From positions 663,478 to 727,477 of the forward strand of contig JACPSJ010000001.1 in NCBI GenBank assembly GCA_016193315.1: a stretch of 64,000 bases of DNA, given 5' to 3'. This DNA comes from Candidatus Kerfeldbacteria bacterium. Lineage in GTDB: Bacteria; Patescibacteriota; Patescibacteriia; SBBC01; CAIJZX01. Of the stretch, positions 1 through 64,000 are shown in pieces. The position numbers were made by a program, and so were the translations under genes. The first letter of the stretch is position 1. Every line of letters starts with the position of its first letter. The notes under the pieces were generated by a model. It ran no database searches, had not been told where the DNA came from, and worked only from the letters and a program-made list of their open reading frames with translations.

Positions 1-616
1 CTCCAAAGCGACGGGGTGGTGGAAGGGGCTGGCCGCGCTCCTGATCCTGATCGGGACAGTGATCGTTGCCTACCCATTCATCCCGGCTATTCGTTTTGCT
101 CTCCTCAAACCATCGCCGGTTCTCCCCTACACTACCAAGCTGACGGACCGGCCGGCCGGCCAAACGGCCCTGGCGGCATTGCCAAGTCTGCCGGTCGTCA
201 AGAATAAGCCTGTACCGAGCGGCAATCGAATCGTCATCCCCAGCATCGGCGTCGATATGCCGATCCTCGAGGGCCCGACCCAGCGGGTGCTCGACCGCGG
301 TGGTATCTGGCATATCCCCAATACGTCCGATCCGATCCGCGGGGGCAACATGGTGTTATCGGGCCACCGGTGGCAGTACCTGCCACCGAGCAGCACCACC
401 CTCTACCTGCTGGACAAGGTCAAAGATGGCGAACCGATCATTGTTTACTGGCAAGGACAGGAGTATGATTATCGCGTCGCCAGTCGAGACGTCGTCAGCC
501 CGGACCGCGTTGAAATTCTGAATGACACCCCCCAACCAAAACTCACGATTTTTACCTGTACCCCACTCTTCTCAACCAAACAACGATTGGTTCTCTACGG
601 CGAACTCATTTCTTAA
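1..616 (+). CDS. Sortase family transpeptidase; 5' end extends past the window start
   Basis: The reading frame is open from nt 2 with an N-terminal TM-like segment. TLxTC-type catalytic motif LTIFTCTP near the C-terminus, with the conserved His in SGHRW upstream. Confidence 0.75.
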   Translation, partial: SKATGWWKGLAALLILIGTVIVAYPFIPAIRFALLKPSPVLPYTTKLTDRPAGQTALAALPSLPVVKNKPVPSGNRIVIPSIGVDMPILEGPTQRVLDRGGIWHIPNTSDPIRGGNMVLSGHRWQYLPPSSTTLYLLDKVKDGEPIIVYWQGQEYDYRVASRDVVSPDRVEILNDTPQPKLTIFTCTPLFSTKQRLVLYGELIS

Positions 617-626
617 CCACAGCCCT

Positions 627-1664
627 ATGCGCAGACGGTTTTTTTGGCGAATAACTCTTACCACGGCGATCTTGACCGTGGGGATAATGGTTAACTCAGT
701 CCAAGCGATTGAACCCGCCACTTCACTGACGGTCGCACCGACCGAGGCCGCCTTGACCGCCGACGGCAGTCAGGTTTTCACCGCCACCGCCCATCGCGCC
801 GACGGCAGTACCGAAAATGTCACCAGCGGCGCTACCTGGTCGACGAATGATCCGCAGGGCAGCCTGACCGGCTCAACCTATCAGGCTGGTAAAGCCGGGG
901 AGTGGCGCGTGCAGGCAGTCTTTGAGAGCTTGACTGCCCAATCATCGGTCACCGTCAAACCGGGGGCGCTCAAAGAACTCGCCATCAACCCCAACTCTGA
1001 TCCCGAGTTCATTGACCGCGATGCCAAACGCCGCTTTCGGACCCAAGGTTTTGATCAACACGATAACGTCGTGACGGGATTTACCGTAGTCTGGTCTGTC
1101 ATTGGCGACATTGGGGTGATCGATCAAGCTGGTCTTTTCACCGCCCAAAAAGTCGGCACCGGCAAGATTCAGGCTGCCTCAGGACAGGTGGTGGCACAGA
1201 TTGCAGTCGTGGTCAATGAACCTCCGACCGCCAATGCCAACACAAACCAGAATGGTAATGTCAACGCCTCGGCCAATGCCAACATCGCCAAGGCGAATAC
1301 CAATGCCCGCGCAAACGCCAACACGAACCAGGGCCTAACGAACGTCAGCAACACCAACGCTGCGACCGGCAGCCCGGACACTGACCAGTCGACCCGACAG
1401 TGTAAAACCTTGGCCAATTGGTTGTGGGTTCTCATTCTGATCGTCTTCCTACTCGGCGTAGCCATCCTCTATGCTCTGGTGCCGGTCACCAAGATTTGGC
1501 CAGCCATTGTTGGCTTGGGCGGGGCGATTGTGCTGATCGTCGTCCAACGTAACTACGGCTGTAATCTTCTGTCCTGGTGGGCCTGGGTCATGTCGCTGGG
1601 GACACTCGGCTTGACCGTCTTGGCCCTACGCCAGATGCCGTCGCCGAAACCGCCCTCACCGTAA
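627..1664 (+). CDS. Secreted/membrane-anchored protein with bacterial Ig-like (Big_2-like) domains, an Ala/Asn-rich low-complexity linker and C-terminal TM segments
   Basis: Signal/TM peptide MRRRFFWRITLTTAILTVGIMV. Two TVAPTE/TVKPGAL Big_2-like repeats. ANANTN low-complexity tract and C-terminal hydrophobic helices. Start chosen at the Met directly preceding the signal peptide. Confidence 0.6.
   Translation: MRRRFFWRITLTTAILTVGIMVNSVQAIEPATSLTVAPTEAALTADGSQVFTATAHRADGSTENVTSGATWSTNDPQGSLTGSTYQAGKAGEWRVQAVFESLTAQSSVTVKPGALKELAINPNSDPEFIDRDAKRRFRTQGFDQHDNVVTGFTVVWSVIGDIGVIDQAGLFTAQKVGTGKIQAASGQVVAQIAVVVNEPPTANANTNQNGNVNASANANIAKANTNARANANTNQGLTNVSNTNAATGSPDTDQSTRQCKTLANWLWVLILIVFLLGVAILYALVPVTKIWPAIVGLGGAIVLIVVQRNYGCNLLSWWAWVMSLGTLGLTVLALRQMPSPKPPSP
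1210..1345 (+). repeat. Imperfect tandem GCCAAY/GCSAAC hexanucleotide repeat inside the Big_2 protein gene (encodes ANANTN...)
   Basis: Directly visible: gccaatgccaacacaaaccagaatggtaatgtcaacgcctcggccaatgccaacatcgccaaggcgaataccaatgcccgcgcaaacgccaacacgaac. Confidence 0.6.
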
Positions 1665-1760
1665 GCTGATCTCAATCATCAACCGCGCACCACGGCTACC
1701 AGACCGATGGCGGTGCTAAGATAACCGCGGACCCCGCCTGAAGCGGGGGTCGCGGTGTCG

Positions 1761-2582
1761 TTAGGAATTGGCCAACCAGATGAGAATAGCCACGCCGGCC
1801 ACAATCCGATACCAAGCAAACGGAGCGTACGAGCGCTGGCTGACGTAGCGCAGCAGGAACCGAATGGTCAGATAACCGACGACCGCTGCTGATAGCGCGC
1901 CGAGGATAAATGGGACGACGGCCACTGATGGGAGGGGGCCGGTCCAAAGATCATAGATCTTCTTTATCCCGGCGCCGGCGATGATTGGCATGGCCAAGAG
2001 GAAAGACAGGCGGGCGGCCGCCGCGCGGTCGAGACCGAGGAGTCGGCCGACTACGATGGTCGCTCCAGAGCGAGACACTCCCGGCAACAGGGCGATCGCC
2101 TGGCCAAAACCAACCAAGAGCCCATGCATCCAGGGCAGTTCTTGAAGACCTCGCCAGACCCGAGCTTTGGCGTCAGTCCAAGCCAAGATAATACCGCCGA
2201 CGACCAGTGCTCCGGCCACCACCGACGGCGAGCGGAGGTTGGCGTCAATGGCTTGTTCCCCGAGCACGCCGGCCACCGCCGCCGGGATCGAGCCGATGAC
2301 CAGCAACCAGGCCAGGCGTTGGTTGTCATCGGGTTGGCTTTTCGTCCGCCTAAACGACCGAACCCAAGCGATAACCAGGCGGCGGATGTCGGCCCAGAAG
2401 AATGCCACCAAGGCCAGCAGCGTCCCAAGGTGGAGAGCGACATCGAAGACCAGATCATCACCGACCGAAAAATCTGTTATACTGTGGAGCAGGATCAAAT
2501 GGCCTGAACTCGAGATGGGGAGAAACTCGGTCAGACCCTGGACACCGCCAAAGACTATCGCCAGGAGTAAATCGTTCACCAA
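1761..2582 (-). CDS. uppP: Undecaprenyl-diphosphatase UppP/BacA
   Basis: N-terminus GLTEFLPISSSGHLIL and the overall 273-aa polytopic membrane profile are typical of UppP. Confidence 0.9.
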   Translation of the reverse strand: MVNDLLLAIVFGGVQGLTEFLPISSSGHLILLHSITDFSVGDDLVFDVALHLGTLLALVAFFWADIRRLVIAWVRSFRRTKSQPDDNQRLAWLLVIGSIPAAVAGVLGEQAIDANLRSPSVVAGALVVGGIILAWTDAKARVWRGLQELPWMHGLLVGFGQAIALLPGVSRSGATIVVGRLLGLDRAAAARLSFLLAMPIIAGAGIKKIYDLWTGPLPSVAVVPFILGALSAAVVGYLTIRFLLRYVSQRSYAPFAWYRIVAGVAILIWLANS

Positions 2583-3028
2583 TGCTGCCTCACCTCGTCC
2601 TCATCCCCTTGGTAGCCGGGATCGGGACGCAAGTCATCAAATTTATCATACAGATTGTGCGCGGGGAATTTGCCTGGTCGCGGCTGCAGGAGTACGGCGG
2701 CATGCCGTCGGCCCATACTGCTTTCGTGGTCTCCCTGGCCGTGACGGTCGGTCTGCACCTTGGCTGGGACTCGGCCGAGTTTGCTATCTCGCTTATTTTC
2801 GCCTTGCTTATTATCCGCGATGCGATCGGTCTCCGTCAATTCCTTAGCCAGCACGGTAAGATCCTGAATATGCTGATCAAGGATCTCCCGGACGATGTCG
2901 AAAGAAAATATCCGCACCATCTAGAGGAACGATTTGGCCACACCCCGCTCCAGGCGTTGGTGGGCGGGTTGATCGGGCTGGTCGTAGCGCTCTGGCTACA
3001 CGACGTTGTCCCTGACTGGTGGCCATAG
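2582..3028 (+). CDS. Divergent PAP2 (DUF212, acid phosphatase/vanadium haloperoxidase-related) membrane protein
   Basis: 149-aa protein with GGMPSAHTAFVVSLA motif typical of PF02681. Start codon at 2582-2584 shares nt 2582 with the uppP start codon on the opposite strand. Confidence 0.7.
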   Translation: MLPHLVLIPLVAGIGTQVIKFIIQIVRGEFAWSRLQEYGGMPSAHTAFVVSLAVTVGLHLGWDSAEFAISLIFALLIIRDAIGLRQFLSQHGKILNMLIKDLPDDVERKYPHHLEERFGHTPLQALVGGLIGLVVALWLHDVVPDWWP

Positions 3029-3895
3029 CTAGTCTTGGCAGTTCGGGCAATAATGCGTCCCCCGCCCGGCCAGGGTCGTTTTGATGATCGCCCCCCCACA
3101 CCGCCGGCAAGGCTGTCCGCCCCGGCCGTAGACCCGCAAGAATGGCCTCATCCCGCCCCGACCGCCATCGGTTCGGCGGTAGACGTAGGCACTCGTTCCT
3201 CGGTGTTTGATGGCCAAGGCCATGACATGCCGCAGGCCGCGGTAGAGGGCCCGCCGTTCACGGCGCGTCAGCGAGGCGATTCGCCGCTGAGGTCGCACCC
3301 GGGCGAAGTGGCAGGCTTCATCGGCGTAAATATTACCGACCCCGGCCACGACCGTTTGATCCATCAGCGTCGGTTTCAAGCGTTTTCGCCGATGGTGCCG
3401 CAGGAGATCTAGAAAAAGTTCGACGGTGAAATCATCAGCCAGCGGTTCCGGCCCATACTCCTGCTCTTCGAGCCACTGTTCGAGTTCCGATGTTTTGACC
3501 AGCTTCAGGTGGCCGAACTGGCGCTGGTCATTAAAAAACAATGTTCCGGTTGAGGCACCAATGATGACGTGGCTGTATTTATTCGGCCAGCCGGTCGTCC
3601 CCTGGGGGATCGGATGCCCACCGACCCGCAGCCGGCCGCGTCGCGGCCGCCAGATCAGCTGACCGGACATCTTGAGATGGATGACCAGCGTCCACCCCGA
3701 AGACAAGTCGATCAGCACCAACTTGGCCCGACGATGAACGTGTCGGATGGTTGAGCCGAGCACGGCTCGTCTCAGGCGAGGGACCGGTAGCTTAACAATT
3801 TTCGGTAAAGACACAGCCACGCTTCGAACCCGAGCTCCCGGTACGACCGCTTGAAGCTCGCGGACGATGGTCTCCACCTCCGGTAGCTCTGGCAT
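3029..3895 (-). CDS. mutM: Formamidopyrimidine-DNA glycosylase / endonuclease VIII family (Fpg/Nei)
   Basis: N-terminal MPELPEVE (catalytic Pro2/Glu), H2TH region, and C-terminal zinc finger CRRCGGAIIKTTLAGRGTHYCPNCQ. Confidence 0.9.
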   Translation of the reverse strand: MPELPEVETIVRELQAVVPGARVRSVAVSLPKIVKLPVPRLRRAVLGSTIRHVHRRAKLVLIDLSSGWTLVIHLKMSGQLIWRPRRGRLRVGGHPIPQGTTGWPNKYSHVIIGASTGTLFFNDQRQFGHLKLVKTSELEQWLEEQEYGPEPLADDFTVELFLDLLRHHRRKRLKPTLMDQTVVAGVGNIYADEACHFARVRPQRRIASLTRRERRALYRGLRHVMALAIKHRGTSAYVYRRTDGGRGGMRPFLRVYGRGGQPCRRCGGAIIKTTLAGRGTHYCPNCQD

Positions 3896-3900
3896 CTGCT

Positions 3901-4218
3901 CTACGAGAACAGACTGGCGTCGATCGGTTCCCAGCGGTCCCCCACCCGCTTGAACACTTTCAGCGTAGCGGTTTCCTCGTCTGGGCTGTACTCATATTGG
4001 ACTTTTGATCCGCTGCCGACCCGATGTCCGCCGATGGCTCGTTTGCCGACTATCCTCGGGTGAACCTGAAGCTCGCACCGGACATGCCCGAGCGGCCCCT
4101 GAAACTCAATAAATTCCCTCGTCCCGGGACGATCGTCGAATGATTCACGGCCCTCGGCCACGACCGTGAACTTATCCTTGACCAGGCCCACGAAATCCTG
4201 CCACCGTTCGCGAGTCAT
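3901..4218 (-). CDS. Hypothetical protein (105 aa)
   Basis: ORF tightly packed between mutM and the DedA-like gene. No recognisable motif. Confidence 0.4.
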   Translation of the reverse strand: MTRERWQDFVGLVKDKFTVVAEGRESFDDRPGTREFIEFQGPLGHVRCELQVHPRIVGKRAIGGHRVGSGSKVQYEYSPDEETATLKVFKRVGDRWEPIDASLFS

Positions 4219-4294
4219 CCCGTTAGAGTATTAGCGAGTCGAAGTTCTTTGCTCGTCAAAGGCATGCGGCCCAATAAAGTTCGCTCGAACGGGG

Positions 4295-5056
4295 TCATGG
4301 CGTCATTTCCGGTCTGGTGGCCGACGTCATCTTGCCATTGAGCAAACGGTGCATCATCACCGTCCAGTCGACTTTCACGATCGCGTACATCACCAGGATC
4401 ACTGCCACGAGGCTGCCCAGCTGACTGAACAAAGCCAACGGCGAGGTGGGTGGCTGTCCGCTGAGCACCGGTTCCAAGGTGCTACCAAAGAATGCCACCG
4501 CCAACCCAGCAATCATTTTCCCCAACCAAGCCGGCCAGAGCAACTTCCAGACCGGGAAACGAAGCATACCCAGAGGAATGAACAACACGTCGTCAGGCAG
4601 CGGCAGGCTGGAAAAAAGGAACAACAGCCACATGACTGAGGTTGGTCGGCCGCGAACGATCCGATCCAGCGCATCGTAAGCCTCCGGTTTGGCTCGCTGA
4701 AACCGGTGTGACCCCCACCGACCAATGAGGTAGCCGGAGAATTCGCCGAGCACCGCCCCGGTCCCCGTCAGAACGCCCAGCCAGATCGGATCAAGCCCGG
4801 TGGTGGCCAGGAAGAAGATGGCCACCGTGTACGGAAAAACGATGATGATCGTTAAGTTCCCGACCAGGGCCGCCATGAAGGCGCCAAAATATCCGTACTG
4901 GATGGCCCACGCCGTCCAGGCATCAGTCACCCGCGTATACCAGTCGGCCACGGCCGGAATACGGTAGATGCCGATGACCAAAACGATGAGGCTAGCGAGG
5001 ATCAGGAGCGTGACACGCTCGGCCCGGCCGAAACGGAATGGTTTAAAGTGAATCAT
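4295..5056 (-). CDS. DedA/VTT-domain (SNARE-associated-like) integral membrane protein
   Basis: Polytopic membrane profile. Re-entrant-loop-like G/P-rich segments (TTGLDP, PLPDDVLFIPLG) resemble the DedA family. Confidence 0.5.
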   Translation of the reverse strand: MIHFKPFRFGRAERVTLLILASLIVLVIGIYRIPAVADWYTRVTDAWTAWAIQYGYFGAFMAALVGNLTIIIVFPYTVAIFFLATTGLDPIWLGVLTGTGAVLGEFSGYLIGRWGSHRFQRAKPEAYDALDRIVRGRPTSVMWLLFLFSSLPLPDDVLFIPLGMLRFPVWKLLWPAWLGKMIAGLAVAFFGSTLEPVLSGQPPTSPLALFSQLGSLVAVILVMYAIVKVDWTVMMHRLLNGKMTSATRPEMTP

Positions 5057-5209
5057 GTGCCGTAGCGGTCTGTATTCCTGACTCCCGCGATAGCGGGAGG
5101 AAGGGTCTCAGGCACCGAAAAGGCTGGTGTGGTTCCAGAGATCTTTCGCTACACTCCGTTCCGCTCAGGAATACGGGTTTGCTTGGATTCTGAGAGAAGG
5201 TGATAAAAA

Positions 5210-6514
5210 TCAATGTTTCAAAAAAGGATTAGCTTTGGGGTCATAATACTTCCGACCCTCAAGTTTTTTCGGCAAGTAGTCCTGCTTCCCTTCCTGGCCC
5301 GGGTAATTGTGGGGGTACTTATAGCCCTGGTGATAGCCCAACTCCTTCATCAGCTTGGTCGGCGCGTTGCGGAGATGGAGCGGTACCGGTTCGTTGAGAG
5401 TCTTCTTGACTTCTGTCAGGGCCTGGCCATAGGCCACATACGTCTCGTTCGACTTTGGACAGGTCGCTAAATAGACGGTGACGTGGGCCAAATTGATAGC
5501 ACACTCTGGCAAACCGACCAGGTCGCAAGCCTGCATGCAGGCGACCGCCAGCGGCAAAGCGTGGACATCGGCCATGGACACATCTTCCGAAGCGAAAATG
5601 ACCATCCGCCGGGCGAGAAAGAGCGGGTCTTCCCCGGCGGCGAGCATCCGGCCCAGCCAATACACGGCGGCGTCTGGGTCCGACCCGCGCATCGACTTGA
5701 TGTATGCCGAAATGACGTTGTAATGCTCCTCGCCTTTCTTATCGTACAGCAAATGCGGTTTTTGGTATGCCTCGGCCACTGTTTTCAGAGTCACGGCCTT
5801 CTCCCCTTTAGCCGCCGGCGTGGCCTTGACGGCAATCTCCAGCGTGTTGAGCGCCGCTCGCGCGTCGCCGTTGGCGGCGGTGGTCAACAGTTCCCGCGCC
5901 GCTGGCTCCACACTCACTGCTTCCTGGCCGTATCCTCGTTCCGGATCAGTCAAGGCACCCGAGATAATCGCCTCGAGGTGTTCCGGCTGCAAACGCTCGA
6001 GGACAAAAACTTTGGTTCGCGAAAGGAGCGGACTGATGACCTCAAAACTAGGATTTTCGGTGGTGGCCCCGATCAGCGTGACGATACCGTTTTCGACGTA
6101 CGGCAATAATGCGTCCTGCTGGGCTTTATTCCAGCGGTGGATTTCGTCGGCGAAGATAATCGTCCGTTGACGATGGAGCTTCCGCCGCTCGGCCGCCTCC
6201 TTGACGGCCGTCAGTAAATCATCCTTGCTGCTCAAGACCCCGGACAAGGCGACGAAGTACGATTTCGTCTGATCGGCAATAATCCGGGCCAGGGTTGTCT
6301 TGCCGCTGCCTGGCGGGCCCCAGAAGATAATCGAAAACAACTCATCGTTGTCGATCGCTTGCCGTAGGATCGTGCCGGCACCGACCACCGTTTCCTGACC
6401 GACGAATTCGTTCAGCCGCCGCGGTCGCATCCGGTCGGCTAACGGCGCCCCGGTCGCGATCTCCGCCGCCAACCGGGCCGAAAACAAGTCCGCCATAGAC
6501 TGGTAGTATACCAT
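5210..6514 (-). CDS. rarA: Replication-associated recombination protein A (AAA+ ATPase RarA/MgsA)
   Basis: Walker A FWGPPGSGKTTLARIIA, Walker B IIFADEIHR, and C-terminal MgsA helical/tetramerisation region. Confidence 0.9.
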   Translation of the reverse strand: MVYYQSMADLFSARLAAEIATGAPLADRMRPRRLNEFVGQETVVGAGTILRQAIDNDELFSIIFWGPPGSGKTTLARIIADQTKSYFVALSGVLSSKDDLLTAVKEAAERRKLHRQRTIIFADEIHRWNKAQQDALLPYVENGIVTLIGATTENPSFEVISPLLSRTKVFVLERLQPEHLEAIISGALTDPERGYGQEAVSVEPAARELLTTAANGDARAALNTLEIAVKATPAAKGEKAVTLKTVAEAYQKPHLLYDKKGEEHYNVISAYIKSMRGSDPDAAVYWLGRMLAAGEDPLFLARRMVIFASEDVSMADVHALPLAVACMQACDLVGLPECAINLAHVTVYLATCPKSNETYVAYGQALTEVKKTLNEPVPLHLRNAPTKLMKELGYHQGYKYPHNYPGQEGKQDYLPKKLEGRKYYDPKANPFLKH

Positions 6515-6543
6515 ACCAACAACCGCCGCCTTTTCTGACCGCC

Positions 6544-7059
6544 CTAAGACTTCAACCCCAGCGCCGCCGGCAAGTCCAGAATTGACGGGATGAGCAAATC
6601 CGGTTTCGCCCGTTCGAGTTCCTGACGGCGGTCAAATCCGGTCAGGACTGCGCCGGCTTGGAGACCAGCTCGACGACCGGCCTCAATGTCGCTAGCCAAA
6701 TCGCCAACGTACATGGCCGCCGCCGGATCGAGACCAAGTTCGATCACGGCCTGGCGGAGTGCTTGCGGTTTGTCGTAGGCTTCGCCGCTGACCACATCGA
6801 AGTGGTCACGCAGTCCCCCCTCGGTGAGCACGGCTTCCAGGCTATCGGTGCTAATGTTGCTGACTACGCCCAAACGACAACCGGCCTGCCGGAGGCGGCG
6901 GCACGCTTCGTTCAATTCGTTCGGCGCCTGAGCGATGACCGGGCTGAGCGTGCCGCTCCAATCAAACAGTACCGCCCGGAGACTGAACCAGCGGTTAGTG
7001 CCCGAAGCGCCGCTGGCGAAGGGCGAATTCCCGGAGGGCGTCGTCGAGATCATGCTCAC
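6544..7059 (-). CDS. HAD-superfamily hydrolase (phosphatase-like)
   Basis: Motif I LFDWSGTL and motif III/IV YVGDLASDIEAGRRAG. The annotated ATG start overlaps the uppS 3' end by ~65 nt; the true start may be downstream. Confidence 0.65.
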   Translation of the reverse strand: MSMISTTPSGNSPFASGASGTNRWFSLRAVLFDWSGTLSPVIAQAPNELNEACRRLRQAGCRLGVVSNISTDSLEAVLTEGGLRDHFDVVSGEAYDKPQALRQAVIELGLDPAAAMYVGDLASDIEAGRRAGLQAGAVLTGFDRRQELERAKPDLLIPSILDLPAALGLKS

Positions 7060-7687
7060 TGAACTCCGGCCAATGCTTCTTGGTGAAGTAGAGTTCGCTG
7101 TACACTCCTTGCCAAGCCAAGAAGTTGCTCAGCCGCTGCTCGCCAGAGGTGCGAATGATCAGGTCAGGATCCGGCTGATGGGCCGTGTAGAGCCGCTCGC
7201 TGATCGAGGCCTCGGTGATCTTTGACGCGTCGCGGGCTTCTTTCATCAGTTTCTTGACCGCGTCGACGATCTCCGTTCGACCGCCGTAGTTGATGGCCAG
7301 CTGGAGCGTGCCGCGGGTGTTGTCCTTCGTCTTTTCGACCGCCGCTTGGACGCGCTTCTGGAGCCGCTTCGGTAGACCGGTAATCCGACCGATAACGGCA
7401 ATGCGGACGTTCTTCCGGTGGAGATCGTCAAGGTCTTTGGACAGGCCTATTTCGAGCAGACGCATCAAGTATCCGACTTCGCGTTTCGATCGGGCCCAGT
7501 TCTCCGTCGAAAAAGCAAAAACCGTCAGGACTTCAATCCCGCGGTCAAGGCACCAATCGCCGGCCTTCTTCAAAACCGTATACCCCCGGCGGTGGCCTTC
7601 GAGCGGCGGCAAGCCGTGCCGTTTGGCCCAGCGCCGGTTGCCGTCCATAATGATGCCGAGATGCTTTACGCCGTGATTCAATACCAT
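6995..7687 (-). CDS. uppS: Undecaprenyl diphosphate synthase (isoprenyl transferase)
   Basis: HLGIIMDGNRRWAKRHGL motif and C-terminal ...RQRRFGH. Start set at the Met (MVLNHGVKHLGII) rather than the longer upstream ORF. Confidence 0.85.
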   Translation of the reverse strand: MVLNHGVKHLGIIMDGNRRWAKRHGLPPLEGHRRGYTVLKKAGDWCLDRGIEVLTVFAFSTENWARSKREVGYLMRLLEIGLSKDLDDLHRKNVRIAVIGRITGLPKRLQKRVQAAVEKTKDNTRGTLQLAINYGGRTEIVDAVKKLMKEARDASKITEASISERLYTAHQPDPDLIIRTSGEQRLSNFLAWQGVYSELYFTKKHWPEFSEHDLDDALREFALRQRRFGH

Positions 7688-7959
7688 AGCGACAAAACGC
7701 GTAAGGAGTAGTATGTCACGGGCGCAGATAAAGAGCAAGGGCGGCTGGGCTATTGACTTTGCGAAGCCGACTAGTTGCACCTGGTCGAATTTACTGAACG
7801 CCACGCGAACCTATTTTTCCGGCGAAGCCGGATCCGGCTCTGCCGGAGAGGGCGAAATTTAGCCTGCGGGCGGGCGGAAGGGGGTTCAAGGGGGCCGCCG
7901 CACCACTTCGGGTGCGGGGTAAAAATTCCGCCCGCCCGTCGTCGCCTTTTCCGATTTTT

Positions 7960-8826
7960 TTAGGACTCTTTTCCAACCGCCTTTGGGTTTCGTATCTCGC
8001 TCCGCGAGATGCGCCGCTTTTCAAAGATAAGCGCTTGCCCCGCCCGCCAATTCATCCCGGTCTGAACGAGGACCGCGATGACGTCTGCCGACAAGAGCGA
8101 GAGCAAAAACACGTCGATGGGCACGGGCAGAAGTTTTCGGCCGACGCTCACCGTGATCACGATCCCGGCCACCAAGGCCCCGAACACGTATTTCCAAGCG
8201 CGGTTGGCTGGCGAAGTGACCGGTTCCGGCAACATGACGAGCGCAAACAGCAGCACCGTGCCGTCAACCAGTTGTCGCAGAACGGGGCCGATCTCGCCGA
8301 CGACCAATCCAATCCAGCTCGTGTACACGATCAGAAAGGTGGTCGGCAGCCAGAGCCGGCGCAGTCGCCGGAGGACCGGCACCATGCCGATCAACAGGAT
8401 GGCGCTCGGAATCCACGACCACGACACCGCCCACCACGCGACGGGCAACCCGAACAACACGCTGGCCAGCACGATCCCGAAGGCGGCCGGGTTGAACCAG
8501 TGCCTCCGAATCGGCCAGAGCAGGAACTTCGACCCGCCGCCGATCACCGCCGCCGCCAGGATCGGCCAGACCGATCCCCAGGGCGAGAGGTTCAGTCCGA
8601 CGAGCAACGAGGTGACGAGTGCTGACGCCGGGAACTGCGGCCGCCCCCGCCATCGGAAATATGCAGCCGCGCCGATCGTCCCCACGGCAATGGTCGCTAG
8701 GGGGACGAAAAAAGTTCGCGGATCACGAAAGTGCGCGATAGCGGCAACCCAGACCGCGACGAGCACGAGCGTCACTTGATGACGAACGTCGCGACGGAAC
8801 CAGGCTAAGAGGAAGGATGTGTGCAT
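7960..8826 (-). CDS. Polytopic integral membrane protein, possibly RnfD/NqrB-like
   Basis: ~8 predicted TM helices. Segment FPASALVTSLLVGL resembles the RnfD/NqrB signature. Family assignment is tentative. Confidence 0.4.
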   Translation of the reverse strand: MHTSFLLAWFRRDVRHQVTLVLVAVWVAAIAHFRDPRTFFVPLATIAVGTIGAAAYFRWRGRPQFPASALVTSLLVGLNLSPWGSVWPILAAAVIGGGSKFLLWPIRRHWFNPAAFGIVLASVLFGLPVAWWAVSWSWIPSAILLIGMVPVLRRLRRLWLPTTFLIVYTSWIGLVVGEIGPVLRQLVDGTVLLFALVMLPEPVTSPANRAWKYVFGALVAGIVITVSVGRKLLPVPIDVFLLSLLSADVIAVLVQTGMNWRAGQALIFEKRRISRSEIRNPKAVGKES

Positions 8827-8910
8827 GTTTTAAATGGTCGTCCTTGGTGGACGACGCTCGAACTATGATACTCGAAACGGGGGTTGATGTCTCGTGGTTC
8901 GCGCGTGCCC

Positions 8911-9462
8911 TTAGGCTGACTGATCACCCACAGGAGTTAGAGGAGGTTGAGGCATGGGCGGTCTAGCACTTTCTATTTTTGAAAGTGCTTCCTCGAGACT
9001 CTGCGTTGTTTCTTGAAAGTTCGTGGTAATGGCAGTAACGTCCTTTTTCGAAAAGGTATGCAACCGTTGATCTACTAGGTCGATAAACTGCACTGGTGTG
9101 GCATCTGAAACATTCTCGTTTAACGACATCTCTCCAGGAGGAGCTATAATCGCGTGTTTTGCAATCCGGAAATAGCCGTTGACTTTCCGTAAGCCAACCA
9201 CAATAGCGTCTATTGGAATATCTGGTGGCAGTTTCTCTTTGTTCCTTTCCAGCAACTCAACCTTTTTACCAAGCATTGTTATTTTCCTTCGGGGTGCTAA
9301 CCCAATCCTCTTGAGAATTTCATCTACGAGTAATTCGCAGGTGTTCGACTGGACGATAATATTTCCGATGAAAGGGTATATCTTTTCATATATATAGCGG
9401 TCGAGACCACTTGGCCCTTCGCCAACTTTCTTGATGTAAAACCATTCCTGTGGTTGATGCAT
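8911..9462 (-). CDS. Hypothetical protein in a low-GC islet
   Basis: 183-aa ORF whose AT content is visibly higher than the flanks. No known motif. Confidence 0.45.
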   Translation of the reverse strand: MHQPQEWFYIKKVGEGPSGLDRYIYEKIYPFIGNIIVQSNTCELLVDEILKRIGLAPRRKITMLGKKVELLERNKEKLPPDIPIDAIVVGLRKVNGYFRIAKHAIIAPPGEMSLNENVSDATPVQFIDLVDQRLHTFSKKDVTAITTNFQETTQSLEEALSKIESARPPMPQPPLTPVGDQSA

Positions 9463-9583
9463 TGGAGTTTATGCGATGAGATTCCAGGTCGAGTCTCGCT
9501 ACATCTCCTCGATTGACTGGCGAATAGTCTAACATTAGTAAACATTTGTCTCAATCTTGTCTGAACTCAGCTCCGATCAATGT

Positions 9584-9847
9584 TTATCGAGCTGAAGTTT
9601 TAGAGACAGGAATCAGTCGCTTTTTTGCGAAGGCAAAACCTGAACCAGATTTCAAGTATTTCTCAAATGCCAGAGCATCTTTCTTTTCCAGGAAAGCACA
9701 GTACCAGACCAATCTGAACGGAACTTTTGCGGAGGAATATTTTTGACCCTTACTGTTATGCTTTGCTAGCTGCTTCTTTAGATCGCTACTGAATCCTTTA
9801 TAGAAACTATGATCTTTCTGACTCTGAATGATGTAGACGTAATACAT
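9584..9847 (-). CDS. Small GIY-YIG nuclease-domain protein (UPF0213/YhbQ-like)
   Basis: YYVYIIQSQKDHSFYKGFSSDLKKQLAKHN matches the GIY-(x10)-YIG motif. Low-GC. Start at the second Met (MYYVYII); the ORF also allows 9886. Confidence 0.65.
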   Translation of the reverse strand: MYYVYIIQSQKDHSFYKGFSSDLKKQLAKHNSKGQKYSSAKVPFRLVWYCAFLEKKDALAFEKYLKSGSGFAFAKKRLIPVSKTSAR

Positions 9848-9949
9848 GTCTTGGCTGCACTCCTTCGCTAAAGCTTCGGAGTACACTGCTCAAATTAAGA
9901 GTCTTTGTAGCTGTGCTTGCACTGCGAAGCTTCGATGGAAGCGAAGCAG

Positions 9950-10030
9950 TGGTCGGGGTGGCGGGGATCGAACCCACGACCTCACGGACCCGCCCCGAAT
10001 AAAGCGAGCCGTAATTGATTCCTCTCCCCG
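9950..10030 (-). other. Orphan tRNA 3'-half fragment (variable loop + T-arm + acceptor 3' strand + encoded CCA) with no matching 5' half
   Basis: RC reads ...CCGTGAGGTC GTGGG TTCGATC CCCGC CACCCCG A CCA. T-stem/loop and acceptor are tRNA-Pro-like but differ from the adjacent intact tRNA-Pro. Confidence 0.6.
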
Positions 10031-10033
10031 CAG

Positions 10034-10106
10034 TCGGGGTACCGAGACTCGAACTCGGGACCTCACGCACCCGAAGCGTGCGCGCTACCAACTGCGCTAT
10101 ACCCCG
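10034..10106 (-). tRNA. tRNA-Pro (anticodon CGG)
   Basis: RC = CGGGGTA TA GCGC AGTTGGTA GCGC G CACGC TTCGGGT GCGTG AGGTC CCGAG TTCGAGT CTCGG TACCCCG A. All four stems are canonical. CCA is not encoded. Confidence 0.85.
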
Positions 10107-10107
10107 A

Positions 10108-10260
10108 CTGCGGGGAGAAATAATGTCTCGCTTTTACGGGGCAAGAACCGTGCGCTTGCCGCGTTTTATGCGGCGCTACCAACTGCCTGCCCCGTCATCC
10201 CGCGCGAGCGGGATTTTACGGGGCGCTACACCTCGACTGGGCGCCGGACGCGCTCCGTCA
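10108..10260 (-). other. Degenerate tRNA-derived debris (three decayed copies of a tRNA-Pro-like D-arm / 5' region)
   Basis: RC contains GGCAGTTGGTAGCGCC and GGTGTAGCGCCCCGTAAAA next to the CAGTTGGTAGCGCG D-arm of the intact tRNA. GCCCCGTAAAA occurs twice. Confidence 0.45.
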
Positions 10261-10320
10261 AGTTTGAAACGACGACCAAACACTAGCACAAACTAGCTAG
10301 TCCATCAAGCACGCTAAATA

Positions 10321-10351
10321 CAAAGAAACCGCCAGGCGGCAGTTTCTTTGT
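10321..10351 (-). terminator. Rho-independent terminator-like hairpin downstream of the DUF2795 gene
   Basis: caaagaaaccgcc aggc ggcagtttctttg forms a 12-13-bp stem with a U-rich 3' flank on both strands. Confidence 0.45.
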
Positions 10352-10361
10352 GACTGCCATC

Positions 10362-10568
10362 TTACATCATCCCGGCCGCTTTCATCACGTCTTCGGCACT
10401 GTTGTACGTTCCGTCCGGCACCTTGTCCATGAACGTTTTTCGGTGGTCTTCCGGCACGTGCGACATGTTGTTGCAGGCCATCCAAATATCCTGCTTGGTG
10501 GCCGGATAGGTGACGTGCGACTTGAGATGGTCCATCATCTCCTGCATATCATTGCCCATTGGTTCCAT
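10362..10568 (-). CDS. DUF2795 small protein
   Basis: HLKSHVTYPATKQDIWMACNNMSHVPEDHRKTFMDKVPDGTYNSAEDVMKAAG matches the DUF2795 consensus (YPAtK...DG.Y.s). SD GGAGGTG lies 5 nt upstream of ATG 10568. Confidence 0.7.
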   Translation of the reverse strand: MEPMGNDMQEMMDHLKSHVTYPATKQDIWMACNNMSHVPEDHRKTFMDKVPDGTYNSAEDVMKAAGMM

Positions 10569-10572
10569 ACCA

Positions 10573-11391
10573 TCACCTCCTTTCGTTTGCCAGCGCCAGC
10601 GCGCCGTAGAGTCCTGATCGATCGCCGAGTTTGCCAGCCACGATCGGCGGCATTGGTTTCGGCATTCGCCACAGCCGTCGAGCGGCCCGACGAACGTCGC
10701 CAAGACGAAGGGCCGAAGGCCGTACGAGTCCCCCGCCGAGGATCATCAGCTCTGGTGACCAGGCGACCATGAGGTTGACGAGCGCGTAAGCCAATACTTC
10801 GCTCAGTCGACCCCACACTCGACGGCTTCGGATGTCACCTGGCTTGGTGTGCCAACGAGTTTCAATCGCCCGGCCGGAAACGACGCGACCAAGCGTGGTC
10901 AACCTTCCTTTGTCGTCGGGCACCAATAGATGGCGTAATTCAAAACCCATGGCGTTGCGATCGATCCGGCCGTCGACGATCCGGACGCCGTTCGTGCCGG
11001 TACTGACGGTTAGAAAACCGACGATCGACCGACCGCGGCCAGCGCCGGCCACAGCTTCGCCAAGACCATTCAAGGCCGCGTCGTTTTCCAGTCGAACTTT
11101 CGTCTTTAGTCTCCTGGCCAAGTCGTCCGCCAGCGGTCGATGGATCCAATCCGGCGATTGGCAATCGAGGATTCGGCGATGCCGAGCATCCAGCGGCCCG
11201 GCAAAGCCGCCAACCGCCAAACGCGGGCGACGACCACCAAGTGACGAAAGCGCCGTCTCAGTTAGCTTCTGCAGGCCCCGGTGATACTTGGCCGGAGTGG
11301 GGAAAACGTGGACGCGGTCCAGCCGTGGCCCCCGGCGGTTGATTGCCACGCGGGTTTTGGTCACCCCGATATCGAACACCAACAAACTCAT
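10573..11391 (-). CDS. ROK/BadF-type sugar kinase (glucokinase-like)
   Basis: N-terminal LLVFDIGVTKTRVAI (ATPase phosphate-1) and LENDAALNGLGE ROK signature. 4-nt overlap with the tkt stop. Confidence 0.7.
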   Translation of the reverse strand: MSLLVFDIGVTKTRVAINRRGPRLDRVHVFPTPAKYHRGLQKLTETALSSLGGRRPRLAVGGFAGPLDARHRRILDCQSPDWIHRPLADDLARRLKTKVRLENDAALNGLGEAVAGAGRGRSIVGFLTVSTGTNGVRIVDGRIDRNAMGFELRHLLVPDDKGRLTTLGRVVSGRAIETRWHTKPGDIRSRRVWGRLSEVLAYALVNLMVAWSPELMILGGGLVRPSALRLGDVRRAARRLWRMPKPMPPIVAGKLGDRSGLYGALALANERR

Positions 11392-13217
11392 CGGGTGATT
11401 TTCACGACGGCCGTAACGATGGCCGCAGCATTAATTCCTTCGTACTTCAGTAGTTCCTCGGGTTTGCCGCTCCGCGGCGTCTTCCGCACTGCGAGCGACA
11501 TCACCACGCCAGCCTGTTTGCCAAGGGCGCTGCGGACCGCCTCAGCGATCCCGCCTTCTGGGTAGTGGTCCTCCACGACCATCAAGTGCTTGCTCTCACG
11601 GGCGGCCTGTTTCAGCGTCGCCGTGTCGATCGGTTTGATCGAGTAGAGATCAATGACCCGGACTCGGATTTTCCGTTTGGCCAGGATATCAGCAGCTTTC
11701 AAAGCTTCATGTAGCGTGACCCCAGCCGCTACGACCGTCGCTCGATCATCCTTACTCCGCCGCAGCACCTGACTGCCCCCGATGGTGAATCGGGTGGTTG
11801 GTTTGTAGATCACCGGTAATGGATTTCGGGTGGCCCGAAGGTACACCATCCCCTGCCCGCGCAACGATTTCTCCAGCAACCGTTCGGCGGCCACCGCATC
11901 ACTCGGATACAGTATCATGCTATTTTCCAGCGTTCGAAACAAGGCCATGTCCTGCAAGCCCATCTGTGAGGGGCCGTCTTGGCCAATGTGCACGCCAACA
12001 TGCGTCCCAATGAACATGAGGTGCTGTCGCGAGTACGAGGCCATGCGGAGTTGATCAAGGGCGCGGGTGTAAAAGGCGCCAAAGGTGGCCATGACCGGCA
12101 GCTTGCCTCGCTTGGCCAAACCAAGACTCATGCCCACAATGTTTTGTTCAGCAATGTAGCCTTCGACAAAGCGTCGCGCAAATCGTTTCTCAAACAGCTC
12201 AGTATACGTTGAATTTTTCACTTCGCCATCAAGCACAACCAATGACGGGAAAGCCGGCGCCAATCGTACCAGCCCTCGACCCAGCGCCAGCCGTGGCGCC
12301 ACCATGTCGCCGAGTCGATACTTCAGTTCGCGGGCTGATTTTCGTTTCGCGGCCAACGGCTGGCGTGCCTCGGGTTTCATCACGCTGCCGCGGAGCTTCT
12401 CATTGACCGGTCCAACATCCCGCGCCGCTTGGTCAGCTTCTTCCTGCGTTAAGGCGCGGCCGTGCCACCCCGGCTGACCGGAAATCAGCGACACACCCTG
12501 CCCCTTAATCGTCTGACCGATAATTATGATCGGCGAATCTTTTGACTTGGCCGCCTGTTGAAATATGGTCACAATCTTTTTCAGGTCGTGCCCGTCGACA
12601 ATCATCGTTTTCCATCCAAATCCTTCCACTCGCCTGGCCATCGCCCTGGCATCATGCTGCAACATGGTCGGTCCGGATTGGCCGAGACCGTTGAGATCGA
12701 GAACCGCGACCAGGTTGTTGACCCTGAGGAAGCCGGCCAGCTGGATGGCCTCCCAAACGCTTCCTTCGGCCATTTCCGAGTCTCCCAGCAGGCAATAGAC
12801 CCGACAAATCAGTTTATCCATCCTGGCTGCCAAAGCCTCTCCGAGGGCCACGGAGAGCCCCTGGCCGAGGCTGCCGGTCGGTACCTCAGCATTAGGAAAT
12901 CGGGGCATGGGATGGCCTTCCAGGCGGCTGCCGAATTTCCGTAGAGTCAGTAGCTCTTTTGGGCTAACCCGGCCGGCGGCGGCATAGAGAGCGTACAGCA
13001 GCGGCGCGGCATGGCCTTTGGAAAAAATGAGCCGATCATTATTTGGATATCCTGGTCGACGGAGATCGGCCCGGAAAACCCCACCGAACATCAGACCGAC
13101 CATCAACTCGACTGCTGAGAGCGATGAACTCAAATGGCCGGATCCGGCCGCAGTCGTCATCCGGATCAGCCAGGCGCGTATCAGGCGCGACAGCGCTTCG
13201 AGGCCGAGGTTATCCAC
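11388..13217 (-). CDS. tkt: Transketolase (single polypeptide, 609 aa)
   Basis: ThDP-binding N-domain (GSGHLSSSLSAVEL, GHPMPRFPN), pyrimidine-binding domain and C-terminal domain are all present. Confidence 0.9.
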   Translation of the reverse strand: MDNLGLEALSRLIRAWLIRMTTAAGSGHLSSSLSAVELMVGLMFGGVFRADLRRPGYPNNDRLIFSKGHAAPLLYALYAAAGRVSPKELLTLRKFGSRLEGHPMPRFPNAEVPTGSLGQGLSVALGEALAARMDKLICRVYCLLGDSEMAEGSVWEAIQLAGFLRVNNLVAVLDLNGLGQSGPTMLQHDARAMARRVEGFGWKTMIVDGHDLKKIVTIFQQAAKSKDSPIIIIGQTIKGQGVSLISGQPGWHGRALTQEEADQAARDVGPVNEKLRGSVMKPEARQPLAAKRKSARELKYRLGDMVAPRLALGRGLVRLAPAFPSLVVLDGEVKNSTYTELFEKRFARRFVEGYIAEQNIVGMSLGLAKRGKLPVMATFGAFYTRALDQLRMASYSRQHLMFIGTHVGVHIGQDGPSQMGLQDMALFRTLENSMILYPSDAVAAERLLEKSLRGQGMVYLRATRNPLPVIYKPTTRFTIGGSQVLRRSKDDRATVVAAGVTLHEALKAADILAKRKIRVRVIDLYSIKPIDTATLKQAARESKHLMVVEDHYPEGGIAEAVRSALGKQAGVVMSLAVRKTPRSGKPEELLKYEGINAAAIVTAVVKITR

Positions 13218-13437
13218 GTTGTTTGTCGATCAGCCGAAATCGAGGCATCGTTTTCCCATCAACGGTGACGTCTTGGAGAAACATTGCCGCTGGCCGGATC
13301 CACAGGCGGTGGTCGCGAGAGACCGCCTGGTAGACAACGAACGCTTCCTTGGTTTCGCTGTGTCGGGCCAGGCCGATGACCTCATAGGCGCCGCCCTTGT
13401 AATGTTGATACAAACCTGGACGTACATCCGGCTCCAT
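13210..13437 (-). CDS. DUF1653 family small protein
   Basis: GLYQHYKGGAYEVIGLARHSETKEAFVVYQA matches the DUF1653 core. Overlaps the tkt start by 8 nt. Confidence 0.65.
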   Translation of the reverse strand: MEPDVRPGLYQHYKGGAYEVIGLARHSETKEAFVVYQAVSRDHRLWIRPAAMFLQDVTVDGKTMPRFRLIDKQRG

Positions 13438-13466
13438 GATTCTAGTCTAGCATGAACCGTCGGCGT

Positions 13467-14600
13467 TTACACCTTCCCTTGCTTGATCAACGTCCGGTAG
13501 TGCTCGACGAGGGTGTTGAAATACCACAGATTATGCATCGTCAACAGCACCAGGCCGGTGATTTCCTTGGCGCGCACCAGATGCGCAATGTAGGCCCGGG
13601 TATAGTGGTGGCAGACGTCGCAGCCGCACTGAAGATCGAGCGGCTTCCGTTCGTTGAGCCACGCCGGCTTTGTCAGATCCAATCGGCCACGGCTCGTAAA
13701 GGCCGTCCCGTGCCGGGCGTAGTGCGTCGGCACAATGCAATCAAAGGTATCGACGCCGGCGGCGATGATGTGGCGGATATCCTCCGGGTGTCCAATCCCG
13801 AGCAGGTGGCGCGGCTTCTCCGGCGGCAGCAGATCGTTCACTGCCCCAACCATCTTGGCCATGATGGACTTATTGGTGCCGAACTCACCGCCGATGCCAA
13901 AACCGGCGAACGGCCGTCCAGCCATGAATTCAGCGCTGCCACGTCGCAGATCTTGATACCGGCCTCCTTGGACGATCCCCAGGAGCGATTGCTTCGTTCG
14001 ATGCTCACGCAGGCAGACCTCAGCCCAGGCGTGCGTCCGCCCGAGCGATTGCCGGACATAGTCCTTGGTCGCCGTGGGTGGTGGACATTCGTCAAAAGCC
14101 AAAATGATATCGGCGCCCAGGGCTTCCTGAATTTTCATCGACTCCTGGGGGCCGATAAAAAGCGCCTGGCCATCGAGCGGTGAGCGAAACCGCACGCCTC
14201 GGTCAGTGATTGCCAGGTGTTGCGGTTGGCTGCCCAGGCCGACTCGGGGTCGGGCGTGCCATGGCGCCATTTTCCCCAAGCCGAAATCACGACCGAACCC
14301 TAGGCTGAAAACCTGAAACCCCCCCGAATCCGTCATCAGCGGCATCGGCCAGTGCATGAAACGATGAAGGCCGCCGGATTTCTTGACTGCTTGCTCACCC
14401 GGCTTGAGGTGGAGATGGAACGTGTTGCCGATCAAAACCTGGCACTTGACGGCCGCGGCTTGCTCGCTGGTCAGCGTTTTGACTACCGCTTGGGTCGCCA
14501 CCGGCACTAAGGCCGGGGTCTCAATGGTGCCGTGGGGAGTCTCAAGAATTCCGAGACGGGCCCGGCTACGTTTGGAATTCTTAAGAATGCGAAAACGCAT
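13467..14600 (-). CDS. tgt: Queuine tRNA-ribosyltransferase (tRNA-guanine transglycosylase)
   Basis: LETPHGTIETPALVPV N-terminus, catalytic Asp region, and zinc site CGCDVCHHYTRAYIAHL. Confidence 0.9.
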   Translation of the reverse strand: MRFRILKNSKRSRARLGILETPHGTIETPALVPVATQAVVKTLTSEQAAAVKCQVLIGNTFHLHLKPGEQAVKKSGGLHRFMHWPMPLMTDSGGFQVFSLGFGRDFGLGKMAPWHARPRVGLGSQPQHLAITDRGVRFRSPLDGQALFIGPQESMKIQEALGADIILAFDECPPPTATKDYVRQSLGRTHAWAEVCLREHRTKQSLLGIVQGGRYQDLRRGSAEFMAGRPFAGFGIGGEFGTNKSIMAKMVGAVNDLLPPEKPRHLLGIGHPEDIRHIIAAGVDTFDCIVPTHYARHGTAFTSRGRLDLTKPAWLNERKPLDLQCGCDVCHHYTRAYIAHLVRAKEITGLVLLTMHNLWYFNTLVEHYRTLIKQGKV

Positions 14601-14629
14601 GACAGATTATTCTTCCGTGGCCGGACGGC

Positions 14630-15037
14630 TTACTGGGGACCTTTCGCGCTGCCCGGTTTGAAATCAAGCGCCAGCGAATTGATGCAGTATCGCTTGCCGG
14701 TCGGCGCCGGGCCGTCATCAAAGACGTGGCCGAGGTGCGATCCGCAGCGCGAGCACTGCACTTCCAGCCGATGCATCCCGAGCGACAAATCATCCACCGT
14801 CTTGACGTGCGCGGCAAAAGCCGGATCCCAAAAGCTCGGCCAGCCAGTCTTGGAATCGAACTTGGTATCCGATCGAAACAGCTCTTGACCGCAGACGACG
14901 CAGACGTACATGCCCTTGGCCTGGTGGTGCAAGAACTTACCACTGCCTGGCGGTTCGGTGCCTTTAAGAAAACAAACGTTATATTGCTCGGGCGTTAGCT
15001 TGTTCTTCATGTCCGCCGCGTATGACTTGTTATTCAT
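14630..15037 (-). CDS. msrB: Peptide-methionine (R)-S-oxide reductase
   Basis: CVVCGQELF...CSRCGSHLGHVFDDGP (two CxxC motifs plus the catalytic region). Confidence 0.9.
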   Translation of the reverse strand: MNNKSYAADMKNKLTPEQYNVCFLKGTEPPGSGKFLHHQAKGMYVCVVCGQELFRSDTKFDSKTGWPSFWDPAFAAHVKTVDDLSLGMHRLEVQCSRCGSHLGHVFDDGPAPTGKRYCINSLALDFKPGSAKGPQ

Positions 15038-15223
15038 TTGGCTCGCAGGGAATTGTAAGTAATATCATCTTAGCACACAATGGCAGACGGCAATGGTCCG
15101 GTCAAGGACGCCCAGGGCGGCCAGGATGAACAGTTGTGCGGTACGGATTTGACAGACTGTCGGTGATTGCCCATACTACGCCGGCAGCGGTTCCAGTTGA
15201 CCTTACAACCCACAGAGGAATTG

Positions 15224-16300
15224 ATGCCCAAACCGTATCGGCTGGATATGCGCCGTGCCCGCCGCGTGTTTGGGCGAATCGTGGTGGCGTACCAGCGACA
15301 GCAGTTCCCGTTCAACCTGCCCGGCGTCGTCCTGCCGCACATCGATGAACGACTGCCGAACACCATGCACCGCGGGGGCGAAGACCACGCCCGTTTCCTT
15401 TTCTACGCCTGTCTCCAGATGAAAGGTGGCATCAAAAGCGATACCGCGCTGCAAACGCTGGCTCGGCTCCACGAACGGCGTCCGGACCTGTTTCGTCCCG
15501 AGTGCGCTGGCCGCCTGTCGCCGGCTGACGTCACGCGTCTGCTGGTCGACTACCGCCTGGGGCTCAACAGCCAGCTGATCGGCCAGCACTGGGTCGAAAA
15601 CTCGCGACGGTTGATGGCCCGCCACGACGGTCGTGTGATCGGCATGTTCCACGGCATTCGCACTTACGACGAAGCCTGCCGGCTGGTGCTCAACCAGCTC
15701 AATGGGCCGTCGGGACCGGCCGGATTTCTCGGTTTCGGCCACAAGATGGTCAGCATGCTGCTGTACTTCCTGATCGACGCCCGACTGATCACCGAGTTCC
15801 CCTTCCCGCCGCCGGTTGATATCCACTGGCTCCGTCTGCTCGTCGAGCACCGGATCCTGAGCTGGCGCGGCCGGATTGGCACCGAACCACCAGACGACCT
15901 CCCCTATGGTGGGAATTTCTTCCAGCCGGGCATTCTGGCCGATGTCCGCCGGCTGCTCCGGCGGTACATCGAAACGTGCGGTTGGCCCCAAGTCGAAGTC
16001 AACAACGCCATTTGGTTGTACGCCAAGACGCTCTGCGGCCGGCAACCGGGGAACCGAAGCCACCATGGTCGGTACCCTGCCAGACGAACGACGGTTCGCC
16101 CGGTCTCGATTGCCTGGACCCCGGAACAGCTCCGCGCCTACCAGCAGACGTGCGCGCGGTGTATTGTCCAGCGGACCTGCCGGTTCAACGTGCCGTCGGC
16201 CCTTTACAACCAACTGGGAAGAATTCAGATCCGTGGCCGACGGCCGCAACCGCCGGTCTCGTCCCAACTGTCCTTTTCCTGGAAACGAAAAACGTCGTGA
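15224..16300 (+). CDS. HhH-GPD-superfamily DNA glycosylase-like protein with C-terminal Cys cluster (tentative)
   Basis: GFLGFGHKMVSMLLYFL...FPPPVDIHWLRLL resembles the HhH-GPD helix-hairpin-helix motif (L.G.G.K.A..IL...PVD.H..R). C-terminal CARCIVQRTC. Start at ATG 15224 preceded by AGAGGAA. Confidence 0.4.
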   Translation: MPKPYRLDMRRARRVFGRIVVAYQRQQFPFNLPGVVLPHIDERLPNTMHRGGEDHARFLFYACLQMKGGIKSDTALQTLARLHERRPDLFRPECAGRLSPADVTRLLVDYRLGLNSQLIGQHWVENSRRLMARHDGRVIGMFHGIRTYDEACRLVLNQLNGPSGPAGFLGFGHKMVSMLLYFLIDARLITEFPFPPPVDIHWLRLLVEHRILSWRGRIGTEPPDDLPYGGNFFQPGILADVRRLLRRYIETCGWPQVEVNNAIWLYAKTLCGRQPGNRSHHGRYPARRTTVRPVSIAWTPEQLRAYQQTCARCIVQRTCRFNVPSALYNQLGRIQIRGRRPQPPVSSQLSFSWKRKTS

Positions 16301-16345
16301 AACACGGCGTGTTTTTTTGTTACCAACAGACTCACCGTTGGCCGG

Positions 16346-16480
16346 TTAGCAAGCGTGCGGCATCGGGCACGTCTGGTCGTGCTCTCCCCGTTCCTCTTTC
16401 GTCAGCCGGCCATCCTCAATCGTGAGGACTTGTTTGGCCACGCTCCGCAATCGATCGTCGTGACTAACCATGACCGCGGT
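16346..16480 (-). pseudogene. Orphan 3' fragment of an ABC-transporter ATPase gene (H-loop to stop), paralogous to the 3' end of the gene at 17495-18253
   Basis: Minus-strand translation ...[43 protein letters not shown] aligns with the ABC ATPase C-terminus [30 protein letters not shown]. No N-terminal ABC domain lies upstream of it. Confidence 0.65.
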
Positions 16481-16662
16481 GCGGGGTATTGCTCCGGCGT
16501 CAGTTTCTTTTTCATGCCCGCGGCGGCGAACCCTTTGTTCAGGGGGTTCGAAAGAGAATAGTAAACGGTTCTATCTTAGCATCAGAACCAGACATCAAGA
16601 ATTCTTCACTGGGTAGGGACCGAACCTACTTCCAGTTTTTAAGCAAGCTTTTTCCTCGCCAG

Positions 16663-17403
16663 CTACTTTGTTGCGGTCACCCCGATACCCACGCTATTCT
16701 CTCTATGCTTCTCCCAAAAAGCTGAACCGAATTTCTGTACTCCCGCCTGGGAAATACGGAGAGGAACCCACCGTATGTTCTTAAAACCAGCAGCTCTTAA
16801 ACAACGCTCGTATGTCTGAGATGAATAGTAGTAACAATAGAAATAAAAGGCTTTTCCTGCTTCGTCAAAATGGTCTCCCCGCAATCTTTCGCCATCGACA
16901 AAAAAGGGCTTGTGGTGCTGGCCGGTAAATTTTCTGCCATACTCGAAATGCCGCATCGGCTTTAGGCCAGGGTTCATCGTGATGGCGACAAGACGACCGC
17001 GGTTAGCTAGGAAATCGTAAATCTTCTTGCACATCCGAGACAATACCTTTTCGTTCTTAGCGTAATTGAGCAAGTAGACTGCGGCGGCTATCTGAAACTG
17101 GTTCTTTGTCTCAAACCTAATAATATCCTGAGTGTAGTACTCAATACCCAGTCTTGTCCTAGACTCCAACTTACGGGCTATCTTGATAAGCTCCCGTGAC
17201 AGATCAATGCCTATGACTTTGTGTGGTTCGGCTTGGGCTATTATCCTCGTAAAGTATCCGCTTCCGCACCCAAGATCAATCACCTTCTTTCCGTGTACCC
17301 GCCCAAGCATACTTAGGAAAGACGGCTTAAGAACATCTTCCTTTGTGGGCCCGGCCATCCGGACATACTGTGACGCTATTTTGTCGTATTGAGTCCTTGG
17401 CAC
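16663..17403 (-). CDS. Class I SAM-dependent methyltransferase (low-GC, likely horizontally acquired)
   Basis: Motif I VIDLGCGSGYFT. AT-rich relative to the flanks. Confidence 0.75.
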   Translation of the reverse strand: MPRTQYDKIASQYVRMAGPTKEDVLKPSFLSMLGRVHGKKVIDLGCGSGYFTRIIAQAEPHKVIGIDLSRELIKIARKLESRTRLGIEYYTQDIIRFETKNQFQIAAAVYLLNYAKNEKVLSRMCKKIYDFLANRGRLVAITMNPGLKPMRHFEYGRKFTGQHHKPFFVDGERLRGDHFDEAGKAFYFYCYYYSSQTYERCLRAAGFKNIRWVPLRISQAGVQKFGSAFWEKHRENSVGIGVTATK

Positions 17404-17494
17404 GAAATGGTTCCTTTACCGACGAGGCGTTTTCTGACCCACTCGCTAGATCCAAGAGTTTCATCACGAAACGGTGACCAGCCGCCGCGATTGA

Positions 17495-18253
17495 TCATTG
17501 GTGTTTCATCGAACAGTATTGCTCGTGATCTCCCTGTTTCTCTCCCGTCAACCTACCATCCTCAATCGTCAAAACTCGTTTGGCCACGCTTCTTAGTCGA
17601 CAAAGCAGTTGCATGACTTCATGACCGATGTTCGAATCAAGGTTGGCGGTCGGCTCGTCGGCCAGAATGATTTTCGGATTGTTGATCAGGGCGCGGGCAA
17701 TCGCCACGCGCTGTTTTTCGCCGCCGGACAGATGGCTTGGCAATGCATGCATCCGTTTCTCCAAACCAAGACGTTTCAGAAGTTCTTGAGCTTTCGCCCG
17801 CGATTCGGTAAACGAGTGCCCGGCGATCATCAGCGGTACGGCCACGTTTTGTTCAGCTGTCAGGGCGGCTAACAGATTGAAACTCTGAAATACAAACCCA
17901 AGGCTTTGTAGCCGAACGGCGGGTAATTCGCGCTCGGATTTGTTGGTTATGTCCACCCCATCAATCATTACTTCGCCCGATGTTGGCTTGAGCAGGCCGC
18001 CGGCGATAGTTAGCAGCGTCGTCTTGCCCGAACCTGACGGCCCCATGATTAGAACGATGCCGCCTGGCTCGACGTGGAGGTGGATGCCATCCAGCGCCTT
18101 GACCGCCGTATGGCCACGGCCGAAGGTTTTGCTGACGTCATGGACGCGGAGGAGTTCCAAAGCCAGAGAAATATTTAGGGATACTGTAACATCAAATCTT
18201 GACGGAATGCGCGAGTCGCAGTAACCTGCCGTTTGTCGGTGGCTGGCAAGCAC
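17495..18253 (-). CDS. ABC transporter ATP-binding protein (MacB/LolD-type), apparently lacking the H-loop segment
   Basis: Walker [11 protein letters not shown]-loop, signature [15 protein letters not shown], Walker B ILADEPT. LLCRL runs directly into [15 protein letters not shown] with no VTHD. The true start is probably a TTG ([11 protein letters not shown]) near 18165. Confidence 0.8.
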
Positions 18254-18255
18254 TT

Positions 18256-18888
18256 ATGACGCAACGGGCCATCGATGGAGACTGTATTTATTTCGTGACC
18301 ACCAACGTCAGCCATGGACGGTGGTTCTTTGACGAACCTACGAGAGCGTCCAAGATCGGCCAGGCCATCCAAACCTGCTGCCAAATGAAGCATTTTGATC
18401 TTCTGGCCTACTGCATCCTGCCTAACCATGTTCATCTCCTGGTCAGAAAGCTAAGGGTCGATGAGTCAAGCGGCTCCTCCTCTCTTCCCCGGCCACACCG
18501 CACGCGGGGGCGCGTGCTGTGTGGAGGAGGTGAAATAGAACTGGCCGACATACCAGGGGAGGCAAACGATATTTTCCTTTTCCCACACCGCAGGCGCCCT
18601 CGCCTGCGGTGCCCTCGCTCGCGGCCGTCCCCTGAGCGCTTCTCGCTCTCGCAGCTCATGCACTCCATCAAGAGCACGTTTGCCCACTCTCTCAGTCAAG
18701 GGAGATTTTGGCACCGCCGTTTCCACTTTCGGATCATTGAAACCGAAGAGTACTTTGCCAATGTCATTGAATACATCCGCTTTAACTACCGAAAGATGAA
18801 TCTGCCGGAAAGGTACGGCCAACCGCCGTTTGTGTTCATGGATGAGGGGGCAATCCGTCAAACCTGTACTAACCATAGCGAAGCTTGA
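18256..18888 (+). mobile_element. tnpA: IS200/IS605-family (RAYT-like) HuH tyrosine transposase tnpA, carrying an in-frame ~180-nt GC-rich palindromic insert
   Basis: HuH motif ILPNHVHLLV. C-terminal helix with Tyr (FANVIEYIRFNY) and FWHRRFH motif. Nt 18480-18660 between them hold two REP-like hairpins and encode a low-complexity ~60-aa insert. Confidence 0.7.
18493..18609 (+). repeat. Two REP-like palindromic units sharing the CACACCGCA(C/G)GCG head, inside the tnpA ORF
   Basis: ccacaccgcacgcg ggggg cgcgtgctgtgtgg is a 14-bp stem with one mismatch. ccgcaggcg ccct cgcctgcgg is a perfect 9-bp stem. Confidence 0.6.
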
Positions 18889-19126
18889 GCAGGAATATAT
18901 CATTGCTAGCACTAGGCCGATCCCATTCATGACCGCGACTGGACCATTCTCTATCAGAACCGCGTAAACAATCCATCAGACAAGCCCCACGATATATATT
19001 ATGTAACGCAGCAATGAGATGTCCTTTGTTGATCTTGTTTTCCAGCTTCTGACTACTTGTGGCAGAAGCGAGATGACCACGAGGATCCCCGCAACATAAC
19101 CAAGTGTGTCGATCATAGTTGCTCAT

Positions 19127-20242
19127 TCATGACTTAAACACCAACGCCGGATCAATCGAGGCTAGGCGCTTGGCCGGAATGAATGCCGCCAGGAGTGCCA
19201 TCACGATCGCCACGGCGAAAATCCATAGGAAATCGACCACCCTGAACCGGACCACGAATCCAGGCACTAAATTGCCGACGATCATTCCTAATCCAACGGC
19301 CACCATGACGCCAACTGCATATCCGAGCAACCCAGCAATCAGCGATTGAACCGCCACGATCTGATTCAAGTGCCGGCCAGTGGCACCGATGGCCTTGAGG
19401 ACGCCGTACTCGCGCGATTTCTCAATCGTAGAGGTGAAAATCGTCAGGCCGATCACCGCGATTCCCGTGGCCACGCCGATCAGCACCAGCACCAGAATGA
19501 TCGGCAAGAACGATTCCTTGATGAACTCGGCGTTGACGGAAACGAATTCGTCGCGAGGGAACACCGTGCTGTTGTCGACCGCGGTTTCAATTGCTCGTTG
19601 GGCGGTCTGTGAATCGGCACCTGGACTAAGCCGGACAAGAAAATAGTTAACGAGATTAGGGAGCTGAAAGATCCGATCGGCGTCAGGGCCGGACACAAAA
19701 GCGTACGATAACGTTACCAGGTCGCCACCGCTCGACAGACCAACAATGGTCAGACGGTCATCACCGATTTCTAGTGTGTCGCCGATAACCACGCGGCTGT
19801 TATTGGCAAAAATCCTATCTATGATGATTTCGCCGGGCCCGGGTACGGACTTTCCGTCAACGATGCGGACCGGGCCAGTGCTGTTTTGGCTCCCGTCGTA
19901 GCGAACAAGATAAACCACGCGGTCTTTGTCATTAACATGAAACGCCACGCGCTTGCCGATGAATGGCGTCACGCGGCTCACACCGCTAATTGAAACAATC
20001 TTGCTTCTGGCCGTGGCCGGCAGCAGCGAAATGCTATGGAACATGTCCCGTGATCCGGCTTGTCCGACCCACAAGTCGGCGTCTTGGCTACGAATGTATT
20101 CGCCGGTCTTAAAGCTCCAACCCTGGTAGAGCGCCTGCAGGATGATGATCAGGACAACCGAAAACGTCACGCCGCTGACGGTGATGACCAGCCGGCCGCG
20201 TTCGCCGAAGAGATTACGGAGGGCGATTAGGAGGGTGGGCAT
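19127..20242 (-). CDS. ABC transporter permease, FtsX-like (MacB/LolC/E family)
   Basis: N-terminal TM, large periplasmic domain and three C-terminal TM helices. Typical FtsX-like topology and length (371 aa). Confidence 0.8.
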   Translation of the reverse strand: MPTLLIALRNLFGERGRLVITVSGVTFSVVLIIILQALYQGWSFKTGEYIRSQDADLWVGQAGSRDMFHSISLLPATARSKIVSISGVSRVTPFIGKRVAFHVNDKDRVVYLVRYDGSQNSTGPVRIVDGKSVPGPGEIIIDRIFANNSRVVIGDTLEIGDDRLTIVGLSSGGDLVTLSYAFVSGPDADRIFQLPNLVNYFLVRLSPGADSQTAQRAIETAVDNSTVFPRDEFVSVNAEFIKESFLPIILVLVLIGVATGIAVIGLTIFTSTIEKSREYGVLKAIGATGRHLNQIVAVQSLIAGLLGYAVGVMVAVGLGMIVGNLVPGFVVRFRVVDFLWIFAVAIVMALLAAFIPAKRLASIDPALVFKS

Positions 20243-20245
20243 AAA

Positions 20246-20608
20246 TCAGCGGTATTTTCTCAGCAGCTGATTGAGGAATCGGATAATCGGTGTTCTCCAG
20301 TGGTGTTCTAGCTGTGTCCGTATCAGTTTTACCAAAGCCTTGTCAGTCGCCGACAGTTTTTGGCGACCGAGTTCGTAAATCTTACCCAAGATGAGATAAT
20401 CTTGATCCGTGGACAACACATATCTCTTTCTGTCGCGGGGCTGAACCGGGAACTGCTTCGTCAGTGTCTGCCGGCGCTTTTTCAAGATTCTCACGTACTT
20501 CTCATCATTCTCAGTCGCTTTTCTCAACGCCGCTCCACGAAGGCCGTGCCGGTAATAGTAATCCTCAATGGATTGTAGCGATGAACCTCTCATGGTCCTA
20601 GTCCACAT
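20246..20608 (-). CDS. Hypothetical protein (120 aa), basic, possible regulator
   Basis: ORF only. Slightly lower GC than the surroundings. Confidence 0.35.
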   Translation of the reverse strand: MWTRTMRGSSLQSIEDYYYRHGLRGAALRKATENDEKYVRILKKRRQTLTKQFPVQPRDRKRYVLSTDQDYLILGKIYELGRQKLSATDKALVKLIRTQLEHHWRTPIIRFLNQLLRKYR

Positions 20609-20657
20609 ATCTTTCGTTGAACTTTTTTTGCCGACCAGGAAAAAACGCGCACCGATA

Positions 20658-21167
20658 CTAGACTAGCGGTTTTTCTCGGAATTCGATTTCAATCCCGTCA
20701 ATGAGCTTGGTTTTGAGAAACCGACCAAGGCTATAGGTCGCGTCTTTCGCGATGAGACCCAGACGCTCCAGTTGCATCTGAACCCGTGGTAAATCTCCGA
20801 CCACGAAAGCGACGTGTTCAATGCCGGGTCGTAGGGTGCTTGGCTTGGCATCCGGTTTCGGTTCAAAGATTTCGATGCCCGGAAAACTGATTCCGGCGGA
20901 TGAGGCGGGTTTCGTAAATCGATACACACGATTGCGTCGCCCATGAATCATTTCATTATGGACCAGCTTGCAATACTTTGAGAGCGTCTTGTGTGCCGCA
21001 TTGAATTCTTCGCCATTAAGCACTTGGAGCCCAAGATGATCTGGGGTGAAAGCCGGCTGTTCTAAACGTAATCCAATCTTTTCTCCAACACTCAAGACTC
21101 GCGGAACTTGCTGCGATAAGAACTTTGTAAGTTGTGTTTGGCTGTTGATTGGATATTGCCTGGCCAC
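20658..21167 (-). CDS. VOC/glyoxalase-family domain protein
   Basis: C-terminal GIEHVAFVVGDLPRVQMQLERLGL glyoxalase-type motif. Start tentatively placed at GTG 21167 to avoid overlapping the upstream gene; the start is uncertain. Confidence 0.5.
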   Translation of the reverse strand: MARQYPINSQTQLTKFLSQQVPRVLSVGEKIGLRLEQPAFTPDHLGLQVLNGEEFNAAHKTLSKYCKLVHNEMIHGRRNRVYRFTKPASSAGISFPGIEIFEPKPDAKPSTLRPGIEHVAFVVGDLPRVQMQLERLGLIAKDATYSLGRFLKTKLIDGIEIEFREKPLV

Positions 21168-21213
21168 TATTTTTTGTCTTATCTTGTTCGGGCGAGGAAA
21201 AACATAGCTGGAA

Positions 21214-21831
21214 TTACTTGACGACCGCCACGACCCGGGTCGGCGACGCTTCGGCATGAATTCGCGGCGGGACGGCGACAATATCAAAATCGCTAACCCC
21301 CAGGAGCGATTCCAGATTCGTGAGGTTTTCAATAACCAGAATGACGTGTGGCAACAGGAGTTTGTGAATCGGATAGGGTTTGTAGTCTGGACTGGGAGTG
21401 TCCATGCCCACCATTTTCACTTCGCGCTCAATCGCCAAACGGGCAAATCCTTCTTCGATGACCGGGAAGCTTTCGTAGTATTCTGCCTGCTTATACTTGC
21501 GTGAAAATCCGGTAAACATAAGAACGATGTCGTCTTTCGCCGCATCACTTGCTTGCCGAAGATGAGCCCCGATTGACGGAGCGTCTCTGGCATCAATCAG
21601 GCGTCCTCTTCCGAAAAAACCATCGACTGGGAGATCGGAAATCCACTGGCCGCCATCAAGCATGTGTTGGGGCGCATCAACGTGCGTGCCGACGTGCATA
21701 CCGGTGTCAACCTGATAGTCAGTATGGCCGTCAACCTGCAAATCAAATATTTTGTTGATTGTGGCTGGCGGTGCGCCGGGGTTGACCGACGTGCTTTCGT
21801 CGAGGATGTGGGAAAAGTCTATGTAGCGCAT
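21214..21831 (-). CDS. Cyclase-family protein (kynurenine formamidase/arylformamidase-like)
   Basis: HxGTHxDxPxH metal-binding motif (HVGTHVDAPQH). Confidence 0.7.
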   Translation of the reverse strand: MRYIDFSHILDESTSVNPGAPPATINKIFDLQVDGHTDYQVDTGMHVGTHVDAPQHMLDGGQWISDLPVDGFFGRGRLIDARDAPSIGAHLRQASDAAKDDIVLMFTGFSRKYKQAEYYESFPVIEEGFARLAIEREVKMVGMDTPSPDYKPYPIHKLLLPHVILVIENLTNLESLLGVSDFDIVAVPPRIHAEASPTRVVAVVK

Positions 21832-22092
21832 GCGTTGTGAGTCTGATCTGAAGCCACCACGATGAGGTTACTCCTCGCCACCGCTCACCAGCACGACGCC
21901 GACGGCGGCAATCGCTAGGATGAGTCCGTCATGGATCCAGAGGGTCGGGCGGAGATTGCCGCCACCGACCGTTTGCCGGCGGCTGTTTGGGCGGCGACAC
22001 CGTTGGCCTGCCTCTCTAGCAAACGGGAAGCCAGGGTTCCCTCAATCACGTACAGCGCCATCTTAGCCCAGAACAACCGGCTCGAGCGAAAT

Positions 22093-22299
22093 TCAGCCCA
22101 ATCTTTGGCCGAGAGTATGATCGGTGACGAGTTGCCAGGCAGAGGCCCACCGGCCGAAGCGGCTAACGAAGTGGAGCCGATCAATATCGCGGGCGCTGAT
22201 CGGCGCGGTGAACACCGACAGTAGAGCGAGCACCACGATGCCAATGACCACGCCGGCTCCAAGAACGTGGAGGATCATGATGAACAGGTGGAACGACAT
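22093..22299 (-). CDS. Small hydrophobic membrane protein, possibly part of a frameshifted gene together with the overlapping ORF 21915-22262
   Basis: Two overlapping minus-strand ORFs in different frames, both membrane-like. Confidence 0.3.
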   Translation of the reverse strand: MSFHLFIMILHVLGAGVVIGIVVLALLSVFTAPISARDIDRLHFVSRFGRWASAWQLVTDHTLGQRLG

Positions 22300-22322
22300 A
22301 TATTTCGCGGCTTGAGGCTAAT

Positions 22323-22457
22323 TCATTTCCGCTGCAGGTATTTTGCCATGCACAGAATCGCGTACACCAATGCCACGTTGATGATGATGTATGTGATCCA
22401 GGCGAAAAACATCAATCCGCTACCGCCGATCCCCCGCATCATTCCGTAGTCCATCAT
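22323..22457 (-). CDS. 44-aa single-TM small protein
   Basis: Strong SD GAGGAGGTGG 7 nt upstream of ATGATG. Sequence MMDYGMMRGIGGSGLMFFAWITYIIINVALVYAILCMAKYLQRK. Not in the ORF track (below 60 aa). Confidence 0.5.
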   Translation of the reverse strand: MMDYGMMRGIGGSGLMFFAWITYIIINVALVYAILCMAKYLQRK

Positions 22458-22513
22458 CTTCGACCACCTCCTCTCATACTAGCAGGAAGTATACTCTGGG
22501 ACGCGTCTTATTG

Positions 22514-23149
22514 CTACAACTTCGCCAGTTCACCCACCAGTTGGTCATTATGAATCGCCATGTTCGCATCGTCGTAGACGTGTCGAATGATGCCTTGCTT
22601 GTCGATGACCACGTACGAGTGGCCCGGTAACTGGCCATAGTGCATTGAAGACTTGGTAGTCAACATCCCGTACTTCGACGAGACCGCGCCGTTGGTGTCA
22701 TGAACCACGATGGCACGGGCCAGTTCCGGCATCTGACTCACCGCTTTGTCCCACTCAGACCTGCTATCCACGACCACTGATAAGGTCACCACGCCGTCGG
22801 CGCTGAACCGTTCGTCGCTTCCCAAAACGGCAATCTGATTCCAACAGGCCGGGTAGCACATCATGCCTTCGTTGAAGAATAGCACCACATTCTTGCCTTT
22901 CAGGGACGCTAGTGAGTACTTACTGCCATTGTGGTCCGTCAACAAGAAGTCAGGAGCTGGCTTTCCGACCATGGATTGCAGATCGGCATATGGCCCCGAT
23001 GTGACCCCGTGGTGCCCATCTGAGCTGGTTGTGTCTGACGGTATGGGAGCGGTGGACCCACCCTTTGATACGCCCAGGTAGACCAATCCACCGACCACGA
23101 TGATGGTCATGATGACGGCGATAGTGCCGCCGTTACTGTTTCGATGCAT
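22514..23149 (-). CDS. Membrane-anchored thioredoxin-fold (redoxin/TlpA-like) thiol-disulfide oxidoreductase
   Basis: N-terminal TM, redoxin-like core NVVLFFNEGMMCYPACW (Cys pair) and a thioredoxin-fold length profile. Confidence 0.6.
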   Translation of the reverse strand: MHRNSNGGTIAVIMTIIVVGGLVYLGVSKGGSTAPIPSDTTSSDGHHGVTSGPYADLQSMVGKPAPDFLLTDHNGSKYSLASLKGKNVVLFFNEGMMCYPACWNQIAVLGSDERFSADGVVTLSVVVDSRSEWDKAVSQMPELARAIVVHDTNGAVSSKYGMLTTKSSMHYGQLPGHSYVVIDKQGIIRHVYDDANMAIHNDQLVGELAKL

Positions 23150-24008
23150 ACGATTGTTCCTTTCTAAGCAGATAGATAACTCGAATGGTAAGCCCCAGGA
23201 AGAAAAGGACGATCAGTGCCGCCCACCATGATTCAGGCAACAATGCTGTAAACCCCTGGATGGATTTTGTCAGCTTGGTCATCCAAATGTTGACCGAGGT
23301 CTGAAAGCTGCTATGGACTGCCAAGCGGTTACCCAGGGCCAGTGAGATTGTCAGGATCCCCATGCCAACGAAGATGATCCCGGACACGACTTCCGGAATC
23401 GTCAGGGACACCACCCGGCTGCCAAGACGATAGTGGAGTGGCCGGCGGAAACGCATCAGTTTCTCGGTTGCTCCGGCGCGATCGAGCAGCAAGGCCAGCA
23501 AGAACAGCGGGGTCACCATGCCTAAGACGTAACTGAGCGTGTATGCCCCGCCGAGCCAGATTGACCCAGGCAAAGCGGCCAAGGCCATGACGCCAGCCAG
23601 GACCGGCGCGCAACAGGTGGTGGCAATGCCGGAGAAAATCCCGAGCGTGAAGACTGACCATGGGTGATGATCCTTCAAGCTTGGATGAACTGGCGACTTG
23701 ATCGACCAGCGCCAGCCGAGCAAGAGCATCACGCCGAGCAGTAGGAGGAATGAACCGCCGATGGCGAAAATGAGGTTATGATAGCGGCTCAGGAATTGGC
23801 TGAAGGCCGCAAAGCCCAGTCCGATCGGTAGAAAAACCAACAAGATGCCGAGGAAGAAGATGAATGTCATCAGGAACACCTGGCGCCGCTCGCGGAAAAT
23901 CGAACCGAGGTAGGATGGCAGTAATACAGTGATGCAACACGGCGCAAAGAGCGCGGCCACGCCAGCCACGAAGGCGGCGACGATGGAAGTGCTGACCAGT
24001 AGGCTCAT
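23133..24008 (-). CDS. ccdA: Cytochrome c-type biogenesis protein CcdA / DsbD-family transmembrane electron transporter
   Basis: N-terminal ALFAPCCITVLLP Cys pair in TM1, six or more TM helices, DsbD-beta-like layout. Confidence 0.7.
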   Translation of the reverse strand: MSLLVSTSIVAAFVAGVAALFAPCCITVLLPSYLGSIFRERRQVFLMTFIFFLGILLVFLPIGLGFAAFSQFLSRYHNLIFAIGGSFLLLLGVMLLLGWRWSIKSPVHPSLKDHHPWSVFTLGIFSGIATTCCAPVLAGVMALAALPGSIWLGGAYTLSYVLGMVTPLFLLALLLDRAGATEKLMRFRRPLHYRLGSRVVSLTIPEVVSGIIFVGMGILTISLALGNRLAVHSSFQTSVNIWMTKLTKSIQGFTALLPESWWAALIVLFFLGLTIRVIYLLRKEQSYASKQ

Positions 24009-24661
24009 AACTCGAATGGCAATTCCCGAGTCGCGACACCTCCGACGTCATGGACCACCACGGACACGCCACGGTCGTCAACGGCAGGAAACTCTAGCCG
24101 GTAGTTCTGGTGGTGGGATGACCTGTCCCCGGCCAACAAGACGGCTTTCGGCGTGTACTCTTGAGCTCCGACATGGAGCCGAACTTGATGGGGCGGATCA
24201 AAGTCCGTCAGATCAACGGTGTGCGTGTTGAGCGAGACGACAAACTCCAGATTCCGAGCATCTGGATCGTGCTTTGCCTCAACGATCACACCGCCCTGGC
24301 CGTTGTCAATCGCCTGATGGCTGCCAGCCGCGGCGCCGGTAATTTTCGAATCGGGCTCAACACGAGCGGCCTTCTTGGAGAACCCGCGGGCGGCGGCGAT
24401 GAGAACTACCGCCACGGCAAATACCGTCAGCCAGACCAGCACTTCGCGAGTCCAAGATATCCTGCTCAGCGACGTGGCTGGCGCCTGGACTTTGGTTGCC
24501 GCCAGATACTGTTCTGGATTGGTGATGAATTGCTGCTGGCAGTTCTCCGCGCAGAAGTACCAGCTCACGCCTTGATGAATATACGAATACTTCGCCGTGG
24601 CCGGATCTACGGACATGCCACAGACCGGATCGCGTACTTGTTTTTGAATTATGTTGTCCAT
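24005..24661 (-). CDS. YHS/TRASH-domain membrane protein with a His-containing C-terminal extracytoplasmic domain
   Basis: N-terminal DPVCGMSVD...WYFCAENC (YHS metal-binding), one TM, and a C-terminal domain homologous to that of the next gene. Confidence 0.55.
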   Translation of the reverse strand: MDNIIQKQVRDPVCGMSVDPATAKYSYIHQGVSWYFCAENCQQQFITNPEQYLAATKVQAPATSLSRISWTREVLVWLTVFAVAVVLIAAARGFSKKAARVEPDSKITGAAAGSHQAIDNGQGGVIVEAKHDPDARNLEFVVSLNTHTVDLTDFDPPHQVRLHVGAQEYTPKAVLLAGDRSSHHQNYRLEFPAVDDRGVSVVVHDVGGVATRELPFEL

Positions 24662-24680
24662 GCTGGTAGAAGGTTAAGAA

Positions 24681-25613
24681 TTACCAAGATGTGAGGTTAT
24701 CCCACATGAAGGTACGCACCGGAACCCCACCCAGATCGCGCAACGTCAGGCTGACCGGCGGCGATGCCAGAACGCCGAATTTCAGTATTCCCTTCCGGTG
24801 GTGCCCGCCGGGCGGGTCGCCCACCCACCCCTGCGGTGACGCGGCCTGGCCGGCGGCATCGATTAGTGACGAGATGGTCACCATATCTTGGGTCACATTA
24901 ACCGCATGATTGTCGATCGACACCGAGAATTCCCATGAACCGTCGGTGTTCCGCTGCGGAGTGACCGACACCGTCATGCCGTTCTCCGCGTTGGTTCTGG
25001 TCAGACCGGAACTTGATACGCCGGTAGCATTCCCCGCTTCCGCGGCTTGTGGTGTGGGATGATTCGTTCGTCCGCCAAGGATCGACACTATCGTGACAAC
25101 AATCACGAAGGCGGTGATGACGACGGCATTATTGATCAGCGAAGGCGCGGCGGAGGCAATCTCACGAGGGATCTTTTTCGTCCCCACCACCGGCGTCCGC
25201 ACCCGGATAACCTGTCGGGCTAGGTAGCCAATGCCAAACAGGTTAAAGGCCAACCCAACCCAAAAAAGCTGGACTTGGTACTGACCGATGAACGTGGACA
25301 CGCCGGCGGCGCTGATGATCGGCAGGATGTTGGCCAGGTAGTGAGCACAGCAGGAAACCATGGTGGCGGTGGAGGTACTACCAGTCACGGCCATCAATCT
25401 CTTGGACATCATCCGCTGGTGCACTTCTCTCAGGTGAATGTAGAGCCCGACCTGGACCCCGAAGCCGACCGCCAGCGGCACGAAATAGTACCAGTACTGC
25501 CCAAACTGGTTCTTCGTCGTCGCCCAGCCGGAGATGCTTGTCACCAGCAGCACAAACACCACCAGCAGTGCGTCAGCGGCCACGAGTCCGGCGATGAACG
25601 GGCGCTTGCTCAT
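24681..25613 (-). CDS. Polytopic membrane protein with intramembrane Cys-Cys (SCCAHY) and a C-terminal domain paralogous to that of 24005-24661
   Basis: TM helices. MVSCCAHYLANILP. C-terminal EFSVSIDNHAVNV...GGHHRKG...LRDLGGVPVRTF aligns to EFVVSLNTHTVDL...SSHHQNY...VHDVGGVATREL. Confidence 0.5.
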   Translation of the reverse strand: MSKRPFIAGLVAADALLVVFVLLVTSISGWATTKNQFGQYWYYFVPLAVGFGVQVGLYIHLREVHQRMMSKRLMAVTGSTSTATMVSCCAHYLANILPIISAAGVSTFIGQYQVQLFWVGLAFNLFGIGYLARQVIRVRTPVVGTKKIPREIASAAPSLINNAVVITAFVIVVTIVSILGGRTNHPTPQAAEAGNATGVSSSGLTRTNAENGMTVSVTPQRNTDGSWEFSVSIDNHAVNVTQDMVTISSLIDAAGQAASPQGWVGDPPGGHHRKGILKFGVLASPPVSLTLRDLGGVPVRTFMWDNLTSW

Positions 25614-25617
25614 ACAA

Positions 25618-26397
25618 TCATTTCGTCAGTCCGTGCAGGCCGTCCGCGCCAGCCCCGCCATGCGCGGCATGACCGATAACATTCACCTTGCCGGTAGCGA
25701 GGAGGTAGTCTTCCACCGCTCCTTTCGGATACCAGATCGCCTGCCAGCGGAAAGCTTCGCCGCGGAGCTGTTCGTTCGTGTACTTGGCGCCGTAGGTTTG
25801 GAGCATATACTTGAAGTACCCGCGGGCGGCTTTGGCGTGAGCACAAGCGCAGTTCCGATTACGGGTCACCAGGCCGGGTTGGCCGCAGCAGTAGCTGCAT
25901 GGAAGATCGTTGGTCAAGGTATCATAACGCGTCTGAAGCTCACCCGTCATCTCCATTGTCTCGTACGCGCCCCACTTGTTTTGGGCGGTCACCGGGTCAG
26001 CGAACGAGACGCCATCCGGAGCGTACGGCGGCGAATCAGTGCCCAGCATGACCACTTCAGCGTCTGCTAGCGCGTCGCCAGATTTCGGGTTGGCTGGCAC
26101 GTCGCTAATGGTTGGTTGTTCAACCAGGCTGGTAGTTTTTCCGTCGGGATTGATGGTGGGGGCAATGATGGTCTTGGCCGAGGCGGTCTGAATGCCGAGC
26201 ATCGATTTCACCGACGCCAGGGGTGAGGCAGCCATCGACTTCGGCGAAATGGATATGATCATCAACTGGTTGGCGGCCAAGATGACGGTAATAATCCAGC
26301 CGACGATCTTGGCCATTCGTTCATTCGTCCGGCGGTCGGCGGCCATGAACCAGCCGGCTGCCTGCGGGCGATGGTTTGTAGCAGTAGTGCCCGTCAT
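25618..26397 (-). CDS. Cys-rich extracytoplasmic protein (CSYCCG...CACAH motif, His-rich C-terminus)
   Basis: N-terminal TM anchor. Cluster CSYCCGQPGLVTRNRNCACAHA. C-terminal GHAAHGGAGADGLHG. Confidence 0.45.
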   Translation of the reverse strand: MTGTTATNHRPQAAGWFMAADRRTNERMAKIVGWIITVILAANQLMIISISPKSMAASPLASVKSMLGIQTASAKTIIAPTINPDGKTTSLVEQPTISDVPANPKSGDALADAEVVMLGTDSPPYAPDGVSFADPVTAQNKWGAYETMEMTGELQTRYDTLTNDLPCSYCCGQPGLVTRNRNCACAHAKAARGYFKYMLQTYGAKYTNEQLRGEAFRWQAIWYPKGAVEDYLLATGKVNVIGHAAHGGAGADGLHGLTK

Positions 26398-26404
26398 GAT
26401 ATTG

Positions 26405-26689
26405 CTAGCAACCCCCGACTTGCGGTTGAAGTCCTGAATCCGAGCTGGCCGACGGCGTCGGGGTCGTGCCCGCGCTGGTGGTCGATGCCTTGGCCGTCAC
26501 ATTGTCCTTCAGGCGGGCCAGTTGGATCGTTTGGAATCCGGCAATGACGGCAATCAAGATCAAGGCCGTGACTTGCCAGTTTGGCTTTGGAATACGCAGG
26601 GTGAGGGCTGGCGGTTTTTCGTTCGCTTCCGGTTTGGGCTCAGTTGGCGTGGTGGTGTGTTCGTGGTCCATACTGCTTGTTCCTTTCAT
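26405..26689 (-). CDS. Small single-TM protein (94 aa)
   Basis: ORF with a central hydrophobic helix and Thr/Pro-rich tails. Confidence 0.35.
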   Translation of the reverse strand: MKGTSSMDHEHTTTPTEPKPEANEKPPALTLRIPKPNWQVTALILIAVIAGFQTIQLARLKDNVTAKASTTSAGTTPTPSASSDSGLQPQVGGC

Positions 26690-26699
26690 TGGTTAATGC

Positions 26700-27638
26700 T
26701 CAAGGTGTTGAGATATTGGTATTAGGGTTTCCGGTTTGGCCGGATGTCGTCGGCGGAGTAATCACTTTTTTTGTGATCAAATCGTAATAGGTACCCATCC
26801 GATCCTGGGCCGACCGGAAGACATACGCCCCATCCGGCTCGATCGTCCCGGCGTTGGTCTTCCAGACTTCGTCAAATCCGACGTAGGATGCCAAGTCCCC
26901 AGTCAGGATCAGGGTTGGGGTGGTGGTGATCGAATACCGTTTGACTAGTTTCTGGCCCTCATCTTCGACTCGATCAATCGTCTTTTCCTCGGCGGGAATC
27001 ATGCCGACTTGAGCCAAGGCTTGCCGGTTGATGGTCGGATCATAGCACGGCTGGCAGCCTTTCTCCGTCATGTATATAGCTTGGAAGATACCCCGAGTTT
27101 GGCCGCTCGTCAGATCCACGTAGGGCGGGGGTACGTTGGAACCGACGAAAACGTCGCCTTGTAGCTGGCCAAACGATTTCAACCCAGGGGCGACAGTCAA
27201 GAGTTTCTCGGTTTGACCGCGGATGATGAAAGCTGGTGACCGGCCGATGCCAAACTGTTTGATCAGCGCCGTCCCCTCTTCGGAACCAACGTCGACAGTG
27301 CGGGGATTCGTAATGGTGACTTTCTCGTTGGTATCAAGATTAGCCAGCAGGCCGTTGACGTTGTAACAGTTGCGACAGTCTGGACTGACCAACGCGATCG
27401 TTTCGATGGCCGCCGGTTTCTTGGCCTCGGCCGCGGCTTGCTTCTGGGCAGCTACGTCTTGCGCCATCCCGCTCAGAAAGACGTTGTTGCTCGCTAACAA
27501 AGCCACCGCCACAACAAACAGCGTGAAGTAACCCAGACCGCGAGTTAGATGTCTTGACGGACTGCGTATCGGTGCTGGCGGCGCCGAGTCGAAGCGGGAG
27601 CAGGCGTTGGCGTCGACGGTAGTAGACGGTGGCATCAT
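26700..27638 (-). CDS. Membrane-anchored protein with two CxxC motifs (tandem thioredoxin/DsbA-like modules)
   Basis: CRNCY and CQPCY motifs ~110 aa apart, after an N-terminal TM helix. Confidence 0.5.
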   Translation of the reverse strand: MMPPSTTVDANACSRFDSAPPAPIRSPSRHLTRGLGYFTLFVVAVALLASNNVFLSGMAQDVAAQKQAAAEAKKPAAIETIALVSPDCRNCYNVNGLLANLDTNEKVTITNPRTVDVGSEEGTALIKQFGIGRSPAFIIRGQTEKLLTVAPGLKSFGQLQGDVFVGSNVPPPYVDLTSGQTRGIFQAIYMTEKGCQPCYDPTINRQALAQVGMIPAEEKTIDRVEDEGQKLVKRYSITTTPTLILTGDLASYVGFDEVWKTNAGTIEPDGAYVFRSAQDRMGTYYDLITKKVITPPTTSGQTGNPNTNISTP

Positions 27639-27767
27639 CAGTTTCCTTGGCGCCGGATCTTTCTTGGGTTGTCCATGGCGATTCCCTAGTGATAAGCAAG
27701 TGAATAAGCAAAAACGCCCATCAGGGCGTCTGGACGCGTGCAGGCTAGGCCGCCAGAGGCGGGTAGT

Positions 27768-28175
27768 CTAAACGCGCCCTAGTAAAACCGATGGACTATG
27801 TTCGAGTCGTGCCAGCCAGCGCTGATACTGTCGCGGCGGAGACAGAGAATGCCTGTTTTCGGGAGGTGCGGGAACACCTATTGTCTGGAGACTAATCGAA
27901 CCTGCCAGCGCTGCCAAAACCACAAACACTAGGGCTAACAGGAGGCCAGTAAACTGCCACGGCGGCAGTAAGTTACTGGTCAGCGATTGCAAGCTGCTAC
28001 CGTGGAATACAGCGGCTTCCGTAGTAGTCGCGTTCGGACAGACCTCATTCTGGATGGTTGCCGACAGACAGTTGTGGCTTTCGCCGACATGCATGCCGGT
28101 CCACCAAAAGGTAGACAGGCCCAGCAGCCCAATGAGGGCCAGGGTTCCGAGCAGTGTTTTGGTGAGCTGATTCAT
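27768..28175 (-). CDS. Small secreted/membrane protein with a Cys pair
   Basis: Signal/TM peptide. CLSATIQNEVC. C-terminal TM. Confidence 0.35.
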   Translation of the reverse strand: MNQLTKTLLGTLALIGLLGLSTFWWTGMHVGESHNCLSATIQNEVCPNATTTEAAVFHGSSLQSLTSNLLPPWQFTGLLLALVFVVLAALAGSISLQTIGVPAPPENRHSLSPPRQYQRWLARLEHSPSVLLGRV

Positions 28176-28340
28176 GAGGAATTCTGCTGCAATTCCACGA
28201 TACTACACACTGTAGTAGGTGTCAAGGCGGTCGGCTTTCGCCCGCCAGAAGATGCTTCATCTCTTGTGCCGGCAGGGGCTGGTGAAGGTTATCAGAACTG
28301 AAGTTTTGGGTTCAGCCCGGAGAAATTTTACATTCGCTGT

Positions 28341-28871
28341 TTATACCCTGATAAGCCGTATGATCTTATTCGATACTGCTACTGGTGACAGGTGCGTTGT
28401 TTCAATGGTGTAGTTATTGCCAAATGGAACAGCAGCGGACAAGTCAAACTTTTTCATCAGATCCCTAAGGTTCTTCACGTGTCGGATCTTGGTGAATGCT
28501 TTCCGAGAATGGTGTCGTATCCGTTTTTCAAGCTCATGTTGTGTGCAGGTTAGACGAACGAAAAACACCTGGACTCGACGACGACGCATGCGGCGAAGTA
28601 GTTCTTTCATCTCTTGATCATCTGCTTCAGCTCCATATACGAAGGTGGTAATCACCCCTTTGATGTTGTAGCGGGCAGCCGTTTCCAATAATTCGAAACG
28701 ATATCTTTTGACCAACTCATTATAGGGCTTACTCCCCCAATCAAAAAGGGAACACAGGAGTTCAATGGTCAAGTGATTATGTAGTACTTTAAATCCGGTT
28801 TTCTTGGCAAGTGATCGAGCAACCGTGAGTTTCCCAACTCCCGGTGGACCATACAAAACAATGAGTTTCAT
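28341..28871 (-). CDS. P-loop kinase, AAA_33/TmrB-like (low-GC, likely acquired)
   Basis: Walker A LIVLYGPPGVGKLTVARSLA at the N-terminus. ~177 aa. AT-rich. Start at the internal Met MKLIVLYG. Confidence 0.55.
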   Translation of the reverse strand: MKLIVLYGPPGVGKLTVARSLAKKTGFKVLHNHLTIELLCSLFDWGSKPYNELVKRYRFELLETAARYNIKGVITTFVYGAEADDQEMKELLRRMRRRRVQVFFVRLTCTQHELEKRIRHHSRKAFTKIRHVKNLRDLMKKFDLSAAVPFGNNYTIETTHLSPVAVSNKIIRLIRV

Positions 28872-28937
28872 AGGCTGAGTATAACATAAAATGAAAAACG
28901 AGCGGGTAAGGGTGTACCCGCTCGTTGGCGATTGCAT

Positions 28938-30581
28938 CTAGAGTCTTACTACCAAACGTTTTGCTTCCTGCTCTGCTTGCAACACGTAAGAAGCAAAGTC
29001 TGGCTGGCGGACTAGGTGTCCGTTCGAAAGGACGTAGAAATCCGAGGCCTTGAATCTTTCAAGAAAGTATCGGTCATGAGACACAAGGATGATCGTACCT
29101 TCGTATCTCGAAACCATTTCCTCGAGGGCTTCCAAGGCTTCCAGATCGAGGTGATTCGTGGGCTCATCAAGGACCAGGACATTCACCGACAACGCTGTAA
29201 AGGCTGCGAAAAGGAGGCGGGCACGCCCCCCTGGGGAAAGTGCCACCACTTTCTTCTCAAGTTCTTCAGCAGAGAATCCGTGACGGGCGGCCAAAGCGAA
29301 CGCATCTTGCACACTGACACCCGCCCGTTTCGTCAAGAACTCCTTGAGGCTTGATTCACGTGGTAGGTTGTCGTGTTCCTGCATCAGGTTGCCGAAGGTC
29401 AATCCCCCCCCAACGGATACATCACCATCCAGTGGCCGCAAATCTCCACTAATGGTTTTGAGCAAGGTCGACTTGCCGGATCCGTTGAGTCCAAGGATTA
29501 CAACCCGGCTTCCGTATGGGATGTGAATGTTGATCGGTCCGATCCGGAACTGCTCCCTTGGATATCCCGCAAACAGCCCTTTGAGGGTAATCTCGCGTGA
29601 ACCGTCTGGCTTTGACGCCTGCAAGCGAATCTGGAAAGCTTCTCGTTCGATGGGTTTTTCAATACGCTCCATCTGGTCGATTCGCTTTTCGATTGCCTTG
29701 GCGACCTTGCCCGATCGAGCAGACCGATCACGCTTGAAACCTCGAAGGAACTTGTCGTTATCCCGACCCTTGTATTGCGCACCCTGGGCTGCCTCGGCCT
29801 TTTTGGCCCGTGCTGATTCAGTCAGACGCTGGATTTCTTCTTGTTGTACTTCGTACGCCGCCAGCTGACGAGTCCGTTCCTTCTCGGACTGCCGAAGGTA
29901 ATCGGAGTATCGCCCATTGGTAACTGTCAACTTTCGGGTGTGAAAGTCGATCATCATGATTTTCCGGACCAAGCGATCCAGAAAAAGGCGATCGTGCGAA
30001 ACGATGATACAGGCCATTCGCGATCGTTCCAAGAAGGTCTCCAGCCAAATGAGTGCCAACAGGTCCAAATTGTTCGTCGGTTCGTCAAGTAGCAGTACGT
30101 CGGGATCGGACAATAGCACCCCGGCCATGAAGACCTTGCTTTTCTGTCCTGAAGACAGTGTGTAGATGGGTCGATCGGCGGCCGCTTGGTCGAGTCCAAG
30201 TCCAGCCAGCGTATACTGCATGCGATGCTCGAAGGAGTACCCTTGCCGGTGCTCAAACTCAGCCATTGCATCGGACGACTGCGAAGCACGCTGTTCAAGG
30301 CTCTGCATGCCGGAAATGCGATGTACATATTGCCGCACGGACTCATCACTGACCAAGCTGGTGTCTTGCGGGAGGTATCCAACCACCAGTCCTTGTCGGC
30401 GAGTCACTTCGCCAGCATCGGCTTCGATCTCTCCGGCCAGGATCTTAAGCAGGGTTGACTTGCCGGAACCGTTGTTTCCGACTAACCCAACCTTTTGCCC
30501 TTGCGACAGGGAAAACGTGATGTCATCGAGTACGGTTTTTATACCGTACATCTTCTGAATGTGTTCAGTTCGAAGTTCCAT
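28938..30581 (-). CDS. ABC-F family ATPase (two tandem ABC domains, no TMD; EttA/Uup/ARE-like)
   Basis: Two Walker A (GNNGSGKST, GLNGSGKST), two LSGG signatures, and a ~90-aa charged inter-domain linker. Confidence 0.85.
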   Translation of the reverse strand: MELRTEHIQKMYGIKTVLDDITFSLSQGQKVGLVGNNGSGKSTLLKILAGEIEADAGEVTRRQGLVVGYLPQDTSLVSDESVRQYVHRISGMQSLEQRASQSSDAMAEFEHRQGYSFEHRMQYTLAGLGLDQAAADRPIYTLSSGQKSKVFMAGVLLSDPDVLLLDEPTNNLDLLALIWLETFLERSRMACIIVSHDRLFLDRLVRKIMMIDFHTRKLTVTNGRYSDYLRQSEKERTRQLAAYEVQQEEIQRLTESARAKKAEAAQGAQYKGRDNDKFLRGFKRDRSARSGKVAKAIEKRIDQMERIEKPIEREAFQIRLQASKPDGSREITLKGLFAGYPREQFRIGPINIHIPYGSRVVILGLNGSGKSTLLKTISGDLRPLDGDVSVGGGLTFGNLMQEHDNLPRESSLKEFLTKRAGVSVQDAFALAARHGFSAEELEKKVVALSPGGRARLLFAAFTALSVNVLVLDEPTNHLDLEALEALEEMVSRYEGTIILVSHDRYFLERFKASDFYVLSNGHLVRQPDFASYVLQAEQEAKRLVVRL

Positions 30582-30740
30582 GGATGTCTTCTCCTTATTG
30601 TAGCCCGGATATCTCATCCAGGAAATATTGTCAAGGAACCACTAAAACGACTTGGTAAACTGACTGATAATTACACCATAAATCAAGCCCTGTCAATACC
30701 CAAAAGAAAAGCCCCGCACAGGTTGCATGCGGGGTTGAGA

Positions 30741-31608
30741 CTACGTGCCTTGCCAGAAATAAGGTTCTACTCCACGCTGGGCACACGAACAACTGAGGAT
30801 GTTAGGAGCGATTGCCAGGAAACGCTCAATCAACTCGTTGGTCTGCCGCGTGTTCGTGTGAAAGGCCTCGAGAACACGATCCATGGAACCTGGCTGCATG
30901 GAAATAGCACTGGGTACGCCAACGTCGTAGTCAGTCACTGATGCGACAGCGCCGTAGCAGATGCCGAGTTCGCGAGCGAAATAACACTCAGGATACTGGG
31001 TCATGTTCACGATGTCGCCGCCCCATTGCGCGAACAACTTGCTTTCGGCCATGGTGGCGAAACGAGGACCCTGGATCACTACGACGCATCCGCTTGAGTG
31101 GACGGTCAGGCCGAGAGAACTCAACTCTTTCGTGACCGCTTGGCGAATACTCGAACAGTACGGATACGCCATAGGCAAGTGCACGAGTCGCCGATCGACA
31201 TCGAACGTGTCGTCGCGCCCCCAAGTCAGGTTGATGAACTGGTCAGGAACAACGAAGTCTCCGGGCCCGATCTCTTCCCGTAGGCTGCCGACGACGCACG
31301 TTGCCAGGACGTGACACACTCCCATAGCTTTCAGCGCCGCCAGGTTGGCCTTGTACGGGACACGATGTGGAGGAATCGTGTGGTCATATCCGTGTCGAGG
31401 AATGAATGCGACGCTGACGGAACCTTGCTCAAACAAGCTGACAGGTGCCGAGGGCTTTCCGTGGGACGTATCCACATCGATACGTTGTGCTCGTTCAAGC
31501 TGTGGAATCGTGCAGAGACCGGAGCCTCCGATGATTCCAATGAGACGTTTCTCCCCGCCGGGGTTCGATTGCTCGGTCCGCCGGGAGGAGAGACCAGATG
31601 AGTTCACA
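30741..31608 (-). CDS. mtnP: S-methyl-5'-thioadenosine / 5'-deoxyadenosine phosphorylase (PNP-family MTAP)
   Basis: RLIGIIGGSGL, FIPRHG, HTIPPHRVPYKANLAALK, VLATCVVGSL motifs. Start assigned to GTG 31608 with SD AGGAGGTG; this overlaps the rSAM gene by 114 nt in the +1 frame. Confidence 0.75.
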
Positions 31609-32946
31609 TTGCACCTCCTGAGCGAACGTTGCGTTACAGACATCCTCGGCAGTTTCGCTGCCGTGGACCTCATACGAACTCCAGGCGCATCCACCGCCGT
31701 GCAAAGCGTTGGCAACCATGTTCTTGCCCATTTCCTGGTTGAAGATAGGCAAACGGTTTTGCCAAAGCCGCACAGTTGGAGAATTGCCGATTTGGAACTT
31801 CTGAGAAAGCTCCCTGACATGTCCGTGGTCATGACGTTGAAACGGGCAGTTTCCCACTTGGCCATCCGCTTGGATAACCAACTGGTTCCCGTAGCACGTG
31901 CAATCAACTGGATAGGGCAGACCGGTTCGCAGTGACTCTAACCTCTTCTGTAGCTGATACTCGTAGAAGGAGTCATCGTCCGACTGACCAAGCCCCTCCA
32001 GAACCGCCTGGGCGGCAGCCTTCGCGTAAGCAGCTGACTCCGCGAAAGAGAGCAGGCGCAGAGGTAAACCTTTGAGTAGGTTGAGGCCAAAGCCTTGCAC
32101 TCCTGCCGCCTTGAGCTGCGCTCGGAATTCCGGGATTCGCTGGATGTTATCCGGCGTCATTGTGGTCGACACCACCACCTGGACATCTTGTGTGACGAGA
32201 GCGTCGATAGCGTGGGTAATAACCGCACTCGTGCCTGTGTTCTCGCAAGTCCTTCGCGTCTTGTCGTTGGTGTCGCCCGGACCATCCATGCCAAGTGCGA
32301 CCTTGACGCTATAACGCTTGAGGAAATTCGCCAACCGCCCGTCGATCAACTGACCGTTCGTGCACAGCATTAACTCCAGCTTGGCTGGCAATCTCCCGGA
32401 CTCCTTTTCTGTCACGATTGCTGGCAGCAATTGTTCGAGAACCGAGCGGTTCAACAGTGGCTCACCACCATACATGATGACGAAATACGGCTCGTCATCA
32501 GGTGGGTACGCTTCGATATGCCGTCGCCACATGTCGACGCCCGCCATCGCATCTTCAAAAGTGAGCAAACGCTCACCGTAAAGCTTGGCTAGATCTGGAA
32601 TTGGACAACCTGTACATTTCCAGTTACAACCCTGTGCCAGCATCAGGTAGAGGATAGTTGGGCGTTGTAGTCTATGTCTTGCCAGAGATTGCGCGTCGGC
32701 AAGATCTACCTCATCAATTTGCTCGTCTGAATTAATGAGGCCTCGAACCTGCCAGTCTCTCACGAACTTTTCCGCAAGAGCCTGATTTTCGCCCGTCGCT
32801 AGGAAACCCTGGACTGCTGACCACTGGTCGGATGTTGTGAAGAGAGGTTCTGGGTGCAGTTGATGAAAAGCTGCAACCAGTCCGTCTCTCTCAAGCACTC
32901 GTAAGAACCGAGATCGGATTGGCCGCAAGTCATTCCACGCGTGCAT
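31495..32946 (-). CDS. Radical SAM / SPASM-domain enzyme with a ~95-aa N-terminal extension (candidate peptide-modifying maturase)
   Basis: CxxxCxxC (LAQGCNWKCTGCP). C-terminal SPASM-like Cys cluster CTCYGNQ...GNCPFQ...GGGCAWSS...C...C. SD GGGAGG upstream of the ATG. Confidence 0.75.
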   Translation of the reverse strand: MHAWNDLRPIRSRFLRVLERDGLVAAFHQLHPEPLFTTSDQWSAVQGFLATGENQALAEKFVRDWQVRGLINSDEQIDEVDLADAQSLARHRLQRPTILYLMLAQGCNWKCTGCPIPDLAKLYGERLLTFEDAMAGVDMWRRHIEAYPPDDEPYFVIMYGGEPLLNRSVLEQLLPAIVTEKESGRLPAKLELMLCTNGQLIDGRLANFLKRYSVKVALGMDGPGDTNDKTRRTCENTGTSAVITHAIDALVTQDVQVVVSTTMTPDNIQRIPEFRAQLKAAGVQGFGLNLLKGLPLRLLSFAESAAYAKAAAQAVLEGLGQSDDDSFYEYQLQKRLESLRTGLPYPVDCTCYGNQLVIQADGQVGNCPFQRHDHGHVRELSQKFQIGNSPTVRLWQNRLPIFNQEMGKNMVANALHGGGCAWSSYEVHGSETAEDVCNATFAQEVQCELIWSLLPADRAIEPRRGETSHWNHRRLRSLHDSTA

Positions 32947-33023
32947 TGTAAACCTCCCTAAAAAGAGACCCTTGATCCGGTGAAGGAGCAGGGGTCAGGG
33001 TTGACGCCGACAGGGTTGTCGGA

Positions 33024-33209
33024 TCACGCATCCAGCATCGGATTGGTACGCGCTTCGCGCCACTGCTCCTTGGTGAGCTTGACCTTGCCGCCGAAATCGT
33101 CGGCGATGGTCACCTCGTCGGAGTCGTGGTTGATCTCCACCGTCGGGCAGCAGCCCTGAACACCGCAGAGGGTGTGACGAGTGATGTTCGGAACCTTGTC
33201 CTGAGCCAT
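33024..33209 (-). CDS. 61-aa Cys-motif peptide (LCGVQGCCP), candidate precursor/substrate of the adjacent rSAM-SPASM enzyme
   Basis: Strong SD GGGAGGA 8 nt upstream of the ATG. Sits 78 nt upstream of the rSAM gene on the same strand. Confidence 0.5.
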   Translation of the reverse strand: MAQDKVPNITRHTLCGVQGCCPTVEINHDSDEVTIADDFGGKVKLTKEQWREARTNPMLDA

Positions 33210-33390
33210 TGTAGGGATCCTCCCTATTCGGGTGTGAAGGTGCTCCTAGAGCGATTTGCTCTAATTGGACGCATCTTAGCAATCGCCTCTCTTTTGTCAA
33301 GCGCCGTCGCGACGGCGCATTCTGGTTCTAACCTAACTTCGCCCTCTTAATGGAGGGGTAATGAATATTAATCGAAAAGTGTGGCAGGGG

Positions 33391-33411
33391 CACTAGGATT
33401 CGTCCCTGGGC
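33391..33411 (-). repeat. 21-bp direct repeat identical to the 3' end of tRNA-Trp (CGAATCCTAGTGCCCCTGCCA), 130 bp downstream of the gene
   Basis: tggcaggggcactaggattcg occurs at 33391 and again as the 3' end of tRNA-Trp at 33542. Confidence 0.7.
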
Positions 33412-33541
33412 AGCGGCGACTTGCCACTGACAACTCGCCGGACGCTTGAGCTTCGCCTTAAGCTCGCTCTCGCTCCTGCCCTTCGAATCCTCCCGTAGAG
33501 GTTGAATAATTTGTTGGGTTGCTTTGCGAAGTGGTTCTTTT

Positions 33542-33615
33542 TGGCAGGGGCACTAGGATTCGAACCTAGAATAGAGGTTTTGGAGACCTCCGTGATACCG
33601 TTTCACCATGCCCCC
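33542..33615 (-). tRNA. tRNA-Trp (anticodon CCA), CCA encoded
   Basis: RC = GGGGGCA TG GTGA AACGGTA TCAC G GAGGT CTCCAAA ACCTC TATT CTAGG TTCGAAT CCTAG TGCCCCT G CCA. Confidence 0.85.
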
Positions 33616-33642
33616 ACAACGGGCATATTGTACCGATTCCGG

Positions 33643-34086
33643 TTATTTTGTCGAGTCAGATGACTGCGTCCGGACCCAATCCTGGGCCTCCTTCAGACTC
33701 TTGCAGAAACGGACCTTGGGTCGTGCATCCCGGGTGATCATGAACGTTTGGGTGATAAACTTCTGCCAGGAAGTAAAATCGAGCATCGCCACGCGTCGCG
33801 TCTTCGGATCTTTAATCATCTGGGTAAACACCATGCGCATCGCCAGCGGCGGATTGTAATGGGCCGGTAACCGTTTCAAACTAACAATAGCGTCCCACTG
33901 GCGCGACGGATCGGCGCGTTTCAACTGTTCATAAAGATCGCGCGCCCAGTGCGCTTCACCTACCGTATCACGATGCTCTTCGACGCGTGGCCCTAACGTT
34001 AACTCCAGCACCTCGTCCTGATTGATCCGCCACGACCCGCCGGTCGGTGTATATTCTTGAGCTCGCAGTTCGGCCGGGATACCCAT
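33643..34086 (-). CDS. Hypothetical protein (147 aa)
   Basis: ORF immediately downstream of rpmG. No firm motif. Confidence 0.4.
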   Translation of the reverse strand: MGIPAELRAQEYTPTGGSWRINQDEVLELTLGPRVEEHRDTVGEAHWARDLYEQLKRADPSRQWDAIVSLKRLPAHYNPPLAMRMVFTQMIKDPKTRRVAMLDFTSWQKFITQTFMITRDARPKVRFCKSLKEAQDWVRTQSSDSTK

Positions 34087-34090
34087 AACG

Positions 34091-34246
34091 TTATTTAACC
34101 TCTTTGTGCAGGGTGTGTTTCTTATCCCACCGACAATACTTCTTGAGTTCGATCTTGTTCTTGAGTTTCTTTTTGTTCCGCGTGCTGTGGTAGTTGATGT
34201 GCTTGCAAATCGTGCACTGGAGTTTGATGAGGTTGTCCTGCGGCAT
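34091..34246 (-). CDS. rpmG: 50S ribosomal protein L33
   Basis: Translation MPQDNLIKLQCTICKHINYHSTRNKKKLKNKIELKKYCRWDKKHTLHKEVK. Not in the ORF track (below 60 aa). Confidence 0.85.
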   Translation of the reverse strand: MPQDNLIKLQCTICKHINYHSTRNKKKLKNKIELKKYCRWDKKHTLHKEVK

Positions 34247-34271
34247 ACAGTTTAAGTTAATGACTTTATCT

Positions 34272-34380
34272 TGGAGCCAGGACGATGCGAACCGCCGACC
34301 TGCTGTATTTCCCGCGCCAGCCTGGAGCCAGTGGTCGGATTTGAACCGACGACCTTCGCTTTATCCCGCCCCACAAGCCC
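34272..34380 (-). other. Two tandem orphan tRNA 3'-half fragments (T-arm + acceptor 3' strand + CCA), the distal one degenerate
   Basis: RC 34323-34380 = GGGCTTGTGGGGCGGG ATAAAGCGA AGGTC GTCGG TTCAAAT CCGAC CACTGGC T CCA. 34272-34320 is a decayed copy ending TGGCTCCA. Confidence 0.6.
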
Positions 34381-34455
34381 TGGAGCCCACGGTCAGATTC
34401 GAACTGACGACCGGCTGTTTACAAAACAGCTGCTCTGCCCCTGAGCTACGTGGGC
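34381..34455 (-). tRNA. tRNA-Thr (anticodon UGU), CCA encoded
   Basis: RC = GCCCACG TA GCTC AGGGGCA GAGC A GCTGT TTTGTAA ACAGC CGGTC GTCAG TTCGAAT CTGAC CGTGGGC T CCA. Confidence 0.85.
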
Positions 34456-34537
34456 TTGTGGGGCGGGACTCTTGACCCCGTTTCATGGTGCCTGGTCGGG
34501 GTGATACGAGTCATTCAATCTAGTATATACTATCACC

Positions 34538-36469
34538 ATGGGTTTCCCCGGTTTATCCCGGCGCGATATCTGGATCGGCGCCACGCTGATTGTCATCCCG
34601 GTGCTGTTCGCGTTGCCAACGATCACGAAAAACCTCCCGCTTTCGCCAGGAGATTATATCAACCAGTATTATATCTGGCAATCCTATTTCGTCAAGTCGA
34701 TCCAGAGTTTCAACATTCCGTTTTGGAACCCATGGGTCTTTGGCGGGGCTCCGTTTTTTGCCAACCCGCAAACCGCCGCGCTGTCTCCCTTTTCGTGGAT
34801 GCTACTCCCCTTTCATCCAAATCCTGTCCTGCCGGGGTTCATCCTCGACCTGCAGTTTTGTTTTATCGTCGGAGTCGGGACGCTCGGCGTCTACCTCTGG
34901 TTACGCCGATGGTTTTCCGAATTGCCTTCAACCCTCGGCGCGGGCCTATGGTTCTTCAGCCCGGTTGGACTCTGGTTACTTCGTGACTCGACGACCGCCA
35001 TGGCAACTATCGCCTGGTGGCCGTTTCTCCTGTACTTTACCGACCGACTAATCGATCGCCGGTCTCGGCGCGGGGTCGCCGCTCTGGCCGGGACGATTGC
35101 GCTCAGCTGGTTCGCCGGTCATCCGCCGACGTTTGTCGCCAGTTTGCTCGGTCTGGGCCTGTACGGCATTGCTCGGATCGGCAAGTCGTGGCGAACATGG
35201 AGGGCTATGGTGGTGGCCACGTGTTCCGGTCTCGGGCTGGCGGCCGTGCAACTCTTCCCAGCGTTGGACTTCGTCGCGCAAACCACGCAGGTCGCGGTGA
35301 CAGCTGGCAATGCCCTGCCAACCATAACGCCGTTCGGCCTGTCGGCGTCCGTTGTGACGGCCGATGCATATCGATTCGTGCCGGTGACGATCGGAGTAGT
35401 CCCACTCCTATTTGTCATCATCGCCTGGCGACACCGCGTCCACTCCGTCCTGGGCGCGTGGATGAAATTTTGTGTCCTCGGGACGATCGCATTGGCCGCG
35501 ATCATCGCCGCTCGCGAGTGGCTGGCAACGGTGCCATTCATCCATAACCTCGTGCGTTATCCGTGGCGGTACGTCTTCCTCCCATTAACCGCCGTCCTGC
35601 CGATGGCGGTGGCCGGTTTCGCCGGATGGAACAACACTGTCCGTTCACGCCGGCGTACAACCCAGAAGCTGATCGTCACTCTGGGGCTATTCGGCCTGGC
35701 AGTTTCCGTCACCAACACGAATTGGATTTCGACGGCCTCAATTGCTGGCAGTACCATCATCCTTCTCTTGACCACGTTCCGATTTGATATGGAACGCTCT
35801 TCTTCGCGCTTGCTCATCGCCGTGGTGGCGCTCGCGTCCGTCGCCCTGACCTGGAGCCGGGCGTTACCGGATAGTTCAGGACGGACGTGGACGGAGATTT
35901 CCCGACAATTCGCTGTCCTGCGCCAAGCTCCTGACACCGGCGACCGAATCGTGACCGGCGGAGACAAACTCCGAGGGAACGGTTCGATGCTCTATTCCCG
36001 CCCGAACGTCGGCGGCTACGATTCTCTCCTCCTCCGGTCCTACCGCCGGCTGGAAAGGAATGGCGGGTCGGCCGGCCTAAACGGTCGATGGCGGTTGAAC
36101 GGAGTCCGTTGGGAGGAACAGCTAGCCCGGAGGCGAGCATGGGTTGAAGGTCAACGGTCAGACGTCCAGGTTTACCGAGCATCCACTGGTCGGTTGACAG
36201 TACGAGTCGAAACCACCTGGCCCGGTCGATTGGTACTCAACCAACCGTATGAAAAGAACTGGTCAGCTTCAGCTGGTAGCGATCTGGATCTTCCGACCGA
36301 ACCAAACCGTCAAGGATACCTGACCGTGCAAGTGCCGGCGGGAAGAACTCAAATCAACCTCCGATATCTCCCGGGAGGACTATTTACCGGCTTCCTGGTT
36401 ACGACCCTGACAGTAGCCTGGCTTCTCTGGTGGAACCGGCCAACGGTGGTAAAACGGCCGGACAGTTAA
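34538..36469 (+). CDS. Large polytopic membrane protein, YfhO/DUF2142-like putative glycosyltransferase
   Basis: 643 aa with ~12 or more TM helices in the N-terminal two-thirds and a C-terminal soluble domain. Family call is tentative. Confidence 0.45.
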   Translation: MGFPGLSRRDIWIGATLIVIPVLFALPTITKNLPLSPGDYINQYYIWQSYFVKSIQSFNIPFWNPWVFGGAPFFANPQTAALSPFSWMLLPFHPNPVLPGFILDLQFCFIVGVGTLGVYLWLRRWFSELPSTLGAGLWFFSPVGLWLLRDSTTAMATIAWWPFLLYFTDRLIDRRSRRGVAALAGTIALSWFAGHPPTFVASLLGLGLYGIARIGKSWRTWRAMVVATCSGLGLAAVQLFPALDFVAQTTQVAVTAGNALPTITPFGLSASVVTADAYRFVPVTIGVVPLLFVIIAWRHRVHSVLGAWMKFCVLGTIALAAIIAAREWLATVPFIHNLVRYPWRYVFLPLTAVLPMAVAGFAGWNNTVRSRRRTTQKLIVTLGLFGLAVSVTNTNWISTASIAGSTIILLLTTFRFDMERSSSRLLIAVVALASVALTWSRALPDSSGRTWTEISRQFAVLRQAPDTGDRIVTGGDKLRGNGSMLYSRPNVGGYDSLLLRSYRRLERNGGSAGLNGRWRLNGVRWEEQLARRRAWVEGQRSDVQVYRASTGRLTVRVETTWPGRLVLNQPYEKNWSASAGSDLDLPTEPNRQGYLTVQVPAGRTQINLRYLPGGLFTGFLVTTLTVAWLLWWNRPTVVKRPDS

Positions 36470-36479
36470 CTCTCCTCTC

Positions 36480-36620
36480 GCCACCATGCCTGGAGCCGAT
36501 GTCGCCGCCATTCGACGGGGTGACCCAGCCCTTACCATGGCGTTGCCCTGCCTGCCCGAACCTGAGCCCATGCGCGGAATTGAACCGCGAACCTACTCCT
36601 TACCCCGCCTGCCACGCGCC
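36480..36620 (-). other. Degenerate 3'-half copies of a tRNA-Thr(GGU)-like gene (tRNA debris)
   Basis: TGAGCCCATGCGCGGAATTGAACCGCGAACCTACTCCTTACC and TGGAGCCGATGTCGCCGCC...CTTACCATGG resemble the 3' half of the intact tRNA at 36621-36696. Confidence 0.55.
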
Positions 36621-36696
36621 TGGAGCCGATGCGCGGATTTGAACCGCGGACCTACTCCTTACCATGGAGTTGCTCTACCAACTGAGCTACATCGGC
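36621..36696 (-). tRNA. tRNA-Thr (anticodon GGU), CCA encoded
   Basis: RC = GCCGATG TA GCTC AGTTGGTA GAGC A ACTCC ATGGTAA GGAGT AGGTC CGCGG TTCAAAT CCGCG CATCGGC T CCA. Confidence 0.85.
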
Positions 36697-36720
36697 GCGA
36701 GGCGACTGGCGGGCAGGCGT

Positions 36721-36760
36721 GGAGTTGCTCTACCAGCTGAGCTACATGGGCCCGGGTTCA
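36721..36760 (-). other. Orphan tRNA 5'-half (acceptor + D-arm + 5' anticodon stem) of a tRNA-Thr-like gene
   Basis: RC = GCCCATG TA GCTC AGCTGGTA GAGC A ACTCC ACGC. Its acceptor GCCCATG matches the CATGGGC of the 3' fragment at ~36560-36610. Confidence 0.55.
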
Positions 36761-36836
36761 GGCCGGTGGGTCTGCCAGCTGCTGACGCTAGTATCCGGCT
36801 TTGCCGGGCGTGTCCGGGAATTACGCGGGCACGAAA

Positions 36837-37727
36837 CTACAATTCGGACAGCCGCTGTTCCCACTCAACGATCTTCGAGTTGTCAGGGTTCTTGGCCTTG
36901 ACTTTGGCAACGGCATCTTCGGCAAACTGCTTCTTTCCATAGCCTAAGGAGACTTCGATCAATTCGTCAAGAACCTTGGGGTTGTTCGGTTCGAGCCGGA
37001 CGGCCTCTTGCACGCTCTGAAACGCGTCGGCCCAATGACCAAGACCTCGTTCAACCTGCGCCAGCTCGAGATAGTAGGTCATGACTGCTCCGTTGAGGGC
37101 AATGGCCTGACGGATTTCCTGTCCGGCCTCTTGGAGGTGGCCGGCGGCGATGTCGGCTTCGGCCAGATGTTCGTAGGTGGCGTCGGAGTCGCCGACCAGT
37201 TTGAGTAGGTACTTATAGACTTCTTTGGCATGACCATATTCTTTCATCCCCAGGTAGAGCTGGCCGAGGAGCTGGAAGGCTGGCACGGACCGGGGATCAA
37301 GTCTGATCGCCTGGAGGACTTTTCCTTCGGCCGCCCGGTACTCTTCGTCTCGGCGGAAGAGTTGGGCTTGGTCGAGCAGCTGAGCGATGTGACGATCCAC
37401 TTTCTGACGCTGGCGTCGATTGAGAAAGATCGGCAGTGACCGGACCTGGTATTCATGCTCCAGGTCGAGTAACTTTCGCTGCGACCGTTTCAGGATAGTG
37501 GTGGCCTGGCGAATGAGCGGCTGGCCGGTGGTGGCCGCCTTGGACCACCAGCTTTGAAACTTCCGCTTCAGACGCTCCTCCAGTAATGAACTCTTCCGGG
37601 CCGCCAATGGGTGGGGGGCGGACTCTCCCCGCAAGGCGGCCAGCAGCGGGAATTTTCGCAGGATGAGCGTCGCCACCCCGGCCAGGCTGAGGAACAGAAC
37701 TAGCAGGGCGATGAAGTCAAGAGACAT
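36837..37727 (-). CDS. TPR-repeat protein with N-terminal TM anchor
   Basis: N-terminal hydrophobic helix, then multiple 34-residue TPR-like repeats (AFQLLGQLYLGMKEYGHAKEVYKYLL, etc.). Confidence 0.65.
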   Translation of the reverse strand: MSLDFIALLVLFLSLAGVATLILRKFPLLAALRGESAPHPLAARKSSLLEERLKRKFQSWWSKAATTGQPLIRQATTILKRSQRKLLDLEHEYQVRSLPIFLNRRQRQKVDRHIAQLLDQAQLFRRDEEYRAAEGKVLQAIRLDPRSVPAFQLLGQLYLGMKEYGHAKEVYKYLLKLVGDSDATYEHLAEADIAAGHLQEAGQEIRQAIALNGAVMTYYLELAQVERGLGHWADAFQSVQEAVRLEPNNPKVLDELIEVSLGYGKKQFAEDAVAKVKAKNPDNSKIVEWEQRLSEL

Positions 37728-37738
37728 CCGGTGTCGTC

Positions 37739-38326
37739 CTAAAGGCTGAGTCGGCTGAAACGCCGAACCTGAATGTTCTCGCCGAGTTTGGCCGTGGCGG
37801 CGTTCAGGAGATCGGCAATCGACTGGGTGTCATCACGGATATATGGTTGTTCAAGGAGACAGACTTCGGCATAAAATTTCTCGAGTTTCCCGGGGACGAT
37901 CCGCGACCACATGGTGGCCGGCTTACCAGCCTGGCGCAGCTGTTGATGGATGATTTCTTCCTCGTGGGCGACCACGGCCGAGGGGATATCGGCTGGTTTC
38001 AAGTACTGAGGGTCAGTCGCCGCGACCTGCATCGCTAGCTCGTGCGCGAGCTGGCGGAAATCGTCGGTCCGGGCGACAAAATCGGTTTCGCAGGCCAGGA
38101 CCACCATCGCCGCGACCCGGCCATTATTGTGCACGTACACCCCGATCGTACCCTCGGTCGTAGTCCGCTCAGACTTTTGCCGCGCGATCTTCTTCCCGGC
38201 CTTCCGTAATTCGGTCGCGGCCCGAGTCAGATTCCCACCCGTTGCTTCAAGCGCCCGCTTCGCTTCCAGGACACCGACGCCGGTTTGCTGACGGAGTTTC
38301 TGAATGTCGGCTGGAGCGATGGTCAT
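37739..38326 (-). CDS. tsf: Elongation factor Ts (short form, 195 aa)
   Basis: N-terminal UBA-like LRQQTGVGVLEAKRALEATGGNL and the EF-Ts core. 4-nt overlap with rpsB. Confidence 0.85.
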   Translation of the reverse strand: MTIAPADIQKLRQQTGVGVLEAKRALEATGGNLTRAATELRKAGKKIARQKSERTTTEGTIGVYVHNNGRVAAMVVLACETDFVARTDDFRQLAHELAMQVAATDPQYLKPADIPSAVVAHEEEIIHQQLRQAGKPATMWSRIVPGKLEKFYAEVCLLEQPYIRDDTQSIADLLNAATAKLGENIQVRRFSRLSL

Positions 38327-39087
38327 GGGTTTGATACGGTCCGTGCCGTGGCAGCCTCATCGGCCGTGGCCGTGGTCGCCGTGACGGCCGCCTGGGACTG
38401 CTGGAGCTGTTGCTGGCCCGCCATCACGGATTCGACGATGGCATCGGTCAGGAGTTTGATCGATTTCGTGGCATCGTCATTCGCCGGGATCGGGTAGGCA
38501 ATGGCCGCCGGGTTGACGTTCGTATCGCACAGCGCCACGACGGGAATCCCGACCTTTTTGGCTTCGGCCACCGCCGTTTTCTCAGTTTTTATATCGACGA
38601 TGAAAACTGCGGCCGGCAGTGCCTCCATCGACCCCAGGCCGCCAACCAATCGATCGAGACGCTCCAGCTCCCCTTGCAGTCCGAGTTGCTCCTTCTTGGT
38701 GTACTTGGCCCAGCCACCAGCGGCGCGTTCCTCTTTCAAGCGCTGAAGCGTCGCGATCAGCTGACGGACGGTGGCAAAGTTAGTAAATAAGCCCCCAATC
38801 CACCGTTCCACGACGTACGGCATCGACACCCGCTGGGCGGCCTCCTGGATACTGCTTTGCGCCTGGCGTTTGGTACCGACAAACAGGACGGTCTTGCCGT
38901 TGGCTACCAGGTCGCGGAGGAAAGCCGCGGCTCGACCAAGGGCGGCCTGGGTTTGTTCGAGGTTGATAATCGAAATGCCATGGCGCGTGTCGAAGATGGC
39001 TTCAGCCATCTTCGGATGACGGCGACTCTGCTGGTGGCCAAAGTGGACACCATGCTGGAGCATTTCCAAAAGCGTCAATCCTGACAT
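38323..39087 (-). CDS. rpsB: 30S ribosomal protein S2
   Basis: LLEMLQHGVHFGHQQSRRHPKM N-terminus and S2 core. Confidence 0.9.
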   Translation of the reverse strand: MSGLTLLEMLQHGVHFGHQQSRRHPKMAEAIFDTRHGISIINLEQTQAALGRAAAFLRDLVANGKTVLFVGTKRQAQSSIQEAAQRVSMPYVVERWIGGLFTNFATVRQLIATLQRLKEERAAGGWAKYTKKEQLGLQGELERLDRLVGGLGSMEALPAAVFIVDIKTEKTAVAEAKKVGIPVVALCDTNVNPAAIAYPIPANDDATKSIKLLTDAIVESVMAGQQQLQQSQAAVTATTATADEAATARTVSNP

Positions 39088-39323
39088 GACATTCCTTTCT
39101 TCCGCCTGGGGGACGGACCGCTACCCGACATTTTTCCGGTGGCCCCTCAGATTTTTAACCTCGGGGAGGAAGCGGAGTGACCAACTCATAGTGAGTCGGC
39201 CCATCGGGTATGTGAGATGAATAAGATAGACGATGAAGAATAGCTGCCCATTCAGCCGCGACGAGTATACCACGGGCTGCCCGGCTTGACAAGGGACGGC
39301 CGCCAGCCTATACTCGGCTGGCT

Positions 39324-39620
39324 ATGAAAACTGGCCTCCATCCCGAGTACACCCACCAGGCCAAGATCGAGTGCACCACCTGTGGTCACCGTTGGCAGAC
39401 TGGTTCGACCGTCAAAGAGATGAGGGTTGAGGTCTGTTCGAATTGCCATCCGTTCTTTACCGGCCAGCAACAGATGATCGATACGGCCGGTCGGGTTGAT
39501 CGATTCAAACGGATGACCGCCAAGCACCAGTCCGTCCGTCGGCCGGTTCGGAGCAAGCGCACCAAACTCCAGGCGAAGAAAACTCGCAAGGTGGCCAAGG
39601 CCACGGCGCCCGAAGCTTAA
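39324..39620 (+). CDS. rpmE: 50S ribosomal protein L31 with Lys/Arg-rich C-terminal extension
   Basis: [18 protein letters not shown]...[10 protein letters not shown] zinc-ribbon motifs, plus a ~25-aa basic tail. Confidence 0.85.
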
Positions 39621-39668
39621 CAGCCCACCCCTTCCGTCCGCCAGCCGGACGCGGTCTTAGGTTCGCCG

Positions 39669-40736
39669 ATGTCTATCCCCCGTCAACAAGTCGACCAACT
39701 TCGACGTCAGTACCAGCAGCTGGCGGATGAAGTTAATGATCTGAGCCACGGTAGTGACCCAGCCCGACGGCGATCGGTCGCGAAACGCTATGCCCAAGTG
39801 GCCGAGTTAGTGACGAAAGTCGAGCAGCTGGATGAACTCGAGCGTCAGGTGAGTGAGCTACGAAAAACCGCGGCCGCCGGTGACCCGGAATTGGCCGCGC
39901 TGGTGGCTGAAGAATTGCCCGGAATCCAGGACCAACTAGCCCATCTCGAACGCCACCTCCGGGCCGCCCTCCAGCCGGCCGACCCGTTTGATGGGCGCGA
40001 CATCATTGTCGAGATTCGGGCCGGCGCCGGCGGTCACGAAGCGGCCCTCTTCGCGGCCGAGCTGTTCCGGATGTACTCCCGTTTCGCCGAACGACAGGGG
40101 TGGACCACCAGCCTCTTATCATCTCACCAAACCACACTCGGTGGGTTCAAGGAGGTCATTTTTGAAGTCACCGGCGACGGCGTGTACCGATGGATGAAGT
40201 ATGAGAGTGGCGTTCATCGGGTCCAGCGCGTGCCGGCCACGGAGAAAAGCGGTCGTGTTCATACCTCCACCGTCACCACGGCGGTCATTCCCGAAGCCGA
40301 GGAGGAAGAATTATCCATTGCGCCCCAGGATCTGAAGATTGAAACGTCCACCGCCCGCGGCCACGGCGGCCAATCAGTCAACACCACCTACTCGGCCATT
40401 CGCCTGACGCATGTGCCGACTGGCATCGTCGTCTCGATGCAAGACGAACGCTCGCAGACGCAAAACCGTCTCAAGGCCATGCGGGTACTCCGAGCCAGGT
40501 TGCTGGCCCGCCAAGAGGCAGAACGGCTGGCCCAAGCGTCAGCGCTTCGGAAGCAACAAATTGGCACTGGCCAGCGGGCGGAAAAAATTAGGACGTACAA
40601 CTTCCCCCAAAACCGGGTGACTGACCACCGTCTCAAGGTGACCGTCCACCACCTCGATCGATTCCTCGACGGCGACCTGCGACCGCTCCTTGACCAGCTG
40701 CGACAGGTCGAACAGGCGACTGCGCCCCGCCGATGA
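39669..40736 (+). CDS. prfA: Peptide chain release factor 1
   Basis: GGQ motif (RGHGGQSVNTT) and RF1-type PAT tripeptide (RVPATEKSGR). Confidence 0.9.
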   Translation: MSIPRQQVDQLRRQYQQLADEVNDLSHGSDPARRRSVAKRYAQVAELVTKVEQLDELERQVSELRKTAAAGDPELAALVAEELPGIQDQLAHLERHLRAALQPADPFDGRDIIVEIRAGAGGHEAALFAAELFRMYSRFAERQGWTTSLLSSHQTTLGGFKEVIFEVTGDGVYRWMKYESGVHRVQRVPATEKSGRVHTSTVTTAVIPEAEEEELSIAPQDLKIETSTARGHGGQSVNTTYSAIRLTHVPTGIVVSMQDERSQTQNRLKAMRVLRARLLARQEAERLAQASALRKQQIGTGQRAEKIRTYNFPQNRVTDHRLKVTVHHLDRFLDGDLRPLLDQLRQVEQATAPRR

Positions 40737-41566
40737 GACAGACCGTCAGTCAGCTCCTGACCCGGGCGGCCGCCCGGGTCACCACCGTGTCTGACAGTCC
40801 GCGCTTGGACGCCGAGGTCTTGCTGGCTTTCGTCTTGGGGTGGGAACGAACCCGGCTCCTGGCCGCTGGGTCAACCAGGATCAGCCGTCGGGCCGAGGCT
40901 AAATTTGGCCAGCTCATCCAGCGACGAGCCGCCGGCACCCCCGTAGCCTACCTCACGGGGAACAAAGAATTCTTCGGTCTGTCGCTCACGGTTAACCCGA
41001 CGGTCCTGATCCCCCGACCAGCGACCGAACTCTTGGTTGAGGCGGTCTTAACGGCCGTACCAAACGACCAGCCCCTCGTGGTAGCCGACATCGGCACTGG
41101 TTCCGGGGCCATCGCGCTAGCCCTGGCCAAGCAACGACCGCAGTATCGCATGATTGCCACTGACCGGTCGCTGCTAGCACTCCGGACAGCGGCCAGTAAC
41201 GCTGAGCGTCTCGGTTTGTCCGCTCAGGTAGACTTTCGCTTCGGGTCGCTCCTCCAGCCCGTCGGTGGCGAGACCATCGACGTCATCATCGCCAACCTCC
41301 CCTACTTACAACCAAACCAGCTGGATGATCAGACCATCCGGGCCGAACCCGCCATCGCTTTGGACGGCGGTCGGGACGGATTGGCTTGGATCCGGAGCTT
41401 GTGGTCACAAGTCGCTGACCGCCGGGATTGGCGTTGGCTAGCGATTGAATGTGATCCTGGCCAACGATCCACTAGTACCGTCGCGGCCCGGCGCCTTTGG
41501 CCCAAGGCGAAACTTCAAGCCATCTCCGACGGCCGCTGGTGGCACGGGTTCGTCGTCGAGCGCTAA
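40733..41566 (+). CDS. prmC: Release factor glutamine N5-methyltransferase PrmC/HemK
   Basis: SAM motif DIGTGSGAIALALA and catalytic NLPY. ATGA overlap with the prfA stop. Confidence 0.85.
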   Translation: MRQTVSQLLTRAAARVTTVSDSPRLDAEVLLAFVLGWERTRLLAAGSTRISRRAEAKFGQLIQRRAAGTPVAYLTGNKEFFGLSLTVNPTVLIPRPATELLVEAVLTAVPNDQPLVVADIGTGSGAIALALAKQRPQYRMIATDRSLLALRTAASNAERLGLSAQVDFRFGSLLQPVGGETIDVIIANLPYLQPNQLDDQTIRAEPAIALDGGRDGLAWIRSLWSQVADRRDWRWLAIECDPGQRSTSTVAARRLWPKAKLQAISDGRWWHGFVVER

Positions 41567-42777
41567 TACGTAACTTGCCGATCGGTCGGGACAACTGAGA
41601 TCCAGATCGGGCCGCGATTGAAGGTAATTGGCCGACCCTGTTGATCCAAGAATGTCGTTCGCTCTTTGGCGGTTGGCTTTTTCCAGGTGCCCTCGACCAC
41701 CTGTCCATCACGGAAGACGAGGGCCCGACCTTCACCTTCAGTCTCCATCTGCAAGCGCTGGCGGTCGCCCGACAAGAGGCCGGTCTTGACAAACATCACC
41801 ACCACCGTCTTGGCCCAAATCTTATCACCGCTGCGGGTGAGGTGATCGCTGTCGCCGAGAAAACGGAAGTACCGATTGAGTTGGGGGTGGTATTTGTAAG
41901 TCACGCGGTAACTGAAGGACGAATACTCGATCACGATGGTCGGGTGGCCAACCGACCGCGCCGACTCGGCCGCGTCATCCTTGAATGGCCACGGTGCATA
42001 CTCAGGCACGAGATCCGGCGCCACCCGTCGGAGGCCGAGGAACAGCATGTCGCTTGACGAATAGAGATTGTGTGGCGCGCGGCGACTTCGTTCGCGCCAA
42101 AAATTGCCGGCGTTATAGAATTGGTTAAAGTTCACTACGCTGGCCTGGCCGGAGCGGAGGTATGCCAAGGCATCCGGACTCCCACCGACGTGTACGTACA
42201 GCGGGCGGTTGTACTCTTCGGCCCAGGCTAGGTAGTACCGCCGGGCCGAGCGGATCGGCCCGAGCTCAGGAATGTTCTGCCCGACTGGGATGAGCGCCAT
42301 GAAGCGCGTGATGCCGCCTTCGGCTAATGCTTCATACACCACGCTGGCCCGGTCCAAGCCCGAAGGCGGCCGCGAGTCAGTCAAGTTTTCAATCATCACC
42401 GCGTAGATATTCGGATTGTCCTTGTTGGTCTCAACCATCACCCCGTCAAGACGCCGCGGGACCAACTGCGCGGTCGGCGCCGGGCGGTTGGTATTAATCA
42501 CTGGCGGGGCCGGGGGTTTAGCGCTCAGCGCAAAGCCAATGATCATGGCTGTAGTCACCACCACCACGCCACCAATCGTGTACCAAGCCCAGGCTGGAAG
42601 CCAAACCCGGCGGCTGGCTGGCTTTTTGAATACCGTCGGCTTCGGTTCCGAGACCCGACCCGTCGTCCCCGCCTCTTGTTCGGCCGCGGCCTGACGTCGG
42701 GCTGGCGTTGTTGGGCTGGACCGACTCGAGGGTTCGTCGTCAGTCGGGACGACCTTGACCGATGTTTTCTTTGGCAT
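41563..42777 (-). CDS. DUF3048 (YerB-like) extracytoplasmic protein with N-terminal TM anchor
   Basis: Pro/Ala-rich N-terminus, TM helix, and a ~300-aa domain with the DUF3048-like pattern (IENLTDSRPPSGL...YVHVGGS). Tentative. Confidence 0.45.
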   Translation of the reverse strand: MPKKTSVKVVPTDDEPSSRSSPTTPARRQAAAEQEAGTTGRVSEPKPTVFKKPASRRVWLPAWAWYTIGGVVVVTTAMIIGFALSAKPPAPPVINTNRPAPTAQLVPRRLDGVMVETNKDNPNIYAVMIENLTDSRPPSGLDRASVVYEALAEGGITRFMALIPVGQNIPELGPIRSARRYYLAWAEEYNRPLYVHVGGSPDALAYLRSGQASVVNFNQFYNAGNFWRERSRRAPHNLYSSSDMLFLGLRRVAPDLVPEYAPWPFKDDAAESARSVGHPTIVIEYSSFSYRVTYKYHPQLNRYFRFLGDSDHLTRSGDKIWAKTVVVMFVKTGLLSGDRQRLQMETEGEGRALVFRDGQVVEGTWKKPTAKERTTFLDQQGRPITFNRGPIWISVVPTDRQVTY

Positions 42778-42783
42778 CTGGCT

Positions 42784-43524
42784 CTATGTTTTACTCTCGG
42801 CCGGGGCGGCGGCACCCGAGGCCGGAGTTTCTTCTTCTCCCTCCGCCTTCTCCTTTGATACTTGCTCGACGGCGGTCACATCTTCTGAGACCGTCGTCTC
42901 CAAAGCCTCAATTTCGGCTTCGCTTCGGGGCGGGCTGACACTAGCGATAATAGTGCTGGGGTCTTCCAAGAAGGTCATTCCTGTCGGCAGGCGGAGGTCG
43001 CGGATACGGAGATGGTCGTCAAACGTCTTGAGCTGGCTAATGTCAACGTCAATCGATGGGACCAAATCGCCTGGCAAGCATGAGACCTTGATCTTGTCGC
43101 CCGCTCGGACGAGGATGCCGCCCAACTCTTTGACGGCCGGTGACTCCCCGGAAAACTGGAGGGCAATGTCCGTTTCCAGCTTTTCGGACATCTTGACCTG
43201 GTAGAAGTCGACGTGCATAACATGCGACGCCAACGGATGGCGTTGGATGGCGTGAATCAGTACCTTGATAGGCTGCTCCTGATCGATAATCAACTCGACC
43301 AGGCTCGAGGTACCGGCCTGCTGGAGAACCCGCTGGAAAGCCTGGCGGTCGATCTCGAGGTTACGGTTGGCGACGCCATGACCATACAGAACCGCCGGGA
43401 CACGGTGGTGCCGGTGCAGTGTTTTGACAACTTTACCGACGGCCGTTCGCTGTCGGGCCTGGAGAACGAGAGCAGTCATGTGGGTTCCTTGGTCGTTCGC
43501 GGTCAGAGTCGACCAGTTTGCCAA
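42784..43524 (-). CDS. rplY: 50S ribosomal protein L25 / general stress protein Ctc, with acidic C-terminal tail
   Basis: L25 N-domain (RVPAVLYGHG) plus the Ctc-type C-terminal beta domain and an Ala/Glu-rich tail. The true start may be the Met at ~43479. Confidence 0.8.
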   Translation of the reverse strand: MANWSTLTANDQGTHMTALVLQARQRTAVGKVVKTLHRHHRVPAVLYGHGVANRNLEIDRQAFQRVLQQAGTSSLVELIIDQEQPIKVLIHAIQRHPLASHVMHVDFYQVKMSEKLETDIALQFSGESPAVKELGGILVRAGDKIKVSCLPGDLVPSIDVDISQLKTFDDHLRIRDLRLPTGMTFLEDPSTIIASVSPPRSEAEIEALETTVSEDVTAVEQVSKEKAEGEEETPASGAAAPAESKT

Positions 43525-43844
43525 TCAAGCCAGGAGTGGTCGCCCTGCTTCATCCAGGCGTAGAGGTCAACCACGTCATCGGCGGTCACGTCAGCCTGGA
43601 AAGCGGCGACTTCTTGGCTGGTCAGATCGGTGACGGTACCAATCGACGACAGGCCGCTGGAGCCGGTGGTCACCACCGCCACCACCGAGCTGCCGCATTG
43701 CCGACACTCCAGGTACAGCAAATGCGCATCATCCCGCTCGGCCATGATCTGTGTCTTGAGCGGGTTGTAATTCGCCTGGCAGAGTGGGCAAGCGGTCAGA
43801 ATCTGCATACTGCCAGGACCAGTTTGTGGTGCCTCAGCGTACAT
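43503..43844 (-). CDS. Hypothetical zinc-ribbon protein (CPLC...CRQC)
   Basis: Two CxxC pairs (ACPLCQ, ECRQCG). The likely start is the internal Met MQILTA. Confidence 0.4.
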   Translation of the reverse strand: MYAEAPQTGPGSMQILTACPLCQANYNPLKTQIMAERDDAHLLYLECRQCGSSVVAVVTTGSSGLSSIGTVTDLTSQEVAAFQADVTADDVVDLYAWMKQGDHSWLDWQTGRL

Positions 43845-43934
43845 AAAGGTGACGCGGTGTTTCTATTATACCCCAAGAATCGCTCTCCCGTCAAGGCGAT
43901 AGTGTGATTGCCACCAGTCGCGGACTGGCCATAC

Positions 43935-45047
43935 CTAGAGCGGCGTGGTCCGGTGGCGAATGATCATGCTTTCGAGCAAGCCGATCGCCATCAAGCTGAC
44001 TATCAGCGAGCTGCCGCCGTAACTGAGGAATGGCAGCGGTAAACCGGTGACGGGGAACAGACCGAGGTTCATCAAAATATTAATGCCAGCTTGGAGAAAT
44101 AGGATATTGCCCAGGGCCAAGGCCAACAAGAGGCTAAAGTTATCCTGGGCCTGGCGAATCAACCGGACCAGGCGCCAGAAAAGCAACCCGAACAGGCCGA
44201 CGATAGCTAGGCTGCCGACCAACCCCAGCTCTTCGGTGATCGAGGCAAAAATAAAGTCCGTCTGGCGTTCCGGCAGAAAATTCAGCTGGGATTGCGTACC
44301 CAGCCCGAGGCCGCGCCCAAAGACTTGCCCCGCCCCGATGGCGGTCACCGACTGCCGCACGTTGTAGCCGCCGCCCAGTGGATCCCGCCCGGGAAAGAAT
44401 AGGTTGCGCACCCGCTCCTGCTGGTACGGCTGGAGGAGCGCTCCCCAGGTCAGGAAAGCGAGGCCGACCAGGACCAGACCCACCATCACCATGCGGCGAC
44501 GAGGGATCGGCATGGTAAACAAGAGCACGACCCAGAGCCCGAGCAGGATCGAGGCCGAACCATAGTCGGGCTGAGCCATGACTAACCCGACCGGCAGGGC
44601 GACGATCAGCGCGCTGGTGAGCACCAAGCGCCACCGACCACTGTCGGCTAGGTGGTCAGCGAAGTATTTAGCCAGGACCACCGCCACGATGAGCTTGACG
44701 AGTTCAACCGGCTGGAACTGAAGACCGGCGACCTCGAACCAGCCAGTCGTACCACGAACCGTGGTCCCCAGGTAGCGTACGGCGACCAGAAGCGCTAGCC
44801 CCAAACCGTATAGCAACCAGTGCAACCCGGCCAGATAGCGATAATCCAGGCGGGCTAAGCCGAGGGCCAGGCCCAGTCCAATGACCGCGAAAGAGGATTG
44901 CCGCACGAACAAAGTATAGTCCGGTTGACCTTCATGGAGGGAGAAGCTGTAGAGTGCCGCCAAGCCAAACAAAACGAGGATGACGACGATGGTCAACAGA
45001 CCCAAGTCGAGACCGCGCGCTAACTGTCGAACACCGAGCGTCGGCAT
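43935..45047 (-). CDS. ftsW: SEDS-family peptidoglycan polymerase FtsW/RodA
   Basis: 10-TM SEDS profile with a conserved C-terminal region (LPVTGLPLPFLSYGGSSL). Confidence 0.85.
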   Translation of the reverse strand: MPTLGVRQLARGLDLGLLTIVVILVLFGLAALYSFSLHEGQPDYTLFVRQSSFAVIGLGLALGLARLDYRYLAGLHWLLYGLGLALLVAVRYLGTTVRGTTGWFEVAGLQFQPVELVKLIVAVVLAKYFADHLADSGRWRLVLTSALIVALPVGLVMAQPDYGSASILLGLWVVLLFTMPIPRRRMVMVGLVLVGLAFLTWGALLQPYQQERVRNLFFPGRDPLGGGYNVRQSVTAIGAGQVFGRGLGLGTQSQLNFLPERQTDFIFASITEELGLVGSLAIVGLFGLLFWRLVRLIRQAQDNFSLLLALALGNILFLQAGINILMNLGLFPVTGLPLPFLSYGGSSLIVSLMAIGLLESMIIRHRTTPL

Positions 45048-45051
45048 CCGG

Positions 45052-45882
45052 TCAACGATAGAGATTGTCGCGATCGAACTGGTTGATCTGGGGGCTGACG
45101 ACTGCCTGGCTGGCCGTGGCCACCGGGTACTGCCAGGTCCGGTTGATGGTCTTGGTCGTCAGCGTTGGCCAGCGGTCTAGGACTAGTTCATCGACTGCCA
45201 CAATCTCCGGGCCGGCTTTGATCACCACCGGCACCCGAACTTTTAGGAAGCTGTAGACGGAACGGTTGGTGACCGTGGCGGTCAGATTGACGGTTAGAAC
45301 GCGCTGGCTGCCGATAGTCACGGTGGTTGGTGTCAGCGTGACCTGCTCGACCGTGAAGGACGGTGGCGGCACGGCGGCCGAGGCCGCTCGCGCCCAGATG
45401 ACGTCGGTCACCTGCAGGGTTGCTGACCCCGGGGCTGATTGGCCAACCGAAACATTCAGCTGCATCACCGGCCGTTCACTACCCGGATTGAGCCACAGTC
45501 GTTGAATCTCAAGCGCCTCGCCCCCCAGCGTGAATTGCGCGATCACCTCTTTGGCGCCCCAACCATGGTTCGGGTTGTTGACCATCGCCACGAGGTCAAC
45601 GCTTCCGTCGTGCGGGCCGATGATGGCTACTGGGCCGACGACCAGGGGCTGTGGCTGCACGGCGGACGATGGCTGGAGATCGGCCAGGCTTGCGGCGGCT
45701 CGCCCGACCAGGTTATCGAAGCGCGGCTGGGTAAGGAAGAAAAAGAAAAAGAAAATGATCGCCCACACCAAGCTGAGACCCATAAAAGCCAGCAGCACAA
45801 TGACCCACCAGGTACGGAGCTGGGCCTTGTGACTGACAATCCAGTATCCCAGGGCGAGCTGGAAATCGCCGCGTGGCGTCAT
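45052..45882 (-). CDS. Membrane-anchored hypothetical protein with poly-Phe tract
   Basis: N-terminal TM helix ending AIIFFFFFFLTQ, then a ~200-aa extracytoplasmic domain. Confidence 0.45.
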   Translation of the reverse strand: MTPRGDFQLALGYWIVSHKAQLRTWWVIVLLAFMGLSLVWAIIFFFFFFLTQPRFDNLVGRAAASLADLQPSSAVQPQPLVVGPVAIIGPHDGSVDLVAMVNNPNHGWGAKEVIAQFTLGGEALEIQRLWLNPGSERPVMQLNVSVGQSAPGSATLQVTDVIWARAASAAVPPPSFTVEQVTLTPTTVTIGSQRVLTVNLTATVTNRSVYSFLKVRVPVVIKAGPEIVAVDELVLDRWPTLTTKTINRTWQYPVATASQAVVSPQINQFDRDNLYR

Positions 45883-45951
45883 GGCGCCTCCATGCTACCA
45901 GACGACCAAGGGGCAGTCAATTCGCCCTAGCGACCGGTCCGTGGCTGTGGT

Positions 45952-46272
45952 ATGATGATGGCCATGGATTCTCGCGATGTGCTCTTCCTGACCTTGGCTG
46001 TCTGTGCTGCCGTCCTGACTGCCGGCTCGGCCTGGCTGTTGTACTACTTGGTTCGAATCATCCGCACCGTCGCCGCCGCGGTCGACGATTTTCGGCAACG
46101 GTTGGCCACCATCGATGGCATCCTCCAAACGATCAAGGATAAATTATCGTCGACTCACCTTCAACTGGCCGCCTTGGCTGCGGGGTTGAAGCAGCTCATT
46201 AGTTTCTTCGCCAGTCGGCGAGTCAAGCGCCGACCCAGCACTCGCGCATCAACCCCAGCAGACGAGTTCTAG
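45952..46272 (+). CDS. Small membrane-anchored coiled-coil protein (DUF948-like)
   Basis: N-terminal TM helix followed by a heptad-like helical region. Positioned directly upstream of dnaE on the same strand. Confidence 0.4.
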   Translation: MMMAMDSRDVLFLTLAVCAAVLTAGSAWLLYYLVRIIRTVAAAVDDFRQRLATIDGILQTIKDKLSSTHLQLAALAAGLKQLISFFASRRVKRRPSTRASTPADEF

Positions 46273-46329
46273 CTCCTGGCTGGGAGATGGTGCTGTCATC
46301 ACCACGGCCACGGTGGTGCGGTTCTCGCT

Positions 46330-49300
46330 ATGCCCGACTTCGTCCACCTCCACACTCATAGTCACTACTCCCTGCTCGATGGTTTGCCGAAAATCGAGGA
46401 TTTGGTGTCGGCCGCGAAAGACCAAGGCGCTACGGCCCTGGCCCTGACCGACCACGGTGCTCTCTACGGAGCGATCGAATTCTACCAGCGCTGCCGGGCC
46501 GCCGGCATCAAACCAATCATCGGCGTTGAAACGTACGTCGCCCCGCACGGCCGACAACAGAAACGGGCCAAGGTAGACGAACGAAACTACCACCTCATCT
46601 TACTGGCCAAAGACTACCGGGGATACCTCAATCTCATCAAGCTGGTCTCCCTGGCTCACCTCGAAGGATATTACTACCGGCCGCGGGTTGATGATGAGAT
46701 TTTGGCCCAACACCACGCCGGGCTGATCGCGCTCAGTGCCTGCCTGAAAGGTGAAATTCCGACGCTCCTCAGGAATAGCGACCAGGCGCAGGCTCGACGC
46801 GCCGTTGAGCGCTATCAACAGCTGTTCGGCCCCGACGGTTTTTTTCTCGAACTCCAGCCGCACAACAACGATGACCAGCAGACGGTCAATCGCGGCCTAA
46901 TCGAGCTCAGTCGCCAGACTGGAGCCCCGCTCGTCGCCACCGCCGACAGCCACTACCTGCGGCCGGAAGATGCCGAAGCGCAGGACATTCTGCTCTGTAT
47001 CCACCTCAAACGTCAACTGGCGGATCGGGAGCGGATGACCATGGCCGGCCAGGACTTGTCGCTCCGTTCACCGCGGGCGATGGCCGAGGCGTTCCGCCAT
47101 CTACCGGAAGCGATCGCGAATACGGTCAAGATCGCGGCCCAATGTAACCTCGAAATCCCGCTCGGCCAAACTCGGTTGCCGCACTTCGACGTCCCGGCGG
47201 GGGAAATGCCGGAACGCTATTTAGCCGAATTGTGCCAGGCCGGCATCCCGCGACGCTACGGTCAGCTCCGGCCGGAGATCAGGCAGCGTCTCGACTACGA
47301 GTTGAGGGTCATCAACGACACCGGCTTTGCCACCTACTTCCTGATCGTTCAGGATCTCGTCAATTGGGCCAAGCAGCATGGCATTGTGGTCGGCCCGGGC
47401 CGTGGTTCGGCGGCCGGCTCGATCGTTTCCTACCTACTCAATATTACCAACGTTGACCCGTTGAAATATGATCTCCTGTTCGAGCGATTTCTGAATCCGG
47501 AACGGGTGGCCATGCCGGACATCGACATTGACTTCGCCGACATCCGGCGAGATGAGGTCCTCCGGTACGTCGAAAAAAAATACGGTCGCGAGCACGTGGC
47601 GCAAATCATTACCTTTGGAACGATGGCTGCCCGCGCGGCCATTCGCGACGTTGGGCGGGTGCTTGGGTTGCCGTACGCCTATTGTGACCGAGTGGCCAAG
47701 CTGATTCCGATGTTTGCCAGCCTCAGCCAGGCGCTGGAGCAAGTCCCGGAGCTGCGGGAGATCTATGAAAATGATGCCGCGGGCCGCCGGCTGATCGAAA
47801 GCGCCAAGAAGCTCGAGGGTGTCGCTCGCCATGCCTCGCGCCATGCCTGCGGGGTGGTGATTACGAAGGAACCGCTCGAACATCATGCCCCCCTGCAGTA
47901 CGCCTCCCCCGAGGATCAGTCGATCATTAGTCAGTATTCACTCCATCCGATCGAGGATCTTGGCCTGCTGAAAATGGATTTCCTCGGCCTGGCCAACCTC
48001 ACCATCCTGGAAACCTGCATTGCCGTTATCGCTCAAACGCGCCAGCAGCAGATTGACCTCGATCGGATACCGTTTGACGACCAACGGACGTTTCAACTCC
48101 TCCAACGCGGGGAGACCACCGGGGTTTTCCAACTGGAATCGGGTGGCATGCGTCGTTATCTGCGCGAATTGAAGCCGACCTCACTCGAGGATATCATCGC
48201 CATGGTCGCTCTCTATCGCCCCGGGCCGATGGAACTCATTCCCCAGTTTATTGCCGGCAAACACGGCCGCCACCGACCGACCTATCTCGATCCGCGGCTA
48301 GAACCAATCCTCCGCAAGACGTATGGTGTGGCCGTCTACCAAGAACAAGTCATGCAGCTGGCTCGTGACATTGCCGGTTTCCCCCTGGGCGAAGCTGATG
48401 TCCTGCGCAAAGCCGTCGGTAAGAAAATCGGCAAACTCCTCAAGGAGCAACGCGAGCGGTTCATCGCCGGGGCGATCAAGCATGGGACGAGCCGGCCCGT
48501 GGCGGAGAGGATTTTCGACTTCATCGAACCGTTCGCACGATACGGTTTCAACCGTTCGCACGCGGCCTGCTATGCCGTCATTGCCTATCACACCGCCTAC
48601 TTCAAAGCGAATTATCCCGCCGAGTTCATGGCCGCCCTGCTGACATCCGACCAGCACAATACTGATCGGGTGGCCTTGGAAATCGAGGAGGCGCGACGGA
48701 TGGGGTTACCCGTCCTGCCGCCAGACGTCAATGAGAGCGAGGCCAGCTTTACGGTGCTGGCCGGACGAGCCGCCAGCGGAACCGGCACCGCCGGGCCGAC
48801 TGGTCCTGACCAACCGCGAACCATCCGTTTCGGCCTCGGCGCCGTAAAGAATGTCGGTGACCATCTAGTCGACACCATCATCGCTGAGCGCAAGCGTGAC
48901 GGGCCCTTCCAGGGGCTGGAAGACTTTCTCCGCCGCGTCCAGCACAAAGATCTCAATAAAAAATCGCTCGACAGCCTGGCGAAGGTGGGGGCGCTTGACG
49001 CCTTGGCCGAACGACAGGTCATTCTCGAGAACCTCAATGATTTGCTGAAGTACGCCAAGCGCGCTGACGAAGAAGCGACGGTTGGACAAACCAGCCTCTT
49101 CGGCTCGTTCCCCACCCAGCACGCGCCGCGGTTGCGTCTCAAACCCGCCTCCCCGGCCAGTCGGTCGCAGCGCGGCCAATGGGAGAAGCGACTCCTCGGT
49201 CTCTATATCACCGACCACCCACTCGAAGAATACCGCCAACACCTGGCTCGCGCGGCCCAGCCGATCGCTCACGCCCGAGAACGATCGGCGCAACGCCTGA

Positions 49301-49773
49301 AGATCGGTGGGCTGGTGACCAGCGTCAAACGGATAACTACTAAATCGAACGAGCGGATGGCCTTCGTTCGCCTCGAGGATCTATCCGGCGCCATCGAGGT
49401 CGTCGTTTTCCCGAACCTTTTCCAAACCACCGGCTTGCTCTGGCAGGAAGACCGGATCCTAATCATCGAAGGACAGGTGACGAACCGCGATGGCGAGTGG
49501 AAGGTGCTGGCCGATCGAGCCTGGGAATTCCAGCCGTCCACCGCGCCCACCGAGTCGGCCGTCCAAATCGCCATTAATCTTGAGCAGACCTCGCCAACCA
49601 CGATGCAGGAGCTCAAAACCGTTCTCCAATCATGGCCGGGGGAACGGCTGGTCGAGCTCGTCGTTCGCCGCGGTCAGCAGCAACGCGTGGTACGAACGGA
49701 GCACCGGATTTCTCTGACCCCCGAGCTACGACAAGCCCTGGAGAGCCTGCTCGGGCAGTGCCTGATTCTCTAG
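46330..49773 (+). CDS. dnaE: DNA polymerase III alpha subunit
   Basis: PHP domain (FVHLHTHSHYSLLDG), polymerase core, HhH and OB domains. 1147 aa. Confidence 0.95.
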   Translation: MPDFVHLHTHSHYSLLDGLPKIEDLVSAAKDQGATALALTDHGALYGAIEFYQRCRAAGIKPIIGVETYVAPHGRQQKRAKVDERNYHLILLAKDYRGYLNLIKLVSLAHLEGYYYRPRVDDEILAQHHAGLIALSACLKGEIPTLLRNSDQAQARRAVERYQQLFGPDGFFLELQPHNNDDQQTVNRGLIELSRQTGAPLVATADSHYLRPEDAEAQDILLCIHLKRQLADRERMTMAGQDLSLRSPRAMAEAFRHLPEAIANTVKIAAQCNLEIPLGQTRLPHFDVPAGEMPERYLAELCQAGIPRRYGQLRPEIRQRLDYELRVINDTGFATYFLIVQDLVNWAKQHGIVVGPGRGSAAGSIVSYLLNITNVDPLKYDLLFERFLNPERVAMPDIDIDFADIRRDEVLRYVEKKYGREHVAQIITFGTMAARAAIRDVGRVLGLPYAYCDRVAKLIPMFASLSQALEQVPELREIYENDAAGRRLIESAKKLEGVARHASRHACGVVITKEPLEHHAPLQYASPEDQSIISQYSLHPIEDLGLLKMDFLGLANLTILETCIAVIAQTRQQQIDLDRIPFDDQRTFQLLQRGETTGVFQLESGGMRRYLRELKPTSLEDIIAMVALYRPGPMELIPQFIAGKHGRHRPTYLDPRLEPILRKTYGVAVYQEQVMQLARDIAGFPLGEADVLRKAVGKKIGKLLKEQRERFIAGAIKHGTSRPVAERIFDFIEPFARYGFNRSHAACYAVIAYHTAYFKANYPAEFMAALLTSDQHNTDRVALEIEEARRMGLPVLPPDVNESEASFTVLAGRAASGTGTAGPTGPDQPRTIRFGLGAVKNVGDHLVDTIIAERKRDGPFQGLEDFLRRVQHKDLNKKSLDSLAKVGALDALAERQVILENLNDLLKYAKRADEEATVGQTSLFGSFPTQHAPRLRLKPASPASRSQRGQWEKRLLGLYITDHPLEEYRQHLARAAQPIAHARERSAQRLKIGGLVTSVKRITTKSNERMAFVRLEDLSGAIEVVVFPNLFQTTGLLWQEDRILIIEGQVTNRDGEWKVLADRAWEFQPSTAPTESAVQIAINLEQTSPTTMQELKTVLQSWPGERLVELVVRRGQQQRVVRTEHRISLTPELRQALESLLGQCLIL

Positions 49774-49776
49774 TCG

Positions 49777-50877
49777 ATGCTCGGCCAAGCCAAAGTTCAA
49801 CGACTCTACCGGGTGGTGACCATCGTCTTCCTTGGTCTGGTCGGGTTGACCTTCGGCGGTGTAGTCTATGCTGGTTGGTCCAGAACGATCATCACGGTCA
49901 CGCCGAAGCGAACGGCCCTGACGACCTCTTTCCCGATTACCGTTAGTCCTGATCCATCGACCGCCACTGGTGTCCGCGGGACCGTCACGAAAACAACGAG
50001 AACGGCGAGTGCCACGGCCAAACCTTCGGACGTGGGCCTGTCCGTACCGGCTCATGCGCGCGGCACCATCACCCTTCATAATGAGGGTTCGGCCGCCCAA
50101 TCACTGGCCACCCAGACCAGGCTCCAAGCCACCAGCGGCGTCATTGTCCGGATCGCCGAGCGAGTGATTGTCCCCGCCGGCGGGACGGTTGACGTCACTG
50201 CTGTGGCTGACCCGCTCGGGGCGGAGGGAGAAATAGCGCCCGGCCGTTTGACCATTGTGGCCTTGCGCCCAGCCAACCAGCAACTCATTTATGGCACCGT
50301 GGCTGAAGCTTTTACCGGCGGCCTCGAGCCTCGTTCTGGCACCCTATCGGTCGACGAGCTGACGAAAACAAGCAACGAAGCGCAGTCCCAGATCAGTGCC
50401 GCGGTTGGTGCCGATCAACCTGGTCGTCTCGTCGTCCTCAGGCCGCAAGAAGTCGCTACTGATCCGAAGCCTGATGTGCCGAGTGCCGAGTATCAGGTGA
50501 CGGTGACGGTCGAGGTGTTGGATATTCGCTACGAGACCGAGTCGCTGCGCCGCCTGGTGGAGCAGTCTTTGACCGCGCAGCTCGGCGATGACCAGGAGCT
50601 GGTGACCATCGGCCAGCCGGAGTTGACATTCGATCAGCAACCAACCCTGGAGAGCGCACTGGTGACCGCCAAAGCCAGAGGCCAGGCCGAACTCAGTGCC
50701 ACCAGTGCCATGATCCAGCCACAGCGCTTCGTTGGGCTTGATCGACAAGCTATTCTCGTCGCCCTACTCGGCAGCAACCTCATCGAGTCGGCTGAGGTTC
50801 AAATTTCTCCGCGCTGGCGTCGTCACGCTCCGAGCGAAGCCGCGCGGATTGAGGTTCGGCTCCAGCGCGCCTCTTGA
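49777..50877 (+). CDS. Hypothetical membrane-anchored protein (366 aa)
   Basis: N-terminal TM helix, then an Ala/Thr/Val-rich beta-type domain. 4 nt downstream of dnaE. Confidence 0.4.
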   Translation: MLGQAKVQRLYRVVTIVFLGLVGLTFGGVVYAGWSRTIITVTPKRTALTTSFPITVSPDPSTATGVRGTVTKTTRTASATAKPSDVGLSVPAHARGTITLHNEGSAAQSLATQTRLQATSGVIVRIAERVIVPAGGTVDVTAVADPLGAEGEIAPGRLTIVALRPANQQLIYGTVAEAFTGGLEPRSGTLSVDELTKTSNEAQSQISAAVGADQPGRLVVLRPQEVATDPKPDVPSAEYQVTVTVEVLDIRYETESLRRLVEQSLTAQLGDDQELVTIGQPELTFDQQPTLESALVTAKARGQAELSATSAMIQPQRFVGLDRQAILVALLGSNLIESAEVQISPRWRRHAPSEAARIEVRLQRAS

Positions 50878-50924
50878 CGAGATCGCCGAATCCGCTAGAC
50901 TCAATGACTCATTATTACTAAGCG

Positions 50925-52667
50925 ATGCCCGCCACTCCGGCTTCAAAAAACCTGACGGCTATCAGACACACCCTGGCCCATCTCTTGGCGCACGCTGTTC
51001 AGGATCAGTTCCCGCAGGCGACATTCGCCATCGGCCCGGCCATTGACAATGGTTTCTACTACGACGTCGACGTCGGTCGACCGTTGAGGCCCGAGGATTT
51101 GCCTACGCTGGAGCGACGGATGCGCCACTTAGTCAAGCAAGGCTTGGCGGTCGAGAAGATTGATGCTGAACACGAGAGAGTGAAGCGGTATCTCGCCGCT
51201 CAGCCGTTCAAGCAAGAACTGGTGGCTGACCTCCATGCGGCTCATCAAGAACCGACATACTATCAAGTCGGACACTTCATCGACCTCTGCCGCGGCGGCC
51301 ATGTGACGAACACCCGTGACATCCCCCTCGACGGTTTCAAGCTCAGCCATCTGGCCGGCGCCTACTGGCGTGGCGACAGCGCGAAGCCGATGCTGCAGCG
51401 AATCTACGGCGTCGCCTTCCAGACCAAGGCCGAGCTTGATCAATACCTCGCTCGTCAGGCCGAGGCAGCCAAGCGGGACCACCGCAAGCTCGGCAAGGAA
51501 CTCGGCATCTTCTCCATGCACGATGTGGCTCCGGGTACGCCGTTTTGGCTGCCGGCCGGCATGATCATCATTCGCGAGCTCGAGAGCCTGCTGCGGACGG
51601 AGTACCAACGCCGCGGCTTCGTTGAAGTCCGCACGCCGATCCTGGTCAAGAAAGACCTATGGCAGCAATCGGGCCACTGGGACCACTACCGAGAGAACAT
51701 GTTTACCTTGCGGGTGGAAAACGAAGACTACGCCCTGAAAGCGATGAACTGCCCGGCCAGCTGTCTGATCTACGGCGAGCAGACCCGGAGTTACCGCGAT
51801 TTTCCTCTCCGGCTGGCTGAATTCGGCGTCCTGCACCGTAACGAGATCGCCGGCGCCCTCGGCGGTCTCTTCCGCGTTCGCGGGTTCACCCAGGACGATG
51901 CCCATCTCTACTGCCGTCCTGATCAAATCACCAAGGAGATCGGCGACCAATTACGCTTCACCCTGGCGATGCACCGCTTGTTCGGCTTCAAGCCCAGTTT
52001 CCGTTTAGCCACCCGGCCGGAGCCGGCCATGGGCGATCCGAAGCTCTGGGAACTCGCCGAACGATCCTTGGCGAGTGCTTTGCGGTCGAACAATATTCCC
52101 TATGCCGTGGCCGAAAAAGATGGGGCGTTCTACGGACCAAAAATCGACATCGATGTGACCGATTCCCTCGGTCGAACCTGGACGATTGCCACCATTCAAC
52201 TCGACTTTCAAATGCCCGAGCGCTTTGCGCTGGAGTACACCGATGAACACGGCCGATCGCCGCGACCGATCATGATCCACCGGGCGATTTTCGGATCCTA
52301 CGAACGGTTCATCGGCCTATTGATCGAACACTTCGCCGGCGCATTTCCGCTCTGGCTTTCCCCAACTCAGGTCGAACTGCTGACCGTCGCCAAGAAACAT
52401 CGAGCCACCGGCCAGAAGCTCTTGAAACTCTTGACTCAGGCCGGTTTGCGGGTTCATCTCGATGACAGCGATGAAACCGTCGGCTACAAAATCCGGAAGG
52501 CCGAGAAACAGAAAGTGCCATACATGATTGTAGTTGGTGAGAAGGAGAAAACGCTTCAGCGAATGGCGATACGAGTCCGAGGAAAGAAGCAAGTGCGGTC
52601 AGTCCGCTTGAAAACGTGGATCATCCAAGCGCAAAAAAAGATGGCCTCGCGGTCGAGCGCCCTATAA
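50925..52667 (+). CDS. thrS: Threonine--tRNA ligase (class II, lacking the long N-terminal TGS extension)
   Basis: Class II motifs (FRVRGFTQDDAHLYC, HRAIFGSYERFIGLLIEH) and a C-terminal anticodon-binding domain. Confidence 0.9.
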   Translation: MPATPASKNLTAIRHTLAHLLAHAVQDQFPQATFAIGPAIDNGFYYDVDVGRPLRPEDLPTLERRMRHLVKQGLAVEKIDAEHERVKRYLAAQPFKQELVADLHAAHQEPTYYQVGHFIDLCRGGHVTNTRDIPLDGFKLSHLAGAYWRGDSAKPMLQRIYGVAFQTKAELDQYLARQAEAAKRDHRKLGKELGIFSMHDVAPGTPFWLPAGMIIIRELESLLRTEYQRRGFVEVRTPILVKKDLWQQSGHWDHYRENMFTLRVENEDYALKAMNCPASCLIYGEQTRSYRDFPLRLAEFGVLHRNEIAGALGGLFRVRGFTQDDAHLYCRPDQITKEIGDQLRFTLAMHRLFGFKPSFRLATRPEPAMGDPKLWELAERSLASALRSNNIPYAVAEKDGAFYGPKIDIDVTDSLGRTWTIATIQLDFQMPERFALEYTDEHGRSPRPIMIHRAIFGSYERFIGLLIEHFAGAFPLWLSPTQVELLTVAKKHRATGQKLLKLLTQAGLRVHLDDSDETVGYKIRKAEKQKVPYMIVVGEKEKTLQRMAIRVRGKKQVRSVRLKTWIIQAQKKMASRSSAL

Positions 52668-52727
52668 CTTTATAAAAACCCACCAGTTTCCTGATGGGGT
52701 ACTTCGAGGTTGGATCCGACGGCACGC

Positions 52728-53069
52728 CTAAAACGGCTTGAACCCGGTCGGCTGGAGCAGGATCCAGACGAAGCCTGAGATGTCGGCCCCGGCGAGTTCC
52801 TTGACCCGCGCGGCGATTCGCGCGGTCCGCTCGTCGAGGTTGGCCCGCCGAGACGGGAAATCGTGGGCCCAGATGATGATCTCGAGATCCTTGGTGTGGA
52901 CGTCGAGCGGGCCGAAATCCTGAACCCAGATCTCGATATCGCCTGGGCCGAGAGCCATCTCATCGCTGCTGAGTTGCTCGGCAGCGACCGCGGTCAGGGC
53001 CAAGACGAGATTCCTGATATTTTCGTCCGACACTCGCTCCGGGTTGCGGTTAACAACAACCAATGGCAT
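52728..53069 (-). CDS. Tautomerase-superfamily-like small protein (Pro1 N-terminus)
   Basis: Start MPLVVVN (Met-Pro). ~113 aa. Tentative. Confidence 0.35.
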   Translation of the reverse strand: MPLVVVNRNPERVSDENIRNLVLALTAVAAEQLSSDEMALGPGDIEIWVQDFGPLDVHTKDLEIIIWAHDFPSRRANLDERTARIAARVKELAGADISGFVWILLQPTGFKPF

Positions 53070-53220
53070 GTGCGCCTCCTTCGGCAACGGAGTCCTTGGC
53101 TTCCCGAGTTTTCATGAACTCGGGGTGAACAGAATGTGCAACGAAAGACCTTAGCAGGTTACGGCCGCTGTGTCCAGGCCTGGTCAACTGATTTCGCTGG
53201 ACGGCTGCAAAAAACCGCAC

Positions 53221-53976
53221 CTAATGGTGCGGCCGTTCGGCGGAGTTGAGTTGGTCAATGAGCCTTGGCAATTCCGCCACGCGCTCAATCGTGTGGAACC
53301 GCGCCCCTCGAGGAAACCGTTTGGTCCGGAGCCACGGCAGTCCAGCATTTCGTAGCCACACCCCGACGATCCCCAGACGGAGGGCTGGCCTGACGTCGCT
53401 ATCGAGCGAGTCGCCGACCATCATCGCACGACCGGCGAATCCTCCCAGCCCTAGCAATCGCAGCTGTGGACCCTTCGGTTCCTGCACCGGATGGATCGAA
53501 TCGAAAAGCGCCTCAATCCCATTGCGTCTAACCTTCAGCAGCTGGAATTCCCTGTCTCCCAGCGTCAGCAGGTGGAGTTGGTGACCGTCCGTCTTCAGCT
53601 TGGCCAGTGTCTCGGCCACGCCCTCGAAGAGCGGGTAAGGTGCTGATCGCACCACTTCGAAAGCACCCTGGATCGAAGCCCCCACTATCGGATCGATCGG
53701 CTGCTTGAGTCGGGCTGCCAAGTGTGCGTATGCCTCTTCCCAGGCGTCTTGGAACAAGTCGAAGTAGAAGCCGCGGCGCTCGAACAGTGCCGCCTGGACG
53801 AACCGGCCGTAGCGAATAAGTTGATCGTCTGGCATGTCGAGTCCAGGCAGGGCGGTGTGGATGATCGTGGCACAGGCTAAGTCAGCCGCCTGATAGTACT
53901 CGCTGCACCGCCACAAGGTGCCATCGCCATCGAAGATGATCGTCCACCGACCATCCACAGCGGAACCATTCGTCAT
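53221..53976 (-). CDS. HAD-superfamily hydrolase
   Basis: Motif I IIFDGDGTLW and motif IV MMVGDSLDSDV. Confidence 0.7.
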   Translation of the reverse strand: MTNGSAVDGRWTIIFDGDGTLWRCSEYYQAADLACATIIHTALPGLDMPDDQLIRYGRFVQAALFERRGFYFDLFQDAWEEAYAHLAARLKQPIDPIVGASIQGAFEVVRSAPYPLFEGVAETLAKLKTDGHQLHLLTLGDREFQLLKVRRNGIEALFDSIHPVQEPKGPQLRLLGLGGFAGRAMMVGDSLDSDVRPALRLGIVGVWLRNAGLPWLRTKRFPRGARFHTIERVAELPRLIDQLNSAERPHH

Positions 53977-54083
53977 CAGGTACCTCCGGTTGGAAGGTGG
54001 AATGAAATGAACAGAAGGAACAGTTTGGTACTATTCTCGTAACAGAAAAAATCAGCGAGGTCAAGCGTGCTATACTTCCGGCC

Positions 54084-54980
54084 GTGCCACGCCGATTGGT
54101 TATCATCCTCGGTCCGACCGCCTCGGGAAAATCAAAACTAGGCCTCCAGCTCGCCAAGAAGTTTCAGGGGGTCGTCATTTCCGCTGACTCACGGCAGGTC
54201 TATCGTGGCTTGAACATCGGCACCGGAAAAATCAACCAGCCAGGCATGCGTGGTGTACCGCACTATCTGCTTGATGTCGCTTCACCGCGCCGCCAGTACT
54301 CGGTGGCCCGGTACGCCCGCGATGTCCGTCGGGTGTTGAACTCTATTGACCCAAACCGACCGGTGTTTCTTGTCGGCGGTTCGCCGTTTTACATCAAGGC
54401 CGTCACCGAGCCGCACAGCTTTTCACCGGTACCGCCGGATGCGGCACTGCGGCGGCGGTTGGCGGGTCTGACGACCGCGCGATTAATCGCGCGGCTACAA
54501 AAACTCGATCCGGAACGTGCCCGGCATATCGACCCCGCCAACCGCCGCCGCCTCATTCGGGCGGTTGAAATCGCCGGCGAGCGAAGGCAGTATTATTCAT
54601 TGCAGTTTCCGCCGATGCAGGTATTGAAGATCGGACTGGCTGTGCCGCGCCGGATGCTGTTCGGCCGCATCGATCGCCAGGTCAAGCGACGTCTGCGTGG
54701 CGGCATGATTAATGAAGTTCAACGGCTTCACCGCCGAGGCGTGCCGTGGTCACGTTTTCGAGCGTTTGGTCTTGAATATCGTCTGGTGGTTGACTATCTC
54801 CGCGGGAGATTGAGAAGAGAACGGTTGGGGCCAAAAATGAAATCCGCCACCCACGATTTTGCCCGGCGGCAAATGACGTGGTGGAAACGTGATTCAGGAA
54901 TTCACTGGGTTCGTCGACTGGACAAAGCGGAACGCCTGGTATCCAGATTCCTCAGGACCAGCGCCGGCGGTAGGACCTGA
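54084..54980 (+). CDS. miaA: tRNA dimethylallyltransferase
   Basis: P-loop ILGPTASGKS and SADSRQVYRGLNIGTGK. Confidence 0.9.
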   Translation: MPRRLVIILGPTASGKSKLGLQLAKKFQGVVISADSRQVYRGLNIGTGKINQPGMRGVPHYLLDVASPRRQYSVARYARDVRRVLNSIDPNRPVFLVGGSPFYIKAVTEPHSFSPVPPDAALRRRLAGLTTARLIARLQKLDPERARHIDPANRRRLIRAVEIAGERRQYYSLQFPPMQVLKIGLAVPRRMLFGRIDRQVKRRLRGGMINEVQRLHRRGVPWSRFRAFGLEYRLVVDYLRGRLRRERLGPKMKSATHDFARRQMTWWKRDSGIHWVRRLDKAERLVSRFLRTSAGGRT

Positions 54981-55098
54981 CCACCCCGTCTCCGCCGGTG
55001 GCGTAGCCACCCCTCCTCAAAGACCTCCCTGCCCGCTGCGCGGGCGCCCTCCTAAGTAAGGAGGGCTGACGAGGAGAGGACGAGATCGGCCGCCGGTG

Positions 55099-56586
55099 CT
55101 ACCCGCCTAGATGTTTTTTTAGTGCCTGCTGAACCAACTGGGGGTTTGCCTTACCTTTCGTTGCTTTCATCACCTGCCCCACCAGAAATTGCATCGCCGC
55201 GGCTTTTCCGTTTTTGACATCGGCCACGACCTTGGTGTTGGCGGCGATCACGTCCTTGACCGCGGTTTCAATGACCCGCGCATCGCTGACTTGTTCCAGC
55301 CCAAGTTCCTTCACTAACTGATGCGGACCCTTCTTCGTCAGTCGCATGTGTTCGTAAATTTCCGTCGCCGCCGGCAGGTTGACGTATTGACGATACACCA
55401 TCCACAGTAAGCGAGCGAGGTCGGGGGCCGGGACCGGTAATCCGTGTGCCGTGCGGTGTTCGACTGAGATCCTGTTCAACAGCCAATTAGCAATCAGTTT
55501 ACAAACCTTCGCTTTGTCGCTTTCCCAGCTACGAGCCGTCAATTCGACTCCTTGCTCAGCCTCGGCGTAGGCCCGGAATTCGCTGACCACTTCCTCAAAG
55601 TATTCGGACAGCAGTTTATCGCTCACCAGGCTGGCCGCATCCGCCGCGCTTAATTGATAGAGCCGCTGGAAACGATCTCGTCGTTGGGCCGGGAGTTCCG
55701 GTAAAGCGACTTGCAACTGAGCGAGTTTTTCATCCGTCGTCACCACCGGCGGGATATCCGGCTCGGGGAAATAACGATAGTCAGACGCTTCCTCTTTTAT
55801 CCGCTGTTCAACCGTCTTTCCCGCCACTTCATCCCACCCGTGAGTGGACGATGTTTTCGGCGGCTGCCCGTCTTCCCACAAACCGGTCAGCCGTTCGATT
55901 TCATATGCCAGCGCTCGCTCGACCGCCCGAAATGAATTCATGTTCTTTACTTCTGTCTTGGGGTAGAGCTTATCATCGCCTTTTGGCCGAAGAGATACGT
56001 TAGCGTCGCAACGCAGGTGGCCTTTCTCCATGTCGGCGTCGGAGACGCCCAGGTAGCGCATCATTAGCTTCAATTCCTGAAGAAAAGACTTGGCCTCGGC
56101 GGGCGTGCGGAAATCCGGTTCGGTGACGATTTCCAAGAGCGGCGTCCCAGCCCGGTTCAAGTCGATCAGCGAGTGACGGCCGTCGGTAGTGTGGAGTAAC
56201 TTGCCGGCGTCTTCTTCCAGGTGGATACGATGGATGCGAAACGTTTTGGTCTGGCCGTCGACCGGCATGGTCAGTGAACCGGCGTACCCGAATGGTTTGT
56301 CATACTGACTAATCTGGTACCCTTTTGGCAAATCCGGGTAGAAGTAGTTCTTGCGGTCGAACTTCGATTCTTGATTGATCTTGCAGCCGATAGCCAAGGC
56401 CACCATAATCGCCCAATTGATCGCTTGTTGGTTCGGTAACGGGAGCGTCCCCGGCTGAGCCGTGCAGATCGGGCAGATGGCTGTGTTCGGCGGTTGGTCG
56501 TCACGATTATCACAACGACAAAACATCTTCGATTTCGTCTTTAGCTGCACATGTACTTCGAGGCCGATGACTGCTTCGAGTTCCAT
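55099..56586 (-). CDS. gatB: Asp-tRNA(Asn)/Glu-tRNA(Gln) amidotransferase subunit B
   Basis: N-terminus MELEAVIGLEVHVQLKT, the CRCDN...CPIC motif, and a C-terminal YqeY-like domain. Confidence 0.9.
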   Translation of the reverse strand: MELEAVIGLEVHVQLKTKSKMFCRCDNRDDQPPNTAICPICTAQPGTLPLPNQQAINWAIMVALAIGCKINQESKFDRKNYFYPDLPKGYQISQYDKPFGYAGSLTMPVDGQTKTFRIHRIHLEEDAGKLLHTTDGRHSLIDLNRAGTPLLEIVTEPDFRTPAEAKSFLQELKLMMRYLGVSDADMEKGHLRCDANVSLRPKGDDKLYPKTEVKNMNSFRAVERALAYEIERLTGLWEDGQPPKTSSTHGWDEVAGKTVEQRIKEEASDYRYFPEPDIPPVVTTDEKLAQLQVALPELPAQRRDRFQRLYQLSAADAASLVSDKLLSEYFEEVVSEFRAYAEAEQGVELTARSWESDKAKVCKLIANWLLNRISVEHRTAHGLPVPAPDLARLLWMVYRQYVNLPAATEIYEHMRLTKKGPHQLVKELGLEQVSDARVIETAVKDVIAANTKVVADVKNGKAAAMQFLVGQVMKATKGKANPQLVQQALKKHLGG

Positions 56587-56654
56587 ACTTTACTTATTCT
56601 ATCAGTATTTGCCCGATGAAAAAAGGGTTGGTGTTGGCCAACCCGTTGCAGGTG

Positions 56655-56834
56655 TCAGGCAAAAGCGATCGATATCGACAGCCCCTGCCCAAAGAGCATG
56701 GCCACGGCTTGACTGCAGGTTTCGCAGTTGCACGTATAGGCGTGATCGACCGCCGTCTGCAGTTCGAGGCGCTCGATCACCGACGTCAGTTCGTGACGCC
56801 GGGCCACCAGTGCGGCTGCGCGTTGGCAATCCAT
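56655..56834 (-). CDS. 59-aa Cys-containing small protein between thyX and gatB
   Basis: Strong SD AGGGAGGGAGGAGG immediately upstream of the ATG. Contains CNCETC. Not in the ORF track. Confidence 0.4.
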   Translation of the reverse strand: MDCQRAAALVARRHELTSVIERLELQTAVDHAYTCNCETCSQAVAMLFGQGLSISIAFA

Positions 56835-56851
56835 GCCTCCTCCCTCCCTGG

Positions 56852-57664
56852 CTAGACCTTGACGTGCTCGGTGAAAACGACTTTCGTCCCGTCCGGCAGC
56901 TGACGAACCTCGTAGTCGCCGAACAGGTTCGGTGCTTCCTGGCGAAGAATCTCCAGTACCATCAAGGCCACCGTCCGAATCTCGACTTCGGCGTGTTCGC
57001 TGCCCCGCAGCTCAATGAAGTGCCGCCAGGCGCGAGCGTTACCAGTGACGAAGATCTTCGTCTCGGTGGCGTTCGGCAGAACCGACCGGGCGGCCTGGCG
57101 GGCCAGCTTCCTCCGCAGAGTGGCATCCGGGACATCTCGAAAGCGCTCTTGGAGACGAGCCACCAGCGCTCGATACGCTCGCCGCGCCGCTTCGACCGAT
57201 TGCACCCAGATTTCGTGGGTCTCCGGATCATCGGCGATCGCGTCCGGCTCGATGAACGGCGATTCGGATTCATCGACGTAGCGCTGTGACAGCTGCGAAT
57301 ACGAGAAGTGTCGGTGGCGAACCAGCTCATGCGTGAACGATCGCGAAACACCAGTGAACAGGAGCGACCAGACCGCGTGTTCGAGCACTGAGCCATGGCC
57401 GACGTTGATCAGGTGCCCGATGAACTCCCGGTTCGTCTTCCGCCCCTTGCCGTACGACATGTAGCAGGCCCGACCAGCCATTTCCACCAGCTGCTCGGCA
57501 GGGATCCGCGTGTCCGTTTTCCAGATCACTCCATGATCGCTCAGAAAAGTGGCAACCGTGGGTGCGTCAACCACCTGCCGACCAACGAGATACACCCGTG
57601 GACCACGAATGATGGTCAGTGGTTGCTCAACTACCGCTTCAGCCATATGTCCGTCGCCGCTCAT
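56852..57664 (-). CDS. thyX: Flavin-dependent thymidylate synthase
   Basis: ThyX signature RHRHFSYSQLSQRY and ~250-aa length. Confidence 0.9.
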   Translation of the reverse strand: MSGDGHMAEAVVEQPLTIIRGPRVYLVGRQVVDAPTVATFLSDHGVIWKTDTRIPAEQLVEMAGRACYMSYGKGRKTNREFIGHLINVGHGSVLEHAVWSLLFTGVSRSFTHELVRHRHFSYSQLSQRYVDESESPFIEPDAIADDPETHEIWVQSVEAARRAYRALVARLQERFRDVPDATLRRKLARQAARSVLPNATETKIFVTGNARAWRHFIELRGSEHAEVEIRTVALMVLEILRQEAPNLFGDYEVRQLPDGTKVVFTEHVKV

Positions 57665-57809
57665 GGGCGCTCCTTTCTTGTGCCGTGTACTTTTCTGAGC
57701 TGAATCAGCTCACGATAGACTTGAAGGTGCGGCTCTTGCCTGGACCCACCCTAGCAAAAAGCCGAGCCCGGCGTCAATGGCTGGGTAAGGACGGCACAAA
57801 AAACCCTCG

Positions 57810-58544
57810 TTATGAACGAGGGGGATCAGCTGGGGACGCGAGTTCACGACGACCGCGATCGTATTCTTCGGCCATGGCCGCGAAGATCTGTTGCAGCTGC
57901 GGTGACATGGTGTCAGGGCAACGATAGCAGTTCGAACAGCGAGGTTCGTAGCGCAAGCGCTTCCGGGCCTGCTGTTCGGGGGTGTCGGCCAAGAAACGAG
58001 CGTCGTCCGCCGGCGCCGGCAGGTCGAAGTACAGCCGCTGCGGGAAAGGAGCCGGCATCCGTTTGCACACCGCGCATGAGGTATCGCGCGGATACGGATG
58101 GCTGGTGATCCCGAGCAGAAAGGCGACCAGTTCGAACGGCTGGGCCCGGAAATCCATGGGCAAACCCGACCAATAGGTGTGCCGGCCGAGACGTCTGAGA
58201 TCAAGGAACAGCTGCTTAGCTGCGGCCTCCATACCTGCGTCCCTGCCCAGGAAATGGACCTCTTCGAGGAAAAGGTGCTGGGCCGTTGAAGCCTCGACGA
58301 TCGGCATGATCTGTGCTGGGTGATCGACTGGAATCACGCCATCGTAGAAAGCGCCGGTTCTCGATTCGACCCGGTCTGGCGCGCAACGAGCTGCCTCCCG
58401 CGGCTGGAAAAACAACACTCCCTCGGTCTGGCGAAACGGCACTTTGGCCAAACCGATGAGGACGGTCGTTTTGTCCGTACACATGTTGCCGTGTACCCCG
58501 TGAACCTCTCCCAAGGGTACCGCGATACTCTGGATTGCACCCAA
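57810..58544 (-). CDS. tdk: Thymidine kinase with non-canonical Walker A (DKTT instead of GK[ST]T)
   Basis: C-terminal zinc ribbon CAVCKR...CSNCYRC and the TK core. The N-terminal P-loop region reads GNMCTDKTTVLI. Confidence 0.6.
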   Translation of the reverse strand: MGAIQSIAVPLGEVHGVHGNMCTDKTTVLIGLAKVPFRQTEGVLFFQPREAARCAPDRVESRTGAFYDGVIPVDHPAQIMPIVEASTAQHLFLEEVHFLGRDAGMEAAAKQLFLDLRRLGRHTYWSGLPMDFRAQPFELVAFLLGITSHPYPRDTSCAVCKRMPAPFPQRLYFDLPAPADDARFLADTPEQQARKRLRYEPRCSNCYRCPDTMSPQLQQIFAAMAEEYDRGRRELASPADPPRS

Positions 58545-58709
58545 AATTGCACCTCCTGAGGTGATGGGCTAGAAAGGGCTTCGGAATTTCGGAATGAGTC
58601 GTGCTCATGCTACGACGAAACTACTAGTTCGTCAACTGCGCTCCCGGAACAAAAAAGATCAGCGCCGCTAATGCGAGGAGTGTCGGAAAACTCCAAATCC
58701 CGTTACCGC

Positions 58710-59402
58710 CTACCGCAACCGCCGCTCCACCACGGCCATCACTAGCTTGTGAACGTATTCCTTCGGCAGAAGATGTCCATCCGGCGCGCAGTTGATAATC
58801 TTCATGCTGCGGTCGAACAAGGATAGTTCGGCGTAGACCTTGGCCACCTGGTTTTGGTACCGGACATCGCGCTCATGGATATCCCGTTTCCAGTGCCGGA
58901 GATAGGCGCGTTGACGCTTCTGCCGGATGAGTTGCTGACTGACAGCCGGCGGTACGTACAGCACGAGGGTGCAATCCGGTCGCGGGATGCCGAGCAGGTC
59001 AAATTCAAATTCCTCATCCCACATCCAATAGCGTTTCCGCGCCTGCCAATTGCTGATTTTTGAACCCTGGAAAGCCAAATTCGAAGCGATGTAGCGATCA
59101 GCGATAACGACGTTACCGGCCCTTAGCCAGTTCATGATTTTTGATCGGGCAGTAACGCGGTCAATGGCATAAAAAATGGAGGCCCGATACGGCCCCAGTT
59201 CTTTCAATGACCCGTATTCGCCGCGCAGGTAGGCAGCAATTGGTGCGGCTGAATGTTTACCGTACTGTGGGAAAGCAATGGTCCGAACGTTCCGACCTTG
59301 AGACGCAATGCGGCGGGCCAGCAGTCTGACCTGGGTGGCCTTACCCGCTCCGTCAGTGCCCTCAATAGCGATGAAGACTCCCCGTCGTTTTTGGGACATC
59401 AT
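58710..59402 (-). CDS. tmk: Thymidylate (dTMP) kinase
   Basis: P-loop FIAIEGTDGAGKAT, DRYIASNLAFQG region. C-terminal extension. Confidence 0.8.
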   Translation of the reverse strand: MMSQKRRGVFIAIEGTDGAGKATQVRLLARRIASQGRNVRTIAFPQYGKHSAAPIAAYLRGEYGSLKELGPYRASIFYAIDRVTARSKIMNWLRAGNVVIADRYIASNLAFQGSKISNWQARKRYWMWDEEFEFDLLGIPRPDCTLVLYVPPAVSQQLIRQKRQRAYLRHWKRDIHERDVRYQNQVAKVYAELSLFDRSMKIINCAPDGHLLPKEYVHKLVMAVVERRLR

Positions 59403-59440
59403 GAAGAGTTAGAGCCGCTACACGGCGAGCTGGCTCTCAG

Positions 59441-60151
59441 CTAGCTGAGAGCCAGCCGAATCCCTGGGCCCATGGCCGTGGTCAAGGTGATTGATTTCAG
59501 AAAACTCCCCTTGGCTTCAGCGGGTCGGGCCCGCTTAACAGCTTCGACCAACACCGTCACGTTTTCCCCCAGTTGCTGATCAGAAAACGACGTCTTGCCT
59601 ACCAGGGCGTGTACGTTCCCCGTGTCGTCGTTCCGAAACGTCAGTTTTCCTTGGCGCCAGGCGGCTATCGCGGCGGCCGGATCTTTAACGATGGTCTCAT
59701 TCTTTGGATTCGGCATCAGGCCCCTGGTACCAAGGGCTTTCGCGATCGGGGCCAACAACTTCATCATCTCTGGTGTGGCGAGGACGACGTCAGCTTCGAG
59801 ACGCTCAGTATTCTTGACTTCGGCGATGAGCGCTTCATCCCCGACGAGGTCGGCGCCGGCCGCCTGAGCGGCCTTGGCTGATGCGCCCTTGGCAAAAACG
59901 ACAATTTTCAGGACGCGACCAGTGCCGTGCGGGAGGACGACCGTGCCCTTGACGGCCTGCTCGGATTTCTTCGGGTCGATGCCGAGCCGAAAATGGAGCT
60001 CCACGCTGCCGTCGAACTTGGTGGTCGCTGTTTGCTTGGTTAAGGCGACGGCTTCGGACAGCGGGTACTGTTTACTGCGATCCACTAGCCCCACGGCTGC
60101 TCGGTACCGCTTACTTCGGTATGACATGATTACATCTCCTTCGTGGTTCAA
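59441..60151 (-). CDS. rplA: 50S ribosomal protein L1
   Basis: L1 family sequence (KFDGSVELHFRLGIDPKKSEQAVKGTVVLPHG). Confidence 0.9.
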   Translation of the reverse strand: MNHEGDVIMSYRSKRYRAAVGLVDRSKQYPLSEAVALTKQTATTKFDGSVELHFRLGIDPKKSEQAVKGTVVLPHGTGRVLKIVVFAKGASAKAAQAAGADLVGDEALIAEVKNTERLEADVVLATPEMMKLLAPIAKALGTRGLMPNPKNETIVKDPAAAIAAWRQGKLTFRNDDTGNVHALVGKTSFSDQQLGENVTVLVEAVKRARPAEAKGSFLKSITLTTAMGPGIRLALS

Positions 60152-60201
60152 GCCCCAGCACCATTCGCACCGCGATTAGTGCTGGGTCCCACGGAGTCAG
60201 T

Positions 60202-61161
60202 TTATGATACGGCGGGCGTCGGCGCGGCCGGCGGTTTTGATTCTTGCGATTCGCGGCGGATGCGCGCAAAGTGGGCCCAGAACAGCGGCAGGCCGACCAG
60301 CAACAGCGGCAGCTGAGTCGACAAATCGCTGTGAATCTGAACGGTCTTGTTGTTGGTCCGTTCCTCAAAAGTCTTTTGATCCGATTGCCACTGCCTGACC
60401 AGCCGGACCTCATCCGCAGAGAATCCACACTTGGACGCACAGTTCACTATGCTCTCTGTGCCGCGGTCCGACTCGCTGGCCACTGGTCTAGTCACGCCGC
60501 CATAAGGATCTTCCGCCCGCAAGACTACGCGGAGCACAGTGTTGATTATCCACCCGGCGGCAAAGACAACCATTAGCAGGCCGCTAAAGGCCACAAAGTA
60601 GTAATACAACGAGCGGAGGGGGGCAGGTTTCTTCAGTTGGTCCAGTTCGCGCTTCCCACCCCGTTCCATCAGCCGGGCGAACACCAGATACAGCGGCAAA
60701 CCGACGATCAAAAACGACAACGGACCAACCAGGTCATTCCGGAATTGCTGGTTTGATTGCTGCCGATTGTCGCGCCACTGTTTGTACTGATCTTTCCAAC
60801 TGGCGAACTGAGCCTTGTCATCAGCCGTAAACTGGCACTTCTCCTTACAAGTGTAAGCGACTGCCTGTGCTTCTTTCATCGGCGCACCTGGCAGGTACAG
60901 CGCTGGCGGCGGTTCACCAAACCGACCATACGGCGATCGGGCTTGGGTGAAAATCGTCTGCCGAAAAGTGGTCGAGAGAATAGCCACTAGCGAGCCAACC
61001 GTAATAGCCAGCATGACCAGCGAGACGACGGTGAAAAAGGCTTGTTTAAATCCACCAGCGTGCTCCATCTTGCTCTGCTGCATGACCGCCACGATGAATA
61101 GCACCACCACCCCGATCCCGACTAACGGGATGAGGATACCGAGAAAGGCGAGACTCTCCAT
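60202..61161 (-). CDS. Internally duplicated 4-TM membrane protein (two C-x2-KC-x-F-[ST]-AD ... LVGLPL repeats) inserted between rplK and rplA
   Basis: Two ~150-aa halves align: TCKEKCQFTADDKAQFASWKDQ...LIVGLPLYLVFARL vs NCASKCGFSADEVRLVRQWQSDQ...LLVGLPLFWAHFARI. Confidence 0.5.
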   Translation of the reverse strand: MESLAFLGILIPLVGIGVVVLFIVAVMQQSKMEHAGGFKQAFFTVVSLVMLAITVGSLVAILSTTFRQTIFTQARSPYGRFGEPPPALYLPGAPMKEAQAVAYTCKEKCQFTADDKAQFASWKDQYKQWRDNRQQSNQQFRNDLVGPLSFLIVGLPLYLVFARLMERGGKRELDQLKKPAPLRSLYYYFVAFSGLLMVVFAAGWIINTVLRVVLRAEDPYGGVTRPVASESDRGTESIVNCASKCGFSADEVRLVRQWQSDQKTFEERTNNKTVQIHSDLSTQLPLLLVGLPLFWAHFARIRRESQESKPPAAPTPAVS

Positions 61162-61185
61162 AGTCGTGTCGTTAGTGAATCGGTA

Positions 61186-61611
61186 TTATTCTTCGACTGT
61201 GATGCCCATATTGCGAGCCGTACCCTCGACAATTCGCATCGCCCCGGCGATATCCTTGGCGTTGAGATCGGGCATCTTTTTCTCAGCGATGGCTTTGACT
61301 TGGGCCTTGGTCACTGATCCAACCTTTGTCCGTAACGGGTCGCCGCTGCCCTTCTCAACCTTGGCTGCTTTCTTTAGGAGTTCAGCGGCCGGCGGCGTCT
61401 TGAGGATAAACGCATAGGTCCGATCCTCGTAGACGGTCATCTCCACCGGCGTCACCTCGCCCATCCGATCCTTCGTTTGGTCATTAAACTTCTTCACGAA
61501 TTCGCCGATGTTCAGTCCGTGTGGCCCCAAGGCTGTCCCTACTGGCGGCGCGGGCGTGGCTTTGCCGCCGGGGATTTGGAGCTTGATGATGGTCCTAATC
61601 TTTTTTGGCAT
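61186..61611 (-). CDS. rplK: 50S ribosomal protein L11
   Basis: [29 protein letters not shown]. Confidence 0.9.
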
Positions 61612-61635
61612 AAGTAGTGCTGTAGCATCCCCTCA

Positions 61636-61672
61636 CCCTACGCCCCTCTCCCCTTTCCAAGGGGAGAGGGGC
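61636..61672 (-). promoter_or_regulatory. Perfect 12-bp GC-rich hairpin in the nusG-rplK intergenic region (possible L11-operon leader/attenuator structure)
   Basis: gcccctctcccc tttccaa ggggagaggggc. No U-tract follows on the minus strand. Confidence 0.35.
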
Positions 61673-61694
61673 GGGAGTGGGGTGAATAACGTTG

Positions 61695-62240
61695 TTACAA
61701 TTTCTTCACCTGTAGGAAGTCTAACTCAACCGGCGTCTCTCGTCCAAACATCGACACCAGCACTTTGACTTTCCCGCGGCCTTCATCGACCTCGGACACC
61801 TTGCCCTCAAACTCTTTGAACGGCCCGTCAATAATCCGGACCGGTGTCCCGGCTTCGACGTCGATCTTGTACTTCGGTTCGGCCACCCCCATCCGCTGCA
61901 TCAGGCCCTTGACTTCGTCCTCGGAAATGGGTGTGGGTGTCGTGCCGGAACCGACGAAGCCGGTCACATTCGGCGTGTTGCGGACCACGTACCATGAGTC
62001 ATCGGTGACGATCATTTCGACTAGGACGTAGCCGGGGAAAATCTTCTCTGTTACGATCCGTCGTTTGCCGTTCTTGATCTTGATTCGGTTCTCGGTCGGG
62101 ATGAGGACGTTAAAAATCTTGTCTTCCATGTCCATCGATTCGATGCGCTGGCGCAGGTTGCGAGCCACGTTTTCTTCGTACCCGGAGTAGGTGTGAAGAA
62201 CGTACCACCGCTTACCTTGTTGGAGTATTTGTTTCGGCAC
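61695..62240 (-). CDS. nusG: Transcription termination/antitermination factor NusG
   Basis: NGN domain (KRWYVLHTYSGYE) and C-terminal KOW (GTPVRIIDGPFKEFEGKV). Confidence 0.9.
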   Translation of the reverse strand: MPKQILQQGKRWYVLHTYSGYEENVARNLRQRIESMDMEDKIFNVLIPTENRIKIKNGKRRIVTEKIFPGYVLVEMIVTDDSWYVVRNTPNVTGFVGSGTTPTPISEDEVKGLMQRMGVAEPKYKIDVEAGTPVRIIDGPFKEFEGKVSEVDEGRGKVKVLVSMFGRETPVELDFLQVKKL

Positions 62241-62243
62241 GGG

Positions 62244-62432
62244 CTAACGGATGATGAATTTTTCGAGCAGGTAATTGAGACCGAGGTCAATCAAGCCGAG
62301 AAAAATCGCCACCGCCACACTAATGCCAATCACCAGCACGGTATTACTCCGCGTCTCTTTGGTCGACGGCCAGACTACTTTCTTTAGTTCATCGCGCGAC
62401 TCGCGGAAGTAGGAAGTGAGGCGAAAAGCCAT
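62244..62432 (-). CDS. secE: Preprotein translocase subunit SecE
   Basis: 62-aa protein with ELKKVVWPSKKE-type N-terminus and a single TM helix. Confidence 0.8.
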   Translation of the reverse strand: MAFRLTSYFRESRDELKKVVWPSTKETRSNTVLVIGISVAVAIFLGLIDLGLNYLLEKFIIR

Positions 62433-62636
62433 GGCATCAGTATCCTAAAAAGCCCCGTGGGGCTTGATGAAACTAGTCTAACTGGCCTGGCCGCGAATGT
62501 CAAGCAGTGCCCGGCCTTGACCCCGCTTACCGGTCGTGGTATGTCTTGGCGGTCGATCCGGATGGATCGGCGTCCTAAACCAGGACAGCGTCGTTCCTGC
62601 GCCTTCAGGAACAGCCCTTTTTACCGGAGGTGCCGG

Positions 62637-63296
62637 ATGGCGCCCAAACCTACAGCACCGGCTGTCCGCCCGCTTGACCACGCCCTGATACCGGTCATCA
62701 ACGGCCCCCGCGACGTTAGCTGTGGGCTGCAGCTCCTCGACGGCGAGTACCGACGATATCATGAATTCACGCTCGTCGGCCTTGAGGACGCGGTCAATCT
62801 CACCGTCCAGGCAGTCATTTCTGGTGTTCGCTATGCATGCCCGACACCGCAGTGGGCGGGCGAGCAATGCCTGTGGGACATGGTTGGGTTCGGTACAGCA
62901 CGAATGAACCACGGTCTCGGCACCATTCGGCTTCCGACCATCGAAATCCGCGGCTTCCGCGTTCGCGGGTCGCGTCTCGGCTGGGCGCGGTTCACGACCG
63001 TCGGGTCGGACTCGCCGCTCGTGCCGCTCCGGAGCTGGTCCTTCGACCCGGTGCGTTCAATCCCGGACCAGATCCGTCGGTCGGAATCCGTAACCGTGGA
63101 CGTCTTCGACCCGACCACAAACCAGATCGCTCCGGCCCGGCTTCAGTACATCCGCGTCGACTGGACGCCGAAAGATTTCTTCACCTTCCGCAGCTTCTTG
63201 GTTCTCCAGAACGATGAGACCATCGCCGTGCTCGGCAACCTCAGCACCCGCGACTTGACCGGCTACCTGATCGAAATGCCGGCTCAGAAGTCGTAA
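62637..63296 (+). CDS. Hypothetical protein
   Basis: Start set at ATG 62637, preceded by GGAGGTG. No recognisable motif. Confidence 0.35.
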   Translation: MAPKPTAPAVRPLDHALIPVINGPRDVSCGLQLLDGEYRRYHEFTLVGLEDAVNLTVQAVISGVRYACPTPQWAGEQCLWDMVGFGTARMNHGLGTIRLPTIEIRGFRVRGSRLGWARFTTVGSDSPLVPLRSWSFDPVRSIPDQIRRSESVTVDVFDPTTNQIAPARLQYIRVDWTPKDFFTFRSFLVLQNDETIAVLGNLSTRDLTGYLIEMPAQKS

Positions 63297-63482
63297 CCTT
63301 GTGCTCCCCATCCTCGCTCCCGCTCGCCCCGCGAGCGGTTTTCTTAATCCTGTCCAATCCGACGCGCCGCGATCATGTTTGAGTGAAGCCCCGCCCATTG
63401 GCGGGGCGAGCGAGTTATCGCGGCGCTTGATTCTTTTCGGTTCCTTTTCTGATCAAGCAGAAAAGGAACGGCACCGAAAATC

Positions 63483-64000
63483 CTACACTCTTTTCTCCTC
63501 AAACCCAAACGTTAGATTCGCTAAGAACACTAAGACGATCGACCACAAACCCATCCACAGCAAATCATGTTGAATCGCCGCCCAGCCAGACCCTTGGGTC
63601 ATGACCTCACGCAAGCTATGCGACAGATAGGTCAGCGGCAGGTATTGAACGATGTTCTGCAGCCACCCTGGCATCGTATCAGTCGGGAAGAACGTGCCGC
63701 CTAGAAACAGCATCGGGAAGACGATCAGGTTGGCAATCGCTGGCACGGCGTCGACCGTCTTGGCCAAGCCGGAGATGGCAAACCCCAGCCCGAGAAACAT
63801 GATCCCGCCGAGAATGACCGCCGGCAGGAGGAGCCACAGCGATCCAATGACATGAGCCTTGAACGCGAAAACCCCGACGGCAATCAGAATCGCCGCCTGG
63901 ACCACGGCCACAATCAGGCGGGTGATCACGTTGGCGCTGACGAACTGGTACGGTTTCATGGGCGTCGCGACCAGGCGTTTCAAGATACCTCGTTCCTTGT
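63483..64000 (-). CDS. ABC-2 type transporter permease, C-terminal part; the gene continues past the window end
   Basis: Six-TM ABC-2 C-terminal profile. The reading frame remains open to nt 64000. Confidence 0.65.
   Translation of the reverse strand, partial: KERGILKRLVATPMKPYQFVSANVITRLIVAVVQAAILIAVGVFAFKAHVIGSLWLLLPAVILGGIMFLGLGFAISGLAKTVDAVPAIANLIVFPMLFLGGTFFPTDTMPGWLQNIVQYLPLTYLSHSLREVMTQGSGWAAIQHDLLWMGLWSIVLVFLANLTFGFEEKRV

Follow-up and report, generated by a model that had tools for sequence, protein, structure and literature searches.

The tRNA-Pro(CGG) locus

The window (the whole 64,000-nt stretch of DNA analysed, from a Candidatus Kerfeldbacteria genome of the Patescibacteria, or CPR) carries a working tRNA-Pro(CGG) gene that lies within the remains of an older gene for the same tRNA (Table 1). 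No CCA is encoded after the working gene, where CTG is found instead. It is bracketed by a perfect inverted repeat of 19 nt (10023-10041 / 10100-10118, reading TCTCCCCGCAGTCGGGGTA / TACCCCGACTGCGGGGAGA), which was 100% complementary in a repeat search. This repeat is the sum of the 7-bp acceptor stem, one T:A pair that involves the discriminator, and 11 pairs of flanking sequence, and it extends the acceptor stem as the original prediction described. A second, outer inverted repeat (10001-10016 / 10119-10134) is 81% complementary. The leader and trailer of the working gene form a computed duplex of -33.1 kcal/mol, compared with -11.7 +/- 3.2 kcal/mol for shuffled trailers, none of which was as good in 500 trials. 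In a census of inverted repeats spaced ≤140 nt across the 64-kb window, the brackets of tRNA-Pro and tRNA-Thr(TGT) are two of the three longest.

Together the leader, the working tRNA-Pro, and the complementary trailer make up a 153-nt insert (9993-10145) that interrupts the older tRNA-Pro(CGG) in its anticodon loop, at about nt 33/34. The 3′ part of the older gene does end in an encoded CCA, and was correctly recognised earlier as an orphan 3′ half. It shares 78% identity with the 3′ part of the inner tRNA, with a local alignment that beats 1000/1000 shuffles. The 5′ part is broken into three pieces by two small hairpins. Its acceptor strand CGAGGTG pairs at 6/7 positions with CACCCCG of the 3′ half, and its anticodon-stem strand CACGG pairs at 5/5 with CCGTG. 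The alignment over 10169-10194, around piece b of the outer gene, is likewise better than 1000/1000 shuffles. A hairpin homologous to TCCCGC..GCGGGA is found within the 5′ fragment of the relative L237.

The locus had been described as a tRNA-Pro flanked by tRNA fragments, with three decayed D-arm-like segments on the 5′ side. The fragments are real, but the 5′ and 3′ pieces had not been recognised as halves of one gene. Two GTAGCGCC segments do lie upstream (10222-10229 and 10172-10179) and are parts of a single split 5′ half, while the third is within the tRNA itself. When the insert and both small hairpins are removed in silico, the joined sequence is recognised by ARAGORN as tRNA-Pro(cgg), with the reconstruction of the 5′ half resting on three hand-chosen cuts. 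As a control on in-silico excision, cross-locus chimeras of tRNA halves were not recognised by ARAGORN. The RNA fold of 9940-10270 consists of nested helices (z -7.8), and the nested anatomy as a whole is well supported. Ordinary tandem tRNA genes, the simpler reading set against the original prediction, are rejected, since each locus yields a single tRNA with ARAGORN and Rfam. In an Rfam search with E up to 10, the 3′ half is covered only by a weak tmRNA-like match.

Between the inner and outer tRNA-Pro there are at least four compensatory differences in base pairs, located in the acceptor, anticodon, and T stems. Decay of the outer gene is seen as one disruptive A3:C70 mismatch and the two hairpin inserts; the older tRNA-Pro(CGG) is now a pseudogene, broken further by the two small hairpin insertions. 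The compensatory differences look like the replacement of one allele by a diverged one rather than a simple duplication. As the acceptor strands of the inner gene co-vary, both of its halves must have come in together.

Table 1. Positions of the nested tRNA genes and associated features in the window
Feature	Position	Strand	Basis
Working inner tRNA-Pro(CGG)	10033/10034-10106	minus	ARAGORN and Rfam RF00005, 66 bits
Pro cassette leader	10107-10145	minus	Complementary to trailer, z -6.8
Pro cassette trailer	9993-10033	minus	Complementary to leader
Outer tRNA-Pro piece a: acceptor 5′ strand CGAGGTG and D-stem 5′ strand	10223-10235	minus	In-silico reconstruction
38-nt hairpin insert in D region of old gene, CCCGTAAAA TCCCGC..GCGGGA TGACGGGG	10185-10222	minus	Fold
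Outer tRNA-Pro piece b: D loop and D-stem 3′ strand AGTTGGTAGCGC	10173-10184	minus	Reconstruction, alignment
19-nt hairpin insert GCCGC ATAAAAC GCGGC between D and anticodon arms of old gene	10154-10172	minus	Fold
Outer tRNA-Pro piece c: anticodon-stem 5′ strand CACGG, U32 and U33	10146-10153	minus	Reconstruction
Outer tRNA-Pro 3′ part: anticodon CGG, T arm, acceptor 3′ strand, CCA	9950-9992	minus	Alignment, repeat search
GIY-YIG cassette: leader hairpin CACTGC..GCAGTG, then 87-aa ORF (9584-9847)	9584-9949	minus	Pfam PF01541, E 1.8e-13
tRNA-Trp 3′-end repeat, last 21 nt exact	33382-33407	minus	134 nt downstream of tRNA-Trp (33542-33615)
Stacked 3′ halves of two older tRNA-Thr(TGT) copies (34323-34363 and 34272-34304)	34272-34363	minus	
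tRNA-Thr(TGT) cassette: leader CCCGCCCCACAA, tRNA 34381-34455, trailer GGGCTTGTGGGGCGGGA	34364-34467	minus	Inverted repeat 17 nt, 100%
Outermost tRNA-Thr(GGT) layer (third), decayed 3′ half	36491-36538	minus	Read from sequence; GGCAGGCAGG junction
Outer tRNA-Thr(GGT) gene B, 3′ half	36563-36603	minus	ARAGORN, fold
tRNA-Thr(GGT) cassette	36604-36717	minus	ARAGORN, Rfam
Thr(GGT) cassette trailer, ends GGCAGGCGGG	36604-36620	minus	
Working tRNA-Thr(GGT)	36621-36696	minus	
Thr(GGT) cassette leader, starts CCTGCCCGCC	36697-36717	minus	
Outer tRNA-Thr(GGT) gene B, 5′ half	36718-36751	minus	31/32 identity to inner copy

Orthologous tRNA-Pro loci in relatives

An independent assembly from another sample (L235) is 100% identical through window positions 10391-7907. 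It therefore reads through the tRNA-Pro locus, which rules out an assembly artefact. Of six short contigs, four end within 10068-10079. The last 30 nt of the outer 3′ part match the relatives L239 and L237 at 27/30 positions, while the inner copy matches at only 23-25/30, and L239 and L238 share the same CACCCCGACCA 3′ end with an encoded CCA. By these comparisons, the outer tRNA-Pro was once a real, separate gene and resembles the allele that relatives carry at this locus. The locus takes different forms in these genomes. L239 has a plain single tRNA-Pro gene with leader-trailer pairing (z -2.9), L237 has a 5′ fragment and a 10-bp bracket, and L236 is nested in the opposite allele order, with an outer 3′ fragment that matches the inner type of the window at 17/18 nt (alignment score 16). 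A search by the neighbouring EF-Ts gene (tsf) in JGI metagenomes gave a best match of only 53% identity, so no population-level empty site was found there.

Leader-trailer pairing built from unrelated sequences is kept at four orthologous tRNA-Pro loci and several tRNA-Thr loci, with duplexes of -23 to -38 kcal/mol. The z-scores are near -7 for six loci and lie between -2.6 and -2.9 for three. The pairing at these Pro and Thr loci is thus conserved by covariation, as is expected of an rRNA-like processing stem. Its presence at the un-nested L239 means that the repeat may belong to the gene itself instead of marking an insertion.

The tRNA-Thr and tRNA-Trp loci

The same nested architecture is found at tRNA-Thr(TGT) and tRNA-Thr(GGT), in agreement with the recurrence noted in the original prediction. 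At the Thr(GGT) locus, the two halves of outer gene B spliced in silico are recognised by ARAGORN as tRNA-Thr(ggt), and the fold is a cloverleaf with a second cloverleaf in its anticodon loop. Outer gene B is decayed, with C33 and a lost CCA. The 3′ half of the outermost layer has a possible 5′ partner at 36765-36799. No recognisable 5′ half of the older copies is found at the Thr(TGT) locus. A Trp-like 5′ fragment lies upstream of tRNA-Thr(TGT), though the match is weak (p about 0.03). Across the nested loci, half-to-flank alignments beat 1000/1000 shuffles, and 0/4 wrong-side controls did so. Within the window, successive layers carry leaders that are unrelated to each other.

The tRNA-Trp gene of the window lacks a leader-trailer stem of the Pro/Thr kind and is followed 134 nt later by an exact 21-nt copy of its own 3′ end. 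This repeat is an att-like scar, different in kind from the nested loci, and among the Pro, Thr, and Trp loci only tRNA-Trp has such a direct repeat of a tRNA 3′ segment. ORF lists, Pfam, and ORF clustering around 22 nested loci gave no tyrosine or serine integrase at the bounded elements.

The GIY-YIG islet

The GIY-YIG cassette directly abuts the CCA that ends the old tRNA-Pro and forms part of a low-GC islet (~8850-9950 in the GC profile). The same junction follows tRNAs in L223 and L226, and homologues adjoin tRNAs or duplicated tRNA halves in L006, L007, L018, L022, L065, L117, L223, L225, and L226. The CPR proteins, at 79-87 aa, are predicted to consist of the catalytic domain alone. The ORF of the window has a match in Pfam only, with none in PHROGs or NCBIfam, and a 183-aa ORF of the islet has no match in PHROGs, NCBIfam, or Pfam. 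A weak T-loop-to-CCA-like fragment at about 8850-8869 may represent a second att-like direct repeat at the far end of the islet. No GIY-YIG gene lies near the two Thr loci, which are two of the three nested loci of the window, and a causal link from the GIY-YIG gene to tRNA nesting is speculative.

Recurrence across lineages and shared cassette ends

Nesting of up to four layers extends to Saccharibacteria, Parcubacteria, Peribacteria, other Patescibacteria, and Omnitrophota. When one genome per species was scanned for paired D arms separated by 15-45 nt, at least 119 loci were found. Clear nested cases are L020, L027, L028, L045, L054, L058, L073, L086 (four layers), L090, L091, L099, L100, L106, L114, and L124. 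Distant relatives reached through the neighbouring tsf added a fully nested locus (L209), two loci with a bracket and a 3′ half (L145 and L147), and a 5′-half duplication with a fold-back junction at the anticodon loop (L205). In an automated in-silico test, a single excision restored the cognate tRNA in 15 loci. The mismatched-flank control of this test gave 4-5 matches and was not clean, because many of the scanned loci are homologous to each other. Part of the anticodon stem is gone in the outer copies of L027, L124, and L073, while after excision the outer genes are perfectly intact in L020, L054, L058, and L091. Intact outer genes fit a recent insertion, but they also fit a functional, spliced outer gene.

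The junctions are blunt, lying at 35/36 in Thr and at 37/38 in Val and Ala. They show no target-site duplication, with TTTG/../TAA and TTCACA/../T rebuilding the 7-nt loop exactly. Every cassette is bounded by an inverted repeat. In one widespread cassette family, the termini CCTGCCCGCC...GGCAGGCGGG are common to different cargo in different phyla, and in another set these ends are reverse-complemented although the cargo remains oriented like the outer gene. In many cassettes, that of tRNA-Pro included, the repeats are unrelated, meaning that one transposase with fixed ends cannot explain all of them. Within the 64-kb window, exact copies of CCTGCCCGCC and GGCAGGCGGG occur only at tRNA-Thr(GGT), and one-mismatch counts are at the level of chance. 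ORF clustering at 22 loci gave no recombinase or transposase recurring near nested loci. Phage-borne cassettes were rejected after a scan of IMG/VR for CCTGCCCGCC-N70-100-GGCAGGCGGG, in which none of the 17 matches contained a tRNA; these were largely GC-rich coding sequence, plus a few solo hairpins. Full-text literature searches returned no account of a tRNA gene lying within its cognate tRNA gene.

Probable serial replacement of tRNA genes

The nested loci probably arose by serial replacement, each round placing a self-contained, repeat-bounded tRNA cassette in the anticodon loop of the cognate gene that preceded it. A complete cassette would be pasted at the DNA level into the resident gene, presumably by an enzyme or a repair pathway. 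The insertion would be harmless because the cassette supplies exactly the tRNA that it destroys. The new copy would itself be a fresh target, and repeated rounds would build up the layers. The conserved halves of the old gene could serve as homology arms by which the cassette moves between relatives. For expression, we infer that the transcript still begins ahead of the outermost layer; scanning the three nested loci for promoters and terminators gave nothing except the terminator of the upstream gene. The strong leader-trailer duplex would let the inner tRNA fold alone rather than with near-identical dead halves, and may be the entry point for a double-strand-specific RNase. RNase P, 3′ trimming, and CCA addition would then release the tRNA-Pro.

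A broader proposal, put forward tentatively and standing well below serial replacement itself in likelihood, is that these units form an unrecognised class of self-compensating, enzyme-less mobile tRNA cassettes. These would be ~110-155 bp long, home to cognate anticodon-loop DNA, and have spread across Patescibacteria and Omnitrophota using the old halves as homology arms. A structure-specific nuclease may help them, for which the tRNA-linked GIY-YIG family is a candidate.

The strongest competitor, although rather unlikely, is local partial duplication without a cassette. Here, breaks or slippage at the anticodon-loop hairpin would duplicate the leader and 5′ half upstream and the 3′ half and trailer downstream, after which the working copy drifts by compensatory change. 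Identical layers and duplicated leaders could arise in this way without a mobile cassette. They are seen as an exact 43-nt tandem duplication of leader and 5′ half with a fold-back anticodon-stem copy in L205, as a leader or trailer common to the outer halves and the inner gene in L209 and L147, and as identical 58-nt units repeated on both sides in L099. However, the tRNA-Pro copies differ by at least four compensatory pairs against one disruptive mismatch in a supposedly neutral outer copy, and no stem of L020 is the same in its inner and outer copies. The reversed allele order in L236, the unrelated leaders of successive layers in the window, and the termini common to different-cargo cassettes in different phyla also argue against it. 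Nested duplication, the closest of the original explanations, fits the strict nesting, the pairing of the outer halves, and the restoration of a cognate tRNA upon excision, but the compensatory differences at tRNA-Pro suggest that a diverged allele was brought in.

Stacked att scars were also proposed originally. In this scenario, integrative elements recombined in the anticodon or T loop, introduced their own tRNA segment, and were subsequently lost by deletion. That integrated elements give rise to tRNA fragments is well documented (PMC9897764). The 3′-end copy at tRNA-Trp, and the low-GC GIY-YIG islet adjoining the old CCA with its weak far-end fragment, fit this scenario. Classical integration leaves only 3′ tRNA fragments, and these lie downstream. 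At the nested loci, by contrast, there are also upstream fragments, which are 5′ halves able to pair with the 3′ halves, the insert consists of a complete tRNA with about 80 nt of flanking sequence (~150 nt in all), the two junctions have no common core, no integrase is found in or near the loci, and the inner acceptor strands co-vary. Att scars are therefore an unlikely origin for these loci.

It is very improbable that the outer gene is alive and the insert a new bacterial tRNA intron hosting a second tRNA, with its ends as splice signals and both tRNAs made. Such a reading would account for the precise excision to perfect cloverleaves in L020, L054, L058, and L091, for the conserved insert ends, and for the insertion at the canonical 37/38 position in Val and Ala. 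However, the reverse-complemented ends of other cassettes would turn G:U pairs into C:A mismatches in RNA, which points to an element at the level of DNA. In many loci the outer gene is clearly defective, and the inserts match no Rfam intron family. Inspection by hand drew no bulge-helix-bulge at the junctions; in L045, L058, and the window, a frame helix lies next to an asymmetric internal loop rather than a 3-4-3 motif. We know of no proteinaceous tRNA-splicing endonuclease in bacteria.

There is similarly little chance that the inverted repeat is solely a stem for pre-tRNA processing or stability, like rRNA leader-trailer stems, amid unrelated debris: the pairing kept at orthologous Pro and Thr loci fits that part of the original idea, but tRNA-Trp of the same window has no such stem, and debris leaves unexplained why cognate, mutually complementary halves flank exactly the repeat-bounded unit. 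A processing stem is compatible with serial replacement and is folded into it.

Comparison with known systems and implications

Integrative elements at tRNA genes also leave partial tRNA copies beside an intact tRNA, favour anticodon and T loops, and restore the disrupted function with incoming DNA. However, they bring a 3′ segment and form tandem layers, whereas the cassettes are only about 115-155 nt with a complete tRNA and are nested, the old gene being split into flanking halves without an integrase or shared core. The disrupted tRNA genes of archaea and red algae (introns, split and permuted genes, and the mobile introns of Thermoproteales) are likewise interrupted in or near the anticodon loop, with helices of flanking sequence, apparently mobile inserts, and more than one interruption per gene. 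The loci described here differ in their bacterial host, in showing no bulge-helix-bulge by hand, and in that the interrupted gene is apparently dead, the outer Pro, Thr(GGT), Thr(TGT), and several elsewhere being defective. Their insert also carries a full cognate tRNA gene, for which we know of no report in an archaeal tRNA intron.

Group I introns in bacterial tRNA anticodon loops occupy the same site and are tolerated since function is restored. They achieve this by self-splicing, whereas the cassettes supply a replacement gene and are far too short for a ribozyme core. Covariance-model searches of Rfam by gathering threshold and by E-value returned only tRNA, with no group I catalytic core. 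The free-standing GIY-YIG homing endonuclease SegB of phage T4 is encoded by a small gene attached to tRNA genes, as here, and leads to preferential inheritance or turnover of tRNA gene regions (PMC2330249). The CPR protein differs in consisting of a catalytic domain only and in its absence near two of the three nested loci of the window. Dada DNA transposons of animals also insert sequence-specifically inside small RNA genes. They target tRNA and snRNA genes with a DDE transposase and 6-7-bp target duplications, and survive because their targets are multicopy (PMC3706591). The cassettes have neither transposase nor duplication, and make up for the disruption with their own copy of the target gene.

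DNA is known to reside inside an essential tRNA gene as a self-splicing intron or as an integrative element that rebuilds the 3′ end; an insert that brings a whole spare gene would be a third way. The fragments and pseudo-halves can mislead the annotation of tRNA gene sets in CPR genomes, and the repeats can break assemblies. An acceptor stem extended to at least 18 bp buries the RNase P site and the CCA end, raising a question for tRNA processing. The conserved termini and blunt, site-specific junctions imply an uncharacterised recombination or repair activity on hairpin DNA, with possible use as a tool. For the organisms themselves, the layers form a datable fossil record of successive tRNA alleles at one locus. 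They show signs of allele exchange between lineages, making the turnover and horizontal exchange of tRNA genes in reduced genomes testable.

Structure of the nested loci

ARAGORN and Rfam both place a single tRNA, tRNA-Pro(CGG), in the tRNA-Pro region (table). The inverted repeat claimed around it is present, perfect, and 19 nt long; it is built from the acceptor stem (7 bp), a discriminator T:A pair, and 11 flanking pairs. Outside it is another repeat, aaagcgag / ctcgcttt. The leader-trailer duplex reaches -33 kcal/mol vs. -12 ± 3 for shuffled trailers, and the fold of the entire 331-nt region has a z of -7.8. Across the window, the tRNA-Pro and tRNA-Thr(TGT) brackets are two of the three longest inverted repeats with spacing ≤140 nt. 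L235, an independent assembly from another sample (L-numbers denote comparison loci in other genomes or contigs), covers 10391-7907 at 100% identity. On these grounds, the tRNA-Pro observation is real and far beyond chance. The orphan 3' half with CCA beside a CCA-less tRNA-Pro was likewise recovered, whereas the D-arm-like segments on the 5' side (GTAGCGCC) number two rather than three as in the original prediction.

Of the six contigs assembled from short reads of other samples, four (L001, L003, L004, L005) end inside the working tRNA-Pro at 10068-10079; L002 ends at 10371 and L235 passes through the whole locus. The ends at 10068-10079 may reflect strain heterogeneity or hairpin assembly trouble.

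Features of the nested tRNA loci and other repeats in the window
Feature	Position	Strand	Remarks
GC-rich inverted repeat	7867-7938		CGGGCGGGCGGAA / TTCCGCCCGCCCG; between two minus-strand genes
T-loop-to-CCA-like fragment	~8850-8869	minus	agttcgagcgtcgtccacca; weak
Low-GC islet	8850-9950		~42% vs ~60% GC
Islet ORF, 183 aa	8911-9462	minus	no family match
Islet ORF, 87 aa	9584-9847	minus	GIY-YIG
Outer tRNA-Pro 3' half	9950-9992	minus	with CCA
Perfect inverted repeat	10023-10041 / 10100-10118		19 nt
Inner tRNA-Pro(CGG)	10034-10106	minus	CCA not encoded
tRNA-Trp 3'-end copy	33382-33407	minus	T loop to CCA; last 21 nt exact
tRNA-Trp	33542-33615
tRNA-Thr(TGT)	34381-34455	minus
tRNA-Trp-like 5' fragment	34470-34500	minus	ggcaccatgaaacggggtca; weak, p ~0.03
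Outer tRNA-Thr(GGT) 3' half	36563-36603		41 nt
Inner tRNA-Thr(GGT)	36621-36696	minus	insert CCTGCCCGCC..tRNA..GGCAGGCGGG
Outer tRNA-Thr(GGT) 5' half	36718-36751		34 nt
Perfect inverted repeat	54449-54466 / 54534-54551		18 nt; 67 nt between arms; in apparent miaA-like coding region

The fragments belong to an older tRNA-Pro split around the working copy. On the minus strand, the order is outer CGAGGTG-TAGCGC, a 38-nt hairpin, outer AGTTGGTAGCGC, a 19-nt hairpin, outer G-CACGG-TT, the insert (39-nt leader, working tRNA, and 41-nt trailer), and outer CGGGT-CCGTG-AGGTC-GTGGGTTCGATCCCCGC-CACCCCG-A-CCA. Spliced in silico, the outer pieces are called as tRNA-Pro(cgg) by ARAGORN, with a 5/5 anticodon stem and good D and T arms; the acceptor stem contains a single A:C mismatch. 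ARAGORN recognised no tRNA in cross-locus chimeras of outer pieces.

The same architecture recurs at both tRNA-Thr loci, as had been claimed. tRNA-Thr(GGT) is a cleaner nested case than tRNA-Pro: RNAfold places one cloverleaf in the anticodon loop of another, in-silico excision restores tRNA-Thr(ggt), and a third, decayed layer lies outside the outer halves. tRNA-Thr(TGT) has a perfect 17-nt bracket and two stacked 3' halves; a tRNA-Trp-like fragment lies upstream of its cassette. Every half-to-flank alignment at the Pro and Thr loci was better than 1000 shuffles, and wrong-side controls scored zero. Confidence in the nested anatomy is high.

Relative age of the tRNA-Pro copies

Between the inner and outer tRNA-Pro, the stems of the acceptor, anticodon, and T arms differ by compensatory changes, so the outer copy must once have been a functional gene by itself. 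Two proteins of the window are 100% identical to proteins assigned to Candidatus Kerfeldbacteria, placing this MAG in Patescibacteria. The orthologous locus (tkt-ROK-...-uppS) was compared in the nearest available relatives, L236 to L239. L239 has a single plain tRNA-Pro(CGG) with an outer-type acceptor and encoded CCA, L238 has an outer-type 3' end, and L237 has a 5' fragment that shares the TCCCGC..GCGGGA hairpin with the window, along with a tRNA bracketed by 10 perfect bp. In L236, which is nested, the outer 3' fragment matches the window's inner type at 17/18 nt (alignment score 16). The last 30 nt of the outer copy match both L239 and L237 at 27/30, compared with 23/30 and 25/30, respectively, for the inner copy. 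As its 3' end is nearer to these relatives, the outer copy appears to be the native allele of the lineage and the inner copy a replacement. Judged from these alignments, tRNA-Pro alleles have probably replaced each other in different order in different lineages.

Distribution

One genome per species (185,579) was scanned for two D arms spaced too closely for tandem genes, giving at least 119 loci; many among the listed matches are less strict duplications of a 5' half. A locus counted as clearly nested where a 3' half immediately beyond the inner tRNA can pair with the 5' acceptor strand of the outer gene. Nested loci were found in Parcubacteria (L020), Saccharibacteria (L027, L045, and L073 with two tRNAs), other Patescibacteria (L086, tRNA-Ala, four layers), Peribacteria (L124), Omnitrophota (L100, L106), and MAGs with doubtful labels (L028, L054, L058, L090, L091, L099, L114). 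Among distant relatives found via EF-Ts, L209 shows full nesting, the bracket and a 3' half survive in L145 and L147, and L205 has a 5'-half duplication. When single excisions were tested automatically, 15 loci gave back a cognate tRNA; the junctions were unique in L020, L054, L058, L091, and L106.

In the Patescibacteria MAG L086 (1400-1860), the four layers are tRNA-Ala(CGC)-like, and two of them have CCTGCCCGCC ends. Around 25 gut Clostridia MAGs (L008, L009, L030-L032, L040, L042, L047, L048, L083, L098, L119, L120, and others) harbour an analogous nested tRNA-Phe(GAA) split near the T arm, in which nt 1-48 of an older copy precede the intact gene and a 9-bp inverted repeat links the 5' piece and trailer. 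In L119, the matching T-arm and acceptor piece lies ~115 nt downstream.

Origin of the nested loci

Serial, nested tRNA gene replacement is the best explanation and a reasonably probable one; the route of insertion is proposed with low confidence. A whole tRNA unit, bounded by its repeat, would enter the DNA of an older cognate tRNA gene at the anticodon loop. This would not kill the cell because the insert itself supplies the tRNA that insertion destroys, after which the old halves would decay and the new copy would be open to the next insertion. Once transcribed, the duplex probably stops the inner tRNA from pairing wrongly with dead halves almost identical to it, and a double-strand RNase may act there.

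Purely local partial duplications are favoured by L099, L205, and L209, but are unlikely given that the layers have diverged and the allele order is reversed. Upstream of its tRNA-Thr(tgt) (2456-2532), L205 carries an exact 43-nt tandem duplication of leader and 5' half. At its junction the anticodon stem is repeated in fold-back (reverse-complement) form, a hallmark of DNA breakage in the anticodon loop. Integrase att scars, as first proposed, are more doubtful still: the att-like repeat at tRNA-Trp is genuine, but such scars are unable to yield the paired 5' and 3' halves of the nested loci.

At the nested junctions, which are blunt, the anticodon loop is restored to precisely 7 nt (slash, junction): TTCG/TAA, TTTG/TAA, and ATCG/TAA for Thr, and TTCACA/T, TTTACA/T, and TTCGCA/T for Val and Ala. 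They have no target duplication and no shared core. One cassette family shares the termini CCTGCCCGCC...GGCAGGCGGG with differing cargo, namely Thr-GGT in the window, Val in L045 and L028, and Ala in L086. These termini are reverse-complemented in the Thr-CGT/Thr-TGT cassettes of L020, L054, L058, and L091, and even there the cargo follows the orientation of the outer gene, as it always does. Since this inversion swaps a G:U pair for a C:A mismatch in RNA, the conserved termini seem to be a feature of the DNA and not a signal for splicing. A live outer gene with a new kind of intron fits the precise excision, but is very improbable as many outer copies are defective and the ends are orientation-independent. 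Other cassettes, including that of Pro, have unrelated repeats.

Leader and trailer also pair at the un-nested orthologue L239, so the bracket may belong to the transcription unit from the outset, with the unit being inserted as a whole. That the bracket is purely a processing stem, also suggested originally, agrees with this conserved pairing but leaves the fragments unexplained and is highly unlikely.

No recombinase is common to the surroundings of the nested loci, no Rfam family was found in the inserts, and no cassettes were found on viral contigs. Solo GC-rich palindromes with CCCGCC..GGCGGG ends lie inside dead halves in L147 and in the window's Pro 5' half. L147 has one ~40-nt palindrome (CCCGCCTCG..CGAGGCGGG) in two dead halves (tRNA-Thr 3', tRNA-Trp 5'), suggesting a small mobile palindrome related to cassette ends. 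The window also contains a GC-rich inverted repeat (7867-7938) whose ends resemble the CCCGCC..GGCGGG cassette termini, and a perfect 18-nt inverted repeat.

The GIY-YIG islet

The low-GC islet adjoins the CCA of the older tRNA-Pro through a hairpin, CACTGC..GCAGTG. GIY-YIG homologues of 79 aa are widespread in CPR and lie directly 3' of tRNA-Pro(ggg) in L223 and of tRNA-Glu in L225 and L226; the junction motif CCA/CTGCTTCGC..GCAGTG is common to the islet, L223, and L226. Homologues also adjoin duplicated tRNA halves in L006, L007, L018, L022, L065, and L117. The candidate protein may be the nuclease behind tRNA-gene breaks, although this is only a lead because two of the three nested loci in the window lack the gene. 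The fragment at the far end of the islet could mark the opposite limit of an insertion into the T loop of tRNA-Pro. The tRNA-Trp 3'-end copy, 134 nt downstream of its gene, makes an att-like direct repeat; the 134-nt insert between the repeats is rich in CTTCGC / GCGAAG motifs resembling those of the GIY-YIG leader.

Relation to known systems

The closest known systems are integrative-element remnants at tRNA genes, archaeal disrupted tRNA genes and mobile tRNA introns, group I introns in bacterial tRNAs, SegB-type GIY-YIG endonucleases in tRNA clusters, and Dada transposons. None of the five unites a complete cognate tRNA cargo, anticodon-loop insertion, blunt junctions, absence of an encoded enzyme, and multi-layer nesting, and a full-text literature search found no published description of the arrangement. 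The nested cassettes are akin to known tRNA-gene-targeted insertions that compensate their own damage, and there is a realistic chance that they represent a new class of mobile element.

What the first reader, a model, noticed from the sequence alone, without database searches (positions are those of the whole stretch)
34272..34510. tRNA-Thr(UGU) inside a perfect 16-bp inverted repeat, followed by two orphan tRNA 3' halves
CCCGCCCCACAAGCCC precedes the tRNA (sharing its first four nt) and GGGCTTGTGGGGCGGG follows its CCA. The downstream arm is simultaneously the first 16 nt of an orphan tRNA 3'-half (T-arm + CACTGGC acceptor strand + CCA) that has no 5' partner. A further decayed copy follows. 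The tRNA looks like an insert sitting in the loop of a long hairpin formed by older tRNA-derived sequence.
Basis: seen in the sequence. Interest (0 to 1): 0.6.

Follow-up and report, generated by a model that had tools for sequence, protein, structure and literature searches.

The report
Nested relics of replaced tRNA genes
In this tiny-genome (CPR) bacterium the working threonine tRNA gene is a newcomer, clamped by a GC-rich inverted repeat and joined to the older tRNA gene inside its anticodon; the older gene's 3' half and a still older one remain downstream, and other tRNA genes of this and related genomes show the same layering.

Summary
tRNA-Thr(UGU) lies at 34455..34381 on the minus strand, inside a perfect 17-nt inverted repeat. 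Two tRNA 3' halves follow, and the second is decayed. Independent assemblies from five sequencing runs reproduce the region exactly.

It is not a one-off. In this 64-kb window, tRNA-Pro and tRNA-Thr(GGU) are nested in the same way: outer 5' half, GC-rich arm, complete inner tRNA, complementary arm, outer 3' half. Cutting the inserts out in silico restores tRNAs that ARAGORN calls. Other CPR genomes (L004, L021, L014, L017, L003, L026, L092) show the same architecture. Breakpoints cluster in the anticodon loop, and the Thr trailers share a motif (GGCAGGCGGG).

Orphan 1 is 39/41 identical to the functional tRNA-Thr(UGU) of a relative, so it is the lineage's displaced native gene. The closest relatives have a plain tRNA-Thr 22-31 nt before rpmG.

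Best reading: serial replacement of resident tRNA genes by incoming cassettes clamped by an inverted repeat. The insertion mechanism is unresolved. Small GIY-YIG nuclease genes sit next to several such tRNAs, which suggests break-induced recombination. I found no description of this in the searchable literature.

The parts
34452..34468 (-). Upstream arm of the inverted repeat (TCCCGCCCCACAA + GCCC); the last 4 nt are tRNA nt 1-4
   Evidence: the repeat finder I1, 17 nt, 100% complementary; coordinates; present in Logan contigs L163-L165
34381..34455 (-). Intact, incoming tRNA-Thr(UGU), acceptor stem GCCCACG/CGTGGGC, CCA encoded
   Evidence: ARAGORN; Rfam tRNA 67.6 bits. Its 3' half scores at most 24 of a possible 41 (match +1, mismatch -1) against any Thr tRNA of the relatives, whereas orphan 1 scores 37
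34364..34380 (-). Downstream arm / trailer (GGGC + TTGTGGGGCGGGA), starting right after CCA. GGGCT-CCA-GGGCT (34388..34376) reads like an 8-nt duplication that introduced CCA into a formerly continuous acceptor-stem extension
   Evidence: it aligns with Thr trailers of the window Thr(GGU) units, L004 and L021 (A2); the energies of the two pairing registers are about equal
34323..34363 (-). Orphan 1: 3' half (anticodon-loop nt 36 to CCA) of the displaced native tRNA-Thr(UGU)
   Evidence: nhmmer tRNA HMM positions 36-73, E=3.7e-5; 39/41 identical to the functional L007 tRNA-Thr(UGU) 3' half; 77% identical to the resident tRNA over 43 nt
34311..34322 (-). Older trailer (GGCTGGCGCGGG) between orphan 1 and orphan 2, same G-rich type ending in GGG next to the break
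34272..34310 (-). Orphan 2: oldest, decayed tRNA-Thr 3' half (AAATACAGC..TGGCTCCA)
   Evidence: alignment A4; T-stem 3/5, loop TTCGCAT, 3-nt deletion in the acceptor strand
34091..34246 (-). rpmG (ribosomal protein L33). It is the conserved downstream neighbour of tRNA-Thr(UGU) in CPR genomes, so the orphans lie between the tRNA and rpmG
   Evidence: PF00471 on the called gene; synteny Thr(GGU)-Tyr-Thr(UGU)-rpmG-Trp in relatives

Best explanation
The region stacks three generations of the tRNA-Thr(UGU) gene in a Candidatus Kerfeldbacteria (CPR/Patescibacteria) genome.

Shown:
- The only working gene is a divergent, incoming copy bracketed by a GC-rich inverted repeat.
- It abuts the 3' half of the lineage's native tRNA-Thr(UGU), broken between anticodon nt 35 and 36.
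- That half abuts an older trailer and an older, decayed 3' half.
- At other loci of this genome and of other CPR genomes the full form survives: outer 5' half, arm, complete inner tRNA, complementary arm, outer 3' half, up to three levels deep. Each level has its own complementary acceptor strands.

Inferred:
- A complete replacement tRNA with its leader and trailer is inserted into, or recombined into, the anticodon-loop region of the resident gene. This kills the resident gene and supplies the same function, so the event is tolerated and can repeat.
- At this locus the 5' halves were lost in the rearrangement that also removed tRNA-Tyr and placed a YfhO-like gene upstream.
- The inverted repeat works at the RNA level as a clamp that prolongs the acceptor stem. 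The inner pre-tRNA can then fold on its own and be cut out of a transcript that must read on into rpmG.
- Cassettes spread between lineages by recombination in which the conserved tRNA halves act as homology arms. Breaks made by the small GIY-YIG nucleases encoded next to many CPR tRNA genes may trigger this.
For: The architecture recurs in the window.
- tRNA-Pro (10194..9950) and tRNA-Thr(GGU) (36799..36491) are nested.
- Removing the inserts in silico restores tRNA-Pro(CGG). It restores tRNA-Thr(GGU) once 2 missing nt are added, and restores L004 tRNA-Trp by an exact join (ARAGORN).

Acceptor strands are complementary level by level.
- Window Thr(GGU): A GCCCATG/CATGGGC around B GCCGATG/CATCGGC.
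- L004 Trp: GGGGCTA/TGGCCCC, TGGGAGA/TCTCCCG, TGGGGTC/GACCCCG.

Distribution.
- An HMM scan of 161 loci and 297 tRNAs found clear internal orphan fragments (E <= 0.01, next to a cognate tRNA) only in the window and its CPR relatives. Their 3' fragments start at HMM positions 35-36. Two further internal hits, in L099 and L157, were not examined.
- Orphan 1 is 39/41 identical to L007's functional tRNA, while the resident tRNA is an outlier.
- The closest relatives, L005 and L007, have the plain arrangement.

Arms and trailers.
- Thr trailers from three genomes share CCA-GGC-nnn-GGCAGGCGGG-(n)TAA (A2).
- Arms that extend the acceptor stem form a distinct class: 6 of 294 tRNAs have at least 12 of 14 contiguous pairs, against a background maximum of 10.
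- The clamp adds about 26 kcal/mol and is compatible with an intact cloverleaf.

GIY-YIG genes (PF01541) lie next to such tRNAs.
- Window 9886..9584, L003, L026 and L092. Homologues follow tRNA genes in L176-L195 and L197.
- Phage T4 SegB is a GIY-YIG homing endonuclease that recognises tRNA genes and drives inheritance of the tRNA region (PMC2330249).
Against: - No 5' halves and no nuclease or recombinase gene are present at the Thr(UGU) locus itself.
- The insertion step was never observed. Breakpoints vary (D-loop, position 26, 32-37), so a single precise enzyme is not implied.
- SegB cuts after CCA, not in the anticodon. The approximately 80-aa CPR GIY-YIG proteins show only the catalytic domain in Pfam, so sequence-specific cleavage is unproven.
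- One of three GIY-YIG homologue groups examined has no tRNA nearby (L166-L175).
- L004 Thr(UGU) has the trailer but no upstream arm.
- L095 and L123 have clamps without recognisable relics. Clamp and nesting may therefore be separable phenomena.
- CCCGCC/GGCGGG hairpins also occur elsewhere in GC-rich DNA, so part of the similarity between arms may be compositional.
Confidence: 0.7

Rival explanations
1. These are classical attachment-site scars. Tyrosine-integrase elements integrated into the tRNA gene at the anticodon loop and duplicated its 3' part, and the elements were later deleted.
For: Partial tRNA copies are a well-known product of integration of mobile elements (10.1101/2022.07.05.498093). 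From my own knowledge, the anticodon loop is a known integrase crossover site. The window's tRNA-Trp has an exact 21-nt repeat of its 3' end 160 nt downstream.
Against: Only 16-17 nt separate the tRNA from orphan 1, and no integrase was found among the neighbouring ORFs tested. The intact tRNA is not a host/element hybrid, because both of its acceptor strands differ from the orphan's lineage. A single crossover cannot produce upstream 5' orphans nested with matching acceptor strands. Three independent near-total deletions of kb-scale elements in one window are implausible.
Confidence: 0.1
2. It is a functional RNA device. The leader-trailer hairpin and the tRNA-like 3' halves are processing or regulatory elements of the tRNA-rpmG transcript (RNase III, RNase P or RNase Z punctuation, or control of the 5' UTR of L33) and are kept by selection.
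For: The region folds much better than shuffles (z = -4.6). Helices that extend the acceptor stem recur even without relics (L095, L123), and some contain G-U pairs (L021, L003). Orphan 1 keeps a perfect T-arm. The orphans lie in what must be the rpmG leader.
Against: The closest relatives lack all of it and have 22-31-nt spacers. The orphans show graded decay. Their sequence matches a relative's functional tRNA rather than a conserved regulatory motif. No Rfam family other than tRNA reaches its threshold.
Confidence: 0.08
3. The pattern arose by local tandem duplication: replication slippage copied the tRNA's own 3' half plus trailer.
For: Spacings of 58 and 50 nt look like a short tandem array. 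In L014 the orphan is identical to the resident 3' half.
Against: Orphan 1 is only 77% identical to the resident tRNA but 95% identical to a relative's tRNA. At other loci the 5' and 3' orphans have co-varying acceptor strands that differ from the inner gene.
Confidence: 0.05
4. These are split or intron-containing tRNAs. The outer halves are still functional, are brought together by the GC-rich helix as in Nanoarchaeum split tRNAs, and carry another tRNA in the intron.
For: The layout (5' half, GC-rich arm, complementary arm, 3' half, with the break in the anticodon loop) mimics archaeal split tRNAs (own knowledge; reviews listed). Window Thr(GGU) unit A and L004 Trp unit C have well-preserved halves.
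Against: Orphans 1 and 2 have no 5' half. Unit A lacks 2 anticodon-loop nt. The outermost copies are decayed. From my own knowledge, no bulge-helix-bulge geometry is evident and bacteria lack the archaeal splicing endonuclease; neither point was tested here.
Confidence: 0.03

Closest known systems
Partial tRNA gene copies left by integrative elements (att duplications)
   Same: An intact tRNA gene is accompanied by a displaced partial copy. The break often lies in the anticodon loop. Function is preserved because the incoming DNA brings replacement tRNA sequence (10.1101/2022.07.05.498093).
   Different: Here the incoming piece is a complete tRNA of about 75 nt plus 12-20-nt complementary arms, not a kb-scale element with an integrase. 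The copies are nested, with 5' and 3' relics, rather than lying at the two ends of an island. The relic and the working gene are different alleles.
Phage T4 SegB: free-standing GIY-YIG homing endonuclease in a tRNA gene cluster
   Same: A GIY-YIG nuclease gene sits among tRNA genes, recognises tRNA-gene sequence (GGTTCRANTCC...CCAR) and causes replacement of the recipient's tRNA region by the donor's (PMC2330249). In CPR, GIY-YIG genes with a conserved leader begin exactly after a tRNA's CCA (A3).
   Different: SegB homing gives clean gene conversion, not nested relics. It cuts after CCA, whereas the breakpoints here are in the anticodon loop. No GIY-YIG gene lies at the Thr(UGU) locus. The activity of the CPR proteins is untested.
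Disrupted tRNA genes of Archaea (split, intron-containing and permuted tRNAs; the Caldiarchaeum tRNA-Thr(GGU) disruption model)
   Same: tRNA genes are interrupted in or near the anticodon loop, with GC-rich complementary sequences next to the halves. A mobile element has been proposed as the cause (PMC3293823).
   Different: Those genes are still expressed through the splicing endonuclease. Here the interrupted copies decay and the function sits in the inserted complete tRNA. The organism is a bacterium.
Mobile endonuclease ORFs that carry a replacement 3' end of the gene they invade, and GC-rich hairpin mini-elements of fungal mitochondria (own knowledge: Allomyces atp6/ORF360, double-hairpin elements, yeast GC clusters)
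   Same: The insertion disrupts a gene but supplies a substitute copy and leaves the original end as a downstream pseudogene. L026 and L092 show exactly this for tRNA-Tyr with a GIY-YIG ORF. Small GC-rich hairpins are inserted in the relics (L003, L017, L092, window Pro).
   Different: The targets here are tRNA genes of a bacterium. In most cases the insert is a whole tRNA without any ORF. This comparison is recalled from memory and was not tested.

Membership tests
tRNA (Rfam RF00005) | Full cloverleaf scoring above the gathering threshold | tested here: met
   The inner gene scores 67.6 bits against a threshold of 29. The orphans are not reported by the global model; a tRNA HMM finds them only as partial matches (positions 36-73).
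Integrase att-site duplication | Integrase or recombinase gene and kb-scale element between the intact tRNA and the partial copy | tested here: not met
   16-17 nt lie between the tRNA and orphan 1. The Pfam scan of the neighbouring ORFs shows L33, a YfhO-like protein, TPR, EF-Ts and radical SAM, and no recombinase.
Integrase att-site duplication | The partial copy is (near-)identical to the corresponding part of the intact tRNA | tested here: not met
   77% identity over 43 nt. The orphan is closer to a relative's tRNA, at 39/41.
Free-standing GIY-YIG homing endonuclease element at tRNA genes (SegB-like) | GIY-YIG ORF adjacent to the affected tRNA gene | tested here: not met
   None at the Thr(UGU) locus. 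Met at the window's tRNA-Pro locus (9886..9584, PF01541, 51 bits) and in L003, L026 and L092.
Free-standing GIY-YIG homing endonuclease element at tRNA genes (SegB-like) | Site-specific cleavage of the tRNA gene and preferential inheritance | not testable with these tools
   Needs biochemistry or crosses. Only the precedent was read (PMC2330249).
MITE / TIR transposon | Terminal inverted repeats at the exact ends of the insert | tested here: met
   The perfect 17-nt arms bound the insert. In the nested loci the arms abut the outer halves directly.
MITE / TIR transposon | Multiple copies with the same ends in one genome, and target-site duplications | tested here: not met
   The arm sequence is unique in the window and the motif GGCRGGCGGG is not enriched (26 found, 20 expected). 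Joins are exact or carry small losses. A 4-nt duplication (TCCA) was seen only in L003. Only 64 kb of the genome could be examined.
Group I intron in a tRNA anticodon loop | Intron ribozyme core between the tRNA halves | tested here: not met
   No intron family appears in the Rfam scans. The inserts are a tRNA plus arms of about 100-130 nt.
Archaeal-type split or intron-containing tRNA | Both halves present and intact, with a precise anticodon loop after removal of the insert | tested here: not met
   No 5' half for orphans 1 and 2. Window Thr(GGU) unit A lacks 2 nt. Met only formally for L004 Trp unit C and the window's outer Pro.
Archaeal-type split or intron-containing tRNA | Splicing endonuclease and bulge-helix-bulge motif | not tested
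   No search for EndA homologues was made. Inspection by eye of the junctions found no bulge-helix-bulge geometry.

The most novel reading that the evidence does not exclude
CPR bacteria harbour a previously undescribed kind of selfish element: a cassette of about 100-130 bp that consists only of a complete tRNA gene clamped by GC-rich terminal inverted repeats. It homes into the anticodon loop of the cognate resident tRNA gene, using the conserved tRNA halves as homology arms and possibly trans-acting GIY-YIG nucleases. It pays for the disruption by supplying the same tRNA, and it repeatedly overwrites tRNA genes across lineages, leaving Russian-doll relics.
Probability: 0.35. Interest if true: 0.8.

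Novelty: new variant of a known kind. Interest (0 to 1): 0.62.

Why it matters
tRNA genes are usually treated as stable, vertically inherited landmarks and as passive targets for islands. This pattern suggests that in CPR bacteria the tRNA genes themselves are repeatedly replaced by foreign alleles, by a mechanism that leaves a readable stratigraphy.

If confirmed, it would have four consequences:
- It would give a dated record of horizontal tRNA replacement.
- It would explain assembly breaks and spurious or partial tRNA calls in CPR genomes.
- It would provide a bacterial counterpart to the disrupted tRNA genes of Archaea, bearing on how split tRNAs and tRNA introns arise.
- It would point to the abundant approximately 80-aa GIY-YIG proteins of CPR genomes as possible tRNA-gene-directed nucleases.

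The leader-trailer clamp would also be a testable pre-tRNA processing signal.

Tried and rejected
- Assembly artefact: rejected. Logan contigs from five runs match the window exactly, and the same architecture occurs in unrelated genome assemblies.
- Dispersed repeat family: the arm sequence and the GGCRGGCGGG motif are not enriched in the window outside tRNA loci. Short CCCGCC..GGCGGG hairpins are mildly enriched (3 found, 0.32 expected) but also occur in GC-rich non-CPR loci.
- The other long inverted repeat (54449-54551) lies in Arg-codon repeats of an ORF I read as miaA.
- Closer relatives: the metagenome scan with L33 gave at best 76% identity and no new clear orphan next to a cognate tRNA. 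The two extra internal hits it produced (L099, L157) were not examined.
- Viral vectors: a scan for CCAGGC-N3-5-GGCAGGCGGG gave 108 hits, about the number expected by chance by my own rough estimate. None of the 80 loci returned has the match at a tRNA end.
- Infernal does not report the orphans as truncated tRNA hits; an HMM does.
- The trailer as the C-terminus of a lost ORF ending in the TAA of the anticodon loop: the reading frame is not conserved between L004 and the window, so rejected by inspection.
- A decayed upstream partner of the older trailer at about 34489-34499: only about 9 of 12 positions match, and only with an indel, so not claimed.
- Literature: six searches found no description of nested tRNA genes in bacteria or CPR.
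- Sigma-70-like promoter hits lie about 200 nt upstream, inside the divergent gene, and are uninformative.

Full report
**1. The observation**

All features are on the minus strand. ARAGORN and Rfam place tRNA-Thr(UGU) at 34455..34381. The repeat finder reports a perfect 17-nt inverted repeat, with arms at 34468..34452 (TCCCGCCCCACAAGCCC) and 34380..34364 (GGGCTTGTGGGGCGGGA). The upstream arm contains tRNA nt 1-4. The downstream arm begins right after the encoded CCA.

The rest tiles without gaps:
- Orphan 1, 34363..34323: TAAAGCGA-AGGTC-GTCGG-TTCAAAT-CCGAC-CACTGGC-T-CCA.
- A 12-nt G-rich trailer, 34322..34311.
- Orphan 2, 34310..34272, with a degraded T-arm and a shortened acceptor strand.
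- rpmG, starting 25 nt further on, at 34246.

A tRNA HMM hits orphan 1 at model positions 36-73 (E=3.7e-5). No matching 5' half exists in the window.

Independent Logan assemblies from five sequencing runs match the window exactly over 33011-34443 and 34414-36678. The repeat and the orphans are therefore not assembly artefacts.

Perfect inverted repeats of this size and spacing are very rare in the window. There are three: two flank tRNAs, and the third is a codon-repeat coincidence in an ORF I read as miaA from its translation.

**2. Who it is and what relatives look like**

The window's GIY-YIG protein is 100% identical to a protein of a Candidatus Kerfeldbacteria MAG with an 857-kb contig. 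The closest L33 proteins are from CPR/Patescibacteria.

CPR genomes share the order tRNA-Thr(GGU), tRNA-Tyr, tRNA-Thr(UGU), rpmG, tRNA-Trp. In the closest loci, L005 and L007, tRNA-Thr(UGU) ends 22-31 nt before rpmG, with no inverted repeat and no orphans.

Their tRNA has the acceptor stem GCCAGTG/CACTGGC or GCCAGCG/CGCTGGC. Orphan 1 is 39/41 identical to the 3' half of the functional L007 tRNA. The window's working tRNA (GCCCACG/CGTGGGC) is an outlier. Orphan 1 is therefore the 3' half of the lineage's native gene, and the intact gene is a newcomer.

The window also lacks tRNA-Tyr. It carries a divergently oriented YfhO-like gene between the two Thr genes.

**3. The same architecture at other tRNA genes**

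*tRNA-Thr(GGU), 36799..36491*. It reads, in order:
- a decayed 5' half C;
- an arm;
- 5' half A (GCCCATG...ACTCCA);
- an arm;
- the complete tRNA B (GCCGATG...CATCGGCTCCA);
- the arm GGCGCGTGGCAGGCGGG;
- 3' half A (GTAAGGAGT...CATGGGCTCAG);
- an arm;
- 3' half C.

*tRNA-Pro, 10194..9950*. The inner tRNA-Pro(CGG) has no CCA. Its acceptor stem continues into a perfect 12-bp leader/trailer helix (19 nt counting the stem). That unit sits in the loop of a second hairpin, which interrupts an outer tRNA-Pro between nt 34 and 35.

*In-silico excision.* Removing the inserts restores tRNAs that ARAGORN calls:
- tRNA-Pro(CGG);
- tRNA-Thr(GGU), after adding 2 lost nt;
- the outer tRNA-Trp of locus L004, by an exact join.

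*tRNA-Trp.* It has an exact 21-nt repeat of its 3' end 160 nt downstream.

**4. The same in other CPR genomes**

| Locus | What is there |
|---|---|
| L004 tRNA-Trp | Three-level nest; each level has its own complementary acceptor strands |
| L004 tRNA-Thr(UGU) | Followed by GGCGATCGGCAGGCGGG and a 3' half starting at TAA |
| L021 tRNA-Thr(GGU) | Nested, with a 19-position helix (2 mismatches, 2 G-U pairs) continuing the acceptor stem |
| L014, L017, L003 | tRNA-Trp relics |
| L026 | tRNA-Tyr 3' half displaced by a GIY-YIG ORF |
| L092 | tRNA-Tyr 5' half displaced by a GIY-YIG ORF |

An HMM scan of 161 loci and 297 tRNAs found clear internal orphan fragments (E <= 0.01, next to a cognate tRNA) only in the window and its CPR relatives. 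The 3' fragments begin at model positions 35-36. Two further internal hits, in L099 and L157, were not examined.

Thr trailers from three genomes align as CCA-GGC-nnn-GGCAGGCGGG-(n)TAA (A2).

Leader/trailer helices that prolong the acceptor stem form a distinct class. Six of 294 tRNAs have at least 12 of 14 contiguous pairs, against a background maximum of 10. Two of them, L095 and L123, have no recognisable relics.

**5. Mechanism: what is shown and what is inferred**

Shown: nesting, graded decay outward, breakpoints in the anticodon-loop region, foreign inner alleles with native-like relics, and absence from the nearest relatives.

Together these argue for repeated insertional replacement of resident tRNA genes by complete tRNA cassettes that bring their own complementary leader and trailer.

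*Inferred: the clamp as an RNA feature.* The clamp adds about 26 kcal/mol. It can coexist with an intact cloverleaf if TCCAGGGC bulges out: -54.3 kcal/mol for that form, -55.4 for the 17-bp register, and -28.4 for the cloverleaf alone. It would let the inner pre-tRNA fold independently of similar relic sequences, and be excised from a transcript that continues into rpmG.

The sequence GGGCT-CCA-GGGCT suggests that CCA was added to a formerly continuous stem extension by an 8-nt duplication. This is an inference from the sequence alone.

*Inferred: spread.* The conserved tRNA halves on either side of a cassette, or the inner 5' half together with the relic 3' half, are natural homology arms for recombination into another lineage's tRNA gene. 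This would explain the constant junction for each tRNA type: the arm followed by TAA for Thr, and ...GGC followed by AAAACC for Trp.

*Inferred: trigger.* Small GIY-YIG nuclease genes (PF01541) lie next to such tRNAs: window 9886..9584, L003, L026 and L092. A conserved leader of about 130 nt begins exactly after a tRNA's CCA in the window and in L176, L186 and L197 (A3). Phage T4 SegB shows that GIY-YIG enzymes can recognise tRNA genes and drive replacement of tRNA regions (PMC2330249).

*Against over-reading the nuclease link:*
- There is no nuclease gene at the Thr(UGU) locus.
- SegB cuts after CCA, not in the anticodon.
- One of the three GIY-YIG homologue groups examined has no tRNA nearby.
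- The CPR proteins show only the catalytic domain in Pfam.

**6. Rivals**

- *Integrase att scars.* These fail on spacing (16 nt), on the absence of an integrase, on the non-hybrid nature of the intact tRNA, and on the nested 5' relics.
- *A conserved regulatory or processing device.* This fails on its absence from the nearest relatives and on the graded decay. The clamp itself may still be functional.
- *Slippage duplication.* This fails because orphan 1 resembles a relative's tRNA more than the resident one.
- *A split tRNA or a tRNA-in-intron reading.* This fails here on the missing 5' halves, the missing loop nucleotides and the decay.

**7. Known or new**

The known sources of tRNA gene fragments are kb-scale integrative elements and CRISPR spacers. 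Archaeal disrupted tRNAs are expressed genes. SegB-type homing gives clean conversion.

Six literature searches found no description of complete tRNA genes nested inside relics of their predecessors, clamped by inverted repeats, in bacteria. I therefore rate this a new variant of a known kind: tRNA-gene-targeted insertion that restores the target. The insertion mechanism remains open.

Noticed in passing
window 36491-36799 (minus strand): tRNA-Thr(GGU) is a three-level nest: a decayed 5' half C, 5' half A, the complete tRNA B, 3' half A and 3' half C, separated by partly complementary GC-rich arms. The acceptor strands of A (GCCCATG/CATGGGC) differ from those of B (GCCGATG/CATCGGC).
   Followed up: yes
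window 9950-10194 (minus strand): tRNA-Pro(CGG) has no CCA, and its acceptor stem continues into a perfect 12-bp helix. It sits in the loop of a second hairpin that splits an older tRNA-Pro at nt 34/35. The older copy also carries a 19-nt hairpin at position 26, and it ends in CCA.
   Followed up: yes
window 9584-9886 (minus strand) and 9850-9950; L176, L186, L197: A GIY-YIG nuclease gene (PF01541) has a conserved, hairpin-rich leader of about 130 nt that starts exactly after a tRNA's CCA (CCA|CTGCTTCGC...GCTTCGCAGTGCAAGCA...GAAGCAGTGTACTCCGAAGCTT). The family has 983 homologues at E <= 1e-8, and the source names given for them are mostly CPR lineages.
   Followed up: partly
window 33382-33402 and 33542-33562 (minus strand): There is an exact 21-nt repeat of the tRNA-Trp 3' end (T-loop to CCA) 160 nt downstream of the gene. 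The intervening DNA resembles the GIY-YIG leader only weakly (A3), so it may be a decayed element.
   Followed up: partly
window 33643-34086 and 34538-36469: Local synteny is broken relative to other CPR genomes. tRNA-Tyr is missing, a YfhO-like membrane protein gene lies divergently between the two Thr genes, and a 147-aa ORF with no Pfam match lies between rpmG and tRNA-Trp.
   Followed up: partly
L004 5238-5510; L021 4580-4765; L014 5240-5325; L017 250-350; L003 5440-5610: Other CPR genomes carry nested or orphaned tRNA-Trp and tRNA-Thr genes with similar GC-rich arms. In L003 and L017 the relic tRNA-Trp has only a GC-rich palindrome (24-31 nt) in its anticodon loop. L003 shows a 4-nt duplication (TCCA).
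   Followed up: partly
L026 1996-2470; L092 1929-2330: GIY-YIG ORFs are inserted at the anticodon loop of tRNA-Tyr, with duplication of the 3' half in L026 and of the 5' half in L092. The L092 relic also has a CCCCGCC..GGCGGGG hairpin in its D-loop.
   Followed up: partly
L095 1655-1770; L123 4145-4260: tRNA-Trp lies between rpmG and the next gene and is flanked by leader/trailer helices of 14-17 bp that continue the acceptor stem, with no recognisable relics. In L095 the CCA is part of the helix.
   Followed up: partly
window 34414-34443: All Logan contigs end or start inside the tRNA and overlap by exactly 30 nt there. This suggests a branch in the assembly graph, possibly a second allele in the community that shares this 30-mer.
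   Followed up: no
window 54449-54551: An 18-nt perfect inverted repeat with 67 nt between the arms lies inside a 298-aa ORF that I read as miaA from its translation, without a family search. It arises from CGG/CCG Arg-codon runs and is unrelated to the tRNA clamps.
   Followed up: yes
window 63321-63412: Intergenic GC-rich hairpins (for example CCCCGCCCATTGGCGGGG) are of the same composition as the hairpins found in tRNA relics.
   Followed up: no

Follow-up and report, generated by a model that had tools for sequence, protein, structure and literature searches.

Transfer RNA genes are usually regarded as stable, vertically inherited landmarks, and fragments of them as the scars left by large integrated elements. 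Short, non-coding elements with inverted-repeat ends that fold into hairpins are known from several sources: the MITEs, the REPINs, the Rickettsia palindromic elements and the GC clusters of yeast mitochondria. These elements are multicopy, can be present or absent at orthologous sites, include copies nested within copies, and tolerate insertion into RNA genes and, when in frame, into protein genes. Exact insertion without duplication of the target is a property of the IS200/IS605-, IS91- and IS110-type elements. In the intervening sequences of bacterial 23S rRNA, which are patchy in distribution and horizontally spread, an extended hairpin replaces a loop; they carry no gene, and the rRNA functions as fragments after cutting by RNase III. 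Phages, ICEs and islands at tRNA genes are kilobase-sized, encode an integrase and leave a single tRNA fragment, displaced to their distal end (PMC9897764). A phage “tRNA-dependent lysogeny” has been described, in which integration destroys the host tRNA gene and a tRNA carried by the invader compensates (PMC10865867). Group I introns reside in the anticodon loops of bacterial tRNA genes and are horizontally mobile (bioRxiv 10.1101/2020.01.27.920355), and the disrupted tRNA genes of archaea (those with non-canonical introns, split and permuted) have been proposed to originate from mobile elements (PMC3293823, PMC4090602).

A search of the open-access literature, by arm sequence or by keyword, returned no description of the tRNA-in-tRNA arrangement reported here. 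In a 64-kb window of Candidatus Kerfeldbacteria bacterium DNA (the window being the whole stretch that was analyzed), three concentric tRNA-Thr(GGU) genes lie at 36799-36491 on the minus strand. The innermost (36696-36621, minus strand) is called intact by both ARAGORN and Rfam, there is no other intact call in the nest, and this gene is presumed to be both the cargo and the working gene. The three-layer nest is probably the product of two successive, precise insertions of a non-coding, tRNA-bearing mobile element, with the outer genes as relics. The flanks, overlooked in the initial annotation of this locus, are the two arms of a widespread and conserved element and the key to the locus. Its features are the following:

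36771-36799, minus strand: layer 3 (outermost), 5' part GCCGGATACTAGCGTCAGCAGCTGGCAGA, a decayed acceptor strand and D-arm ending at about position 23; assigned from direct repeat D3 and alignment A1 with the relatives' genes
36752-36770, minus strand: left arm of the layer-2 element, CCCACCGGCCTGAACCCGG, read from the sequence; inverted repeat I2, 82% complementary to 36551-36572
36718-36751, minus strand: layer 2, 5' half, tRNA positions 1-34 (GCCCATG ... ACTCC A C G)
36697-36717, minus strand: left arm of the inner element, terminus CCTGCCCGCC (36717-36708) and interior AGTCGCCTCGC (36707-36697); inverted repeats I1 and I6
36621-36696, minus strand: inner intact tRNA-Thr(GGU), CCA encoded; ARAGORN, and Rfam tRNA model at 71.1 bits
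36604-36620, minus strand: right arm of the inner element, interior GGCGCGT (36620-36614) and terminus GGCAGGCGGG (36613-36604); inverted repeats I1 and I6
36563-36603, minus strand: layer 2, 3' half, positions 35-76 (GTAA GGAGT ... CATGGGC T CA)
36547-36562, minus strand: right arm of the layer-2 element, GGTTCGGGCAGGCAGG; direct repeat D6 and inverted repeat I2
36491-36546, minus strand: layer 3, 3' part GCAACGCCATGGTAAGGGCT...CATCGGCTCCA, from about position 24 to CCA, stems decayed; assigned from its flank alignment score of 44, direct repeats D4 and D5, and alignment A1

The inner insert measures 114 nt (36717-36604), 76 nt of them tRNA, and ends in imperfect inverted repeats (CCTGCCCGCC...GGCAGGCGGG); the inverted repeat CGCCTGCC/GGCAGGCG pointed out previously is recovered as pairs I1 and I6. 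It is placed exactly between positions 34 and 35 of layer 2 without the loss of a single outer nucleotide, in agreement with the initial proposal that it occupies the anticodon loop of the outer tRNA. Layer 2 itself sits within the D-arm of layer 3, at about position 23/24. The downstream sequence first described as a further decayed copy is indeed there, but its standing is different, since it is the 3' part of this third, outermost layer; similarly, the nest has the structure originally given and a different extent, reaching 36799 instead of being confined to 36480-36770, with the outermost 5' part at 36799-36771. Layer 2 carries a C at position 33 (U33C) in its 5' half and ends in CA, not CCA, and the right arm of its element terminates in the variant GGCAGGCAGG, with a motif match at 36547. 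Fragments lie on both sides of the intact tRNA, at a gene-to-fragment spacing of 17-23 nt. The 5' part of layer 3 lies 38 nt past the TPR stop codon, which is the site of the single tRNA-Thr(GGU) of related genomes, and layer 3 is presumably the native gene. A promoter scan of 36350-36950 found none; the inner gene is probably transcribed from upstream. With respect to the rest of the window, three loci had been credited with the same pattern. This is correct for the Thr-GGU nest, whereas the Pro-CGG locus (a 3' half plus broken 5' pieces) and the Thr-UGU locus (two 3' parts, the 5' half not being recognizable) are only partly alike. The tRNA-Trp locus has a 21-nt 3' copy too, and extra 3' parts follow each of the window's four tRNA genes. 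A motif scan places canonical arm termini within the window at the tRNA-Thr(GGU) nest only.

That an intact tRNA-Thr(GGU) lies between the halves of an older tRNA-Thr gene is confirmed by alignment of the flanks to the inner gene. The 5' half (positions 1-32, 36751-36720) scores 54, the 3' half (positions 34-74, 36604-36564) 67 and the decayed 3' part (positions 18-76, 36552-36491) 44, far above shuffled flanks (median 17, maximum 29). The halves of layer 2 also carry a compensatory pair, C4:G69 versus G4:C69 in the inner gene. When layer 2 is joined in silico by removing the insert, ARAGORN finds a perfect tRNA-Thr(GGU) cloverleaf except for U33C; the spliced junction would read ...ACUCCACG-GUAAGGAGU..., and an uninterrupted layer-2 allele ...ACTCCAYG/GTAAGGAGT... 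(the slash marking the junction). Layer 3, spliced in the same manner, is not recognized by ARAGORN. Neither the arms nor the outer halves match an Rfam family, the latter taken by themselves give no tRNA call, and an Rfam search of 36400-36850 returned no intron match even at E <= 10. The predicted fold of the whole region is a cloverleaf within a cloverleaf (dG -100 kcal/mol, z = -5.8). Both sides of the nest are reproducible, since independent Logan assemblies from four other sequencing runs match them exactly, over 34414-36678 and 36662-40727; these contigs end within the inner tRNA, and in assemblies other than the source one the inner anticodon arm is bridged by an overlap of 17 nt.

The relatives informative for this site were located via EF-Ts homologues and their contigs; with the 643-aa neighbor gene as query in the species genomes none was found, the next homologue being just 29% identical. 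Six relatives with the conserved synteny L31-S2-EF-Ts-TPR-tRNA have a single uninterrupted tRNA-Thr(GGU) at the site, and the tandem tRNA-Thr genes that had been envisaged as an ordinary explanation of the layout occur in none of them. A seventh relative, L249, has the same arm and cargo at the same 34/35 junction (...CCATG/CCTGCC), 91/92 identical to the window, with the left inner arm (36697-36717) identical at 21/21 positions. Nevertheless, the two hosts are well diverged: the third codon positions of EF-Ts are 42% identical and the TPR DNA 70%. The outer half in L249 is of the host type GCCGTTG, shared with L250, L251 and L252, and not of the window's type; beside the junction the window and L249 have different outer halves, which diverge in the D-loop, at position 33 (C33 versus T33) and in the acceptor stem.

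The element is by no means confined to this site. A search of other genomes for pairs of D-arms separated by less than 60 nt revealed further nests, of which those of L032, L059, L042 and L061 share the window's arm termini. The left terminus of the inner element is found also in L032, L059, L045, L051, L070, viral contigs and at least 120 metagenome matches, the latter obtained with an arm / T-loop / arm pattern covering one arm orientation; the right terminus likewise recurs in other genomes and in metagenomes. Among the metagenome matches listed, 117 of 121 contain an intact tRNA, and at least 27 anticodons are represented. Removal of the element in silico gave an ARAGORN tRNA across the junction in 60 of these 121, and 51 of the 60 restored outer genes have the anticodon of the cargo, in a sample biased toward ARAGORN-recognizable cases. 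In the other 61 of the matches listed the outer gene is unrecognizable, and some outer genes have a changed anticodon. The junctions, in the window and in the matches listed, are base-precise, with target bases neither duplicated nor lost, and in the matches listed they cluster at positions 18-25, 33-37 and 53-57, the D-, anticodon and T-loops. The targets are loops of genes with the same anticodon. A cognate fragment abuts the element in 76 of the 109 distinct records listed, versus 0.4% in shuffles, and where fragments occur on both sides they are colinear (32/32 records among the matches listed).

With a tRNA, the inserts elsewhere are 100-135 nt long, a size range that recurs together with conserved termini in over 100 independent cases; tRNA-less inserts are 30-51 nt. 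The arm termini form an imperfect palindrome with fixed asymmetric positions. Several copies can occupy a single locus (L032, L059, L136), and both arm orientations relative to the tRNA occur (L042, L061, L247 Tyr). The nests of L018, L051, L078 and L084, as well as the Pro and Thr-UGU loci of the window, have quite different arm sequences; because several nests have different arms, these may be less specific than the usual transposase site. For the arm interiors, own pairs scored 0.59 versus 0.54 for swapped pairs, the family being too uniform for covariation. In 120 loci, arms paired at a distance of 300-3000 nt enclosed no ORF and yielded the L136 array only, in which [arm + 5' part] and [3' part + arm] are repeated in tandem.

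Considering the differences between inner and outer genes, which are a median 77% identical among the matches listed, the cargos are in general foreign. In these matches the acceptor-stem differences comprise 111 compensatory pairs versus 10 mismatches and the T-stem differences 42 versus 7; the differences being mostly compensatory pairs, the cargo is therefore foreign. Moreover, similarity among the cargos listed exceeds that among the outer genes. At L247 (Tyr), L136 (Arg) and L146 (Thr-UGU), the inner and outer copies are 99-100% identical, and there in-place copying or gene conversion fits as well as transfer. Some arms enclose no tRNA; these occur in viral contigs, within ORFs whose reading frame they preserve (their length being divisible by 3) and in the loop of another copy. 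L088 and L105 provide, respectively, an empty and a filled site for a tRNA-less insertion, and pairs of neighboring copies without a tRNA are seen at L088/L095. There are 27 tRNA-less matches in viral contigs, part of them probably chance matches in GC-rich DNA. The arm pattern with a T-loop had no match in viral contigs; without the T-loop requirement there were 15, all lacking a tRNA and mostly attributable to chance in GC-rich DNA. Phages are possibly the carriers of the tRNA-less form.

In our best reading, which we hold to be likely, the element is mobile but non-autonomous, and it substitutes its cargo for the tRNA gene that it destroys. The older element would have entered the native gene behind TPR, in the D-arm at about position 23/24, and the 114-nt element (36717-36604) would later have entered the cargo of the first, between positions 34 and 35 of its anticodon loop. 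Each insertion would destroy the resident gene and supply a working isoacceptor transcribed from the same spot; with the working isoacceptor supplied in place, insertion would therefore be close to neutral. The outer halves would then decay, leaving the innermost gene as the only functional one, and element and cargo would spread together horizontally. Movement would occur as DNA, in trans, by an enzyme recognizing the folded arms, possibly on single-stranded DNA; no such enzyme was found among the approximately 55 ORFs of the window, and no excised or circular form of the element was seen. The restriction to genes with the same anticodon may be due at least partly to selection, because insertion into another single-copy tRNA gene would be lethal. 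The preference for cognate genes exceeds, however, the obvious prediction of a pure survival filter, which hints at a homology-dependent step. The two mechanisms put forward in the initial annotation fare differently: tRNA replacement is an apt description of an arrangement that does amount to replacement of a tRNA gene, whereas integrases acting on the anticodon loop are hard to reconcile with a 114-nt insert, colinear fragments on both sides and the lack of any recombinase among these ORFs.

Could such nests arise without transposition? A rare nest might be spread by homologous recombination of taken-up DNA, with the outer halves as homology arms, although we consider this unlikely. Such a process would explain the 34/35 junction shared by the window and L249, the presence of almost all tRNA-bearing copies in cognate genes, insertion points in the most conserved tRNA segments, and distal acceptor stems of host type around a foreign cargo, as crossovers in short arms would give. 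It does not explain why one Gln arm family with related cargos is found in three loops (positions 18, 35 and 54-55), why tRNA-less arms occur in ORFs and in the loops of other copies, where there is no tRNA homology, or why the window's outer halves diverge from those of L249 immediately beside the junction. The occurrence of arms in both orientations is a further difficulty, and one that applies equally to events at the RNA level, in which the nest would be transcribed, the inner tRNA excised as an intron and the outer halves joined, giving two tRNAs per transcript. This version of the earlier suggestion of a tRNA carried as the intron of another seems quite improbable to us. Loops are the places where RNases cut tRNAs; the confinement of the insertions to loops, the cloverleaf-within-cloverleaf fold, the almost perfect preservation of layer 2 and the outer genes that still fold in about half of the matches listed are all compatible with it. 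Yet the layers decay outward, from U33C and CA in layer 2 to an unrecognizable layer 3, half of the outer genes in the matches listed are unrecognizable, some outer genes have changed anticodons, and arms also lie within ORFs, in multiples of 3, and within each other. The D-arm insertion at 23/24 falls in a stem strand. No bulge-helix-bulge motif is found at the junction: in the minimum-energy fold the outer anticodon stem continues into the arm helix with irregularities of 1-2 nt, in place of two 3-nt bulges 4 bp apart. There is also no group I intron match and no splicing endonuclease in the 64-kb window, and the interrupted gene, which in a tRNA with an intron is functional and selected to remain intact, is here in decay.

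Repeated integrations with tRNA-bearing attachment sites, later deleted to short scars, would be another source of such fragments. Here tRNA genes are classic integration sites where displaced fragments are common (PMC9897764), and the extra 3' parts beyond all four window tRNA genes, together with a Tyr 3' half in L252 that is repeated with its flank about 310 nt downstream, have that appearance. We nonetheless think this history very unlikely, as the product of integration is a single fragment, at the distal end of the element, and not colinear halves on either side of a whole gene, and random deletion would not produce the recurrent size of 100-135 nt, with conserved termini, in more than 100 cases. 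The window has no integrase, and no integrase element lies between a whole gene and a single attL/attR fragment. In 2002 Williams reportedly described the integrase sublocations in tRNA genes, and the D-loop, used by the present element, is said not to be among them. A circular element with its attachment site in the tRNA and a very long target duplication were also considered; they predict, respectively, two hybrid genes in tandem and tandem copies, not a nest. A split or permuted tRNA gene was rejected on account of the complete gene with the same anticodon between the halves, and a right arm copied from the 5' leader by snap-back synthesis on account of termini conserved between unrelated loci. 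A purely local origin, by tandem duplications and deletions or by template switching at a quasi-palindrome, has some foundation elsewhere: the L136 tandem arrays must have grown by slippage or unequal crossing-over, the inner and outer L247 Tyr copies are identical, and a Clostridia clade has only an orphan 5' piece at tRNA-Phe. As an account of the nest it is highly improbable and largely refuted by inner/outer differences that are compensatory pairs, by relatives with a single gene and no tandems, and by the 91/92 identity with L249 between hosts whose silent sites are saturated; the arm termini, moreover, are conserved over unrelated genomes and viral contigs. Finally, since the source is a MAG, the Logan contigs break within the inner tRNA and most examples are metagenomic, tRNA k-mers common to several organisms could have been stitched together in assembly. 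The chance of this appears negligible: four independent runs reproduce both sides exactly, the arms contain no tRNA k-mers able to cause a mis-join, the outer halves co-vary with each other, and equally base-precise junctions are seen in hundreds of assemblies from different programs, an 822-kb contig among them.

If the element reading is right, a very small element exchanges the resident tRNA gene for an isoacceptor of foreign origin, around which the old gene persists as a shell. This would open a path for tRNA genes to be turned over horizontally in bacteria whose tRNAs are, at the loci examined, apparently single-copy. The nests would be natural replacement experiments, revealing foreign tRNAs that cells tolerate, and the foreign isoacceptors might alter exposure to tRNA-cutting toxins or phage enzymes. 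On the practical side, tRNA annotation is misled by nested halves, and short-read assemblies break at them. A wider reading, whose chances taken as a whole we judge to be about even, is that these elements form a previously unrecognized, self-compensating class, with hairpin arms, a whole tRNA gene, loop-precise insertion and probably a folded single-stranded intermediate, which brings about horizontal tRNA gene replacement across candidate-phyla-radiation bacteria and beyond.

Compared with the systems outlined at the start, the element resembles a MITE in being short, without protein-coding capacity, bounded by terminal inverted repeats, represented by many related copies and present or absent at orthologous sites (six relatives empty and L249 filled; L088 versus L105). 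It departs from the MITE-type elements in having a whole working tRNA gene in its loop, in targeting almost only the loops of a gene with the same anticodon, and in the absence of target-site duplication at its junctions; precise, loop-only insertion without duplication and asymmetric palindromic arms point to an insertion mechanism that reads structure. Unlike the lineage-specific REP-type repeats, its arm termini are common to several phyla and to viral contigs and, unlike the 23S rRNA intervening sequences, it carries a tRNA gene. As with integrative elements, a tRNA gene is split by an invader whose own sequence ensures that a working gene remains, and fragments mark the event; those elements, however, replace part of the gene, whereas here about 100-135 nt without a protein gene supply a whole tRNA, with both halves abutting. 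Similarly, tRNA-dependent lysogeny involves a prophage with an integrase and a tRNA elsewhere in the phage, in contrast to a nested miniature element. Like the group I introns, the insertion is in the anticodon loop of a bacterial tRNA gene, but those introns are ribozymes of at least 200 nt with a catalytic core (P3-P9) in a host tRNA that stays functional, and the present insert is 114 nt with no Rfam intron match. As in the disrupted tRNA genes of archaea, GC-rich complementary sequences abut the halves, and the mobile-element proposal for those genes even includes a tRNA-Thr(GGU) locus. The archaeal interrupted gene is functional and repaired by a splicing endonuclease at the bulge-helix-bulge, whereas here the interrupted gene decays and the insert contains the presumed working gene, and the nest offers a testable bacterial counterpart to ideas on how the archaeal genes originated.

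The initial annotation described an intact tRNA-Thr(GGU) gene nested between the halves of an older tRNA-Thr-like gene. This arrangement is borne out by the order of the parts on the minus strand, where an inner element carrying the intact gene (its cargo) splits a second tRNA-Thr gene (layer 2), and the layer-2 element in turn splits an outermost, decayed one (layer 3).

Parts of the tRNA-Thr(GGU) nest
36799-36771, minus: layer 3, 5' part (decayed acceptor strand and D-arm)
36770-36752, minus: layer-2 element, left arm
36751-36718, minus: layer 2, tRNA positions 1-34
36717-36697, minus: inner element, left arm, CCTGCCCGCC + AGTCGCCTCGC
36696-36621, minus: intact tRNA-Thr(GGU)
36620-36604, minus: inner element, right arm, GGCGCGT + GGCAGGCGGG
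36603-36563, minus: layer 2, tRNA positions 35-76
36562-36547, minus: layer-2 element, right arm, terminating in GGCAGGCAGG
36546-36491, minus: layer 3, from about position 24 to CCA

Three flanking fragments align to the inner gene with scores of 54, 67 and 44, against a maximum of 29 with shuffled flanks, far above chance. When its halves are joined in silico, layer 2 forms a perfect cloverleaf whose anticodon is GGU; position 33 is C, the 3' end reads CA, and the pair C4:G69 contrasts with the inner gene's G4:C69. Layer 3 treated in the same way is no longer recognisable as a tRNA. The predicted fold of the region is a set of nested cloverleaves (z = -5.8). Both sides of the nest are matched exactly in Logan assemblies of four other runs, and this agreement of independent assemblies, along with the base-precise recurrence of such nests, contradicts an assembly artefact.

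Candidatus Kerfeldbacteria belongs to the candidate phyla radiation. The window has four tRNA genes, all on the minus strand (Pro-CGG, Trp, Thr-UGU and Thr-GGU), surrounded by housekeeping genes (rpsB, tsf, a TPR protein gene, prfA, dnaE, thrS, tgt and others). With EF-Ts homologues of 59-66% identity we collected eight syntenic loci, in which the order L31-S2-EF-Ts-TPR is followed by tRNAs. In six organisms (L247, L250, L251, L252, L253/L254 and L255) a single uninterrupted tRNA-Thr(GGU) lies a few bases past the TPR stop codon, with Tyr, Thr-UGU, rpmG and Trp downstream (the L254 and L255 sequences stop short of the 3' end of this gene). None has the tandem tRNA-Thr genes that the initial annotation had named as an alternative, and the ancestral state is therefore a single gene. 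Another relative, L249, carries the window's insert at the identical 34/35 junction, with 91 of 92 positions identical between the arm terminus and the point where the contig stops, despite only 42% identity at EF-Ts third codon positions and 70% in the TPR DNA. Its outer half (GCCGTTG..., U33 intact) is of the type native to L250, L251 and L252. The element, cargo included, has thus moved between diverged hosts.

The flanks of the inner gene are a conserved element: the arms form an imperfect palindrome whose asymmetric positions are fixed, with no corresponding family in Rfam. In species genomes, a search for pairs of D-arms separated by less than 60 nt yielded 79 loci, about a dozen of them true nests. 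The window's arm termini recur in L032 (Val), L059 (Ala) and, in reverse orientation, L042 (Thr-UGU) and L061 (Thr-CGU); in the outer tRNA-Val of L032 the acceptor stem and T arm are wholly different, yet self-complementary. Searching metagenomes for the left terminus, a T-loop and the right terminus in that order gave at least 120 matches. Among the 121 listed, 117 enclose an intact tRNA (27 anticodons), and when the element is cut out in silico, 60 regain a tRNA that can be recognised across the junction, its anticodon being that of the cargo in 51. Junctions in these listed matches fall at tRNA positions 18-25, 33-37 and 53-57, with no target bases duplicated or lost; a cognate fragment abuts the element in 76 of their 109 distinct records (0.4% of shuffles), and all 32 two-sided cases are colinear.

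The cargo is foreign. In the 47 distinct nests whose outer gene is intact, inner and outer genes have a median identity of 77%, and among their differences compensatory ones greatly outnumber the rest (acceptor stem, 111 to 10; T stem, 42 to 7), an excess that rules out decay following local duplication as the source. Tandem duplication is contradicted by these same differences and by the single gene of the relatives. Cargos resemble others of their isotype more closely (0.83) than outer genes do (0.75), and families can be defined by arm interiors, such as a Gln family whose members interrupt different Gln genes, at position 18, 35 or 54-55. The exceptions, with inner and outer genes 99-100% identical, are L247 Tyr, L136 Arg and the L146 locus.

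The element behaves as DNA. Its termini are found in both orientations relative to the tRNA, and viral contigs carry tRNA-less versions of 30-51 nt (L107:11303-11336, L115:1442-1478 and other viral loci among L100-L126). One such copy lies within the loop of another, filled in viral L105 and empty in L088, the 33-nt insert (CCTGCC to GGCGGG) having entered without duplication. Lengths are a multiple of three in 20 of 25 tRNA-less matches, and several copies lie within long open frames (one of 1244 aa that includes a RadC domain, one of 1486 aa, and that of a Y-family polymerase, whose polymerase domain contains the copy at L032:5663-5705). At L136:2290-2980 five units, each made of the left arm and a tRNA-Arg 5' part with a hairpin insert in its D-loop, are arrayed in tandem; two units of 3' part plus right arm and three tRNA-less copies are also present, and the numbers of layers on the two sides are unequal.

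Insertion into a tRNA loop with replacement of the gene is the most likely way in which this element works. It would enter a loop position of a resident gene and kill it, while supplying a replacement tRNA read from the resident promoter (no promoter belonging to the element was found); the outer halves would then decay, and a later invasion of the cargo would add one more layer. Such a mechanism presumably operates on DNA, perhaps in trans, and selection may have a role, as a cell would not survive the loss of any other single-copy tRNA gene to such an insertion, which would account for at least part of the same-anticodon rule. Spread purely by homologous recombination fits the shared 34/35 junction; it does not fit the occupation of three loops by one arm family or the occurrence of arms in non-tRNA sites. 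The suggestion that the inner tRNA is an intron of the outer one is contradicted by several observations: decay increases outward, both arm orientations occur, the arms live outside tRNA genes too, and there is neither a bulge-helix-bulge motif nor a group I core. Nor did the proposal of a loop-targeting integrase hold up as a rival, because integrases leave a single fragment beyond a kb-sized element (PMC9897764) and Pfam found no integrase, transposase, reverse transcriptase or RNA-splicing enzyme among the window's approximately 55 ORFs. The data themselves show the nest anatomy, the precision of insertion, the polymorphism, the transfer and the foreign cargo.

Two more loci in the window had been credited with the same pattern; Pro-CGG has it, with other arms, whereas Thr-UGU has no recognisable 5' half. 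The tRNA-Pro(CGG) gene (10033-10106, minus strand, within 9952-10240) lies inside a perfect inverted repeat of 19 bp, made up of 12 flank and 7 acceptor bases, outside which comes a second arm pair, CCCCGTAAAAGCGAG... / ...CTCGCTTTATTCGGGGC. Still further out, a CCA is encoded in the outer 3' half (9992-9952) but not in the intact gene, and the 5' side, upstream, is broken into CGAGGTGTAGCGC and, after a 37-nt hairpin insert, AGTTGGTAGCGC (10186-10169). The tRNA-Thr(UGU) gene (34381-34455, minus strand, within 34272-34468) has a perfect 17-nt inverted repeat, TCCCGCCCCACAAGCCC / GGGCTTGTGGGGCGGGA, and downstream two successive 3' parts (34354-34323 and 34306-34272), both terminating in CCA. 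An exact 21-nt copy of the tRNA-Trp 3' end (T-loop to CCA; 33382-33402) lies 140 nt downstream of that gene (33542-33615), with an inverted T-loop piece between them. The tRNA-Tyr found between both Thr genes in relatives is missing from the window, its place being taken by a gene (34538-36469, on the strand opposite to the tRNAs) for a 643-aa YfhO-like membrane protein, the closest homologue of which is just 29% identical.

In the relative L247 (822-kb contig; 6573-6835 and 7245-7545) tRNA-Tyr is nested after position 38, with inner and outer copies 100% identical and arms reversed (CCCGCCTGCC...GGCGGGCAGG) with long, AT-rich interiors; its tRNA-Trp has a downstream older copy with a T-loop hairpin, plus a further 3' fragment. 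At L252:2005-2430 a tRNA-Tyr 3' half and its downstream flank recur about 310 nt further on, a layout that more closely resembles a classic attachment-site duplication with a short remnant inside it. Small GIY-YIG genes and a 23S_rRNA_IVP/bAvd-like gene adjoin the tRNA cluster or prfA at L253:4981-5759 and L249:2344-2601. In a Bryobacteraceae MAG (L013:5380-5720) a 5' part covering positions 1-26 precedes tRNA-Thr(GGU) by 43 nt, and three 3' parts covering 18-76 follow the gene in tandem, repeating at a 71-nt period. The orphan tRNA-Phe 5' piece (positions 1-41) of Clostridia, which precedes the intact gene by exactly 56 nt in more than 25 assemblies (including L006, L008, L017, L019-L021, L025, L027, L029, L034, L035, L038 and L040), is a different case of a half tRNA, these loci having neither a 3' fragment nor GC-rich arms.

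In the open-access literature we found neither nested tRNA genes nor these arms described. The nearest published ideas are a model in which mobile elements disrupted archaeal tRNA genes (PMC3293823) and tRNA-dependent lysogeny (PMC10865867).
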